64,000 nucleotides of DNA from Eledone cirrhosa (lineage: Eukaryota): assembly GCA_964016885.1 (NCBI GenBank), contig OZ024755.1, positions 37,572,001 through 37,636,000 of the forward strand, given 5' to 3'. Position numbers and translations under genes: made by a program. The stretch's first letter is position 1; each line of letters starts with the position of its first letter. The notes beneath the pieces are model-generated. The model did not search any database. It saw only the letters and a program-made list of their open reading frames with translations, and had not been told where the DNA came from. This document shows, in pieces, positions 1 to 64,000 of this stretch.

Positions 1-139
1 AAATGTGGTTGGTGTTAGGAAGGGCATCCAGCTGTAGAAAACCCGCCAGACAGTCCTATGCGAGCAAGACAACCACTCTTGCCTCAAGTGGGAAAACTCC
101 CGTCCAAACCCATGCAAGCGTGGAACACGGACGTTAAAC

Positions 140-640
<501 letters not shown>

Positions 641-795
641 TTTGCAAGGTTTTTTTATATGAAATCGTGTGTTGAAATAAATATTGTTATATTTGGGGAG
701 GGTCATATTGTTATAATATTGCCAGAAATAATAAAAAAATACACTCACTGTTTGGTCTGGATTGGTTTTCGCTTCGGTATATTTTATATATCGAT

Positions 796-830
<35 letters not shown>

Positions 831-862
831 TATATATAATGTATGTATAGTATATTTGGCAA

Positions 863-1260
863 TATACTGTATGCTTAATTAAAAACATCTAAAAGACCAT
901 TCGCTATGAGTTTTTAAGTAGTGACAAGGTCACTTACTTATTCTCGGCTAAAACAAAGGAGTGTGATGGACAGTCTGTTTCTTGTAGGCGTTTATTAAGA
1001 CCACGCACTCCCTTGCTTCTGCCGAGATGTATAGAAGCTGGTTAATCAGCTTTTAAATACTACTGGAATTCTAAAAGAACTCACCTTCTATAAATCTTGG
1101 CAGCAGCAAGGGATTGTATGGTTTTGATAAATGTTAACAAGCGAGAAACAGACTGTCCACCACTCTCCTTTGTTTTAGTCGAGAATAAGTGACATAGTCT
1201 CTACTTTAAAACTCATAGCGAATGGCCTTCAAAATATTTTAAATTAAACATACATTCATG
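863..1260. repeat. Imperfect inverted repeat (arms about 175 bp), plus a partial tandem copy of the right arm at about 1345-1480
   Basis: For example ccattcgctatgagtttt / aaaactcatagcgaatgg and gacagtctgtttct / agaaacagactgtc. Related to 38227-38910. Confidence 0.7.
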
Positions 1261-3124
1261 TATACATCGCTATTTCAGAGCATCAATCCTAATACCTAAT
1301 TTTTGCTGGACCTGTAATCACTCTGTTTAATCAACTCCTGATTATTACTGGAATTCTATAAGAATCCAACCTCTATAATTCTCGGCAAAGGCATCTGAGT
1401 GTGTAGTCTTGATAAATGCTCTCTGTTGTTTTTGCCAAGAATAAGTGACATAGTCACGACTTTAAAACCAATAGCGAATGGTCAACCTACTAAATAGAAA
1501 ATCAGGAATTTTCTCCACGTGTCCACGTTACCACAGATATTCTTTCTACTATTTCAAACCAAATAGCTAATATATAACAATGTCGGATATACTACCTTTA
1601 AGTTTATTTCATTTGCTTTTTGTAATTATATAACTACACCTTAACTTTAACACACCACACCACCTTATATCCTATCTGATATCCTTTTCTCTTATTTAAT
1701 TATCATATTATCACCATAACATATATATTAATAAACTCCTTCCTGGATCTCTTATCTAATACAAATCAAATCTTTCTTAATAACCAAATAAACAAACAAT
1801 TTAGACACCCTAATATGCTCTCCATCTTTACTACTAAAATAATATATAACTGTTTCTACTTTTGGCACAAGGCCAGCAATTATCCCAGTACATTACTGGT
1901 ACTTTATTTTATCGACTCCGTAAGGATGAAAGGCAAAGTTAACCTTGGCGGGATTTGATATGAAATCATATATAACACTAATTAAATACCTGACAACAGT
2001 GTCCACAACACTAATTACTCCATTATATATTGCAATATATTATATAAATCCCTATCTAGTTATTAATAATTTAATTTTCTTTACACAATCTGAATAAATA
2101 AGAATAACAAATAATTTTTATATATAATTGATAAATAATCAATAATATTTTATAGTTTATAAATATTAATTTATAATACCATTTAATGAATGATAATTTT
2201 TAATAGATAATAAACAATAATTTAGAATAATAAAACAACCCTTCTTTTATTGTCAACCGTGATACTTCCTTAATTGCCTCCCTTTGTTATTAACTTCCCT
2301 TAAGAATATCTTTCCACTTATTTTTTATATTCATAACGTTAAAACAATTTAACGACATTTTTACTATTAGACTTTGTCTAATAACTCTTATATAACTCTT
2401 ATAGAACTCTTTATGGAACTCCCACATAAAGCAAGGAAATTATTTCTTAATAGAACATTTAAAGATAGGAATGCATTGTATAATATATTTACTATACTAA
2501 CATGTCTAGTAATACAGTGGAATTAATCGTTACTAAACACATATTTTTAAACTGTACACATCTCAAACACATTACAACTAAAGTTAAAAACATTCCATGT
2601 TTAATACAATTGCTTTACACCCAACATATACATTTACACACGTACTCTAATATAAATTTTCTTGAATGCCAATTACCTATCTTATTGACTTATATTTTTT
2701 GCATTATACATACATTACACAACATTTATTCATTTTATCATTACATATTTCTTTAACATTCTATATGAAATATGCTTTATTTATTTATTATATAACTCTT
2801 ACCTTATGCATGCCTTTATTAAATTCTGCTTTATATACCCCTTACATTACCTTCTTTTCAATGCTATGATATCTTTTATCTTTCCTCTCTCACATCTTTT
2901 TTGCTTGGTATCTTTTGCACATGTATTACCTTAAAGAATATCTTTATATATAATATGCTCAATATTTCACTCTTCGCCATTGCTCCTTATACTGTGATAT
3001 CTGTAACATACATCTTTTTGTAACTCCTGCTTTTAATATGATGTCACTGACACTGTCAATAGTTATGTATCTTTATCAATGTTCTGAAGACTAGGATTAT
3101 AATTACTTGCTTAAACATTCTGTA

Positions 3125-3172
3125 TGGTCCGATGAAGCCAGACATTCGTCTGGAAGAAACAATTGTCAGCAA
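3125..3172 (+). ncRNA. Degenerate type I hammerhead ribozyme motif
   Basis: CCGATGA - AG CCAGAC attc GTCTGG AA - GAAA CAATTG TC. Stem III is palindromic. Core has U4>C and stem I is weak. Confidence 0.55.
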
Positions 3173-3615
3173 TTAAAATGTATTAAACTAAAATTTGATT
3201 GTTTTATATTTTGTATCTCGGCTCTGAAATATATTTGATAATTTACATTGAGTATTTTCTCTTACCGGTAATTGGCTAGTACTTAGTACTACCCTCCTTA
3301 TTCATAATTATAAATAACTCATATATACGTATAGATATTATTATTATTACTTATATATATATATATATATATAAGTATGCATGTATACGTACATACATAT
3401 ATGTATACAGACGTACAGAAGCATGCACATATATATATATATATACATATATACATACATATGCATACAGGTACACATACATATATGCACGTATCAGTTT
3501 AGCGGCGCTTATTATAACGTCGCTTTGTTCGTTTGTAAACAAACTGAACAGCCTGAATTTATGCCATACGGTGTTAAGGCAACCACGTCACCTTTTTGTT
3601 CAACACTGACACAGG

Positions 3616-3660
3616 AACGATGTACTAGTTTCAAGCTTGTTAGCTATCATCAGCACCGTT
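3616..3660 (-). ncRNA. Minimal type I hammerhead ribozyme (intact core)
   Basis: Minus strand: AACGGTG CTGATGA T AGCT aaca AGCT T GAAA CTAG TA CATCGTT. Stem I is 7 bp and stem III is palindromic. Confidence 0.85.
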
Positions 3661-4052
3661 TACCCATCTGCCAGATAGTTGAACGTTCGAAAGTATATAC
3701 TTTCCTTATGAAAATTAACGGCTGAGCAGCCTAATTTGCATATTGAGTGAGTTAAATCGGTCAGGCATACCTGTATGCATATGTATGTATATATGTATAT
3801 ATATATATATATGTGCATGCTTCTGTACGTCTGTATACATATATGTATGTACGTATACATGCATACTTACATTTAAGTAAGTGCCATACTAAGAGTGAGA
3901 AATGAAATTTCGTTTTCATTTTGTTTCAATTTATCGTTTTCGGTATGCCTGACCGATTTAACTCACTCAATATGCAAATTAGGCTGCTCAGCCGTTAATT
4001 TTCATAAGGAAAGTATATACTTTCGAACGTTCAACTATCTGGCAGATGGGTA

Positions 4053-4097
4053 AACGGTGCTGATGATAGCTAACAAGCTTGAAACTAGTACATCGTT
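4053..4097 (+). ncRNA. Minimal type I hammerhead ribozyme (intact core)
   Basis: AACGGTG CTGATGA T AGCT aaca AGCT T GAAA CTAG TA CATCGTT. Predicted cleavage after GUA at 4090. Confidence 0.85.
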
Positions 4098-4400
4098 CCT
4101 GTGTCAGTGTTGAACAAAAAGGTGACGTGGTTGCCTTAACACCGTATGGCATAAATTCAGGCTGTTCAGTTTGTTTACAAACGAACAAAGCGACGTTATA
4201 ATAAGCGCCGCTAAACTGATACGTGCATATATGTATGTGTACCTGTATGCATATGTATGTATATATGTATATATATATATATATGTGCATGCTTCTGTAC
4301 GTCTGTATACATATATGTATGTACGTATACATGCATACTTACATTTAAGTAAGTGCCATACTAAGAGTGAGAAATGAAATTTCGTTTTCATTTTGTTTCA

Positions 4401-4430
<30 letters not shown>

Positions 4431-4431
<1 letters not shown>

Positions 4432-4602
4432 GGAAAAAATATGACCCCGACGGCTATTTCTGGACAGAAATAGCCGTCTAAACGGCTTGAGCTCTGCCGT
4501 CGGGGGTCATACTTTTTCCTATTACCCACTCTACTTCCCTAAGTATTGAGTACTCTGGTGCGTTATGGTCCATCTGGTTCCTTACCACAATTCCTTCGTT
4601 TT
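4431..4602 (+). mobile_element. Short hairpin-containing element inserted in (TA)n; family also at 9372-9405 (partial), 23496-23690 and 43934-44140 (reverse)
   Basis: Shared GACCCCGACGGCT...AGCCGTCGGGGTC hairpin and shared tail ttacccactctact...gttccttaccaca.ttccttcg. Confidence 0.8.
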
Positions 4603-5289
4603 ATATATATATATATATCCACACATACACGCGGGCGGTGGGTTGGCAGAATCGGTAGAGCGTCGGAAAACATGCTTAGCGGCATAGAGATATGGCCCTT
4701 TATGTTCTGAGTTTAAATCCCACCGAGGTGTAGCTTTGTCGGTTATCTTTACGGTGTCATAAAATAAAGTACCAGTAACGCACTGGAGTTGATTTAATTG
4801 ACTTCCCGCTCTCCTAAAATTGCTAGCCTTGTGCCAAAACCAGAAACCGTTATATTGTCTATAGGAATATCCCAACACAACACTATTGTAACATCGAAAT
4901 AACATAGGGCGTATGTTAGAACCTTTCAGCAAGGCAATTAATCCATTAATAACAACAATACTAATTATCTAAATATCATCGGAAATTCAATCTACAACTA
5001 ACTCAACCTGACAAAGGTCACATAATTTATAAATCTGGATTCAACAGACGACAAGTATGAGATACAAACCTAGGTCTAACAAGGGAAAATAGCACCAATT
5101 GCAAACATTGAAATTACACCCCTACCCCTGCAGCAAGCTATATAGTAGCTGTTAGACAATGGGATGGACAGCATAGTTTAAATAAATGAGGGTTTAGGGT
5201 ATTAAACTGAATTTTCATTTGTTCTACAGGTATCGTTTACACTTAAGTATACGTAAAGTATTGGCAAACGTGTTAGTGTATTTAAAGTG

Positions 5290-7945
5290 AGAGATCTGTG
5301 TAATACTGATCTGTGTAATACTGATCTGTGACAAATATTAAAGGGAGAGATCTGTGATAAATATTAAAGGGAAAGATCTGTGTAATATTGATCTGTGACA
5401 AATATTAAAGGGAGTGATCTGTGTTATACTGATCTGTGACAAATATTAAAGGGAGTGATCTGTGAAATATTCATCTGTGTAATACTGATCTGTGTAATAC
5501 TGATCTGTCACAAATATTAAAGGGAGTGATCTGTGTAATACTGATCTGTGACAAATATTAAAGGGAGTGATCTGTGTAATACTGATCTGTGACAAATATG
5601 TAAGGGAGAGATATGTGTAATACTGATCTGTGACAGATATTTAAGGGAGAGATCTGTGTAATACTGATCTGTGACAAATATTAAAGGGAGAGATCTGTGT
5701 AATACTGATCTGTGACAAATATTAAAGGGAGAGATCTGTGTAATACTGATCTGTGACAAATATAAAAGGGAGAGATCTGTGTAATACTGATCTGTGACAA
5801 ATATTAAAGGGAGAGATCTGTGTAATACTGATCTGTGACAAATATTAAAGGGAGAGATCTGTGTAATACTGATCTGTGACAAATATTAAAGGGAGAGATC
5901 TGTGTAATATTGATCTGTGATAAATATTAAAGGGAAAGATCTGTGTAATACTGATCTGTGACAAATATTAAAGGGAGAGATCTGTGTAATATTGATCTGT
6001 GACAAATATTAAAGGGAGAGATCTGTGTAATATTGATCTGTGACAAATATTAAAGGGAGAGATCTGTGTAATATTGATCTGTGACAGATATTAAAGGGAG
6101 AGATCTGTGTAATACTGATCTGTGACAAATATTAAAGGGAGAGATCTGTGTAATATTGATCTGTGACAAATATTAAAGGGAGAGATCTGTGTAATATTGA
6201 TCTGTGACAAATATTAAAGGGAGAGATCTGTGTAATATTGATCTGTGACAAATATTAAAGGGAGAGATCTGTGTAATACTGATCTGTGACAAATATTAAA
6301 GGGAGAGATCTGTGTAATATTGATCTGTGACAGATATTAAAGGGAGAGATCTGTGTAATATTGATCTGTGACAGATATTAAAGGGAGAGATCTGTGTAAT
6401 ATTGATCTGTGACAGATATTAAAGGGAGAGATCTGTGTAATAATGATCTGTGACAAATATTAAAGGAAGAGATCTGTGTAATACTGATCTTTGACAAATA
6501 TTAAAGGGAGTGATCTGTGTAATACTGATCTTTGACAAATATTAAAGGGAGTGATCTGTGTAATATTGATCTGTGACATATTAAAGGGAGTGATCTGTGC
6601 AATACTGATCTGTGACAAATATTAAAGGGAGAGATCTGTGTAATACTGATCTTTGACAAATATTAAAGGGAGTGATCTGTGTAATATTGATCTGTGACAA
6701 ATATTAAAGGGAGAGATCTGTGTAATACTGATCTTTGACAAATATTAAAGGGAGAGATCTGTGTAATACTGATCTGTGACAAATATTAAAGGGAGTGATC
6801 TGTGTAATACTGATCTGTGACAAATATTAAAGGGAGAGATCTGTGTAATATTGATCTGTGACAAATATTAAAGGGAGTGATCTGTGTAATACTGATCTGT
6901 GACAAATATTAAAGGGAGAGATCTGTGTAATACTGATCTGTGACATATATTAAAGGGAGTGATCTGTGTAATACTGATCTTTGACAAATATTAAAGGGAG
7001 TGATCTGTGTAATACTGATCTTTGACAAATATTAAAGGGAGTGATCTGTGTAATACTGATCTGTGACAAATATTAAAGGGAGAGATCTGTGTAATACTGA
7101 TCTTTGACAAATATTAAAGGGAGTGATCTGTGTAATACTGATCTGTGACAAATATTAAAGGGAGAGATCTGTGTAATACTGATCTTTGACAAATATTAAA
7201 GGGAGAGATCTGTGTAATACTGATCTGTGACAAATATTAAAGGAGTGATCTGTGTAATACTGATCTTTGACAAATATTAAAGGGAGAGATCTGTGTAATA
7301 CTGATCTGTGACAAATATTAAAGGGAGAGATCTGTGTAATACTGATCTTTGACAAATATTAAAGGGAGAGATCTGTGTAATACTGATCTTTGACAAATAT
7401 TAAAGGGAGTGATCTGTGTAATACTGATCTTTGACAAATATTAAAGGGAGAGATCTGTGTAATACTGATCTTTGACAAATATTAAAGGGAGTGATCTGTG
7501 TAATACTGATCTGTGACAAATATTAAAGGGAGAGATCTGTGTAATACTGATCTTTGACAAATATTAAAGGGAGAGATCTGTGTAATACTGATCTGTGACA
7601 AATATTAAAGGGAGAGATCTGTGTAATACTGATCTGTGACAAATATTAAAGGGAGAGATCTGTGTAATACTGATCTGTGACAAATATTAAAGGGAGAGAT
7701 CTGTGTAATACTGATCTGTGACAAATATTAAAGGGAGTGATCTGTGTAATACTGATCTGTGACAAATATTAAAGGGAGTGATCTGTGTAATACTGATCTG
7801 TGACAAATATTAAAGGGAGAGATCTGTGTAATACTGATCTGTGACAAATATTAAAGGGAGAGATCTGTGTAATACTGATCTGTGATAGATATTAAAGGGA
7901 GTGATCTGTGTAATATTGATCTGTGATAGATATTAAAGGATATTA
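5290..7945. repeat. 41-bp satellite GATCTGTGTAATACTGATCTGTGACAAATATTAAAGGGAGA, about 60+ copies
   Basis: Period of 41 counted directly. Confidence 0.97.
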
Positions 7946-8498
7946 AAGAATAAGTGAGTGGGAGAGAGAGAGAGAAAGGGTGAGAAAGAAAGAGAAAGAG
8001 AGAGAAAAGAAGAAGGAAAAGAGTCAATCCCAAATGGCTGAACTTAAATTCAAAATCGAATTAACAACAACAAGCGAGATAGGGAAGATAGAGAGGAGAG
8101 AACGGATGTCACCGCAATAAATTAATATTACTGTATATATTTTATCTAATAATTCTTCAAACTTGCAATTTTATATATAGCTCTGATTAATGATTATTTG
8201 CTTGATTAATTCTTCATCGAGCCACACCGTGAAAGGTAGCCAAACTCATATATTTATCGGTGACTATGTCTAATTATATATATATATATATACCTTTGAA
8301 TTTAAAATATACACCCGTAAGGTTGAGTAAAACTTTAGGCAGTATCTGGCTGCGCTTTCTAGCAACCAGCCTACTCGCCGACGGGCAACACCGATCACAA
8401 ATTTCTGCCTTGACCGCTAGCCACGTGATAGTTCTTAGTCATTTTTGAATTCATTTCTGACGGGGATCATGGTAGAAAATTTAGTCCAGACTCGGGGC

Positions 8499-8584
8499 GT
8501 CTCTTGATGAGTTCCAAGCCTCGTGGATAAATCCAAGATCGGGTATATCCACAAAAAAAGAACGAAACTACCTGTAGTCGAGAC
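8499..8584 (+). ncRNA. Type I hammerhead motif with extended loop 2
   Basis: GTCTC TTGATGA GTTC...(GTGGATA...TATCCAC)...GAAC GAAA CTAC ct GTAG TC GAGAC. Core has C3>U; cleavage triplet is GUC. Confidence 0.7.
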
Positions 8585-8929
8585 TAGAGGAATTTTGGTA
8601 AAGTTTATGTGCATTTTTTCTTCAAACTTCTATGTTGTACCTAGCTCCGTGTAGTTGATTATTTGTCTAGTCAATTTCTACGGGGTAAAAGAAATAACTA
8701 GGTAAATTTTATCTGGCTGTACCTCGCGGAAGATAGTCTGTATCATTTGTCAATTATTTCTTCATAATTACATTTTAAACTTATAGCCTCGTTTAAATGA
8801 TTATTTATGTGGTTGATTTCTACGGACTAGGAAGAGGAAATACTGTATATATTTTATCTAATAATTCTTCAAACTTGCAATTTTATATATACATACATAT
8901 ATATATATATATATATTTAATATAGAAAT

Positions 8930-8980
8930 GGCTTCTACAGGACTAGAACTGTTTTATTCGGGAGAAATCATCAGGAAGCC
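8930..8980 (-). ncRNA. Type I hammerhead motif in the left arm of palindrome 8915-9050
   Basis: Minus strand: GGCTTC CTGATGA TTTC tccc GAAT AAAA CAG ttctagtc CTG TA GAAGCC. G12 is mutated here, but the mirror arm keeps GAAA. Confidence 0.65.
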
Positions 8981-9122
8981 CAATAATTTCCGGATGATTT
9001 CTCTCGAATGAAACAGTCCTAGTCCTGTAGAAGCCATTTCTATATTAAATATATATATATATATATGTATATATATACATATGTGTGTGTATAGTCAGTG
9101 ATAGGTAGTTAATTAGTTCATT

Positions 9123-9252
9123 ATTTTGCCATCGTTTCAGAGGGTCGATTGATCATGGAAGATCGATGTATTGATTAGCATGGTAGTGTTTAAGCTACTA
9201 CCTACTTCTAGTCTCGAAATTCCTGTTCAATCGGCCGTCTTCTTCAGAAACA
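9123..9252 (-). ncRNA. Degenerate hammerhead motif with long stem/loop 2
   Basis: Minus strand: CTGAAGA AGA C GG C CGATTGA ... TCAATCG A CC C TCT GAAA CGATG GC. The cleavage triplet and stem I have decayed. Confidence 0.5.
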
Positions 9253-9272
9253 CTAGACTGTGATTTTATTTG

Positions 9273-9364
<92 letters not shown>

Positions 9365-9498
9365 GAAAACTGGACCCCGACGGCTGAGCTCCTGCCGTTT
9401 CAACAGCTCTCTCGCAAAGAATCGCTGCTTTCACCCATAACGGGATCTTCTGAAACTAAAAAAATCAATCTGTGAACGCAGAAGTAAATATTTCGAAA

Positions 9499-9828
9499 CA
9501 CCTGGAGAAAGAGAGAGAGAGAGATTTATAGTCTGTAGACCTGGAAAGAGAGAGAGAGGGAGAGAGTTGTAGTGTGTAGACCTGGAGAGAGGGAGAGAGG
9601 GAGAGAGTTGTAGTGTGTAGATCTGGAGAGAGAGGAAGAGAGTTGTAGTGTGTAGACCTGGAGAGAGAGAGAGAGAGAGAGAGAGAGTTGTAGTGTGTAG
9701 ACCTGGAGAGAGAGAGAGAGAGAGAGAGAGTTGTAGTGTGTAGACCTGGAGAGAGAGAGAGAGAGAGAGTTGTAGTGTGTAGACCTGGAGAGAGAGAGAG
9801 AGAGAGAGAGAGTTGTAGTGTGTAGACC

Positions 9829-9861
<33 letters not shown>

Positions 9862-9877
9862 GTAGTGTGTAGACCTG

Positions 9878-9910
<33 letters not shown>

Positions 9911-10043
9911 AGTGTGTAGACCTGGAGAGAGAGAGAGAGAGAGAGTTGTAGTGTGTAGACCTGGAGAGAGAGAGAGAGAGAGTTGTAGTGTGTAGACCTG
10001 GAGAGAGAGAGAGAGAGAGAGAGAGAGTTGTAGTGTGTAGACC

Positions 10044-10084
<41 letters not shown>

Positions 10085-10184
10085 GTAGTGTGTAGACCTG
10101 GAGAGAGAGAGAGAGGGAGAGAGTTGTAGTGTGTAGACCTGGAGAGAGAGAGAGAGAGAGAGAGAGAGTTGTAGTGTGTAGACC

Positions 10185-10217
<33 letters not shown>

Positions 10218-10309
10218 GTAGTGTGTAGACCTGGAGAGAGAGAGAGAGAGAGAGTTGTAGTGTGTAGACCTGGAGAGAGAGAGAGAGAGAGAGTTGTAGT
10301 GTGTAGACC

Positions 10310-10344
<35 letters not shown>

Positions 10345-10358
10345 GTAGTGTGTAGACC

Positions 10359-10391
<33 letters not shown>

Positions 10392-10405
10392 GTAGTGTGT
10401 AGACC

Positions 10406-10438
<33 letters not shown>

Positions 10439-10452
10439 GTAGTGTGTAGACC

Positions 10453-10485
<33 letters not shown>

Positions 10486-10939
10486 GTAGTGTGTAGACCT
10501 GGAGAGAGAGAGAGAGAGAGAGAGTTGTAGTGTGTAGACCTGGAGAGAGAGAGAGAGAGAGAGAGAGTTGTAGTGTGTAGACCTGGAGAGAGAGAGAGAG
10601 AGAGAGAGTTGTAGTGTGTAGACCTGGAGAGAGAGAGAGAGAGAGAGAGAGTTGTAGTGTGTAGACCTGGAGAGAGAGAGAGAGAGAGTTGTAGTGTGTA
10701 GACCTGGAGAGAGAGAGAGAGAGAGAGTTGTAGTGTGTAGACCTGGAGAGAGAGAGAGAGAGAGAGAGAGTTGTAGTGTGTAGACCTGGAGAGAGAGAGA
10801 GGGAGAGAGTTGTAGTGTGTAGACCTGGAGAGAGAGAGAGAGAGTTGTAGTGTGTAGACCTGGAGAGAGAGAGAGAGAGAGAGAGTTGTAGTGTGTAGAC
10901 CTGGAGAGAGAGGGGGAGACAGTTGTAGTGTGTAGACCT
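9499..10939. repeat. Compound minisatellite: constant TTGTAGTGTGTAGACCTG + variable-length (GA)n
   Basis: Roughly 35-40 units. The 509-aa minus-strand ORF is its artefact. Confidence 0.97.
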
Positions 10940-12261
10940 CAAGGGGTCTGTAGAAAGCAAATGTTTTACATCGTTATTTTATCAGCAACTGCTCCGAACT
11001 GTCTTTAGCTGGGTCTAAGACAGGCTATTTATATCTGTCGCTTCCTCTGTCCCCTGCCTCGAGAACCACAGGGGTGACCTTGACAGATTGCCCACGTACA
11101 GATTTGTTTATGCCAAAAATGAGGTAACCCAGAATTTTACCATTAAATGTCACCCAGGGGTCAAGGTATGGATAGATTTCGCTGCATAACATCATATATC
11201 GTTTCAGATATACACAAACAATACATTCTCACATATAAGGATTGGTGTACCTACATGCACACAGACACACGTATCTATAGATGGGAGAATTTTAAAGACG
11301 ATCATACGTATGTGTCTGTATACTGCTAACGAATTTTTATAGCCGTATCTATGGAAGCGATACCAGCACATGCTATAAATACCTTTCCAAGTATCTCATT
11401 GTCACTGGGCAGTGTGAATCGATGTGGAGATGTAATCACACGGCCTGGTATGAGTAAGATCCTCTTTATACCCATAAGGGTGCCTGGTTATTTCAGCTCC
11501 TTAGCCTCGCAATCACCCTTGATAATGTTGCGAGCGTGATGGCTCACCTCAAAGAGTTTAGTTAACCCCTAAGATGTGAGGTGCGGCCGATTGCCGCCTT
11601 TGCTGGTAAATTCCACGCCTTTTTCTCCTTTATCATTCAATGAGTTATATAAATGCTATTTCTTAAGTAAAAAGTTTAATCTTTCTAAAAACATTTTATG
11701 CATTTTCGATATTAAATTTCCTTTTTTTTATCTGTTCAAGGGAAATTATCCTAAAAATACATTAAAGAGTTGTCTCCGCAGCTTTTTAAAAAAAAAAAAA
11801 ACATTTTAAAAACCTATTTCATGAATTCATTTCCATATTGAACTGGTAAGTTTAAGGGAAACAACTCTTAAAATATTTTAAAGCTTTTTTTTCCCCATAC
11901 ATATCTTTGAAATAAATACTGTTAAACAATTACAACAGTTTCATGAATTATTTTTCTGGAGCCCACTTTTTAATGAAATATTTGAGTTCTTCTTTGATTA
12001 GTTTAAGGAAGACAACTCTGAAAGTATCCTCGAATTCCCCCCCCCCCCCCCCCCCCCCGTATATTCTTTGAAATATTTTCTTATTCTATAACCCAAATTT
12101 CATGTAATCATGTATATACCCTTGAAATATATTTTAATGAGTTGCCTCCCTTGAAATTCTAATATTTTTTCGAAATATTTTATTCTATCATATTATTTAA
12201 ATTTCATGTACTCATGACTACTGCGTTGAAATGTTTTAATTTTTTATATAGCTCTTTACGT

Positions 12262-13195
12262 TCAGACGCGCATACAAATAACAAAGCCAGGGGAATTTTT
12301 TGATGCCACAACACTACACAGAGAAATGGCTGGCTTCAACCACATAGATATAACAGAGGAAGATGTAATATCAGCCATAGAAGAAATGAGAGCAATCATT
12401 CTAAAAACATGCTCGTGAGCCTTAGTAAGACCACTGAAGAACCTCTTCAGAAGTTCCTTGGCTAGCAGTAAACTACACAGAGAGCTAAAGGAAGACACAA
12501 TATGCCCTATCTATAAAGGAGCAAACAGAGCGGATGCTAAAACTACAGGCCAGTCTCCCTGACGTCACATAACAGTATGGTCATGGAACGAATCATCAGA
12601 AAGAAACTGATCCCATTCCTCGCCTAACTAACACTCAACATGGCTTTCGCCTGGGAAGAAGCTGCTTTACACAGCTGTTATAACACTATGACTGGGTACT
12701 GAAACAACTGCTGGACAGCTCACATGTGGACGTGATATATCTTGACTTTGTGAAGGCCTTTGACAAGGTCGACCACGGAATGATATGTCACAAACTACAC
12801 GGACTCGGCATATCTGGAAAAGTAGGTGAGTGGTTGCATGATTTCTTAAAAGAAACATCAATAACAAGTGGGGTGCCCCAGGGCACAGTCTTGGGACCAC
12901 TACTGTTTTTGGTGGCTCTCTCATACATGCCCTCTGTAGTACATACAACATCCCTCACTAGCTATGCTGATGACACTAAGGTAGCACAGACAATCAAAAA
13001 ACGGGCTTATGCTACACTTTTACAACAAGATCTGGATGACATATACAAATGGGCTGAGGACAACAACATGTGATTTAATGCTAGAAAATGTCAAGCCCTA
13101 CAATATCAACCTGCTAACACAAGGACAGTACAACAAAGCTACAATGGACCAGGAGGAATCGAAATCCCTGTGTGCAAAGCGAAACTGGATTTGAA
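12262..13195 (+). mobile_element. Degraded CR1/L2-clade LINE reverse transcriptase fragment
   Basis: NYRPVSLTS, QHGFR, DVIYLDFVKAFDKVDH, SGVPQGTVLGPLLFL and YADDTK motifs, with stops and an internal deletion. Confidence 0.9.
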
Positions 13196-13263
13196 CTATA
13201 TACTGAACAATACTGGAATAGAACTATCAAGACCATTGAGGTATGTCATACATCAATTCATGT

Positions 13264-13329
13264 ATGTTATCTGACGAGGACGTACTGAAAAAACAGCACA
13301 GTACCTTCGAAATATATATAATAAAACAT
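13264..13329 (+). ncRNA. Type I hammerhead ribozyme (intact core)
   Basis: ATGTTAT CTGACGA GGA C GTACTG loop CAGTAC C TTC GAAA TATATA TA ATAAAACAT. Stem III is palindromic. Confidence 0.75.
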
Positions 13330-13573
13330 ATATGAGTGTGTGAATGTCTTCATTTATTATTATTCTGAATAAGTATATATATATATATATATATATATCA
13401 TAAATCATGTCTTTAGAATCATCAGATAAAATATATACTATTTCTTCTTCTAATTAGCATAATTAACCATATAAAAAATCAATTAGAACAAGCTATAAGA
13501 ATAAATGCTCTTATGGAGAAATCTCCGACAAATAACAACATGTATATATCTATAACTTTATGTATATGTTAAC

Positions 13574-13685
<112 letters not shown>

Positions 13686-13946
13686 AGATACGGCATAACT
13701 ATGAAAGTAAGAAAAGTAACATTTGTTCAGGTACAGGGTTTGTTTATGTCTATCATACTTAAACCAGAGATTTATGTGTATAATAAAGAAACAGTTGTTC
13801 TTTCCAGCATGTTATATTAAAAACTCAATAGTGCTTCACTTTAATTTTTCTTTTTGAGTTCTTTATTTGGTTAAGAACAACAGTGTTCCTAAATGTAGAA
13901 GTTTATTAATGTTTTCAGATCTTCACATCAACATTTTTAGTGTATA

Positions 13947-16900
13947 CTAGACCACCCGTGACCCGTTGGGTCATGTTCACTTAAAAATAATTTTTAAATA
14001 ATTAAAATATACACAAAATGTATATTATGTAAAATGACATTGGAAAGGCAATATATATATATACGTGTATGTGTGTGTGTGTATATACGTGTATATATAT
14101 ATATATATATGTGTGTGTTTTTGTGTGTGTGAGTGTCTGTGGCCTATATACACTGGTCACACACACACACAGACATACATCCTGTCCTAACACAAGTTAT
14201 AAGATACATATAACTTAATATTCAGTCACCAAATACAAGCTAGATACAGTAATGCTGTATTCGATTCTTTGAAGTCACCTGTCATAATTTCATTCAACAA
14301 CACCACCAGCTCTCTCCCCCTCTCTCTCTCTCTCTCTCACAACCACTATCTGCGTTTGTATTCACATTTCAATGGTACCTTACTTTCAAAGTATTTTCCC
14401 ATTATGCGCTGATTTGGCTATTTATAAAGGTACCCGAAAAAAACCCGCGTATCTCGGGAACCCGTGGTCCGATTTACGCGAAACTTGTCTTTTCACTGTA
14501 TTATTCACAAGTATTTTCACAAAGAAAATATCAAATCATTTTTCACTAATAGCTATCCAATCACTCCACTTCAAAATTCTTGTTTCTATATCTCTATGTC
14601 TGCTTGACTGTTTGTTCTGAAATATTTTTCTGCTTAAAAAGTTGCAATGTTAATGAAAAGCTGCTTTATTTACAAAAATTTGAAATAAATTATTCTTACT
14701 TGTTCTCTCTCATGAATTGGAAATCCAAGTACCAAGGCAACAGCTTCTGAAGGACCGATATATCTTCCTGTTAAATACTGTATTATCTCATCTTCCCTGT
14801 TCACTCCAAACATTGCCTGATCACTGCCCTTCATGGTATATTTGATAACGTATTTGATCGATTTCACGGAAGAGCACATCTCTACGTTTAGGTGGCAGTT
14901 GAACAGTTTTAATAGTTTCATATTGTAGGGAGCCACCCATTCCGAAGTTATATTTCGGCTTCCCCTTCCTTCTTGGTGCCCCTCAAATCCTCCCATTCCT
15001 GGAGACCATCTTCTGTACACAAGATAAGAGTCCTCTCCACACAATGTATATTCACTGAAAGGCTTAAGGTACCGCTTACTGCACGTTCCATCTTTCCAAC
15101 ACGGCGAATTGTTAGAGCAATTCGGACCGTGGATCCTGTGCTTCAGCACCAATTCATGACCCTCTGGATCTTTGTTTGGATCTGGTATTTCGGCTTGAAC
15201 AAATTTACCATATTCCTGCAGTCTGGGCTTGGAGGCTTCATTGAGCCATAGCAAACAGTGCACATGAGGAATACCTCGCTTTTGACATTCGACTGTCAGC
15301 ACCTAAGCAATGCACGTGCCAAATAGGTCATCTACTCCAGTAAGATACTTTCTTAACAGTTTCCGCTTCAGGTCAAATACTCTGGCAATTAAATCTGGCC
15401 TGTCATGTGGCTTCTTATTCAGGAATAGGTTTTGCCGGATTTCGGGCCAGTTTGGATTGCATGTCATTGTGATGAAGAACGAAGGATTGCCGTACTTCCG
15501 TATGTACATCATGGCATTCTAGCATCGTTCCATCATATATCTCGGTCCACCGACAAATGTGGAAGAGAGTATGATTCGCCTGCCAATATTGCGAAAATCG
15601 TCATCATTCAATGCGTCAGTAAGGCCCTTGTATGTTGTAGATCGCAATGATGTTTGATTCATTCGGATGTATTGCAGTCTATCTCCTTCAATCTTCGCAG
15701 CCAAATATTGCTGAAATAAACGACCACCTCTGAGAAATTGGTTGAATTCATTCTCATGGTTCATTATTAGATAGGCATAGTAGCGCATTGGCAACACCTT
15801 CTTGTTGTTGCTCTTTAACAGCTCATGATGCCATCCGTCATCGCCAAAAGGAAAAAATAGAACATACTGCAAACTGTCATAGGACCGATGGGACTGAGAT
15901 TATTTGCAATTGTCCGCCTTTTTCTTTCAACACAGTGTGCCGTGCTTTTGCTTGAAGTTCGGTGCTGTTTTGTATAATAACGGCAACTTCGTTTGCAGTT
16001 TGTGCATTGAATCTTCTCTCATGTTCCATTGTTGGTCTCCTATCAGGATCAATAATAATCGAAGCTTCAGGAATATTTTTAATTTGTTCTTTTGCCATTC
16101 GAAATGAAGCAACGTAAAGGTTATATTGTCTGAGTATTATTTCCAATAATTCAACTATGTCGCGCTGAATGCCATCATTATGGAGTATCCTGATCCTCAA
16201 ATCAACACTATCCTGAGGATCCAAGAAGTAAATTTGAAGAAATTTGGGTTGTTCGTTGGGATTAGGGGTTAAGGAACTGGTGTAATGGTGAATTTGACCA
16301 TGAATAACGATAGAAGGATTCCATCCACTCCTTGAGGAACGAACTTCTTCGGCCTCAAAAGATGTCATTTGGAAGAGGCAGTTATATTGTCTGAGATCCT
16401 TCCTGAACTCGTTTGCCCTAGGTTGATCAGTACTAAATAAACTGTGAAGTTCCTGGGGTAAAGGCTGCAGATTCCCCAACCTGACTTTTCCATTCATACA
16501 GCAAAAGTTAGCAGTTTCTCCATGAAAAAGCATTGCATGACAACAGACACAGATCTTATTCATCTGTCCAACATCAGTAGAGAGGTCACGTCGTTGAACT
16601 GTCCTTGCTCTATCCCTAATGGTTTGTTGGCAAAGACGCACAGCTCTCCGACCATCCGATTCATGATTTCTCCTTCTTCTGTCTCTTTCTCTCTGTTCCG
16701 CCAGACGCGCAGCCCTTGCTTTATCAGTCTCATCGATCCTTCTATTCGCATGCCTGTCCCAATCTTGTTGGCGTTGACCACTATCTTGCTCACCTTCTTC
16801 GGCTCTCCTTAGCCGTGCTTTCTTTCCACTATCGATAGACCAACCAGATGTTTTCTTTCTTCCTCGTCGAGGCATTATTTAAGAATAATCGTATTCACCT

Positions 16901-18452
16901 TAGAAATATTTCTAAATAATTGTTTCTACTTTTGGCACAAGGCCAGCAATTACCCAGTGCATTACTGGTACTTTATTTTATCGACCTCGTAAGGATGAAA
17001 GGCAAAGTTAACCTCGGCGGGATTTGAACTCAGTGCGTAAAGGAACGTCACTATGCTGCAAAGCATGGCGTCCGACCCTCTACCGATACTGCCAATCCGC
17101 CGCCGAAATATTTCTAAATAATGAAAGTATAGTCTGTTTAAACAACTCGTATTTTTCAAATCATATTCACTTAAAAAATACTTAATAATAATTAAAATAT
17201 TCTGTTTAAAGAAAGCTGAAATATATATACTCAGTGTACAAATAATTTGTATTTTTTAAGTTATTTTCACTTAAGAATATTTTTTCCATCGTATTCACTT
17301 GAAAATAATTTTTTAAAAATGAAGATATTGTCTATGTAAATAAAGCTATTTGTGAAATCAAATTCACTTTAAAATATTTCTAAATAATTGAAATATTCTT
17401 TTTAACAAAAGCAAAAATTTAAACACCTACTGTTTAACACCAACTGGTATTTTTCAGTGATATTCACTTAATGCTATTCTGACAATTAAAATATCGTCTG
17501 TTTAAAGAAAGCTCAAATATAGATACTTGAAGTACAAACAACTTGTAGTTTTGAAATCATATTCACTGAGAAATCACTGAAAAATCTCTTTTTAATAATT
17601 ATTAAAAATATTTTTCGAATGATGAAAATAGTTTATGTTGATTTACGTCAAACTTGTTTTATCCCCATTTCAGGATTATGTCACTTACAGGGCTATTTCT
17701 CCATTATGCACCGGTTTGGCTAATTACGAAGGTATCCTACACATACACACACACACACAAATATATATATATATGTCTCTAACTTAAGTACTGTTACACA
17801 CACACATATCTCTCTAAGTATGTAAACACATGCACTGGCACACATACATACAGATACACACGGTGGCAGTAGCACTGTGAAAGAGGGAGAAAGAAATCAC
17901 GTTATGGATAGGGGGGAGAGTTAGAATAAATAAAAGTTAAGGACGCTGTCTCTTTCCTTATCTGTCACCCCCCTCTCTTTCTCTCATCTCTTTATTCTTT
18001 CTCTCTCACCCCTCTGTCTCTCTTACTTACAGAATGGACAACCAAAAAACAAATGGATTATTTCTTTCGATATTCATTATAAAATAAGATAATTTGAATT
18101 TAGATGAATTCCTTGGTATTTTTGGAAAATTGAAAATATTGTCCATGTCCGATTTACTCCAAACTTGTTTTATCCAGAGTATTTTATTATTATACAATGT
18201 TTTGACTATTTACGAAGTTTTGTAGTTAATTTCGGGGTATTTTCCCAGTATGCACCGTTGTGACTATTTACGAAGGTACCCCCAAAACCCGTGAACCCGG
18301 GGTCAGATTTTCGCGAAACTTGTTTTATTCAATTTGTATTCCCATTTCAGAGGCAACTTGCTTTCAAAGTATTTACCCATTATGCGCCCTTTTGGTTGTA
18401 TTACATAAAAGACAAGCAAGCACGCAAGATCAGAGTTTTAGTAGTATATAGA
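13947..18452 (-). mobile_element. Helitron with both termini, internally deleted (no helicase)
   Basis: Minus-strand 5' end is A|TCTATATACTACTAAAA (18452; 18456 is an alternative). The 3' end has the hairpin CATGACCC-AAC-GGGTCACG (13975-13957) then CTAG|T (13950-13947). Inserted between A and T with no TSD. RepHel-like ORFs lie inside. Confidence 0.9.
14700..16875 (-). pseudogene. Helitron RepHel N-terminal and Rep (HUH) region, disrupted by a frameshift and two stops
   Basis: ORFs 15877-16875, 15519-15872, 15303-15512 and 14670-15302. They carry ET..R..RL..QR repeats, the Zn finger C..C.A..F.GE....CC..GKV, YN..FQMTSF, GRLFQQY, FVGGPRYM, YGNPSFFITMTCNPNWPEI, DRPDL.ARVF, E.QKRG.PHVH (HUH) and KYVIKY..KG (catalytic Tyr). 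Confidence 0.93.
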
Positions 18453-19619
18453 TAGATAAATATCTATATATATATGGTTATACTTTGGGAGGGTCATGAC
18501 CCTCCCAAAGTATAACAATATCGGTTTCAACACACGATTTCAGATAAAGAATCTTGCTAAACAAATTCAGAAACGAAATATATATATATGTATATACATA
18601 TATATATATATAAAGGTGCAGAGCACTAGAAGTCGATGGAAGCCGCGGAGTGGGGAGACCCAAGAAGACCTAGGATGAGGTGATAAAAGCCAACCTTACC
18701 CAATTGCACCTCTCAAAGGCGATGACACACGACCGTGACCTCTGGCGTCACGCAGTAACACAGAAGACCTGACCCCCCCACCCCCCACGGGTACAAGCCG
18801 AACCTGAAGCATATAGACAATATGCCCCCACTGTAAAGTAGGCGCCATGGTAAAAAAGCATCCACTACTCACTGTAAATAAGGTTGGTGTTAGGAAGGGC
18901 ATCCGGCTGTAGAAATCAAGCCAGAATCAGTTTCCATATGAGCAAGCCAAGGTCAGCCAACTGGACACTGCCCACAACAGGACAACCCGTCTAACCCATG
19001 CTAGCGTGGAAGAATGGACGTAAAACGGTGATGATGATATATATATATAGAGAGAGAGAGACACATACATATGTATGTGTATGTGTGTGAAAAGTAAACA
19101 GATAAACAACTCAACAAAACGATACAGTACAATGAAAAGATATATATATATCAGTTTAACATTTGATAAAGTAGGAAAAGAGTCAATGTTTTGGATGTTA
19201 GTCTTTCACCAGAAGATAGAACAAGAAACAAGAGAACAAATAGAAAGATAGACAAGAGGAAGAAATGGAAAACATTTGTTTTTGGAGAGAGAAAACATGT
19301 GTGTTCTGTTAGCCATTTTATATATGCAATCTTCCTAGATGCTAAACTCCGCCAGTTGCAGATATCTCTCTCCACAAAGTTTGATCACCAACAGCAGAGT
19401 GCAAAGAGCAAAGATCAAGTCCAGTCCATAAATTGACATTGTCAAGCCATCGTTTTGGCTGCCGGACTCTGCTTGTTATCAGCCAACCTTCCTTCCAGGA
19501 ATATATAATTGTTTCTACTTTTAGCACAAGGCCAGCAGTTATCCCAGTGTATTACTGGTACTTTATTTTATCGACCTCGTAAGGATGAAAGGCAAAGTTA
19601 ACCTCAGCGGGATTTGAAC

Positions 19620-20000
19620 TCAGGCCAACCTTCCTTGTAGATATAACCTACTCACACCGCGAGTTGATCTTTTTATATGACCGTATAGTTTGAGTACTCT
19701 TGACTTGACAATTAATGTAATTGGTCTAAGTTTGGTAATATTGAGCAGCTTACTGATACAGATATGGTCGCTGAGCCGCTTGCAAGTCTCATGATGTGGT
19801 TCTGAAATGTAGAGAGCTTCTGAAGTGACCTTGTCGTCCAATTAACACAGTCAAGACCATATAACACAACTGGTAGGGTGTAAGTATTGAAGATCTTAGC
19901 CTTCAAATGATAGGAAACTCGCTTTGATGTTAGTACTTCCTTGTTCTTGTTGAAAGTTCTTGTTATATGCAATACGAGTCAATATATCTGAGGTAGCCCA
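19620..20000 (-). mobile_element. RTE-like LINE C-terminal fragment
   Basis: K.KIFNTY.LPVVLYG..., R.LKLYGHIKR motifs. Confidence 0.6.
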
Positions 20001-20533
20001 ATCAACATTCTAGGTATTGTAGAGTGGCAATAATTAACTTGATTTCGAATGAGCTGGGAACAGAATACATAGACATCATCATCACCGTTTCACGTCCATT
20101 CTTCCATGCTAGCATGGATTAACTGGATGCCCTTCCTAACACCAACCTCATTTACAATGAGTACTGGGTGCTTTTTACCATGGCTGCTACACGACCACTT
20201 TACAGTGTGGACTGGGTGCTTTTTTGTCGTGACAGCTCCACGACCACTTTACAGTGGGAGGGGGTGGCAGCTCATTGTCTCGTAGACAGCTTGTAGAATT
20301 CAAATTGAAAATAATACACACACAGAGTGACAGTGACAGTGACACTATCACTGGAAGAGAACCAGAAAGTGGCCAAAGGTGAGATAGCGCAATGATCTGA
20401 CATGAAACCTTAGCCCCACATGGCCAGAGATAGGAATAGGTCAACCAAGGAAGGACTTCCTCCAACAGGAGTAAGAAGTCCCTGGATTGTGGATATATAC
20501 ATATATATACGGAAGGTATATGGAAGATATATG

Positions 20534-20652
20534 GAAGGCGTGTGGCTGAGTGGTTAGAGTATTGGATTCACAATCGTGAGGTTGTGAGTTCGATTCCTGG
20601 ACCAGGCGATGCGTTATGTCCTTGAGCAAGACACTTTATTTCACGTTGCTCC
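20534..20652 (+). mobile_element. tRNA-derived SINE family B (representative copy)
   Basis: TGGCTGAGTGG A box, GAGTTCGATTCC B box, then TGTCCTTGAGCAAGACACTTTA. Minus-strand copies at about 25455-25700, 51035-51177 and 60800-60977. Confidence 0.8.
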
Positions 20653-20805
20653 TTCTACCTGGAGTTGCGACCGATAGATAGTATTAGCAATTGGAAAGAC
20701 CAACGGAAGCATAGTTTCCTCGGTCCGATTTGATTAAAAGTCGATCGACTAGATATATATATACAATATATTAATAAATGGAAACTATATTTATAAAACC
20801 ATATT

Positions 20806-20871
20806 TATTTTATTATACATATTTCAAGGGCAACCAAGGCAAATTATGGTGCACTTTCATCAGATAAAATA
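20806..20871 (-). ncRNA. Type I hammerhead ribozyme (intact core)
   Basis: Minus strand: TATTTTAT CTGATGA AAG T GCACC loop GGTTGC C CTT GAAA TATGTA TA ATAAAATA. Stem I is a perfect 8 bp. Confidence 0.8.
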
Positions 20872-20974
20872 GAGATTTGTTTTATAAATAAATATTGACA
20901 TACCCGGAAAAAAAGACAACCTTAACGCTTGGAGCCTCCTGGGTATGTCAATATTTATTTATAAAACAAATCTG

Positions 20975-21040
20975 TATTTTATCTGATAAAAGCGTACCAT
21001 AATTTTCCTTGGTTGCCCTTGAAATATGTATAATAAAATA
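20975..21040 (+). ncRNA. Type I hammerhead, mirror copy with G8>A core mutation
   Basis: TATTTTAT CTGATAA AAG C GTACC loop GGTTGC C CTT GAAA TATGTA TA ATAAAATA. Confidence 0.7.
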
Positions 21041-21189
21041 AATATGGATTTATAAATATAGTTTCTATTTATTAATATAGTGTATTTACTCCACTAAACT
21101 GTTGAGTGCTTTATATCAGTTATAAAAATGTTTAAGCTTGTTGAATCCCAACAAATTAAATATAACCTCTGCATATATATATATACAAC

Positions 21190-21922
21190 CCTGAGCACCT
21201 TTTTGAATTTCCATGCGTCTAACACACGTGGGCATGCCTACAAAGTCAGAAAACAGTACAGCTCCCATAACTTTCCGCAACATTTTTTCATCTCAGAGTT
21301 GTTGAAGCATGGAACAAACTACCTGCATCAGTTGTTAGCTGTCGAGACACTGCGTCCTTTAAAACCTCCATGGAACAAACTACCTGCATCAGTTGTTAGA
21401 TGTCAAGACACTGCGTCCTTTAAAACCTCCATGGAACAAACCAACTGCATCAGTTGTTAGCTGTCGAGACACTGCGTCCTTTAAAACCTCCATGGAACAA
21501 ACTACCTGCATCAGTTGTTAGCTGTCGAGACACTGCGTCCTTTAAAACCTCCATGGAACAAACTACCTGCATCAGTTGTTAGCTGTCGAGACACTGCGTC
21601 CTTTAAAACCTCCATGGAACAAACTACCTGCATCAGTTGTTAGCTGTCGAGACACTGCGTCCTTTAAAACCTCCATGGAACAAACTACCTGCATCAGTTG
21701 TTAGCTGTCAAGACACTGCGTCCTTTAAAACCTCCATGCTTCCTGAGATTTGCCAACATTACACCTGAAATCCCCCCCTCCATACACACGCACACATGTA
21801 TTTCATGACTCATACACTGTTCACTTTCCTGACATTTGAACATTATTCTATGTACTTTACATGCACCTTTGATGAGTTGTAGTGCACCTGAGCACTGTAC
21901 ACAATAATTTCATTATTATTAT
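21190..21922 (+). mobile_element. CR1-like LINE 3' end with an internal 60-bp tandem array (about 7 copies, 21308-21738) and (ATT)n tail
   Basis: TRGHAYKV...FF..RVV..WNKLP..VV C-terminus. An unexpanded relative lies at 35640-36045. Confidence 0.8.
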
Positions 21923-22809
21923 ATGTATGTCTGCACACACACATATAAATACATATATGTATATAGGTAAAAAGTAAACAAAAATAACAAAGCAAACAAC
22001 ATAGTACATTGGAGAAATATATTAGTTTAACACTTGAAATAACAGGAAAAGAGTCTTAACGTTTCAGACACTAGTCCTTCCTCATAAAGAGTGAGAAGAG
22101 GAAAGAAAAGAAAAAATTGAGAAAAAAACACATGTGCATATTTAGTCAGGCATAAAGTTTAGTATATTTATTTAACATTATTTGAACAATTTATAATGGT
22201 CTCCTCCCCTTCTCCAGCTTCTTCTTTACTAGAGCACACACAAGGCCATATATATATTTTTTAAAGGAGTAAATGGAAAGAAAAGAAGGAGGAGGGAAAA
22301 TGTTAAGTTGGTGTGGTCATGCCTTTCCAAAGTGCATCAGTATAATTTTTAAAATTTTGTAAATGGATGTGATAGGGCTTGAACTGAAAATCAAAGCTGG
22401 GTTGTGGTATCAGCTTATTAGGAAGATGACCACTTTTGCCTTGACCCCTTGCCTGTCACTGAACAGTTATTTTTTATTCAGTCATTAGACTGTGGTCATG
22501 CTGGGTCACTGTCTCAAAAGGATTTAGTTGATCATAATGACCTCAGTACTTATTTTTTCAAGTTTGGTACTTATTTTATCAATCTCTGTTTGTCAAACTG
22601 CTAAGTTACAAGGCATAAACAGTGAAAGTAAACACAAAAGTTATGAGAAACATAAACAAACAAGGACAAAGATATAAATACATATGAGAAGCTTTTGTGC
22701 AGGTTCCATCTAGCTGACTGACAAGGCATTGGTGAAGCCACGGTTATAACAGGGGACGCCTAGTGTCCCACAATGTGATTGAACATGAAACATGTGGTTG
22801 CAAGGTAAA

Positions 22810-23387
22810 CTCCTCAACCACACAGCCATCCCTGTACCTCCACAGAGATAAAGAGAACCCCTCAACAACACAGCCATCCCTGTACCTCCACAGAGACAAA
22901 GAGAACCCCCTCAACCACCCCTGTACCTCCACAGAGGCAAAGAGAACCCCGCAACCACACAGCCATTCCTGTACCTCCACAGAGGCAAAGAGAACCCCTC
23001 AACAACACAGCCATCCCTGTACCTCAACAGAGACAAAGAGAACCCCTCAACCACACAACCATCCCTGTACCTCAACAGAGACAAAGAGAACCCCCTCAAC
23101 CACACAACCATCCCTGTACCCCCACAGAGACAAAGAGAACCCCCTCAACCACACAACCATCCCTGTACCTCCACAGAGGCAAAGAAAACCCCTCAACCAC
23201 ACAATCATCCCTGTACCTCCACAGAGGCAAAGAAAACCCCCCAACCACCCCTGTACCTCCACAGAGACAAAGAGAACCCCTCAACCACCCCTGTACCTCC
23301 ACAGAGGCAAAGAGAACCCCTCAACCACACAACCATCCCTGTACCTCCACAGAGGCAAAGAGAACCCCTCAACCACACAGCCATTTC
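22810..23387. repeat. About 48-bp minisatellite (CCTCAACCACACAGCCATCCCTGTACCTCCACAGAGGCAAAGAGAACC) grown from the 5' head of a minus-strand SINE-like element
   Basis: About 12 variable units, continuous with tRNA-like head sequence at 22770-22830. Confidence 0.8.
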
Positions 23388-23495
23388 TTGACCTAAATGT
23401 TGCAGGAGTGCAGGTTGGCATTTGGTTTAGAGTGGTTGCTAAGTGTTTTGTTGACTGCTTGGAGCAATAATGGTCTTATTTATATGTATATATAT

Positions 23496-23690
23496 ATAGG
23501 AACAAGTAAGACCCCGACGGCTGAGCTCAAGCCGTTTCGACGGCTAATTCTGGACTGAATTAGCCGTCGAAACGGCTTGAGCTCAGCCGTCGGGATCTTA
23601 CTTGTTCCTATTACCCACTCTACTACCCTAAGTATTGAGTACTTTGGTGCGTTATGGTCCACCTGGTTCCTTACCACATTTCCTTCGTTA
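23496..23690 (+). mobile_element. Same hairpin element; near-perfect 116-bp palindrome at 23496-23611
   Basis: Arms are centred on GAATTC/tggact/GAATT. Flanked by (TA)n. Confidence 0.8.
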
Positions 23691-23700
23691 TATATATATA

Positions 23701-24070
23701 TAGCAAAAGAATGAATAACATGGTCAGCTGTACAATAGGGTTTATTTACAGTATTAACAATTGTTTCATTAGTCCGGTGTCTAAAAGTCACTGATTGTTA
23801 GAAGATACGTCACTCGACCGTAATTAGTTGATACCTGACCAAATCATCAGAATACTGATATGTGTACATGTATCTATAAATACTAGCGCACTGTATAATG
23901 TACACATATCAGTGTTCTGACTTCATCAGGTATTGACTGTAATTAAGGTCGAGTGACGTAACTTCTAACGATCAGCAACTTTTAGACACACCTGAATAAA
24001 GAAACAATTGTTAATACTTAAATAAACCCTATTATACAGCCGACCATGTTATTCTTCATTCTTTTACTAT
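23701..24070. mobile_element. Long imperfect palindrome (arms about 170 bp) carrying a hammerhead
   Basis: 23701-23869 is the reverse complement of about 23898-24070. Starts at a (TA)n tract. Confidence 0.7.
23749..23857 (-). ncRNA. Type I hammerhead ribozyme with about 60-nt loop 2
   Basis: Minus strand: CAGTATT CTGATGA T TTGGTC ... GACTAA T GAAA CAATTG TT AATACTG. Stem I is a perfect 7 bp and stem III is palindromic. Confidence 0.75.
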
Positions 24071-25703
24071 TATTACTCCAAGAACCGCTTACCTAGGAAC
24101 TTTCTTAAACCAGCCACCCAAGTAAGGAAACGTCTTGTTGAGTCAAACAACGCCGAACGTTAAAACTATCCTCGATACAGAGCACTCACAACCTCTAGCT
24201 GGATTACCTTAAATGATACCTTGTTATCCTATATCATCATCAACGTTTAACGTCCGTGTTCTACGCTTGCATGGGTTTGGACGGGGGTTTTCCCACTTGA
24301 GGCAAGAGTGATTGTCTTGCTCGCATAGGACTGTCTGGCAGGTTTTCTACAGTTGGATGCCCTTCCTAACACCAACCACATTTAAAGTATATATATATAT
24401 ATACTGTGTTCAGTAGAAGTTGTTTTGGTAAAAACAGGAGCAAGCAGGAGAAAGCTCTCTACATTCGTAGTTTGTAGTTACAATGGAGATTCAGTATAAG
24501 AATAACATTAAGAAAGATGCTGATGTTACATAACAATTTATGTAACATCAACAGTTTTCTTAATGTTATTCTTATATATATTAATTATAATTGTTTCTAC
24601 TTTTGGCACAAGGCCAGCAATTATCCCAGTGCATTACTGGTACTTTATTTTATCGACCCCGTAAGGATGAAAGGCAAAGTTAACCTCGACGGGATTTGAA
24701 CTCAAACCGCAAAGGGCCGTAACTCTATGCTGCAAAGCATGGCGTCCGATCCTCTACCGATACTGCCAATCCAATAATAATAAAAAGGATGAAGTGTTGG
24801 ATTTCATTACATTTATTGAGGTGTGACACCTCAAACTGTATCGATCTGGCCTGACTCTGGAATCACAAGCTACTTCTTATAAGGAGAAAGAAATGAATAG
24901 TCAATTGAGTTGAATAAAATTATATTATTATTGTTGGTATTTATGTGTATTTCAAGAGTATTGGAAGAATGGGGAGCAATGCAACACTTGAATTCAGAAT
25001 GGAGAGGAATGAAGCTAAAGATTCTAATGTACAGTTTTGCAACCATTTTTTGGTCCTCTTTACCTCATGATAATGTTTCAAAAGTAAATTTACCCCTATT
25101 GTGTTTTGTTCAGTAATTTTAGTTTACACCTCTACCATAACACAGCAACTGACAAGGTAGGGGCATTTTAAAATACTGTTTTTAATATTATCATTATGTT
25201 AGGTTGAAATAACAACACAACATACGTTAACCTTGGTCTTCCTCTTCCAGTGTGTCCATGCAGGGGCTCTCCACAGGAGCACTGAGTGCAATGTCAACTC
25301 CGGATGTCGGTGAGCATGTCCAGCCAACCTCAGTCTCTTCTGTGTCACTTTTGAGCTGACTTTTGGGAGGTTCCCATACAGCTCTGAGTTTTTCATCCTC
25401 AGTGTATACTGATTAATGTTCAGAGCCATCCTCAGCATGGAATTTGTACCTAGAAAGTACCTCTCCGAACACAAGTTCAGGCAAGGTTATTTGTGGAAGA
25501 CTGGCAGTCACTATACACACCAGTCTCCCCTCTCCATGCCGCTAATGTTGTCCAAGGGAAAGGCGATGGCCAATACAGCTTGGCACTGAATGAACTTGAG
25601 CAACATAAAATAAAGTGTCTTGTTCAAGGACAACGCATCAACTGGTCCGAGAATCAAATTCACAACCTCCTGATTGCAAGCCACTAAGCCATGCAACTTC
25701 ATG

Positions 25704-25737
<34 letters not shown>

Positions 25738-26739
25738 TATATATATCTATATACTTACACTATATGTATGCCTGTATGTATGTATATCTCTTCAAGTAAT
25801 ATGAAGAAAAAGAGTGAAATTTGGAATCAAAATGACAAAATCTTTGACAATCACCAGAAATATATATAATAATAATAAAAAACACTCTTCCTGAACCAAT
25901 GACAATATCGTACCAAACTCCCAAAATGTTCCTTCTAAATATCTTTACACTCGACATAAAATGTTTTTAATCTATTAATCTTAATTTTATTGAATGTCAT
26001 CACTGGATTACTGAGCACAGCTCTGTGGATCTTGGGTACGTGAAGTGTGGCTTTTGGTATTGTTGTTTCTATTGTATTACGAGTACTCTTTATACAGTGT
26101 CTAGTAGTGCTATGTTATGTATGCTGTATATATTTGAAAGTCCTAGGGTCTTGGTTGTATATCTGTCTCTGTGTTTCTTTTCTTATCATTTCCAGAACAC
26201 CTAAGGGATTGTTTATGTTTCCATCATCTATATTTGAGTTATTTCTATCTCTATATCTTTATATTTGGAGAGTTTCTCCATTTCCTTGGTAGATATATTG
26301 TCACTTGTGGTGACTGGTGTCATCATCATTACTATTATTATTATTATTATTATTATTATAATTATTATTTATTATTATATTTTTTGACTTGTATAAATAT
26401 ATCTTGTTGTTGATTCTTTTTATAGATTTTTCTCTACAATAATGGCAGTGCCCCAGCATGGCCACAGCTAATGGGCTGGAACAGGTAAAAAGAGTAAAAG
26501 AGTAAAAAGGATAATAATAAAAATATATGAAGTTATTCTTGTTAAATGGCAAGACATGTTTTGTAGAAGCAAGACAAATAGATAAATGGTATTATGGTAT
26601 GTTCATGGTGATTATTACATGGAGGAGGAGGAAGAGGAAAAGAGGATAATGACATCAACCACAATCTTGCTGGTTGAAAGAAAAATTGCATCATGTTTGA
26701 AAACTGGGCAATATTTGTTTTAATAGTCTGAAAACAGGC

Positions 26740-29192
26740 TTAACCCTTCTGATACCAAACTGCCTGACACTACCCCTAGTTATATATACTACGTTGTATA
26801 TATCTACCTAGAAATCTCCTGAAGTTACCCCAGGTTATATATATACTAAGTTGTATATATCTATCTAGAAATCTGACACTACCCCTATTTATATATATAC
26901 TAAGTTGTATATATCTACCTAGAAATCTCCTGAAGCTACCCCAGGTTATATATATACTAAGTTGTATATATCTATCTAGAAATCTCCTGAAACTACCCCT
27001 AGTTATATATACTAAGTTGTATATATCTACCTAGAAATCTCCTGAAGCTACCCCAGGTTATATATATACTAAGTTGTATATATCTATCTAGAAATCTCCC
27101 TGAAACTACCCCTAGTTCTATATATCTATCTAGAAATCTCTCTGAAACTACCCCTAGTTCTATATATCTAACTAGAAATCTCCCTGAAACTACCCCTAGT
27201 TCTATATATCTACCTAGAAATCTCCCTGAAACTACCCCTAGTTCTATATATCTAACTAGAAATCTCTCTGAAACTACCCCTAGTTCTATATATCTACCTA
27301 GAAATCTCCCTGAAACTACCCCTAGTTCTATATATCTATCTAGAAATCTCTCTGAAACTACCCCTAGTTCTATATATCTAACTAGAAATCTCCCTGAAAC
27401 TACCCCTAGTTCTATATATCTATCTAGAAATCTCTCTGAAACTACCCCTAGTTCTATATATCTAACTAGAAATCTCTCTGAAACTACCCCTAGTTCTATA
27501 TATCTAACTAGAAATCTCCCTGAAACTACCCCTAGTTCTATATATCTATCTAGAAATCTCTCTGAAACTACCCCTAGTTCTATATATCTAACTAGAAATC
27601 TCTCTGAAACTACCCCTAGTTCTATATATCTAACTAGAAATCTCCCTGAAACTACCCCTAGTTCTATATATCTATCTAGAAATCTCTCTGAAACTACCCC
27701 TAGTTCTATATATCTAACTAGAAATCTCCCTGAAACTACCCCTAGTTCTATATATCTATCTAGAAATCTCTGAAACTACCCCTAGTTCTATATATCTAAC
27801 TAGAAATCTCCCTGAAACTACCCCTAGTTCTATATATCTATCTAGAAATCTCTCTGAAACTACCCCTAGTTCTATATATCTAACTAGAAATCTCCCTGAA
27901 ACTACCCCTAGTTCTATATATCTACCTAGAAATCTCCCTGAAACTACCCCTAGTTCTATATATCTAACTAGAAATCTCCCTGAAACTACCCCTAGTTCTA
28001 TATATCTACCTAGAAATCTCCCTGAAACTACCCCTAGTTCTATATATCTAACTAGAAATCTCCCTGAAACTACCCCTAGTTCTATATATCTATCTAGAAA
28101 TCTCCCTGAAACTACCCCTAGTTCTATATATCTACCTAGAAATCTCCCTGAAACTACCCCTAGTTCTATATATCTACCTAGAAATCTCCCTGAAACTACC
28201 CCTAGTTCTATATATCTACCTAGAAATCTCCCTGAAACTACCCCTAGTTCTATATATCTAACTAGAAATCTCCCTGAAACTACCCCTAGTTCTATATATC
28301 TACCTAGAAATCTCCCTGAAACTACCCCTAGTTCTATATATCTACCTAGAAATCTCCCTGAAACTACCCCTAGTTCTATATATCTACCTAGAAATCTTCC
28401 TTCCATCATAATTTATGTAAGAACCATTAAGTTATACCAGCTAAATAATGAGAAATTCCTCTAAATTCTTGATTATTTACAAAATTATTTGAAAACCACA
28501 GGCAATGTCTTACATTAGAAATATGGTAAGGAAAATTTTACCTCTTAATACAAAACTGGCTGAAAACCACCATTGGTTCTCTGATCCAAGAACCTTTGTT
28601 AAGTTACGCTCAAAACACCAGCTTATTACTAAGAAAATTAGTTACATTACTAAATCACTTCAAATTCTTGAATACTTTCGAAATTATTTGAAAGCCATAG
28701 GTAGTGGCTTTCATGAGAAGTATGCTAATGAAAAGAGTAAAGTGTTTATATTTATCTAAAAACCTTCCACCATAATTTCATGTGAAAGCCTTTGTTAAGC
28801 TACATTCCAAACTCCAGCTTAACCCTTCAGAATTTACACTACTCTATATTTGCTATTATATTTTTGCAGTCTTTACTGCAAAAATACAATAGCAAATATA
28901 GAGTAGTGTAAATTCTAAAGGGTTAAGTTTTATCTTACATAATTATCTCACATAATATCGAATCTACAAGATTTTGATATTTATTTTGAGAACAATATCT
29001 TAACATTAGTATGAGCGGCCAGTTACAGTTGGTTTGAACAGAAAGAGGTGAGAGAATGCTGGCTGGATATGGCCGGTTTAAATGCTAAAGTGTTAATAAT
29101 GAGGAAGTTAGTTATATTGCTAAATCCCTCAAAATTCTTGAGTAATTGAAAACCATACAGAAGGCAATGTTTCTCATTAGAAATAAGGTAAT
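26740..29192. mobile_element. Cluster of piggyBac-like MITE pieces (TTAA CCCTT...AAGGG TTAA) hosting a 42-bp satellite
   Basis: TTAACCCTTCTGATACC at 26740, palindromic TTAACCCTT...AAGGGTTAA at 28819-28926, and AAGGGTTAA at about 29183. Related ends at about 58492 and 59549. Confidence 0.6.
26765..28398. repeat. 42-bp satellite CTGAAACTACCCCTAGTTCTATATATCTACCTAGAAATCTCC (longer variant units at the left end)
   Basis: 14-aa periodicity of ORF 27756-28409. Confidence 0.95.
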
Positions 29193-30209
29193 GAAAGGGT
29201 TAAATATGCCAACCATGACACAAAGAAAGCTTACAAACATGGCTGGAGATCATTTCGTTTTAAATAATCTTTGTTTTCTTTGTTTAATACCAACCAGGAA
29301 TGAACAATTTTTTTTCCATTCTTATTCTCTTTTTTTCAGTATATTTTTCTGGGTGCCAGTATCAGAAAGAATTATTATTATTATTAACAAAGTACCAGTA
29401 ATGCACTGGGGTAACTGCTGGCCTTGTGCCAAAAGTAGAAACATGTTGTTGCTGTTATTATTGTCTTTGCTCAGCTTCCAACACTGGAGATGTATTTCAG
29501 TGTTAGCTGTAATGCTTCTACTGTGTTTTTTTCTTTGCAATCCTCTATTTTACACAGCCATGACCGTCTTACTTCCAGCAACAGTGGTTCTGGGGAATTG
29601 TTTATGTACCACGCCATGTTATTTTCTTCTGTTCTAATGCTGTCTTCTCACCCCTTCAGTCCTCTTCCTCCACTTTATCTTGGTACATATAATCCATCTG
29701 TGATCATGGCATTGAGCATAGGAGACCAGATATTGTATTAATTGAGAAAGAAAGCAAACAGTGTTGGATCATAGATACAGCCTGTCTAACTGATAACAAG
29801 ATATGCGATAAAGAAGGAAAAAAATTGATATCATAATTTTATGTTAAATTATGTTCGAAACACCAGTTTAATAATGAGAAAGTTATTTGCCTGAATCTTT
29901 CCAAATTCTTGATCATTTTAAAAATGATTTGAAAATTATAAGCAATGTTTTTCATTAGAAATTTGGTAGGTGTTCAAATTTATATTTAAATTAATATCAT
30001 CATCATCATTATCCTTTAACATCCACTTTCCACGCTAGCATGGGTTATCATGGTCCGAAATCTCATTCATGCATGACAGATAATATTTAGATTTCACTAA
30101 TTAAATATTTGTCTTTTATCAATAAGCTGAAAGTTACTGCATTTTTTGGTGTCTAAAACTATTTTACCCCAAATTCAATGTCAAAATTTACCTGTGTATA
30201 AATATAATT

Positions 30210-30242
<33 letters not shown>

Positions 30243-30364
30243 CAGAGAGAGAGAGAGAGACAGACAGACATACTGAGAGAGAAGAATGGTTGGACAAACA
30301 GAAAAAGATAGAGAGATATAGATATATGGGTATATCTATGTATGTATCTAAATATCTCTCTCCC

Positions 30365-31060
30365 TTTCTCTTCTTCTTCGCCCACTTATTCCTGACAGGG
30401 CGTGCGGGCAGAGTCCTTAAACACTCCTTCCAGTGAGTCCTGTCAGAGGCAACCGTGTCTAATTGATCCAGCTGGATCTCCAAGCAAGATCAGCCAAGCT
30501 CATGGATGTTATCCAACCATCTTGCTCGGGGTCTACCCCTGGGTCTCCTACCGGTTGGTTTTGCCTGTAAAATCTGTCCAGCAATTCTTTCCTGAGACAT
30601 TCTAACCACATGTCCATAGTATCAGAGCTGTGATCTCTCAATTCGGCGAAGAAGAGGTTCTATCTGGAGTGACTCTCTTATCTCTGAGCTACATACTTTA
30701 TCAAGTAACGTTACTCCAAAGACCCTTTGGAGGAACCCCATTTCGGCCACTTGTATTTACGATTGTATTCTTTCAGTCATTACCCAAGACTCAAGACCAT
30801 AAGTAAGGGTTGGCACGTAAACTGAATTGAAGATAGCAAGTCTGGCATTTATACCTACCCTCTTCTTCTGACTACTGAATGCTGAAGCTGGTGCATTACT
30901 GCACCAGCTCCTGCAATTCATGCACTTAATTCAGCCTCCTATCTTCCATCACTCATGAACACAGCTCCGAGATACTTGAACTTCTCTACCTACTTCAGTC
31001 GAACTCCATCCATATGTAGAGTGCACTGCGCAGGCTTCCTTGGGAGGGCGACTGTCTCCT
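30365..31060 (-). mobile_element. RTE-like LINE 3' fragment
   Basis: Minus-strand translation includes FNSVYVPTLTYG.ESW, AEMGFLQR..GVTLLD and IERSQL.YYGHVVRM. Confidence 0.8.
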
Positions 31061-31262
31061 CACTACAATTAATCTAAGACATTCCATTCCTCTCTTAGCT
31101 TGTATAGTCAATCACACTCACACACATACATTCACGCACACACACACTCACACACGCACTCACTCACTCACACACACATACTCACATACACACGCACTCA
31201 CACACAAACACTCACTCACATACACACACTCACACACACACACTCACACACAAACACTCACT

Positions 31263-31333
<71 letters not shown>

Positions 31334-31894
31334 TATTTACCTATATTTGGTTACTTTCCTTACCATTATCTTTGTACATACATATGACAATTTATTATTG
31401 TTGTCATATGTCCAGAAGTTTCAGACTGAAATAAATCTCCATTAAATATACCAGATATATATATGTATATATACCATATATATATATGTATATATATACC
31501 AGATATATATATGTATATATATACCAGATATATATATATATACAACATATATATATATATATATATATATACCACATATATATATATATATATACCACAT
31601 ATATATATATATATATACGACATATATATATACATACCAGATATATATATATATATACCAGATATATATACCAGATATATATACCAGATATATATATATA
31701 CACACATGCAGATCTTGATTTGGGGTAAAAGATGCATTTTATACACCAAAATATACAGTAATTATTTCACTAAACCTCCCATAATTCTTGATTACTTTTC
31801 ATAATTAAAACACAGAGGTGTTTCACAAAAGGGTTAAATTTAAAGTTTCTTAGCAAATTTCAAACCAAGTTCAAATTTCAATTTTTTAAATACT

Positions 31895-31985
31895 TTTATT
31901 CTCCAACCTTTCACACAGACACATACATACATACAGACACAGAGGCATATATATACATATACATTGCCACCACTAGACTTTTATT
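31895..31985 (-). promoter_or_regulatory. Two candidate AATAAA polyadenylation signals for RAP1GDS1 (31895-31900 and 31980-31985)
   Basis: tttatt on the plus strand, about 240 and 330 nt downstream of the stop, inside a local tandem duplication. Confidence 0.35.
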
Positions 31986-32222
31986 CTCCAATCTTTCACA
32001 CAGACACATACATACACAGACACACACATACATACAGACACAGAGGCATATATATACATACACATTGCCACCACTAGACTTTTGATTAATGAAAAAACAT
32101 TTAATGTTTAAAATGTCTGGAAGTTTGAACCTTGCAAAAAATCTGAGGTGGGGGTAGGGTGGGACAAAGAACACAAGACCCCTACACTTGTTGAAAACAT
32201 CTTTTGTTTTATATCTTCATAC

Positions 32223-32362
32223 TCAGCTTTCTTCTATAGAATTTTCTTCTAAAGCATTTAACAACATTTCAGCTCCAGAGCGAACCTTCTCATTTTCATG
32301 AGATGTCAACTGTTTGGCAAGATCTGGAATTCCAGCAGACATGAGTTCCTCTCGTAAATTAC
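32223..32362 (-). CDS. RAP1GDS1: RAP1GDS1 terminal coding exon: GNLREELMSAGIPDLAKQLTSHENEKVRSGAEMLLNALEENSIEES*
   Basis: Poly-T tract plus GCAG| acceptor. In frame, with a TGA stop at 32225-32223. Confidence 0.88.
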
Positions 32363-33962
32363 CTGCAAAAAAAAAGACAAAAATAATTAACAAATGATCA
32401 ACAGCCAATCATGGGTCATCATCATCATCATCGTTTAACATCTATCTTCCACGCTAGCATGGGTTAGACGATTTTGTTCCATTTGATGTGGGGTTGGTCA
32501 GGGGACCATATCTTGCTCGTATGGAAGTGTCTCTGGCACGTTTTCTACGGCTGGATGCCCTTCCTAACACCAACCACCTTTACAGTGTGGCCTGGGAGCC
32601 TTTTTACCATGTCTCCTATACAACCACTTTACAGTGTGGACTGGGAGCCTTTTTACCGTGCCTCTTACACCACTTTACATTGTGAACTGGGAGCCTTTTT
32701 GTTGTGTCATCGACACAATGGACAGAAATGGGAGGATGGGGTAGGGTGTGTGGGGTGTTGTGTATATTGGGTTTGGAGGTACCTACTGACTGTAGGTTTG
32801 TATGCAAGGGAAGATGGGTCAGTTAGCCCAGCTAATCATGGGTCAGTTAGTCCAATTAATTGTGGATCAATTAGCCCAGTTAATTAATATTTAAATATTC
32901 CAGCTAATTCAATTAAGCGAGCTACTTACTCTGCATGTTCGATATCATCCCAGCACAGGCCAGTAGCGTACACTGGGTCAACTGAGGTGTGGTTGAAGAA
33001 GCTGGAATAAGGAGGGAAACAACAGGAAATTGATACTGGATACAGATACTAGTATGTAGGACATAGATAAGGGGAGATAGAGGGGGGGGGGTAGAGTGTG
33101 GGGGGGGGGTAGAGAGATAGAGTACGGGAGTGTGGGAGGTAGAGAGAGTAAGGGAGAGTGGGGGAGAGAGAGTAAGGGAGAGGTGGAGAGAGAGAGAGAT
33201 AATCAGAGTAAAGGAGAGTGGGAGAGAGAGAGCTAGTTAGAGTAAGGGAGAGTGGGGGGAGAGTAAGAGAGATAAAGTAAGGGAGAGTGGGAGAGAGAGA
33301 AAGGGAGAGTGGGAGGTAGAGAGATAGAGTAAGGGAGAGTGGGGGAGGTAGAGAGAGATAAAGTAAGGGAGAGTGGGAGAGAGAGAGATAAAGTAAGGGA
33401 GGGGGGGGCTAGAGATAGTTAAAGTAAGGGAGAGTGGCAGAGAGAGATAGAGTAAGGGAGAGTGGGAGAGAGAGAGAGGAAAACATTGAAAGATTGCTAG
33501 ATAGATAGAAAGACAATTTCAAAGAGAAAAACACAGAAACAATAGAGAGAAGAACAATATTTCCAAAACATCATCATCATCACCAAACATTTTAAGATGA
33601 TTTTCCCCTGTTTAAGCAAAGGTTAACCTCATGATAGGCTTCATATTCATCATGGGGTTCCTTTTTTTAGGAAATGATTTATAACCAAACTCCTTTCCTA
33701 GCGCCAACCCTTTTAGCCACCTCTTCTGACATGCAGAGATATGGTGTACCTATTCTGAAAGCAGAGATATGGTGTACCTATTCTGAAAGCAGGTATATGG
33801 TGTACCTATTCTGAAAGCAGGGATATGGTGTACCTATTCTGAAAGCAGGGATATGGTGTACCTATTATGAAAGCAGACACCTATAGCTAATCTTCATAAA
33901 AACAATTGAGCAAAAACAATGGAAAAATATCTGAGGAAAAAACTGTTTATCTTTGAACGTAC

Positions 33963-34091
33963 CAGCTAAAACAATGGCTCTAGTCAAAGATAAAGTATTA
34001 GCAATGATGTCAGGAAGAGTTTGTTGGTTCTTTAACAGAGTGGCCACTACTTCTATGAGGTCTGCTTCTTTTAATGCCATAGCAGCTTCAT
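33963..34091 (-). CDS. RAP1GDS1: RAP1GDS1 exon (129 nt): DEAAMALKEADLIEVVATLLKNQQTLPDIIANTLSLTRAIVLA
   Basis: TTCAG| acceptor and |GTACGT donor. In frame, ARM-like. Confidence 0.88.
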
Positions 34092-35639
34092 CTGAAAGAA
34101 TAAATAATTTCATTATCATATTTCCGACACTCTCTATAGCTTTCAAATCATTTTGAAAAAAAAAAAAATCAAGAATTTGGAAGGATCTACAAATATATCT
34201 ATAATCTACATGTAGGTGCCACAGGAAAAAAAAGCACCCAGCACTCACTGTAAATGAGGTTGGTGTTAGGAAGGGCATCCAGCTGTAGAAATCAAGCCAG
34301 AATTAGTTCCCGTATGAGCAAGACAAGGTCAGCCGACCGGACACTGCCCACAACAGGACAACCCGTCTAACACAGGCTAACGTGGAAGAACAGATGTAAA
34401 ACGGTGATGATGAAGTGGCAGAGAGTCTTTAGAGCGTTGAATAGATTGCTTTGCAGTATTTTTCCTGCTCTCTGCTGAATTTAAATGCTGCTGAGGTCAA
34501 CTTAGCCTTCCATACTTCCATGGTCGATAAAAAAAGTTCTAGTTGTTACTAGCATCAATTCGTTCTCAATATCACTATCTCTCTTCTCTCTATCACCTGT
34601 TTGCCTTCAGTGGAAGAAATTGGCTATTCTCAAACCTAGAGAGGAGATGGGTTCCACCAGGTTTTTTAAAAAATGCTTAAGAAATGTTGTATAACACTAA
34701 GGTGCCTCTATGACTTCACCATATGGGTTCATATAAACATAGTTATATAATTAACTTTCTTATTGTTAATCTGGTTTTTGGAACATAACTTAAAGCAGAG
34801 TGTAATTATTCTAAACACAAAAGTCATATTGTATCATAATTATTCATATTTGTCAAAACATTTTCTGAACTTTCTATATTTATTTAGATTTTCTATATTT
34901 TACTATATTTTAAGGTTTTCTATATTTAAAATATATTTTCTGACATTTTAAAACATCTGTCCATGTATATTTTCAAATTAATTAATACACTTATACATAA
35001 ATATATATACATGTATACATATATACATAAACAGGTAGACATATATATAGAGGTATACATATATACATAGATATACAGGTATATATATATAGAGGTATAC
35101 ATATATACATAGATATACAGGTATATATATATATATAGAGGTATACATATATACATAGATATACAGGTATATATATATATAGAGGTATACATATATACAT
35201 AGATATACAGGTATATATATATATAGAGGTATACATATATACATAGATATACAGGTATATATATATATATATAGAGGTATACATATATACATAGATATAC
35301 AGGTATATATATATATATAGAGGTATACATATATACATAGATATACAGGTATACATATATACAGGTATACATATATATATAGAGGTATACATATTTACAT
35401 ATATATAGAGGTATACATATTTACAAAGATATACAAGTCCATATATATATATATAGGTATACATATATAAACAGGTGTACATATATACATATATATACTG
35501 GTACATATATATAGAGAGAGATACATATATATTTACATAGATATACAAGTATACATAAATACACATCCATAAATATATATATCATACTTAATAAAGTATG
35601 GGTTGTATACACACATACATATACATATGTACACAAACA

Positions 35640-36045
35640 TAGACATTTTTTTCACGCTCAGAGTTGCTGAAACATGGAACAAACTGCCTGCGTCAATTGT
35701 TAGCTGCCGAGACACTGCATCCTTTAAGACACTCATGCTTCCCGAAATACGCCAAAACTACACCTGATGTGCCCCTTCCATACACATGCACACATGTGTG
35801 CACTGTTCATTTTACTGATGTTTGTGCATTGCCCTATGTACTGTACATGCACTTTTTTGATGGGTTGTGGTGCACCTGGGCACTGTGCACAATATTTCAT
35901 TATTGTTATTGTTATTATATCATGACTCATACACTGTTTATTTTCCTGACATTTGTACATTATTCTATGTACTATACATGCACCTTTGATGAGTTGTAGT
36001 GCACCTGAGCACTGTACACAATAATTTCATTATTATTATTATTAT
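35640..36045 (+). mobile_element. CR1-like LINE 3' fragment with duplicated 3' UTR and (ATT)n tail
   Basis: Matches 21285-21922 but has a single 60-bp unit. Confidence 0.75.
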
Positions 36046-36521
36046 ATCATCATCAACATCATCGTTGGAAGATGGACATTAAATGATGACGATGATGACA
36101 TACATAAACATGCACAGACACATGTATACACATGCACACATACACATGTACACAACACACACATACGCATACACACATACACATATTACACATGTTCACA
36201 CATATGCATCTACACACACACACTAGCCAGAAGATCACCCTCTTCCTTTAGCCGGGAAGGGCAGGCAGTTTTTATCTGTCTGGTGGCCATGGCGAAAGAG
36301 ATAGTATGGTGGCCACGTTTGAAAGGGCTGAAGACGAGCACTTACCTCTTTGGTGATGCCCTGATTAACTTTTTCATGCACACATACACATGTACACAAC
36401 ACACACATACGCATACACACATACACATATTACACACGTGCACACATATGCATCTACACACACACACACACACTAGCCGGAAGACCAGACACATCACATG
36501 TATTGTAATAAAGTTGACTAC

Positions 36522-36701
36522 CTAACACGGAAGATCCAATTATCAGCGTCAAAGCTATCAAAGCTTCGTTCTGCATGAGCACATGTTCAGAAGTTGCCAT
36601 GGTGACGAGATGCTGGATTCCATCAGCTCTTACAATATTCTTTATCACTTCACCATTTTTGCTGTATTTTATTATCCAAGCAAGTAGTCGTGTGGCCTCA
36701 C
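36522..36701 (-). CDS. RAP1GDS1: RAP1GDS1 exon (180 nt): GEATRLLAWIIKYSKNGEVIKNIVRADGIQHLVTMATSEHVLMQNEALIALTLIIGSSVL
   Basis: GGCAG| acceptor and |GTAGTC donor. HLVTMATSEHV.MQNEAL.AL is near-identical to vertebrate SmgGDS as recalled. Confidence 0.96.
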
Positions 36702-38226
36702 CTGCCAATTCAGAAACAGAAAAGAAAGAATTTTAACACACAAGACACCAACATTAGCTCTTTCCTTACCATATTTCATCATCATCATCATTATCATCAC
36801 CGTTTTACGTCCGTTCTTCCACGCTAGCATGGGTTAGACGGGTTGTCCTGTTGTGGGCAGTGTCTGGTCAGCTGATCATGCCTTGCTCATACGGGAACTG
36901 ATTCTGGCTTGATCTCTACAGCTGGATGCCCTTCCTGACACCAACCTCATTTACAGTGTGGGCTGGGTGCTTTTTTGGCGTGGCGCCTCCACGACCACTT
37001 TGCAGTGGGACGGTGCGGGGGCATATTGTTTATATGCTTCAGCTTCGGCTTGTACCCGTGGGGGGGGGGGGGGGTCGAGTCTTCTGTATTACTGTGTGAC
37101 GCCAGAGGTCATGGTCTGGAGGCAAATTGGCAGAGTCGTTAAGACATCAGATAGAATACTTTACACCATTCATCCCACCTCATTGCTTGCTCTGAGTTCA
37201 AATCCCGCCGTGGTCAACTTTACCTTTCATCCTTTCGAGGTTGATGAAAAAAGTACCAGTCTTGTACTGGGGTCGATTCTTCCTCTATAGAAAAGTCGGC
37301 TTTGTTCAGACCTGGAGAGGGTTGGGCTCCACCAGGTTTAAAAGTGCCCTAGACACGCCGTATGATGGTGCCTCTACAACTCCACAAGGAGTTATGGGAT
37401 CTTTACCATATTTCTAATGAAAGATAATGTCTCTGATCTTTAAATAATATAAAATAATCAAGAAATGGAGGGATTTAGAAATATAACTTTCACGTTAAAA
37501 AAAAAAAATTTCTAAATATATTTATAGATGTGATTAAATTATAAGTGTAACAGATTATAAATACAACAAAAATATGAGAAAGACTAATCAAACATTGCTA
37601 TGCCAATGATACAAGCCTGGACAGTGTCAGAGGATTCTCGCTGGTATGCTGAACTTCAGGTGTAAACTGCCTCATGGGTCTAGTGGACAGGATGAAGAAA
37701 ACATTGCCCCGGAAGATGGCAAAAGAGACACACTTGTGGGGCTTACTCGTGTAGGTGGATAACTCTAGCCCCGGTAGCAGTGAATAAGGCAGTGGGTTGG
37801 AGACCAAGAACACCCCTGCTACAAGTTCAACAACAAACCTATCGTGGAGTGACCAATACTTGTGGTCTTTGGCTTGTTGGGCAATGAAACCTGTGTTTCT
37901 TGCCAAATACACCAGGTCCCCTGTTGCTACATGTTACATTATTAATTTGGTACCATATGTATCCATAATAGATACACTGTATCCCTGCATGTTGTGGGAG
38001 GCAACTAAAAGGAAAGGCAGCAGGAAGGGCATCCAACCACAAAATATTACCTAAAAAAGGACCCCAGGATGAATATGAAGCCTACCATGGGCCTCCCTTG
38101 CTAACTCTTGTTTTAGGAGGGAAAATGGCTTTAAAATACTTGTTAGTGTCTTATTACTGAGCTGGTGTTTGGAACATAAATTATAATAGTATTTGTATTG
38201 GTGTACTGAAATAGTGATTAACATAT

Positions 38227-38910
38227 CAATGTACATATTGTATATTTAATAATATACTGTGTGTTTATGAAAAAAACATTTTGAAGGCCGTTTGCTAGGT
38301 AGTGACAAACGTCACCATACCTAGCAGGGGGAAGTAATCGGCGATGCCATCGTTTCTCATTCATAAGTGGTTGTCAAGACTACATATCTCCCTGCCTTTG
38401 TTGACCACGGCGGGATTTGAAACTAAGCTGGATTTTGTCACACACCTAGCTTCAGCAAAAGCAGAAGGAAGTAATCGGTGATGCCATCGTTTGTCACTCA
38501 TAAGTCGTTATCAAGACTACATAACTAAGCTGGATTCTTATAGAATTCCGCTTGTGTTTATGAGCTGATGAAACTCATTTGCATATGGAGTGGTAGCCAG
38601 CCCAGCATCAATTATAAATTTGTATTGGTGCTCCAACATATGAATGTATACTGGGCCGGCTACTGCTCCATATGCAAATGGGTTTCATCAGCTCATAAAC
38701 ACAAGCGAAATTCTATAAGAATCCAGCTTAGTTATGTAGTCTTCATAACGACTTATGAGTGACAAACGATGGCATCACCGATTACTTCCTCCTGCTTTTG
38801 CTGAAGCTAGGTGTGTGACATTTGTGACTACCTTAAAGTTCATAGAAAAGGCCTTCAAAATGTTTTTTCATAAACATACCATATATTGTTAAATATACAA
38901 TAAGTACATT
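38227..38910. repeat. Long intronic inverted repeat (arms about 38227-38605 and 38650-38910), with an internal duplication in the left arm
   Basis: For example gcttgtgtttatgagctgatgaaac / gtttcatcagctcataaacacaagc. Confidence 0.8.
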
Positions 38911-39529
38911 ATAATAGTATGTTTTTAAATAAATATGGACATGTGATGCGCATGGAGGATGACCGATGGGTGAAGAAGTGCCAGGAATTGCCAGTTGAAG
39001 GAAGACGTGGTAGAGGTAGACCACGAAAAACATGGGCGGAGGTGGTGAGAACAGACCTCAGATCATTGAAGCTCACGGTGGAGATGACGAGGGACCGTGA
39101 CTAGTGGAGAGATGCTGTGCTGAATAAGACCTGTCCCACCCTTGCAAGCAGGGAAAAGCGGACGTAAAATGATGATAAACACTTTAACCCTTTCATTCCG
39201 ACATTTCTAATGAACGAAAAGAGCAGTAGCAACATTATCAGCAGTAATAGCAGCAAGAGTAGTAACATCAACTCAGCTAGTTTAAAGTCACTCACTGACA
39301 ATATCCAACTGCTGCTCCACAAATGATCTGTTTTCTCACTTTCGCTCTTCTACCTCGTCTCTGCTCCTTAGAGATAGCTACTTCATGACCTTTCCTCCAG
39401 ATCTTGAGTCTGTGAAAGTCATGGTCACCGACCCCTCCTCCAGATCTACAGCCTGTGAAAGTCAAGGTCACTGACCCCTCCTTCAGATCTATCAAGTAAC
39501 AACAACAAAAACATCTTAAACAAACTAAC

Positions 39530-39619
39530 CTTTCACTCCAGCATGCTCTTCAACATTACACCACTCAACCAACTTAGGTATGAAGAATTTATCACGGCCA
39601 AGAAGTTTAGCAGTCTCTT
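39530..39619 (-). CDS. RAP1GDS1: RAP1GDS1 exon (90 nt): EETAKLLGRDKFFIPKLVEWCNVEEHAGVK
   Basis: TTCAG| acceptor and |GTTAGT donor. LVEWC....HAGV motif. Translated by hand. Confidence 0.92.
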
Positions 39620-40098
39620 CTGAAATGGAGAAAGAAACATGAAAATAAAGATGATTTATAATAATAATAATTGTTTCTTATATAGGCACAAGGCCAGCAA
39701 TTTTTGGGGGAGGGGAAAGTCGATTGAATCGATCCCAGTGCGTGACTGGTACTTTATTTTATCAACCCCGTAAGGATGAAAGGCAAAGTTAACCTCGGCA
39801 GGATTTGAACTCAGATCATAAAGGGCCGTAACTCTTTGCTGCAAAGCATGGCGTCCGACCCTCTACCGATACTGCCAATCCACCGCCCTCAATAATGATA
39901 ATAATAATTATTATTTCTATGTTAGGCACAAGGCCAGCAATTACCCAGTGCATTACTGGTACTTTATTTTATCGACCCCGTAAGGATGAAAGGAAAAGTT
40001 AACCTTGGCGGGATTTGAACTCAGAATGGCAAGGGCCGTAACTCTATACATCAAAGCATGGCGTCTGACCCTCTACCAATACTGCCAATCCACTGCCC

Positions 40099-40134
<36 letters not shown>

Positions 40135-40139
40135 GATAA

Positions 40140-41105
40140 AGGGCAACATATCCATCTTGTGGGATATGCCAGTGATAACCGACCGAGAAATCACTGCCAA
40201 CAGACCAGATATCGTCATTTAAAACAAAACAGATCAGACATGTAGCCTTACAGATATTTCCATACCAGCTGACAAGAATACGTCTATAAAACCATATAGA
40301 GTACAAGAGAAGGCAGAACATTGTCAGATTGATTCATTGGAAGTTCTATCATAAGTATGACATGACCAGAAGTGAGAAATGGTATGAGCACCTACTGGAA
40401 AGGGTGGCTGAAAATAAACACTATAAGATCTTGTGGTACATGACCATCCAGTGCGACCATTTTATCGTGGCTAGAAAGCCTGACATTGTTGTCATAGAGA
40501 AGAAGAATAACAAGGCATGTATTGAGAATATTGCTTCACTGTAAGACCACAGGGTGAATGAGAAGAAGAGTGAGAAAGTTGAGAAATACCAGGAGCTGAA
40601 GAGAGAAATCTGGAAACTGTGGAGAGTCAGATATGTAGAAGTGGTACAGAGTGTGGATGGTGCATTGAGAGTAGTTAGTAAAAGGTTGTTTGAATGTCTT
40701 GAGAAGCTAGGAATTACCATTAGGACAGAATTGGGGCCAAAAAACAGCCTTGTTAGGAACAGTAAGAATTCTAAGGAGGATGTTAGAAAGTTGAAGGGGA
40801 AGGAATGATCCTAAAGACCTTTGGCCATTGACTATGACTCGCTCTTTTGGTATAGTGTCGGTATAACATGTGCCAGAACAAGGTCGTCCCGATTGTCATA
40901 GGAACACTGGGTACTAACTCAAAGAGTTTCCAAGGATGGTTAAAGAAGATTAGTCCAACCCCATTTTTTGGAACACTTCAAAAGGCATGCTTGCTGGGAA
41001 CAGCAAGAGTCCTCCGATACATCCTGAATATCTGAGGCTGCAGGTAACGGCTTGATATTCATTTGAATAAACTTTCCAGTTAAATAACATCAATGACTGA
41101 GACTC

Positions 41106-41150
<45 letters not shown>
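40140..41150 (+). mobile_element. R4/Dong-like (RLE) non-LTR fragments between (TAA)n tracts
   Basis: TDREITANRPDIV, KWYEH, KILW, ARKPDIVV, EKVEKYQEL, VVPIVIGTLG and KACLLGTARVLR. Flanked by (TAA)n at 40100 and 41107. Confidence 0.8.
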
Positions 41151-41154
<4 letters not shown>

Positions 41155-41595
41155 GATAATGATTTCTTTATTAACCACAAGGGTTTACATAAAGTAGACA
41201 TTAAGGACAGTGCAGGACAATGCATAATAATAATAATAATAATACTGATAATAATTTTTAATTTGAAAGTTAGAAGCACAAATGTTGTTTGACTATGAAA
41301 AATAGTTTAATAAATAGGGTATATAAACCGTAGAGACAGAAAAAATACACCATTTTGCCAGGCTACACTAAAGCACCACCAACAAATACTTCTGTTATTG
41401 GAAGCCTTATTAATCAGGCAGTATGTATACATAATCTAATTTAAGAACCATTGAGTGGTAGGAAGTTTTGAATTTGAAAGATTTGACAGTTAGAGGCATC
41501 AACGTTGTTTGACTATGAAATATAGTCTGACTGACTTGAGGGTAAACAACAACAACTACTACCATCAGCACTTCTATGTAATTCTATTTACTTAC

Positions 41596-41721
41596 CTTGG
41601 TTATCAACTAACATACGTAGAGCTCCTAATAGTTTGAACGTGACAGCTAGTATTGGGGTGGAAGAGAAGCTGAGAAGAACTTCAACAGTGCCAGCATTGA
41701 CTAGTTTAATTTTATTGGTTA
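41596..41721 (-). CDS. RAP1GDS1: RAP1GDS1 exon (126 nt): LTNKIKLVNAGTVEVLLSFSSTPILAVTFKLLGALRMLVDNQ
   Basis: TGCAG| acceptor and |GTAAG donor. FKLLG.LRML.D.Q signature. Confidence 0.95.
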
Positions 41722-42620
41722 CTGCAATAGAAAACATTATCATTACCATCCTCACCACCATCCTCACCAACATCCCTGCCACTATCAGCAGCAGCAACAG
41801 CAGCAACAGCACCCCACTGCCACTGTCAACCCAACCCCGGTGCCTAGCCATTTTTTACTTTTTTTATACCCACTCTGCTTCTTCCCATGTTCCCATGTTC
41901 CCATGCATAAAGTATTACCCTGATTTGAGGTCTCCCCAGTCTCGGCACCATAGGTGTTATATATATATCTATCAAAGTGCTACAGACAATATCTTACCCT
42001 TGAATTTTTATGTTACCGCTCCTCGTGAAATTTTAAAATTTATATAAGTAGAGCTGACAGCTAGACAGTAACACAAAGGAGACTGGGGTTGGCTGGGCAC
42101 ACTCACTGACATTCAGAGTTGACACTGCACTCGGTGGTCCTGTGGGAGCCCCTACACAGTCACAGTAGAAGAGGGAGACCGAAGTTGATATATATATTGA
42201 TGCCCTAAGGACAGACACTGGTCTTTGGGAGATGCAGGACATGGCGGCAATGATGAAGGGCAGACACTGCTGGAGAGAACTCGTCCATAGATCTAGGGAG
42301 GTTTACCCACCCTTGATAGATAGAGCTGACTTTAGGTTCTGATAGTCACTACCTGTAGCACTTTGATTAAACTATACTTTTCTCAGGTAATATGATTAAT
42401 TGCTTTACGTACTAATCAATATTTTCATACATATATTTCTACTCCTAACAATAAATTATAGTAGAGCTGGTTCTTCGTAAACCAAATGCACTGCTATTTC
42501 TAGCATTCACGTTGACCTGTCTGTATCCTCATATTATTACGTATCCTTGCCATGTGCATTCAAAATCTGTTTTGAAGCTATGAGGATAAGTCGTATATAA
42601 TGCATTTAGTAAGATGAAAC

Positions 42621-42697
42621 ATTCTACTGATGATTGACTGTTTCATCTTATGGTTCCTAGCATTTCTATTTTCACTCATGAAACAGCTGTAAAGAAT
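42621..42697 (+). ncRNA. Type I hammerhead ribozyme, intronic, antisense to RAP1GDS1
   Basis: ATTCTA CTGATGA T TGA C TG ... CA C TCA T GAAA CAGCTG TA AAGAAT. Stem III CAGCTG is palindromic. Confidence 0.65.
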
Positions 42698-43045
42698 ATT
42701 GAAATCTCGGAATTTTACCAGTCTTAAGTAAGTTTTTTACTTGCTATCTGGTTTGAAAATAATCGAAATTTTACCATCTATGTAAGTTCTTTGACTTGCT
42801 ATCTGATTTTTCTTTGGCAATGCATCTATGTGTATATATATGGATGGAAAGAATTGATCTTATAGCAATTTTTTTCTCTTAGATCTCTTATACCATTGCG
42901 CCTGTATAATTGTACAAACAGACATAATGTGGATGCATTTATCTAGACGATACCTTACCCGTGAATTTTTATTTATATTTTATATATATTATATGAATTT
43001 ATATATATACATAGGTAATGCTCTCTCTCTCTAAATATAAATAGA

Positions 43046-43083
<38 letters not shown>

Positions 43084-43470
43084 GATACTATATATATATA
43101 TTTCATCATCATCGATTAATGTCCATCTTCCACGCAAGCATGGGTTAGACGGGTCCCATTTAGAGGCAAGTTGGGTCGGGTGACCGTGTCTCACTCATAT
43201 AGGGATATTTCTGGCTGGTTTTCTACTGCTGGAAGCCCTTCCTAATGCCAACCACATTGACAGTATGTGCTGGATCCTTTTTGCCGTGTCTTTTACACAT
43301 CCACTTTACAGTGTGGGCTGGGCAGGGGGGTTACTGTATATATGCTTCAGCTTGTGCTCGTGGGAAGTTGGGTCTTCTGTATTACTGTGTATCGCCAGAG
43401 ATCCCTGTCATGTGCCATCACCTTTAGAGCTGCAATTGGGTAAGGTCGGCTTTTATCACCTCATCCTATT

Positions 43471-43506
<36 letters not shown>

Positions 43507-43668
43507 AAGAAGAAAGTGTGAAGTTGCAGATGTTAGGGTCCTTTATCAATTGAGTGCTATATATATTTCAATGACGATAGATATCGAGATTTTTCCAGAC
43601 AGCAATAATTGATTAAAAGGTAAAATTTCTGAGGCAATTTTGGGTGGAAGGTAGTGGACTAAAAAAAT

Positions 43669-43707
<39 letters not shown>

Positions 43708-43808
43708 TTTTTTTTTTTTTTTTAGTCCACTCTCAGACTATCCAGAGAATATCCAACTGATAAGGTAAGATTTTCCTGGGTATGTCTCTATTTATAAAAC
43801 AAACTTTG

Positions 43809-43871
43809 TATTTTATCTGAAGAAAGCGTACCAAAGTGTTTTGGTACCCTTGAAATATATATAATAAAATA
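43809..43871 (+). ncRNA. Type I hammerhead ribozyme (intact core), intronic, antisense to RAP1GDS1
   Basis: TATTTTAT CTGAAGA AAG C GTACCAAA gtgt TTTGGTAC C CTT GAAA TATATA TA ATAAAATA. Confidence 0.85.
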
Positions 43872-43933
43872 AATATGGTTTTATAATTATAGTTTCCATG
43901 TATTTAATATCATTGTATATATATATATATATA

Positions 43934-44137
43934 TAACGAAGGAAATGTGGTAAGGAACCAGGTGGACCATAACGCACCAAAGTACTCACTACTTAGGGTA
44001 GTAGAGTGGGTAATAGTAGAGTAGGACCCCGACGGCTGAGCTCAAGCCGTTTCGATGGCTAATTTTGAATTAGTCCAGCTAAGTCCAGAATTAGCCGTCG
44101 AAATGGCTTGAGCTCAGCCGTCGGGGTCCTACTCGTT

Positions 44138-44140
<3 letters not shown>
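43934..44140 (-). mobile_element. Same hairpin element in reverse orientation, in a RAP1GDS1 intron
   Basis: Reverse-complement match to 23496-23690. Flanked by (TA)n. Confidence 0.8.
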
Positions 44141-44180
<40 letters not shown>

Positions 44181-44265
44181 CACCTCTTCATTATTCCCTC
44201 AGAAGCTTGAAGAAAAGAGTTAATGTTGAAACATAAAGTGTGAAACATTGAAAATGAAGACTTAC

Positions 44266-44403
44266 GAGGAATAGCAAGGTTCCTTAAAGCACTTAGGATT
44301 GCATGTAGTAAGGGTATATTTGGTTCTTTACGGTCTTGCTGCTTAAGTAGATTTAACATTTTTGTAACAATGCCTTCTTCCACCAACAATAAGCAATGTT
44401 CAT
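44266..44403 (-). CDS. RAP1GDS1: RAP1GDS1 exon (138 nt): DEHCLLLVEEGIVTKMLNLLKQQDRKEPNIPLLHAILSALRNLAIP
   Basis: TTCAG| acceptor and |GTAAG donor. HA.LSALRNLAIP signature. Confidence 0.95.
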
Positions 44404-44488
44404 CTGAAAGAAGAAGAAAACTACATTAGCTGCTAAAGCAATTCTATCAACAAAGTTTGCACTGGCATTTCTTTTCCAATATTTATCT

Positions 44489-44667
44489 ACCTGCCACTAA
44501 GCCTCTACCCAGAGTCTGTCCAAGAATGTCATCCCTTTCACCTGCCACTAAGCCTCTACCCAGAGTCTGTCCAAGAATGTCATCCCTTTCACCTGCCACT
44601 AAGCCTCTACCCAGAGTCTGTCCAAGAATGTCATCCCTTTCACCTGTCACTAAGCCTCTACCCAGAA
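44489..44667. repeat. 51-bp tandem repeat, about 3.5 copies
   Basis: 17-aa periodicity PATKPLPRVCPRMSSLS. Confidence 0.9.
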
Positions 44668-44774
44668 TAAAATAAAGTACCAGTAATGAACTGGGTAATT
44701 GCTGGCCTTGTGCCTAAAGTAGAAACAAATATTTATCTATTTAGTGTGTATCATGAAAATTAAATATATAATGA

Positions 44775-47065
44775 TGGCACTCCATGTAGAGCTGTTACTT
44801 CATTGAATTGAGAGATCACAGCTCTGATACTATGGACATGTGGTTAAAATGTCTTAGGAAAGAATCACTGGAGAGTCACTCCAGGTGGAGCTGCTACTTC
44901 TCCCAATTGAGATATCACAGCTCTGATACTATGGACATGTGGTTAGGATGTCTCAGGAAAGAATCACTGGAGAGTCACTCAAGGTAGAGCTGCTACTTCT
45001 CCAAATTGAGAGATCACAGCTCCGATACTATGGCCAGGTGGTTAGAATGTCTCAGGAAAGAATCACTGGAAAGTCACTCCAGGTAGAGCTGCTACTTCTC
45101 CAAATTGAGAGATCACAGCTCCGATACTATGGCCAGGTGGTTAGAATGTCTCAGGAAAGAATTGCTGGAGAGTCACTCCAGGTAGAGCTGCTACTTCTCC
45201 CAATTGAGAGATCACAGCTCTGATACTATGGACAGGTGGTTAGAATGTCTCAGGAAAGAATTGCTGGAGAGTCACTCCAGGTAGAGCTGCTACTTCTCCC
45301 AATTGAGATATCACAGCTCTGATACTATGGACATGTGGTTAGGATGTCTCAGGAAAGAATCACTGGAGAGTCACTCAAGGTAGAGCTGCTACTTCTCCAA
45401 ATTGAGAGATCACAGCTCCGATACTATGGCCAGGTGGTTAGAATGTCTCAGGAAAGAATCACTGGAAAGTCACTCCAGGTAGAGCTGCTACTTCTCCAAA
45501 TTGAGAGATCACAGCTCCGATACTATGGCCAGGTGGTTAGAATGTCTCAGGAAAGAATTGCTGGAGAGTCACTCCAGGTAGAGCTGCTACTTCTCCCAAT
45601 TGAGAGATCACAGCTCTGATACTATGGACAGGTGGTTAGAATGTCTCAGGAAAGAATTGCTGGAGAGTCACTCCAGGTAGAGCTGTTACTTCTCTGAATT
45701 GAGAGATCACAGCTCTGATACTAGGGACAGGTGGTTAGAGTGTCTCAGGAAAGAATCACTGGAGAGTCACTCCAGGTAGAGCTGCTACTTCTCCAAATTG
45801 AGAGATCACAGCTCCGATACTATGGCCAGGTGGTTAGAATGTCTCAGGAAAGAATTGCTGGAGAGTCACTCCAGGTAGAGCTGCTACTTCTCCCAATTGA
45901 GAGATCACAGCTCTGATACTATGGCCAGGTGGTTAGAATGTCTCAGGAAAGAATCACTGGAAAGTCACTCCAGGTAGAGCTGCTACTTCTCCAAATTGAG
46001 AGATCACAGCTCCGATACTATGGCCAGGTGGTTAGAATGTCTCAGGAAAGAATTGCTGGAGAGTCACTCCAGGTAGAGCTGCTACTTCTCCCAATTGAGA
46101 GATCACAGCTCTGATACTAGGGACAGGTGGTTAGAGTGTCTCAGGAAAGAATCACTGGAGTGTCACTCCAGGTAGAGCTGCTACTTCTCCAAATTGAGAG
46201 ATCACAGCTCCGATACTATGGCCAGGTGGTTAGAATGTCTCAGGAAAGAATTGCTGGAGAGTCACTCCAGGTAGAGCTGCTACTTCTCCCAATTGAGAGA
46301 TCACAGCTCTGATACTATGGCCAGGTGGTTAGAATGTCTCAGGAAAGAATCACTGGAAAGTCACTCCAGGTAGAGCTGCTACTTCTCCAAATTGAGAGAT
46401 CACAGCTCCGATACTATGGCCAGGTGGTTAGAATGTCTCAGGAAAGAATTGCTGGAGAGTCACTCCAGGTAGAGCTGCTACTTCTCCCAATTGAGAGATC
46501 ACAGCTCTGATACTAGGGACAGGTGGTTAGAGTGTCTCAGGAAAGAATCACTGGAGAGTCACTCCAGGTAGAGCTGCTACTTCTCCAAATTGAGAGATCA
46601 CAGCTCCGATACTATGGCCAGGTGGTTAGAATGTCTCAGGAAAGAATTGCTGGAGAGTCACTCCAGGTAGAGCTGCTACTTCTCCAAATTGAGAGATCAC
46701 AGCTCTGATACTATGGCCAGGTGGTTAGAATGTCTCAGGAAAGAATTGCTGGAGAGTCACTCCAGGTAGAGCTGTTACTTCTCTGAATTGAGAGATCACA
46801 GCTCCGATACTATGAACATGTGGTTAGAATGTCTCAGGAAAGAATCACTGGACAGATTTTACTGGTGAAACCAGCAGGTAGGAGACCCAGGGGTTGACCC
46901 TGAGCAAGGTGGTGGGATAACATCCATGAGCTTGGCTGGTCACGTTTGAAGATCCAGCCAGATTAGTTGGAGATGGTTGCTTCTGACAGGACCCGCTGGA
47001 GGGAGTGTCTGAGGACCCTGCTCCCATGACCCTCTCAGGAATATGTGGGTGAAGAGAAGAAGGCC
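44775..47065 (+). mobile_element. RTE 3' fragment with a 99-bp segment amplified about 20-fold (44790-46850), then a normal RTE tail
   Basis: Unit encodes ESLQVELLLLQIERSQLRYYGQVVRMSQERIAG, the same segment as the single-copy RTE at 30365-31060. Confidence 0.88.
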
Positions 47066-47149
47066 TTAAATAAATTGTGACGTCAATCATAATATAGTCA
47101 TGTGACTTAACTACTGAACCTTACACTAGGCTTGTCATTTGTAGTACAT

Positions 47150-48172
47150 ATAGTATATACACACAGGTATATAGTATATATACACACAGGTATATAGTAT
47201 ATACACACAGGTATATAGTATATATACACACAGGTATATAGTATATATATACACAGGCACACAGTATATATACACACAGGTATATAGTATATATACACAC
47301 AGGTATATAGTATATATACTCACAGGTATATAGTATATATATACACAGGCACACAGTATATATACACACAGGTATATAGTATATATATACACAGGCGCAG
47401 TATATATACACACAGGTATATAGTATATATACCCACAGGTATATATACTATATACACACAGGTATATAGTATATATATACACAGGTATATAGTATATATA
47501 TACACAGGCACACAGTATATATACACACAGGTATATAGTATATATACACACAGGTATATAGTATATATATACACAGGCACACAGTATATATACACACAGG
47601 TATATAGTATATATACACACAGGTATATAGTATATATACTCACAGGTATATAGTATATATATACACAGGCACACAGTATATATACACACAGGTATATAGT
47701 ATATATACACACAGGTATATAGTATATATATACACAGGTATATAGTATATATACACACAGGTATATAGTATATATACACACAGGTATATAGTATATATAT
47801 ACACAGGTATATAGTATATATACACACAGGTATATAGTATATATACACACAGGTATATAGTATATATATACACAGGTATATAGTATATATACACACAGGT
47901 ATATAGTATATATACACACAGGTATATAGTATATATATACACAGGTATATAGTATATATATACACAGGCACACAGTATATATACACACAGGTATATAGTA
48001 TATATACACACAGGTATATAGTATATATATACACAGGCACACAGTATATATACACACAGGTATATAGTATATATACACACAGGTATATAGTATATATACT
48101 CACAGGTATATAGTATATATATACACAGGCACACAGTATATATACACACAGGTATATATATACTATATACAC
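47150..48172. repeat. AT-rich minisatellite (CACAGGTATATAGTATATATA variants) at the end of a piggyBac-like MITE
   Basis: Direct reading. The flank at 48160-48515 matches the MITE at 63163-63371 and is interrupted by a SINE. Confidence 0.85.
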
Positions 48173-48678
48173 ACTGTTGTATTTTCATGGTAAAGGCTTT
48201 ACTTCACATAATACTGAATCCGAGATTTATCGGTAGATGGTCGGACGCCATGCTTTCCAACATAGTTACGTCCCTTTACCATCTGAGTTCAAATCCCACC
48301 GGGGTTGACTTTGCCTTTCATCCTTACGGGGTCGATAAAATAAAGTACCAGTAATGCACTGGATAATTGCTGGCCTTGTGCCTAAAGTAGAAACAATTAT
48401 TTATTTTGATAACAATATCTTAACATCAGTATGAGTGGCTGGTTATGACTGGTTTGAACAGAAAAAGGTGAGTGAATTCTGCCCGGATAGGACCAGTTTA
48501 AATGCTAAAGGACTAATCTTCCTGCCATTTCCAAGATCTAGCTCAACATCCTCTTCATCTGCACCTCATCACCTTCACTGTAGCTGCCATATTATAATCT
48601 GTTCATACCACTTCACTTCTGATGTACCCACCCATATTGTACATTTGATGGACTTCACTCTAAACCCTTCCTCTACAC

Positions 48679-50651
48679 CAGTGGTTCGCAAAGTGGGTTC
48701 CGCGGAACCCTAGTTTCCGTGAAGCAAGGCCAGGGGTTCCGTAAGGCGCAAGTTGAAGTTTACTATAAAAATAAAGACTAACAAGTTGTAACATATATGA
48801 TCGGTATATACTCCCCCATATAAACATGCAAACAGTGTTACACTGCGGAGCTCTCAGCCAAATTGTTCAGTTGGGTTGTAGTATTCCATTATTAAGGGTG
48901 TACTGTGTAGTATTCCATTATTAAGGGTGTACTGTGTAGTATTCCATTATTAAGGGTCTACTGTGTAGTATTCCATTATTAAGGGTGTGCTGTGTAGTAT
49001 TCCATTATTAAGGGTCTACTGTGTAGTATTCCATTATTAAGGGTGTACTGTGTAGTATTCCATTATTAAGGGTCTACTGTGTAGTATTCCATTATTAAGG
49101 GTGTACTGTGTAGTATTCCATTAAGGGTCTACTGTGTAGTATTCCATTATTAAGGGTGTACTGTGTAGTATTCCATTATTAAGGGTCTACTGTGTAGTAT
49201 TCCATTATTAAGGGTCTACTGTGTAGTATTCCATTATTAAGGGTGTACTGTGTAGTATTCCATTAAGGGTGTACTGTGTAGTATTCCATTAAGGGTCTAC
49301 TGTGTAGTATTCCATTATTAAGGGTCTACTGTGTAGTATTCCATTATTAAGGGTGTACTGTGTAGTATTCCATTATTAAGGGTCTACTGTGTAGTATTCC
49401 ATTATTAAGGGTCTACTGTGTAGTATTCCATTATTAAGGGTCTACTGTGTAGTATTCCATTATTAAGGGTCTACTGTGTAGTATTCCATTATTAAGGGTC
49501 TACTGTGTAGTATTCCATTATTAAGGGTGTACTGTGTAGTATTCCATTAAGGGTCTACTGTGTAGTATTCCATTATTAAGGGTGTACTGTGTAGTATTCC
49601 ATTATTAAGGGTCTACTGTGTAGTATTCCATTATTAAGGGTCTACTGTGTAGTATTCCATTATTAAGGGTCTACTGTGTAGTATTCCATTATTAAGGGTG
49701 TACTGTGTAGTATTCCATTATTAAGGGTGTACTGTGTAGTATTCCATTATTAAGGGTGTACTGTGTAGTATTCCATTATTAAGGGTCTACTGTGTAGTAT
49801 TCCATTATTAAGGGTCTACTGTGTAGTATTCCATTATTAAGGGTGTACTGTGTAGTATTCCATTATTAAGGGTCTACTGTGTAGTATTCCATTATTAAGG
49901 GTGTACTGTGTAGTATTCCATTATTAAGGGTCTACTGTGTAGTATTCCATTATTAAGGGTGTACTGTGTAGTATTCCATTATTAAGGGTGTACTGTGTAG
50001 TATTCCATTATTAAGGGTCTACTGTGTAGTATTCCATTATTAAGGGTGTACTGTGTAGTATTCCATTATTAAGGGTGTACTGTGTAGTATTCCATTATTA
50101 AGGGTCTACTGTGTAGTATTCCATTATTAAGGGTGTACTGTGTAGTATTCCATTATTAAGGGTCTACTGTGTAGTATTCCATTATTAAGGGTGTACTGTG
50201 TAGTATTCCATTATTAAGGGTCTACTGTGAGCACCGTGTAATACTCAGAATTATAATCAGATTTATAACTTTTTACAATAAACTTACATATTTGAATCTC
50301 TCATTTGAATATTTAAGTTCTCTCTTAAACGTAACATAGGTACCAAGTCTCACACGATGAACATGTGCTGTATGCTGTGTCAATAAATGTTTGCTCCTTG
50401 TCGAGTTTATTTTTGAGTTTTATTAAAATTTTTATTTTCAAAGCCCTTCAATGGATCGATGGTTAAAAAAACAAGAAATTCGTAAAGGAACTGAAATTAC
50501 AAGAAATACAAAAACAAAATCTTCTATAGAAGATACAGAAATTGCTGAACATGCAGCACAACCTTCCGCAACCACTAGTTTAATTCATGTGCAAGGGGTT
50601 CCACGATAATATCAAGGGGTTCCACGATAAAAAAAAGTTGGGGAACCACAG
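48679..50651. mobile_element. hAT (Charlie-like) non-autonomous element with 8-bp TSD CTCTACAC
   Basis: TIRs CAGTGGTTCGCAA / TTGGGGAACCACAG. TSD at 48671-48678 and 50652-50659. Subterminal GGGGTTCC repeats. Confidence 0.88.
48877..50228. repeat. 29-bp satellite TACTGTGTAGTATTCCATTATTAAGGGT(G/C), about 45 copies, inside the hAT element
   Basis: Period counted directly. Some units are 26 bp. Confidence 0.97.
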
Positions 50652-51227
50652 CTCTACACAAACCACTAATAACATAGAAGAAATAAATGTAATGATGATG
50701 ATGATGATGTGGTTATAAACTTTAAGATACTGATGTTAATACTGAATATCTGGATGTTTGTTGTCTGATGCTAGAGTGTGTGTGACACACTATATATATG
50801 TGTGTATATATATATATAAGTTACATACATGTATATATATATATATATTTCATTTTATGTCCGCTTTTCCCTGCTTGCAAGAGTGGGACAGGAACTGATG
50901 CTGGCTTGATTTCTACAGCTGGATGCCCTTCCTAACACCAACCTCATTTACAGTGAGTGCTGGGTGCTTTTTTGCCGTGGCACCTCCACGACCACTTTGC
51001 AGTGGAATGATAGGGACCCCAGTCCCTATCATCTCATTTCTACAGCTGAGTAAACTGGAGCAATGTGAAATAAAGTGTCTTGCTCAAGGAAACAACACAT
51101 CACCCGGTTTGAGAATTGAACTCACAACCTTTCGATTGCAAGGCCAATGCTCTAACCACTAAGCCATGTGCCTCCATATATATATATATTTATATATATA
51201 TAACTCATATATATATATATATAAGTT

Positions 51228-51269
<42 letters not shown>

Positions 51270-51318
51270 GTATGTAAAAGGTAAACAGAAATAACACAAA
51301 CAATACAGTATATGGAAG

Positions 51319-51358
<40 letters not shown>

Positions 51359-51639
51359 GTGTCTTTCCGTGTGTGCATGTGTATGTGTTTCTCTGCATGT
51401 GCATGTGTGCATGTGTGCAGTCGAAAGGTTGAATTTAATTGGTCTCAGATAAAAAAAGATTGCCAAGTCACCAGTTGATAGTTTTAGAAAGAAACATAAT
51501 ACACACACACCACAAATATACACAACACAACCTTGGCGGGATTTGAACTCACATCATAAAGGGCCATAACTCTATGCTGCAAAGCATGGCGTCCGACCCT
51601 CTACCAATACTGCCAATCCACCGCCCTAATAATAATAAT

Positions 51640-51831
51640 AATTGTTTCTACTTTTGGCACAAGGCCAGCAAATACCCCAGTGTATTACTGGTACTTTATT
51701 TTATCAACCCCCGTAAGGATGAAAGGCAAAGTTAACCTCGGCGGGATTTGAACTCAGAATGGCAAGGGACGTAACTCTATGCGTCAAAGCATGGCGTCCG
51801 ACCCTCTACCGATACTGCCAATCCACCGCCC
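51640..51831 (-). mobile_element. tRNA-derived SINE family A (representative copy)
   Basis: Minus strand has A box TGGCAGTATCGG, B box GAGTTCAAATCC and central GCCTTTCATCCTTACGGGG.TGATAAAATAAAGTACC. Other copies at about 1850-1960, 4633-4850, 16920-17105, 19508-19622, 24590-24772, 34415-34560, 37118-37290, 39670-39890, 39910-40098, 48229-48397, 51530-51627, 60990-61238 and 63390-63580. Confidence 0.85.
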
Positions 51832-52388
51832 TAATAATAATAATAATTGCTTCTACTTGTAAGTACTAATTTAGTGTTGGAGTTGATAACATTGACAGTT
51901 ACCTCCCTGCAAACTGGCGACCTTGTGATTATGTGAGAAACCATCAACATAATTACTATTGTCATTATTATTGTGACTTTTGAATTAGATTAGTTGAAAA
52001 AGATGACATCATGGGTACCACCTCCAGTTGATATACCCACAGGGTTTCATTAGTTCACTAGTTCATCTTTACTCTGCCAACCCACCTTCATTAATTACAA
52101 CTGAACCAGTCATCATATCATGGTACATATAAATTTACATGTGTGTGTGTGTGTGCGTGTATGTTCTTCTGGTTTTATAATTTTACAAAGTTTTACCAAT
52201 AGAGAGAGAGTCGGTTTCTAACATTGACACAAGACTCTCTCATTGGAATTTACACAACATTAACTAGGTAGATATGTATGTCTGCATGCATGTGTAGATA
52301 TGGATGTTATTATATGTGTGGATGTGTATGTTTTGAGTTGTATGTGTGCATGTGTATATGCTTTGTATCTGTACATGTGTATATGCAG

Positions 52389-53186
52389 TTATTGGATGCA
52401 CAATTTTTGGAATGTTTTACATATTTTTACTGTTCCATTAATGGATTGTACTTGTAATTTCTTAACTAGTTGTGTTCTTTCTGTTCCTGTGAAGCCTAGC
52501 TTCTCAAGATTTGTATTGAGGCAGTTACTAACATATCCCAGTGCCCCAATAATCACAGGCATAAATCTGAAGGTGTAATCAGGGTGGAGTATCTGCAGAT
52601 TTCTCATCAGTTCTGCATAAATATTCTCCTTTTCACTAATCTTTGATATTATATTGGCATCTGCTGGGCAGCTAACTTCCACTACTGTGCATGTTTTCTT
52701 CTCCCTGTGCCATATCATAATATCTGGTCTGTTATGCCTGCATTTTATTGGGGTTTTTACTGGAACATTGCACCAGTACTCTTTCATATTATGTACATGG
52801 ATGTCTTCCACATTGTTGTAGTTTTTAATGTGTTTATTATCGGGGCTATCTTTTTTACGAACTGCATTGTACAGTGTTTTGGCCACTACATCATGCCTCA
52901 TAGGTAGATAGTACCGCGATGACATCTTTGGGCAGCTGCTGATGACATGGGTGATATCCTCGATGTTAGTTCTGCAGAGTCTGCACTTGTTATCACATCT
53001 AGGTGTTTTGCCTGCATCCCTATCTCTTTTGTGAATCAGGTATTTCGTGCTAATCTCCTGTTCTTGGATTGCAAAAGCGTATCCTTCAAAGTGGGAGCCA
53101 ATATAGCGGTTGTTGGTCCAAGATAGACTACTTTCCTTATCTATATTACTCTCACTCTGGAGCTTCCTGGCAACATATCCATGCAT
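52389..53186 (-). mobile_element. 5'-truncated R4/Dong/NeSL-type non-LTR retrotransposon; intact 265-aa C-terminal CCHC knuckle + restriction-like endonuclease
   Basis: CRLC....EDITHVISSC, Y..RHD.V, HNRPDI...VVEVSCP, EKENIY..L and PVIIGALG motifs. Confidence 0.9.
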
Positions 53187-53224
53187 ATATGTATGTAAGT
53201 ATCTCTCTCTATATATATATCATC

Positions 53225-53792
53225 ATCAGGTCGAGCTTGCTCGGCTTTAGCTTTCAATAGCTGGATATACACTTGCGGTCGCTACTCCATACAAGTGAAA
53301 GCAGTACTCTGTATTAGAGCGGTTGTGCCTCACCGAAACATCCAACAGTAGTTGATATGATCGCCTTGCCACTAGTAGTATGAACCAAATTCACAGTTAC
53401 TTGATCATTGCCTTATCTACTGATCGGACATCCTGGTTACCAATGTCGTCGGATTGGTTTGACAGATTGCCTATCAAGGCCAAAGAGCTCTGTCCGCCCC
53501 GGCTTTGAAATCAGAGTGGTCCCTCTCCTCGACAGATTGCCGACCAAGGCTACCAGATATATATATATATATACATACACTATATACACATTTACACAAT
53601 TTTTGGATGGCCGTTGACTCTTATGAGCTCTTCCGCCCTTTGTCAGGTTTTGTTTTTGTCCTGCAGGATGTCCAAAATCACCCTCCTCACCAAGTAAACT
53701 TGATGGGGTTGCCGGTTTAGTCGCCGACGACCCGACCATGCAACAGGTTGTACCGGGTTACATGTTACCAGTAGCACTCGAGAGTGGCCTGA

Positions 53793-53795
<3 letters not shown>
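53225..53795 (-). mobile_element. Probable RTE-like 5' UTR fragment interrupted by (TA)n
   Basis: Minus-strand TAGCCTTGGTCGGCAATCTGTCGAGGAGAGGGACCACTCTGATTTCAAAGCC resembles RTE 5' UTR motifs (from memory). Confidence 0.45.
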
Positions 53796-53826
<31 letters not shown>

Positions 53827-56313
53827 TATATAAAAAATAAGTATTTTTATCTTATATATATATATATATATACAAATGTATATATGTGTGTGTATGTATA
53901 TACAAATGTATATATGTGTATGTATGTATATACATGTATACATATGTATATATTTATGCATAAATATGTATGTATGTAAGTAAGTATGTATATGCATAAA
54001 TATGTTTGTGTGTGTATATATATATATAAGTACTTATGTCCAATATGTTGAAACTCTCATTTATTTCTTCCCAAGATGAAATGTGTAAGACTTTGTGGGC
54101 TAACTAATCATTAGCGATTTAACGGCCGCTTTCCCTGCTAGCATCATCATCATCATCATGCAGGAATGGCCGGCAGACCATGTCTTGCTCGTACAGAACT
54201 CTCTCTGGCAGGTTTTTTACAGCTGGATGCCCTTCCTAACACCAACCACCTTTACAGTGTGGACTGGGAGCCTTTTCACCGTGTCTTCTACAGTGTGGAC
54301 TGTACGTTGGGTTAAGAGGTCCCTACTGACTGTAGGTTTGTATGCAATGGCAGTCAGGTCTTCTGTACAACTGCATAGCACCAAAGGTCTCGATCCAGTG
54401 ACATTGTCTTAGAGAGGTGTGAGCAAGGTCAGTTTTTATCACGTCATCCCATGTTTTTGGGGGTCTACCCACTCCGTAGCGTCCATCAATTTTCATTGCC
54501 CTGCACATTTTCCTAACACCAACCACATTTACTGTGTGTGATGGGTGCTTTGCCGTGTCGCCTACATGACCACTTTACAGAGTGGACTGGGTGCTTTTTG
54601 TCGTGACACCTACACAACCATTTATAGTGCAGACTGGGCACTCGCTTTTCTCATGACACCTACATGACCACTATAGTGGCTGGGCTCTTTTGTCATGGGC
54701 CCAGGAGGGATCACGTTATAGAGGAGGTTGGTAACTAGGGAGGGGTGGGGAAGATGCTTTTGGAAATTGGGGACATAGGTATAAGGGAGGTTTATGGAAG
54801 GGGAGATGGTAGGCAATGGTGCTGCCTGAGCCCAAGAATAATAGAGGGCAAGTCTTCTGTAATATTTCATAACACCAGAGTTCATGGTCCTGTGTCATCG
54901 CCTTAGTGAGGTGTAATTGAGCAGAGTCAGCTCTTATTACCTCATTCCAAGTCTTCCTATGCCTGCCCACTCCATGGCTACTGTCAACTTTGAGCGCTCT
55001 GCTCCTTTTTATACAGCTGTCATCCTTCATACACATCACATGTCCATACCAACACAATCTCCTCTCCTGCACACAACATCTGATTCCTCTTTTGCCTAAT
55101 TTCTCACACAGTCCATTTATGCTTGGCTGTGCACATCCATCAAAGCATGGAGGCTTCATTTCTTTCCATATATATATATTAGTAATACAGAAGACCTGCC
55201 TTTCCTACGTACAAAGTTAAACCTACAGTCAGTAGGCCCTTCCTAACCAAATATACACCCCAACCCACTACCCCTGCTCCATCCTCCTACTCCCACCAAC
55301 ACCACCCTTTCTCTGTAAAGTTATGTTGGTACCACAGAACATCCAGTCCAAACTAACAAAAAAAAACACAGTCCACGCTGTAATGTGGCCGTGTGGGTAA
55401 CACGGTAAAAAGTTCCCAGTCCACACTGTAAATGTGATTGGCGTTAGGAAGGGCATACAGCCGTAGAAAATCTGCCAGATAGTCCTATACGAGCGAGACA
55501 CACCCGATCAATCTTGCCTCAAGTGGGACAATTCCCATCTAACCCATGCTAGCGTGGAAGATAGACGTTAAACGATGATGATGATGATATATCTTTGGCG
55601 GTACTCAGTAACAGAGAAGACCCGCCTTACCTAAATATATATAGTAAAACCTACTCCAGCCAGTAGGCATCTCTAACAAAATACACCCCGTCCCACCACC
55701 ACCACCCCCACCCCATCCACACCACCCCGTTCTATGTAAAGTTATGTTGGTGCCACACCATCCAGGCCGAAACAAATGAGATCGTGTAGGTGTCACGACA
55801 AAAAAACACACAGTCCACGCTGTAATGTGGCCGTGTAGGCAACACGGTAAAAACCTCCCAGCCCCACACTGTAAACGTGGTTGGTGTTAGGAAGGGCATC
55901 CAGCTGTAGAAAACCCGCCAGACAGTCCACGCTGTAATGTGGCCGTGTAGACAACACGGTAAAAACCTCCCAGACCCACACTGTAAATGTGATTGGTGTT
56001 AGGAAGGGCATCCAACTGTAGAAAACCTGCCAGACAGTCCTATGTGAGCAAGACAATCACTCTTACCTCAAGTGGGACTACCCCCGTCCAAACCCATGCA
56101 AGCGTGGAACACGGGACGTTAAACGTTGATGATGATGATGATGATGATGATGGTCATTTCCAACTCTGTTTCTTGTTTTCTTCTGCAACAACTCCAACAA
56201 AACCATCATCATCAACACCACCAATAACAATAACATATAAAAACAGTGAAAACAATAAAAAAAAGAGATACAATCAAATAGAAAAATAAAATAAAAATAA
56301 AAAGTTGACTGAC

Positions 56314-56445
56314 CATTTCTAGCAAAGTTGCCAATGGCAAGAGCTCCTGATATCTGTAGATACTGATTAGTTCCTTCCAGCCAACTAATAGATTCACCAT
56401 ACACTGTCCCTTTACCTTTTTGGAAAAGGATTTCCATGCTTTTGT
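56314..56445 (-). CDS. RAP1GDS1: RAP1GDS1 exon (132 nt): DKSMEILFQKGKGTVYGESISWLEGTNQYLQISGALAIGNFARN
   Basis: CCAG| acceptor and |GTCAGT donor. GALAIGNFARN(D) is a SmgGDS signature. Confidence 0.95.
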
Positions 56446-56522
56446 CTGGAATTGACCAAATGTTAAGAAATAATTCTTTATATGTAAATATACACACACA
56501 CACACATATATATACATATATA

Positions 56523-56907
56523 CGAGGGTAATCCCAAAAGTAAGGTCTCCAAAGCAATGGGGACGCAGAGAAACTGTTCGTACGGCTGTTGGCAACACTG
56601 TTGTGATTGGTGCTTCCTTTACTCCCAAACAAGCATGCGCGAGCTTCGCTGGGATGCTCAATCTTGGCTTGGCAGCCGTTGAGCTCCCGTTGAACGCTAC
56701 AGCCAAGTGCAAATTTTGTGCAGTTATTATATAGAGGGCAATCCTAAAAGTAAGGTCTCCTTCCGAGAAAAACATGCGTAAAGATCGGCGGATCACTCTG
56801 GATGCTCTCTGCATTTTGGTTCTTGAGGTTTCCCGAAGCACCATCCACAGGATTTTAATGGAAAAGTTGCAAATCGGAAGGAGACCTTACTTTTGGGATT
56901 GCCCTCA
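56523..56907 (+). mobile_element. Mariner-derived deletion element with TA TSD and an extra internal TIR
   Basis: TIR CGAGGGTAATCCCAAAAGTAAGGTCTCC / GGAGACCTTACTTTTGGGATTGCCCTCA, with a third TIR copy at 56733-56760. Transposase remnant DRRITL......VSRSTIHRIL.EKL. Confidence 0.85.
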
Positions 56908-58654
56908 TATATATATATCTATACACATATACATACATACACACACACATATATAAAGAAATTTGTTTTCAAATATAAAAACTGGAATGGTGTAGGTGAA
57001 AAAAGTTAAATCAGCTCAAAATAGAACTTCTTATAATAAACTGTATACACGGCTACATATAATTTAGAAATAATTATATAAACTCCTACTGTGTTAGATT
57101 ATTGACATGTAGAGCAAGTTATCCATTAAAATATCTTACCAAACAGTATGATTTATATCATAATTTAACTGTTTCATATATATATATATAATTAAATTAG
57201 TCCAGAAACCCTCAACAAATGCCCTAGACTAAATGACAGCCTGCACTCATGGCTCCTGCTAAACCAAACCCTCCAAATTCAGCAAACCAAATGCTGATCA
57301 CCTACCTTCCCAAACATGGCAAACCGAACCGCAACAGCCACCTAGTAGGGAAGAAAGACGTTACCAAGCTGCAGCTGTCATATTACGTAGTTTCTATATA
57401 ATATAGCTAATATATATTATTATCTTCGGTGTCAATGATCCCATTATGTAGCAGGCTGCACCTTCTCCCGTAATCTCTCCACTTTAAACCCTCGAACTAT
57501 CCACCTAGATGACATGATGATGATGAAACATATTCCATGGCTGCAGCTCCTGACCTCTAAGATGAGCCAGGCACCTGCATCCTGCACGACAGAGTGCTCA
57601 GACAGGCTGGCATCTTGCTCGTATACAATCCTGAACTCTAATGAGTGCATTTTGTCATGGTACCAGCACTAAGAGAAACATCCCCTTGGCCTTTTTTTAG
57701 ACAGGTTTTCTATGGTTGGATGCCCTTCCAATCAACAAGCACTTTAAAGAGTGTAGTGAGTGCATTTATCATGTAACTCACCAACACTAGAGAGGTTGTC
57801 ATGTCTTTGACACAACATGAGAGTCTTCCAGAATATTTGTTTGGCAGGTATTGCATGGCTGGATGCTCTCCCAATCACTAACCACTTTACAGCGTGTACT
57901 GGGAGCCTTTATTGTGTAGCTCACCAACTCTGAAGATGTTGTCAAACCCTTGACACAACTGCAGAGTCCTCACAACCATTTTACGGCAAGGTTTCTACAG
58001 GGAGACATCCTTCCTATCACCAGCCACCTTAGAAAGTGACCCTTTATTTCCCATTGCTCCAGTTCACTCAGCTGAAAATAATGGGTTGTACCTGTACTTG
58101 AAAGGGCCAGCCTTATCACATTCAGTGACATGAAGAGAACTATTTTAAGTACACAGTCTGTGGAATACTCAGCCACTTGTATGTTAATTTTGTAAGCAGT
58201 CTATACCATTAATCAACAACTGGAAACTTGTTGTAACCAATAGAGGTTTAGCAGGTAGAAAGAAGGTTCACTCTTTTCTGACTGTATTTCTCATGAAATA
58301 CACTTTATTTCAATTAATTAAGGAAGAATTTTGTGGTATTTTACTAAAATTATGAATTATTTCATTAATACAAATTATTCTTATATAAAATTATATTGGA
58401 AGATTTTAATTTAATAGGAACCTGTCAAAATGGTTGGTTTTGTATCATAGAACAAGAGCAAGTTTTCAACAGGTTGGTATCAAAAGGGTTAAATATAAAT
58501 AGGAACTCTTTAAAATGGGTGGTTTTGTTTCACTGAACAAGAGCCAGTGTTTGGCAGATTGGTATTAAAAGTATTTACAACAAACGTGTTATTGAAAATA
58601 TTTTTCCGTTAACCTCATCAGTGCCGTAGATGAGATAACTCGTCCTAACATGTT

Positions 58655-58902
58655 TGAACTCCTATCCTTTAGTTCATAACTTCAAAGTTATGAACTCGTT
58701 TCCAACAGTTCATAACTTCAAAGTTATGAACTCGTTTCCTACAGTTCATAACTTCAAAGTTATGAACTCATTTCCAACAATTCATAACTTCAAAGTTATG
58801 AACTCATTTCCAACAGTTCATAACTTCAAAGTTATGAACTCGTTTCCAACAGTTCATAACTTCAAAGTTATGAACTCGTTTCCTACAGTTCATAACTTCA
58901 AA
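58655..58902. repeat. 36-bp tandem repeat (about 7 copies) containing the palindrome AGTTCATAACTT-CA-AAGTTATGAACT
   Basis: 12-aa periodicity MNSFPTVHNFKV. Confidence 0.92.
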
Positions 58903-59032
58903 GCTAGATGGGGTTACTAGTTTATTGATGTGACATTTGTCAATCAAAATAGTCATCTTACTGAAAAAAAAAACCTAGCACAGCAACTGTAGTTGTGTAA
59001 AATATATGTGGCAGTCAACAGGTTAATCTTAC

Positions 59033-59176
59033 CTCCAGTTAAAAGTAGAACAATTAAATCTGAAAATGTTTTAATAAATTGCTGGTTTGATTCTCCCTTT
59101 TCTTCAAGACTTGAATGGATAGAGTTGATTAAATGGTCACATAAGAAGCTTTCAGCAAGTTTCAATTTGATTTCAT
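59033..59176 (-). CDS. RAP1GDS1: RAP1GDS1 exon (144 nt): DEIKLKLAESFLCDHLINSIHSSLEEKGESNQQFIKTFSDLIVLLLTG
   Basis: TTCAG| acceptor and |GTAAG donor. SDLIVLLLTG(D) is a conserved SmgGDS motif. Confidence 0.92.
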
Positions 59177-59604
59177 CTGAAAGAGAATGTTCCAGAACAG
59201 ACATTTATTTCTCTGGAATCTCTCATCCACACCAACATCACTATCATCACCAATCACCATCACTCTTACTTCTACCAACACCATGGTTACACAAAAGTTC
59301 TTATGTAAAATTGGAATTTTTTTTTTTTAGATAAATATAAACGCATTAAAATAAACAGCTTACTATGATAGAACCATGGAAGGTTTTGAGCAGTTAGGTA
59401 TCAAAAGGTGCTGTTTGGAAGATAACAAAGGTTCTTACAAATATTTATGATGAAAAGCTTTTAGATAACTATAAACATTTTAAAAATAGACATTTTTGTA
59501 TTGTAGAACCAGGGGCAGTTTCAGGTGGTTTGGTATAAAAAAGGGTTAATATTTATAATAATATCCCATAATACATAAATATCAAAGAAAAGGATTCAAC
59601 ATAC

Positions 59605-59730
59605 CATTTTCAGCTAAATTACACAATAAATCCAGAACTGCATCTTGTGCATTGTTGCCTTTTGATGATTGCATAAAATCCAACACTGATTCGTAAGTAC
59701 CACATGATGCAATTTTTTCACGTCCAAATT
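59605..59730 (-). CDS. RAP1GDS1: RAP1GDS1 exon (126 nt): EFGREKIASCGTYESVLDFMQSSKGNNAQDAVLDLLCNLAEN
   Basis: TGTAG| acceptor and |GTATG donor. Ends in LAEN(D), as in SmgGDS. Translated by hand. Confidence 0.88.
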
Positions 59731-60036
59731 CTACAAATAGGACAATGGAGGTTTATTAGGAAATGGTTTTTAAAAAGTTAACTTTAATATAATGATTTTT
59801 AACGTAGGCTTTAGGCATTGCTGTGTGGTTAAGGAGTTAACAACCACAGGTTCAATCTCAGTTCAAGGTATAATTGAATCGATCAACAAGATCCCAGACC
59901 TCATTCACTTACTGAGTGGAACTTTTAGGCGGGAAGTGGTCATCAGTCATCCCGTCTAATTGGTTATGGTTTACTGGTACATTTCAAACAAGAAATAAAG
60001 ACATACTTCAATTTATGTTACAAAAAATATTTTATA

Positions 60037-60716
60037 TGTAGGAGCAATTACAAAATATATACGAATACATTAATGCTCCTAGGTTGGGAATATATTTAAA
60101 ACGTCAAATACTGCCACATGGTGTTGGTGTCATCTCTTGAGTCGATGCGTGATTATCACACGTCTATTGTCTCCAAGTGTTATTATCCAAGTGTGTGTCT
60201 CAGCCACTGACGTCAGAACTAAGGGCAGTTAATCGACTGTGTAGGCAGTCAACACTAGATGGCGTGATTTTCTACATGGCCTCCCACCAGATTTTTAGAA
60301 AATTAAATAAAAATCGGTTCATAAAATCATGCATGTAGAAAAACCGATTAGCAATCAGCAAAAATCCCAAACCAAGGAGCAATCAGCCCAACCAAGCTTG
60401 AAGGGCACAAAAAATTTCAAAAGTGTTTATTCAAAAAAAGCATGCAAGAATGTGAAAGGAAAAAACAAATGTCATATGTAGGAGCAATTACAAAATATAT
60501 ACGAATACATTAATGCTCCTAGGTTGAGAATATGTTTAAAACGTCAAATACTGACACATGGTGTTGGTGTCATCTCTTGAGCCACTGTGTGATTATCACA
60601 CGTCTATTGTCTTCAAGTGTTATTGTCCAAGTGTGTGTCTCAGCCACTGACGTCAGAACTAAGGGCAGTTAATTGACTGTGTAGGCAGTCAACGCTAGAT
60701 GGCGTGATCTTCTACA
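60037..60716. mobile_element. TRIM-like structure: two 240-bp TG...CA direct repeats (60037-60276, 60477-60716) around a 200-bp non-coding core
   Basis: Both repeats start TGTAGGA and end TCTACA. No TSD seen. Confidence 0.65.
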
Positions 60717-61321
60717 AACTCATCAAATCGGACCAAGCAAACAATATTTCCATTGGTCTTTCCATTGCTGATTCTGCTGGTTGTAACTATTGGCAGAAAG
60801 AGCAACATGGAATAAAGTGTTAGGAGGGGAATCCAACCAGTATATATTAATGCCAAAAACTATGAGTACAACAAATGAGAAATCAGCTCAAGGACATATT
60901 GCATCACCCAGTCCGAGAGTTGAACTTGCGATCTCATAATTGTAAATCCAATTCTCTAACCACTAAGCTATGTGCCTAATAGAATAATGGTTTCTTATAT
61001 AGGCACAGCGGCAGCAATTTTGGGGGAGGGGAAAGTCGATTAAATCGACCCAAATGCATGACTGGTACTTTATTTTATCGACCCCCAGTGCGTGACAGGT
61101 GCTTTATTTTATCAACCCTGTAAGGATGAAAGGTAAAGTTAACCTCGGTGGGATTTGAACTCAAATCATAAAGGGCCGTAACTCTATGCTGCAAAGCATG
61201 GTGTCCAACCATCTACCGATACTGCCACTCCACCGCCCTTCGTGACTAATAGAATAATACAATGAAATAAGAAGAATGTAGGAATACAATGACACCCTCA
61301 AGAAACCCAAATGTCACTCAC

Positions 61322-61450
61322 CTGTTTCTGCTAAGCTATCAAGTGCCAAAAGAACCATATAAGGTAATCCTTCTTCATCTGAGTAGTTTTTTAGATAATC
61401 TTGCAATATATCCAAGGCGCCACTTTCAAGTGCTTTCTTCTGCAGCAAAT
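61322..61450 (-). CDS. RAP1GDS1: RAP1GDS1 exon (129 nt): NLLQKKALESGALDILQDYLKNYSDEEGLPYMVLLALDSLAET
   Basis: TACAG| acceptor and |GTGAGT donor. Open, in frame with both neighbours, ARM-like. Translated by hand; not in the ORF track. Confidence 0.85.
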
Positions 61451-62059
61451 CTGTATTGGAATAAATTGTAGGCTGCTACAATGCAGGTTTCACTATAAAC
61501 TAGTAAAAAAATGTTAGGCATATAAATCCCTAAAGATGGAAAGAAAATGAGACAAATCGTAGGCAGGAATTGAACATGCATCTGCTGTATACTGGACAAC
61601 TGTGTTACAATTACACCAAAGCAAGACCAACCCACTTTTTAAGTCTTATCTTTCATCCAGGAGATGTAAACAGAGAAAGAACCATTTTATGAAGCATTAT
61701 GGCTGACTGAATACACACATACTTTCACCATTCTTATAATCATGCATTTTACGCCTGCTTTCCATGTTGGTATGGATTAGGATGATTTCTACAGTTGCAT
61801 ACCCTTCATAATGCCAACCACATTTTATATATATATATATTTGCTTGATTTTGACAGTCACTAGAATGAGTACTCTATACCACTGTAGAGTCTCCTCTGA
61901 TGACCCTGTGAGTATACAGGAGAAACTCCAGGGTAACAAGACTCAAGCTTGGCCATAAACCAGACTTCCTATGAGCCCAGGCTGAGGCTGAAGCATATAT
62001 ACAGTATGTACCACCCCATCCCAACTTCCCATACATCTCTCATGAGGACATGCTGAAAC

Positions 62060-62650
62060 ACTGTAAAGTGGTCATGATAGTGACACAGTAAAAACACTCA
62101 GCCTACACTGTAAAGTGGTCATGACAAAAAGCACCCAGTCCACTCTGTAAAGTGATCATGTAGGTGTCATGACAAAAAGCACCCAGCCCACACTGTAAAG
62201 TGGTCGTGTAGGTGTCATAATAAAAAGCACCCAGTATACACTGTAGAGTGGTGGTGTAGGTGTCATAACAAAAAGCACCCAGCCCACACTGTAAAGTGGT
62301 CGTATAGGTATCATAACAAAAAGCACCCAGTCCACACTGTAAAGTGGTCATATAGGTATCATAATAAAAAGCACCCAGTCCACACTGTAAAGTGGTCATA
62401 TAGGTATCATAATAAAAAGCACCCAGTCCACACTGTAAAGTGGTCGTGTAGGTGCCACGACAAAAAGCACCAAGTACTAACTGTAAATGAGGTTGGGGTT
62501 AGGAAGGGCATCCAGCTGTAGAAATCAAGCCAAAATCAGTTCTGAGTGAGCAAGACATGGTCACCTGACCTAACATTGCCTACAACCGAACAACTCGTCT
62601 AACCCATGCCAGTGTCGAAAAATCAACAAAAAATGATGATGATGATAATG
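62060..62650 (+). mobile_element. Abundant short retroposon ending GGTGTTAGGAAGGGCATCC...CCCATGC...(GAT)n, here with about 8 internal 48-bp repeats
   Basis: Other copies at about 1-165, 18620-19036, 20075-20260, 24235-24385, 32420-32800, 34205-34412, 36780-37110, 43103-43420, 50850-51005 and a cluster at 54115-56150. Several adjoin RTE-like GRP.KTW tails. Confidence 0.75.
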
Positions 62651-62994
62651 ATACACATGTTTTCCTGGCTGAATATACTTAAGTGCAGAGTAGGCACAGA
62701 AATATGGTAAAATCCCAATGGAGGGCTCTCTCTCCATTTTGGCTAAACCCCAGGTGAACCCACAAATTAGTGTTTGGGTTAAAATAGCCCACGTGAAATC
62801 TTCTCTTTAATTATAATTTAAAAAATACATAGAAATCCAGAAACAGCTAATTTACCTCTTGAGAAAGTGAAATTTACCAAATAGGGGCAAAATTCATTCT
62901 GAGTTGGGAACCCCTATTAAAGGTTCCCTGGTAAAATCTCAATAAGAGAGTTATGTGATAGAAGTGTTATATGTTCTGTGATAGTTTGACTTAC

Positions 62995-63141
62995 TGTGTG
63001 TATTGGTAATGTTTAGTAATAGACCACAGGCCACTGTACGAAGTTTTCCGATGTCACCACCTTTGTTATTATTGATATCTCTCATCAGGTCCAGCAAACA
63101 CTTCAGTCCATTCGTGGCATCGACACAATTTCGGGCATTGT
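62995..63141 (-). CDS. RAP1GDS1: RAP1GDS1/SmgGDS coding exon (first in window, 147 nt, phase 1-1): DNARNCVDATNGLKCLLDLMRDINNNKGGDIGKLRTVACGLLLNITNTH
   Basis: CCAG| acceptor and |GTAAG donor on the minus strand. ARM-like peptide resembles the vertebrate SmgGDS exon ending ...LLTVFCGMLMNYSNE. Upstream exons lie beyond the window. Confidence 0.9.
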
Positions 63142-63162
63142 CTGGATGACAGAAAAACAAAA

Positions 63163-63371
63163 GATTAGCATTTAAACTGGCCATATCGGCCAGAATTCTC
63201 TCACCTCTTTCTGTTCAAACTGGTCGTAATCGGCCACTCATACTGATGTTAAGGTATTGTTCTCAAAATAAATAATATCAAAATCTCATAGATTCGATAT
63301 TATGTGAGGTAAAGCCTTTACCGTGAAAATATAATAGTATATATAGAGTAATGTAAATGGTAAAGGGTTAA
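63163..63371. mobile_element. piggyBac-like MITE (about 210 bp); relatives at about 28930-29097 and 48160-48515
   Basis: Ends ...GTAAATGGTAAAGGGTTAA. Body shared with the other copies. Confidence 0.7.
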
Positions 63372-63589
63372 ATTAATTACATTATCATTATGGCAGTGGA
63401 TTGGCAGTATCAGTAGAGTTACGGCCCTTTACATTCTGAGGTCAAATCCCACTAAGGGTAGCTTTGCCTTTCATCCTTTCGGTGTCAATAAAATAAAGTA
63501 CCAGTAACACACTGGCGTCGATTTAATCAACTTTCCCCTCTCGCAAAGTTGATGGCCTTGTGCCTAAATCAGAAACCATTATTACAAGC

Positions 63590-64000
63590 GGCCGAAATGG
63601 GATTTCTCTGAAGGGTCTTTGGAGTAACGTTACTTGATAGAGTTGCGTAGCTCAGTGATTAGAGAGTTACTTGTGGTAGAGCTGCTACTCCTCCAAATTG
63701 AGAGATCACAGCTCTGATACTATGGACATGTGGTTAGAATGTCTCAGGAAAGAGTCACTGGAGAGTCACTCAAGGTAGAGCTGTTACTTCTCTGAATTGA
63801 GAGATCACAGCTCTGATACTATGGACATGTGGTTAGAATGTCTCAGGAAAGAATCACTGGAGAGTTACTCCAGGTAGAGCTGCTACTTCTCTGAATTGAG
63901 AGATCACAGCTCTGATACTATGGACATGTGGTTAGAATGTCTCAGGAAAGAATCACTGGAGAGTTACTCCAGGTAGAGCTGCTACTTCTCTGAATTGAGA
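63590..64000 (+). mobile_element. RTE fragment running into a second 99-bp tandem array (cut by the window end)
   Basis: Same unit as 44790-46850, preceded by single-copy RTE sequence (AEMGFL.R..GVTLLD). Confidence 0.85.

What the first reader, a model, noticed from the sequence alone, without database searches (positions are those of the whole stretch)
3372..4406. Young two-strand ribozyme cassette: identical intact hammerheads on both strands, inverted + partial-tandem architecture
Seen: the two ~400-bp arms look identical by eye (the ORF track gives the same 114-aa peptide on both strands). Each arm has an intact hammerhead, and a 165-bp truncated tandem copy lies between them. Transcription from either direction makes a ribozyme, but read-through makes a long hairpin that would sequester it. 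Inference: a very recent PLE-type insertion built by RT template switching, and a possible dsRNA, siRNA or ADAR substrate.
Basis: partly seen in the sequence, partly recalled or inferred. Interest (0 to 1): 0.75.

Follow-up and report, generated by a model that had tools for sequence, protein, structure and literature searches.

The report
Twin-primed copy of a ribozyme retroelement
This mirror-image insertion is one young copy among thousands of a small ribozyme-bearing jumping repeat, and the family's paired ends show a near-fixed rule (one short, one 60 bases longer) that likely records how Penelope-type enzymes copy a single, probably circular, RNA from both sides of the DNA cut.

Summary
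The anatomy is real: two 400-nt arms, 100% identical, and a 167-nt partial tandem copy, with one type I hammerhead core per strand. The locus is not special. It is one copy of a ~470-nt non-LTR retrozyme family (at least 10,122 exact hammerhead copies), and 65 of 97 other sampled insertions are also head-to-head inverted, the published Penelope layout. With one hammerhead per strand and a 2-bp helix III it is probably a dead-end daughter copy.

The family evidence favours twin priming over 'RT template switching'. Ends lie in (TA)n at two sites about 60 nt apart, and 56 of 57 inverted loci with two canonical ends pair one short with one tailed end. Rare variants are shared across arms. One locus repeats five clustered, genome-unique A>G changes in successive monomers of both arms, a likely ADAR footprint in one circular template. 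A family-wide A>G excess was not replicated (third set uninformative). An active Neptune-like element shows the same ~58-nt tail rule but no sequence match. Expression, cleavage and polymorphism are untested. The scan noted the same pattern before on other DNA, in this genome and others.

The parts
3352..3373 (.). Left (TA)n target tract
   Evidence: sequence; (TA)n lies at nearly all sampled 3' ends
3372..3771 (-). Inverted arm, unit positions 8-407; its outer end is the family's 'short' start site
3616..3660 (-). Type I hammerhead, minus-strand copy; predicted cut at 3623
   Evidence: mirror of 4053-4097
3768..3771 (.). 4-nt microhomology at the inversion joint
3768..3934 (+). 5'-truncated tandem copy, unit positions 306-472 (167 nt)
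3935..4406 (+). Full 472-nt retrozyme monomer; its outer end is the family's 'tailed' start site
4053..4097 (+). Type I hammerhead: core 4060-4066 and 4081-4084, 2-bp palindromic helix III, predicted cut after 4090
4342..4406 (+). ~60-nt 'tail', present at one outer end only; holds a hairpin (4372-4393) that is A>G changed in locus L143
4404..4431 (.). Right (TA)n target tract; no target-site duplication can be read in the TA tracts
   Evidence: sequence

Best explanation
This is a young, probably dead-end genomic copy of a high-copy hammerhead retrozyme, likely pasted into a TA microsatellite by a Penelope-like enzyme that primed DNA synthesis from both cut strands on one RNA. Inferred steps: (1) a tandem source locus is transcribed, and paired hammerheads would cut out a ~470-nt monomer that is circularised; (2) a Penelope-type endonuclease nicks both strands of (TA)n; (3) one 3' end primes at the tailed site (unit ~472) and the other at the short site (unit ~407-413) of the same RNA; (4) both cDNAs run the same way along the template, here 639 and 400 nt, through the uncut or religated ribozyme site, the trailing one displacing the leading one; (5) the two cDNA ends are joined at a 4-nt microhomology, which gives the head-to-head inversion and the partial tandem. 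Shown: the anatomy, the copy number, the end rule and shared variants. Inferred: the enzyme, the circle, strand displacement and the joining pathway.
For: 10,122 exact 40-mer hammerhead matches, control 0; 1,709 and 4,458 matches for two young subtypes. Of 97 independent other loci, 65 are head-to-head inverted (31 of 50, 25 of 33, 9 of 14). Of 57 with both outer ends at a canonical site, 56 pair short with tailed; L027 is short/short. Sets 2 and 3 were predicted in notes before fetching: 23 of 23 and 8 of 8; independent choice gives at most 0.5 each. In L147, L149, L157 and L166 neither arm contains the other, so both were templated from RNA. In L059, L157, L166 and L173 the tailed arm stops at unit 408-425, at or just before the other primer site. 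Of 36 rare variants shared within a locus, 26 are in every covering segment, 17 of them across both arms. The window's own variant at unit 360 is in all three segments and elsewhere only as two single copies. L143 carries five clustered A>G changes in the monomers of both arms (four in all 3 covering segments, one in the 2 that cover it), four of the five at predicted paired positions, and this pattern is found nowhere else in the genome. An autonomous Neptune-like element (1269-aa ORF, at least 150 copies at 96-100% identity) has a 58-59-nt tail, (TA)n targets and 13 of 14 short/tailed pairs. In vitro, an anole Penelope protein cuts and extends both strands from two internal start sites that define the tail, and is predicted to be a dimer (PMC11167929).
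Against: No cognate autonomous partner was found: no significant sequence match to the termini of three Penelope families (best an 11-mer, E about 0.07). Two loci (L134, and the array in L070/L119) share a variant across arms in only some monomers, which points to multimeric templates at times. PMC11167929 found uncut RNA to be the main substrate in vitro and no difference in start site between strands. The family-wide A>G excess (14 of 30 shared against 23 of 261 private variants) is not strand-asymmetric without L143 (9 A>G against 4 T>C, p 0.27), and the third set gave only one shared variant, a G>A. Loci were sampled from one chromosome and through exact-match patterns, which favours young copies. 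End types were called partly by eye; 8 inverted loci had an unresolved or odd end and were left out of the 57. Cleavage is untested, and only 1 of 9 frog retrozyme dimers cleaved in vitro (10.64898/2026.07.22.740005).
Confidence: 0.75

Rival explanations
1. Dual priming: two separate RNA molecules from the same source are copied from the two nicks.
For: The arms overlap over 400 nt, which on one RNA needs strand displacement. Dual priming is proposed for L1 (PMC2837659, passages). Shared subtype variants could come from one source locus.
Against: It does not explain why the two ends almost never use the same site (56 of 57). The identical A>G cluster in both arms of L143 has no source locus in the assembly. 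Four tailed arms stop at the other primer site.
Confidence: 0.1
2. Fold-back or self-priming: one cDNA snaps back and copies itself, or an antisense RNA self-primes (proposed in PMC3846280).
For: In the window the short arm is wholly contained in the tailed arm. A few joints are near-palindromic (L142, L134, L154).
Against: In L147, L149, L157 and L166 neither arm contains the other. Both end types also occur alone in non-inverted copies, so both are priming sites. The window's joint is a 4-nt microhomology, not a palindrome.
Confidence: 0.06
3. RT template switching between RNAs built the cassette.
For: Short templated inserts occur at some joints (L141, L143, L149, L161).
Against: A switch between sense RNAs cannot invert the strand. 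The tandem joint at 3934/3935 is the family's normal monomer joint. Both outer ends are fixed sites in (TA)n.
Confidence: 0.04
4. A selected two-strand ribozyme or dsRNA regulatory cassette, or homogenisation of the arms by gene conversion after insertion.
For: The arms are perfectly identical, and read-through would form a 400-bp hairpin.
Against: The same layout occurs at 65 of 97 loci with scattered joints. 238 rare variants are private to one segment, so arms drift apart after insertion. No link to a host gene was found.
Confidence: 0.05

Closest known systems
Metazoan non-LTR retrozymes (Cervera and de la Pena 2020, PMC7229834, passages; Li, Clavereau and Pollet 2026, 10.64898/2026.07.22.740005, parts 1-3 of 5)
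   Same: Non-coding tandem monomer of a few hundred bases, low GC, one type I hammerhead per unit with a weak palindromic helix III, thousands of copies, Penelope elements in the same genome.
   Different: The monomer (~470 nt) is slightly above the 150-450 bp quoted. In the parts read, these papers do not describe inverted insertions, fixed start sites or (TA)n targeting ('inverted' occurs 0 times in PMC7229834). This locus has one ribozyme per strand, so it fails Li's criterion of two consecutive units for an active copy. No sequence link to a Penelope terminal repeat was found here.
Insertions of endonuclease-bearing Penelope-like elements (Craig et al. 2021, PMC8557442, passages; Arkhipova et al. 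2013, PMC3846280, passages)
   Same: Partial tandem, inverted 5'-truncated copy at the 5' end, tail at one end only, microsatellite targets.
   Different: No RT or GIY-YIG ORF; the tail is ~60 nt rather than 30-40. Those papers leave the origin of the inversion open or invoke self-priming.
Anole Poseidon element in vitro (Frangieh et al. 2024, PMC11167929, parts 1-2 of 4)
   Same: Two internal start sites that define the tail; both strands cut and extended; AT-rich target.
   Different: No pairing of the two sites within one insertion is reported. The template there is coding and uncut.
L1 twin priming (as described in Meyer et al. 2010, PMC2837659, passages)
   Same: A second primer from the top-strand nick gives an inverted cDNA, joined internally with or without short microhomology.
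   Different: In L1 the second site is variable and the arms barely overlap. Here it is fixed about 60 nt upstream and the arms overlap by hundreds of bases.

Membership tests
Non-LTR retrozyme | Type I hammerhead in each monomer | tested here: met
   core and three helices at 4053-4097; Rfam only weak
Non-LTR retrozyme | Tandem monomers of a few hundred bases, low GC, many genomic copies | tested here: met
   446-540-nt monomers in arrays of up to 14 in one arm; at least 10,122 hammerheads
Non-LTR retrozyme | No protein, LTR, PBS or PPT | tested here: met
   the only ORF is antisense and has no Pfam match; no LTR layout; PBS and PPT were not searched separately
Non-LTR retrozyme | Self-cleavage and linear or circular RNA in cells | not testable with these tools
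   no RNA run listed; a circle is only inferred from repeated template variants
Active retrozyme copy (Li et al. 2026 criterion) | Two consecutive units with complete hammerheads on one strand | tested here: not met
   one hammerhead per strand at this locus; met by many other loci
Autonomous Penelope-like element | ORF with RT and GIY-YIG domains | tested here: not met
   none in or beside the unit
Penelope-type insertion product | Partial tandem, inverted 5'-truncated copy, one-sided tail | tested here: met
   window and 65 of 97 loci; 56 of 57 with a one-sided tail
Penelope-type insertion product | Target-site duplication | tested here: inconclusive
   unreadable in (TA)n; an ~11-nt duplication seen by eye at the one non-TA insertion, L165
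Derivative of a Penelope terminal repeat (pLTR) | Sequence homology to the pLTR of a resident element | tested here: inconclusive
   no match to three families or in 62 Penelope-bearing loci apart from separate retrozyme copies; many families remain unsampled

The most novel reading that the evidence does not exclude
Penelope-type enzymes insert by obligatory asymmetric twin priming: a dimer engages one RNA at two fixed sites about 60 nt apart, one per nicked strand, and can roll around a circular retrozyme. This family records that, including A-to-I edits of single RNA circles fixed in the germline genome and repeated in every monomer of both arms.
Probability: 0.55. Interest if true: 0.72.

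Novelty: new member of a known kind. Interest (0 to 1): 0.48.

Why it matters
The locus itself is ordinary. The family matters because two points are stated as open in print: how Penelope elements make their tandem and inverted structures (PMC8557442) and how animal retrozymes are mobilised (10.64898/2026.07.22.740005). The short/tailed rule, shared by a non-coding retrozyme and an active Neptune-like element in the same genome, gives a precise prediction for the existing in vitro assay. Repeated template edits give a DNA-only way to detect circular intermediates. Nine paper searches listed no paper whose title, abstract start or read passages state this rule or fossil edits in retrozymes. The library lacks most subscription papers, and no supplements were read.

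Tried and rejected
A DNA search of the own genome with the unit core returned nothing because common words are skipped; this says nothing on rarity. Rfam: the many miRNA hits are hairpin or TA artefacts below gathering score. Covariation in helix II: a pattern that demands changes on both sides of one pair found 13 copies, mostly unpaired, so there is no covarying subfamily and no support from covariation. The first similarity test against Penelope termini was invalid because masked letters matched each other; it was redone without masks and was negative. In-register test of arms: L141 first looked supportive, but the shared letters were the family's common state; only L134 and the L070/L119 array remain. 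Family-wide ADAR excess: the prediction could not be tested in set 3 (1 shared variant). No RNA holder was listed. Presence in many organisms: the two other organisms whose contigs were laid held one low-depth contig each, and a raw-read run of a fourth organism gave no laid reads, so this may be trace contamination and was not used. Insertion polymorphism: the left flank is itself a multi-copy repeat, and the contigs gave no empty-site joint; inconclusive. Pfam gave no family for the whole 1269-aa Penelope ORF; its assignment rests on a weak GIY-YIG hit and on RT and cysteine-linker motifs read by eye. L148 was dropped as a duplicate of L147.

Full report
Observation. The left arm 3372-3771 is the exact reverse complement of 3942-4341 (400 nt), and 3768-3934 is an exact copy of 4240-4406 (167 nt). 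Taking 3935-4406 as a 472-nt unit, the locus reads: (TA)n, unit 407 back to 8 on the minus strand, a 4-nt microhomology, unit 306-472, unit 1-472, (TA)n. Each arm holds one type I hammerhead: helix I 4053-4059/4091-4097, core CUGAUGA 4060-4066, helix II of 4 bp above a U-U mismatch, GAAA, and a 2-bp helix III closed by two bases within the palindrome ACUAGU, with a predicted cut after A4090. Rfam does not call it at gathering score and scores it 18.5 bits against HH9. The minimum-energy fold of the isolated motif pairs the core away. A short palindromic helix III is described as needing a second ribozyme copy (PMC4209133, passages), and a U-U mismatch at the base of helix II is described in an axolotl retrozyme (PMC7229834, passages). 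With one ribozyme per strand this copy cannot release a unit-length RNA, and read-through from either flank folds the core into a 400-bp hairpin. The 114-aa ORF is antisense to the ribozyme and has no Pfam match.

Family. An exact 40-mer over the ribozyme occurs 10,122 times in the 3.0-Gb genome, control 0; two young subtypes give 1,709 and 4,458 matches. I fetched the clusters of the first 100 listed hits of these three searches, all on contig C1: 50, 34 and 14 loci not fetched before. L148 duplicates L147, which leaves 97. Monomers are about 446-540 nt, in arrays of up to 14 in one arm. Head-to-head inversion is the majority form: 31 of 50, 25 of 33 and 9 of 14. Core divergence is 0.7% between opposite arms, 0.6% between tandem units and 3.6% between loci; 43 of 106 opposite-arm pairs are identical. 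The window's monomer differs from six of the seven close copies compared by 2-4 substitutions and from the seventh by 7. It is young but not exceptional. This matches non-LTR retrozymes laid down in the published Penelope pattern of partial tandem, inverted 5' copy and one-sided tail.

End rule. The 3' ends cluster at unit ~405-415 (short) or ~464-472 (tailed), almost always in (TA)n. In set 1, 25 inverted loci pair short with tailed, L027 is short/short and 5 are unresolved. I wrote the prediction down before fetching sets 2 and 3. Set 2 gave 23 short/tailed (one with the tail cut at 457) and 2 with one odd end (L135 at unit 155, next to the ribozyme cut site; L161 at 71). Set 3 gave 8 short/tailed and 1 ending at 449. 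In all, 56 of 57 loci with two canonical ends are discordant, against at most one half by independent choice. Non-inverted copies end at either site, so both are priming sites. Calls were made partly by eye.

Mechanism. A jump between sense templates cannot invert a strand. Fold-back fails where neither arm contains the other (L147, L149, L157, L166). Priming from both nicked strands explains both TA joints. One RNA rather than two is favoured by four loci whose tailed arm stops at unit 408-425 (L059, L157, L166, L173), and by rare variants: of 36 shared within a locus, 26 lie in every covering segment, 17 of them across arms, while 238 are private to one segment (84 loci). The window's own change at unit 360 is in all three segments; the exact 46-mer occurs at only two other places, each as a single segment. 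Joints show 0-9 nt of microhomology in most loci, or short templated inserts, which suggests end joining of two cDNAs (inference). In vitro, an anole Penelope protein cuts and extends both strands from two internal sites that define the tail, is predicted to be a dimer, and uses uncut RNA. L1 twin and dual priming are the nearest described models.

Template. Locus-specific monomer lengths that are constant within a locus (459 in L140, 465 in L144, 476 in L177) fit rolling synthesis on a monomer circle or a uniform source array. L143 is more telling: five A>G changes at unit 430-456, four at predicted paired positions, recur in the monomers of both arms (four in all three covering segments, one in the two that cover it), and the pattern occurs nowhere else in the assembly. 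This looks like A-to-I editing of one circular molecule that was then copied repeatedly (inference; a source locus missing from the assembly is the alternative). Across all loci 14 of 30 shared variants are A>G against 23 of 261 private ones (Fisher p 9e-7; without L143, 9 of 24, p 4e-4). But A>G against T>C without L143 is 9 to 4 (p 0.27), retained ancestral letters could contribute, and set 3 held only one shared variant, a G>A, so the family-wide claim is not established. L134 and the L070/L119 array share variants across arms in only some monomers, so multimers also serve as templates.

Partner. The genome holds several young Penelope families. One Neptune-like family (clade name from the cysteine linker, read by eye) has a 1269-aa ORF, a minimal hammerhead, (TA)n targets and ends 26 and about 85 nt into the ORF. 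Of 18 loci fetched, 14 inverted ones had both ends resolved: 13 were short/tailed and 1 tailed/tailed. It shares the tail length with the retrozyme but no significant sequence, so the actual partner is not identified.

Not testable. No RNA run was listed. Polymorphism was inconclusive because the flank is repetitive. Long reads were not available.

Comparison and verdict. It is a member of a non-LTR retrozyme family by ribozyme type, tandem monomer and lack of coding, and the product of a Penelope-type insertion. It is not an autonomous element, and it is not an active retrozyme copy by the two-unit criterion. Papers were seen as: 10.64898/2026.07.22.740005 parts 1-3 of 5, PMC11167929 parts 1-2 of 4, and passages of PMC8557442, PMC7229834, PMC4209133, PMC3846280 and PMC2837659; no supplements. 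Earlier notes of this scan report the same twin-priming rule and fossil edits on other DNA; I read them after recording my own results, and they are not evidence. The locus is ordinary; the family footprint makes an open mechanistic question testable. Interest 0.48.

Noticed in passing
window 4432-4523: A ~90-nt element with terminal inverted repeats and an inner hairpin (-50 kcal/mol) sits right after the right TA tract; similar copies lie at window 23496-23569 and 44086-44142 and flank L026 and L049. MITE-like.
   Followed up: partly
window 4627-4810: SINE-like repeat, 92% identical to window 23538-23702; its head resembles octopus-type tRNA-derived SINEs (recalled, not tested).
   Followed up: no
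window 2700-3300: The left flank is another multi-copy repeat, with a degenerate hammerhead-like motif at about 3125-3170 and family ends in TA; probably an older Penelope relic.
   Followed up: partly
window 13271 (+), 20863 (-), 43817 (+): Three copies of a different minimal hammerhead family with a TTTTAT...ATAAAA helix I and a palindromic ATATATAT-like helix III; relatives occur in many fetched loci.
   Followed up: no
window 5160-7800: 41-bp tandem satellite, about 60 copies at 95-98% identity.
   Followed up: no
window 12684-13073 and 14670-15900: RT fragment (RVT_1, E 8.5e-16) and Helitron helicase fragments.
   Followed up: no
L135:2295-2449: One arm ends at unit 155, one base before the predicted ribozyme cut; this may be priming at the 3' end of a self-cleaved RNA. 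Single case.
   Followed up: partly
L199:1950-2210 (minus strand): An older retrozyme copy is joined in sense, without a TA tract, to a 5'-truncated Penelope copy of the 784-aa family; either a chimera or a nested insertion.
   Followed up: partly
L070/L119 array: A three-monomer pattern (one substitution, one 8-nt deletion, one plain unit) occurs twice in one arm and in part in the other; possibly a trimer circle or a later duplication.
   Followed up: partly
L147 and L148: The same insertion (same joint) is present twice, about 7 kb apart and inverted; a local segmental duplication.
   Followed up: no
L187-L200: A second very young Penelope family (784-residue open frame, at least 150 near-identical copies) showed no canonical hammerhead of its own in the stretch scanned behind its GIY-YIG domain; its ends were not mapped.
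   Followed up: partly
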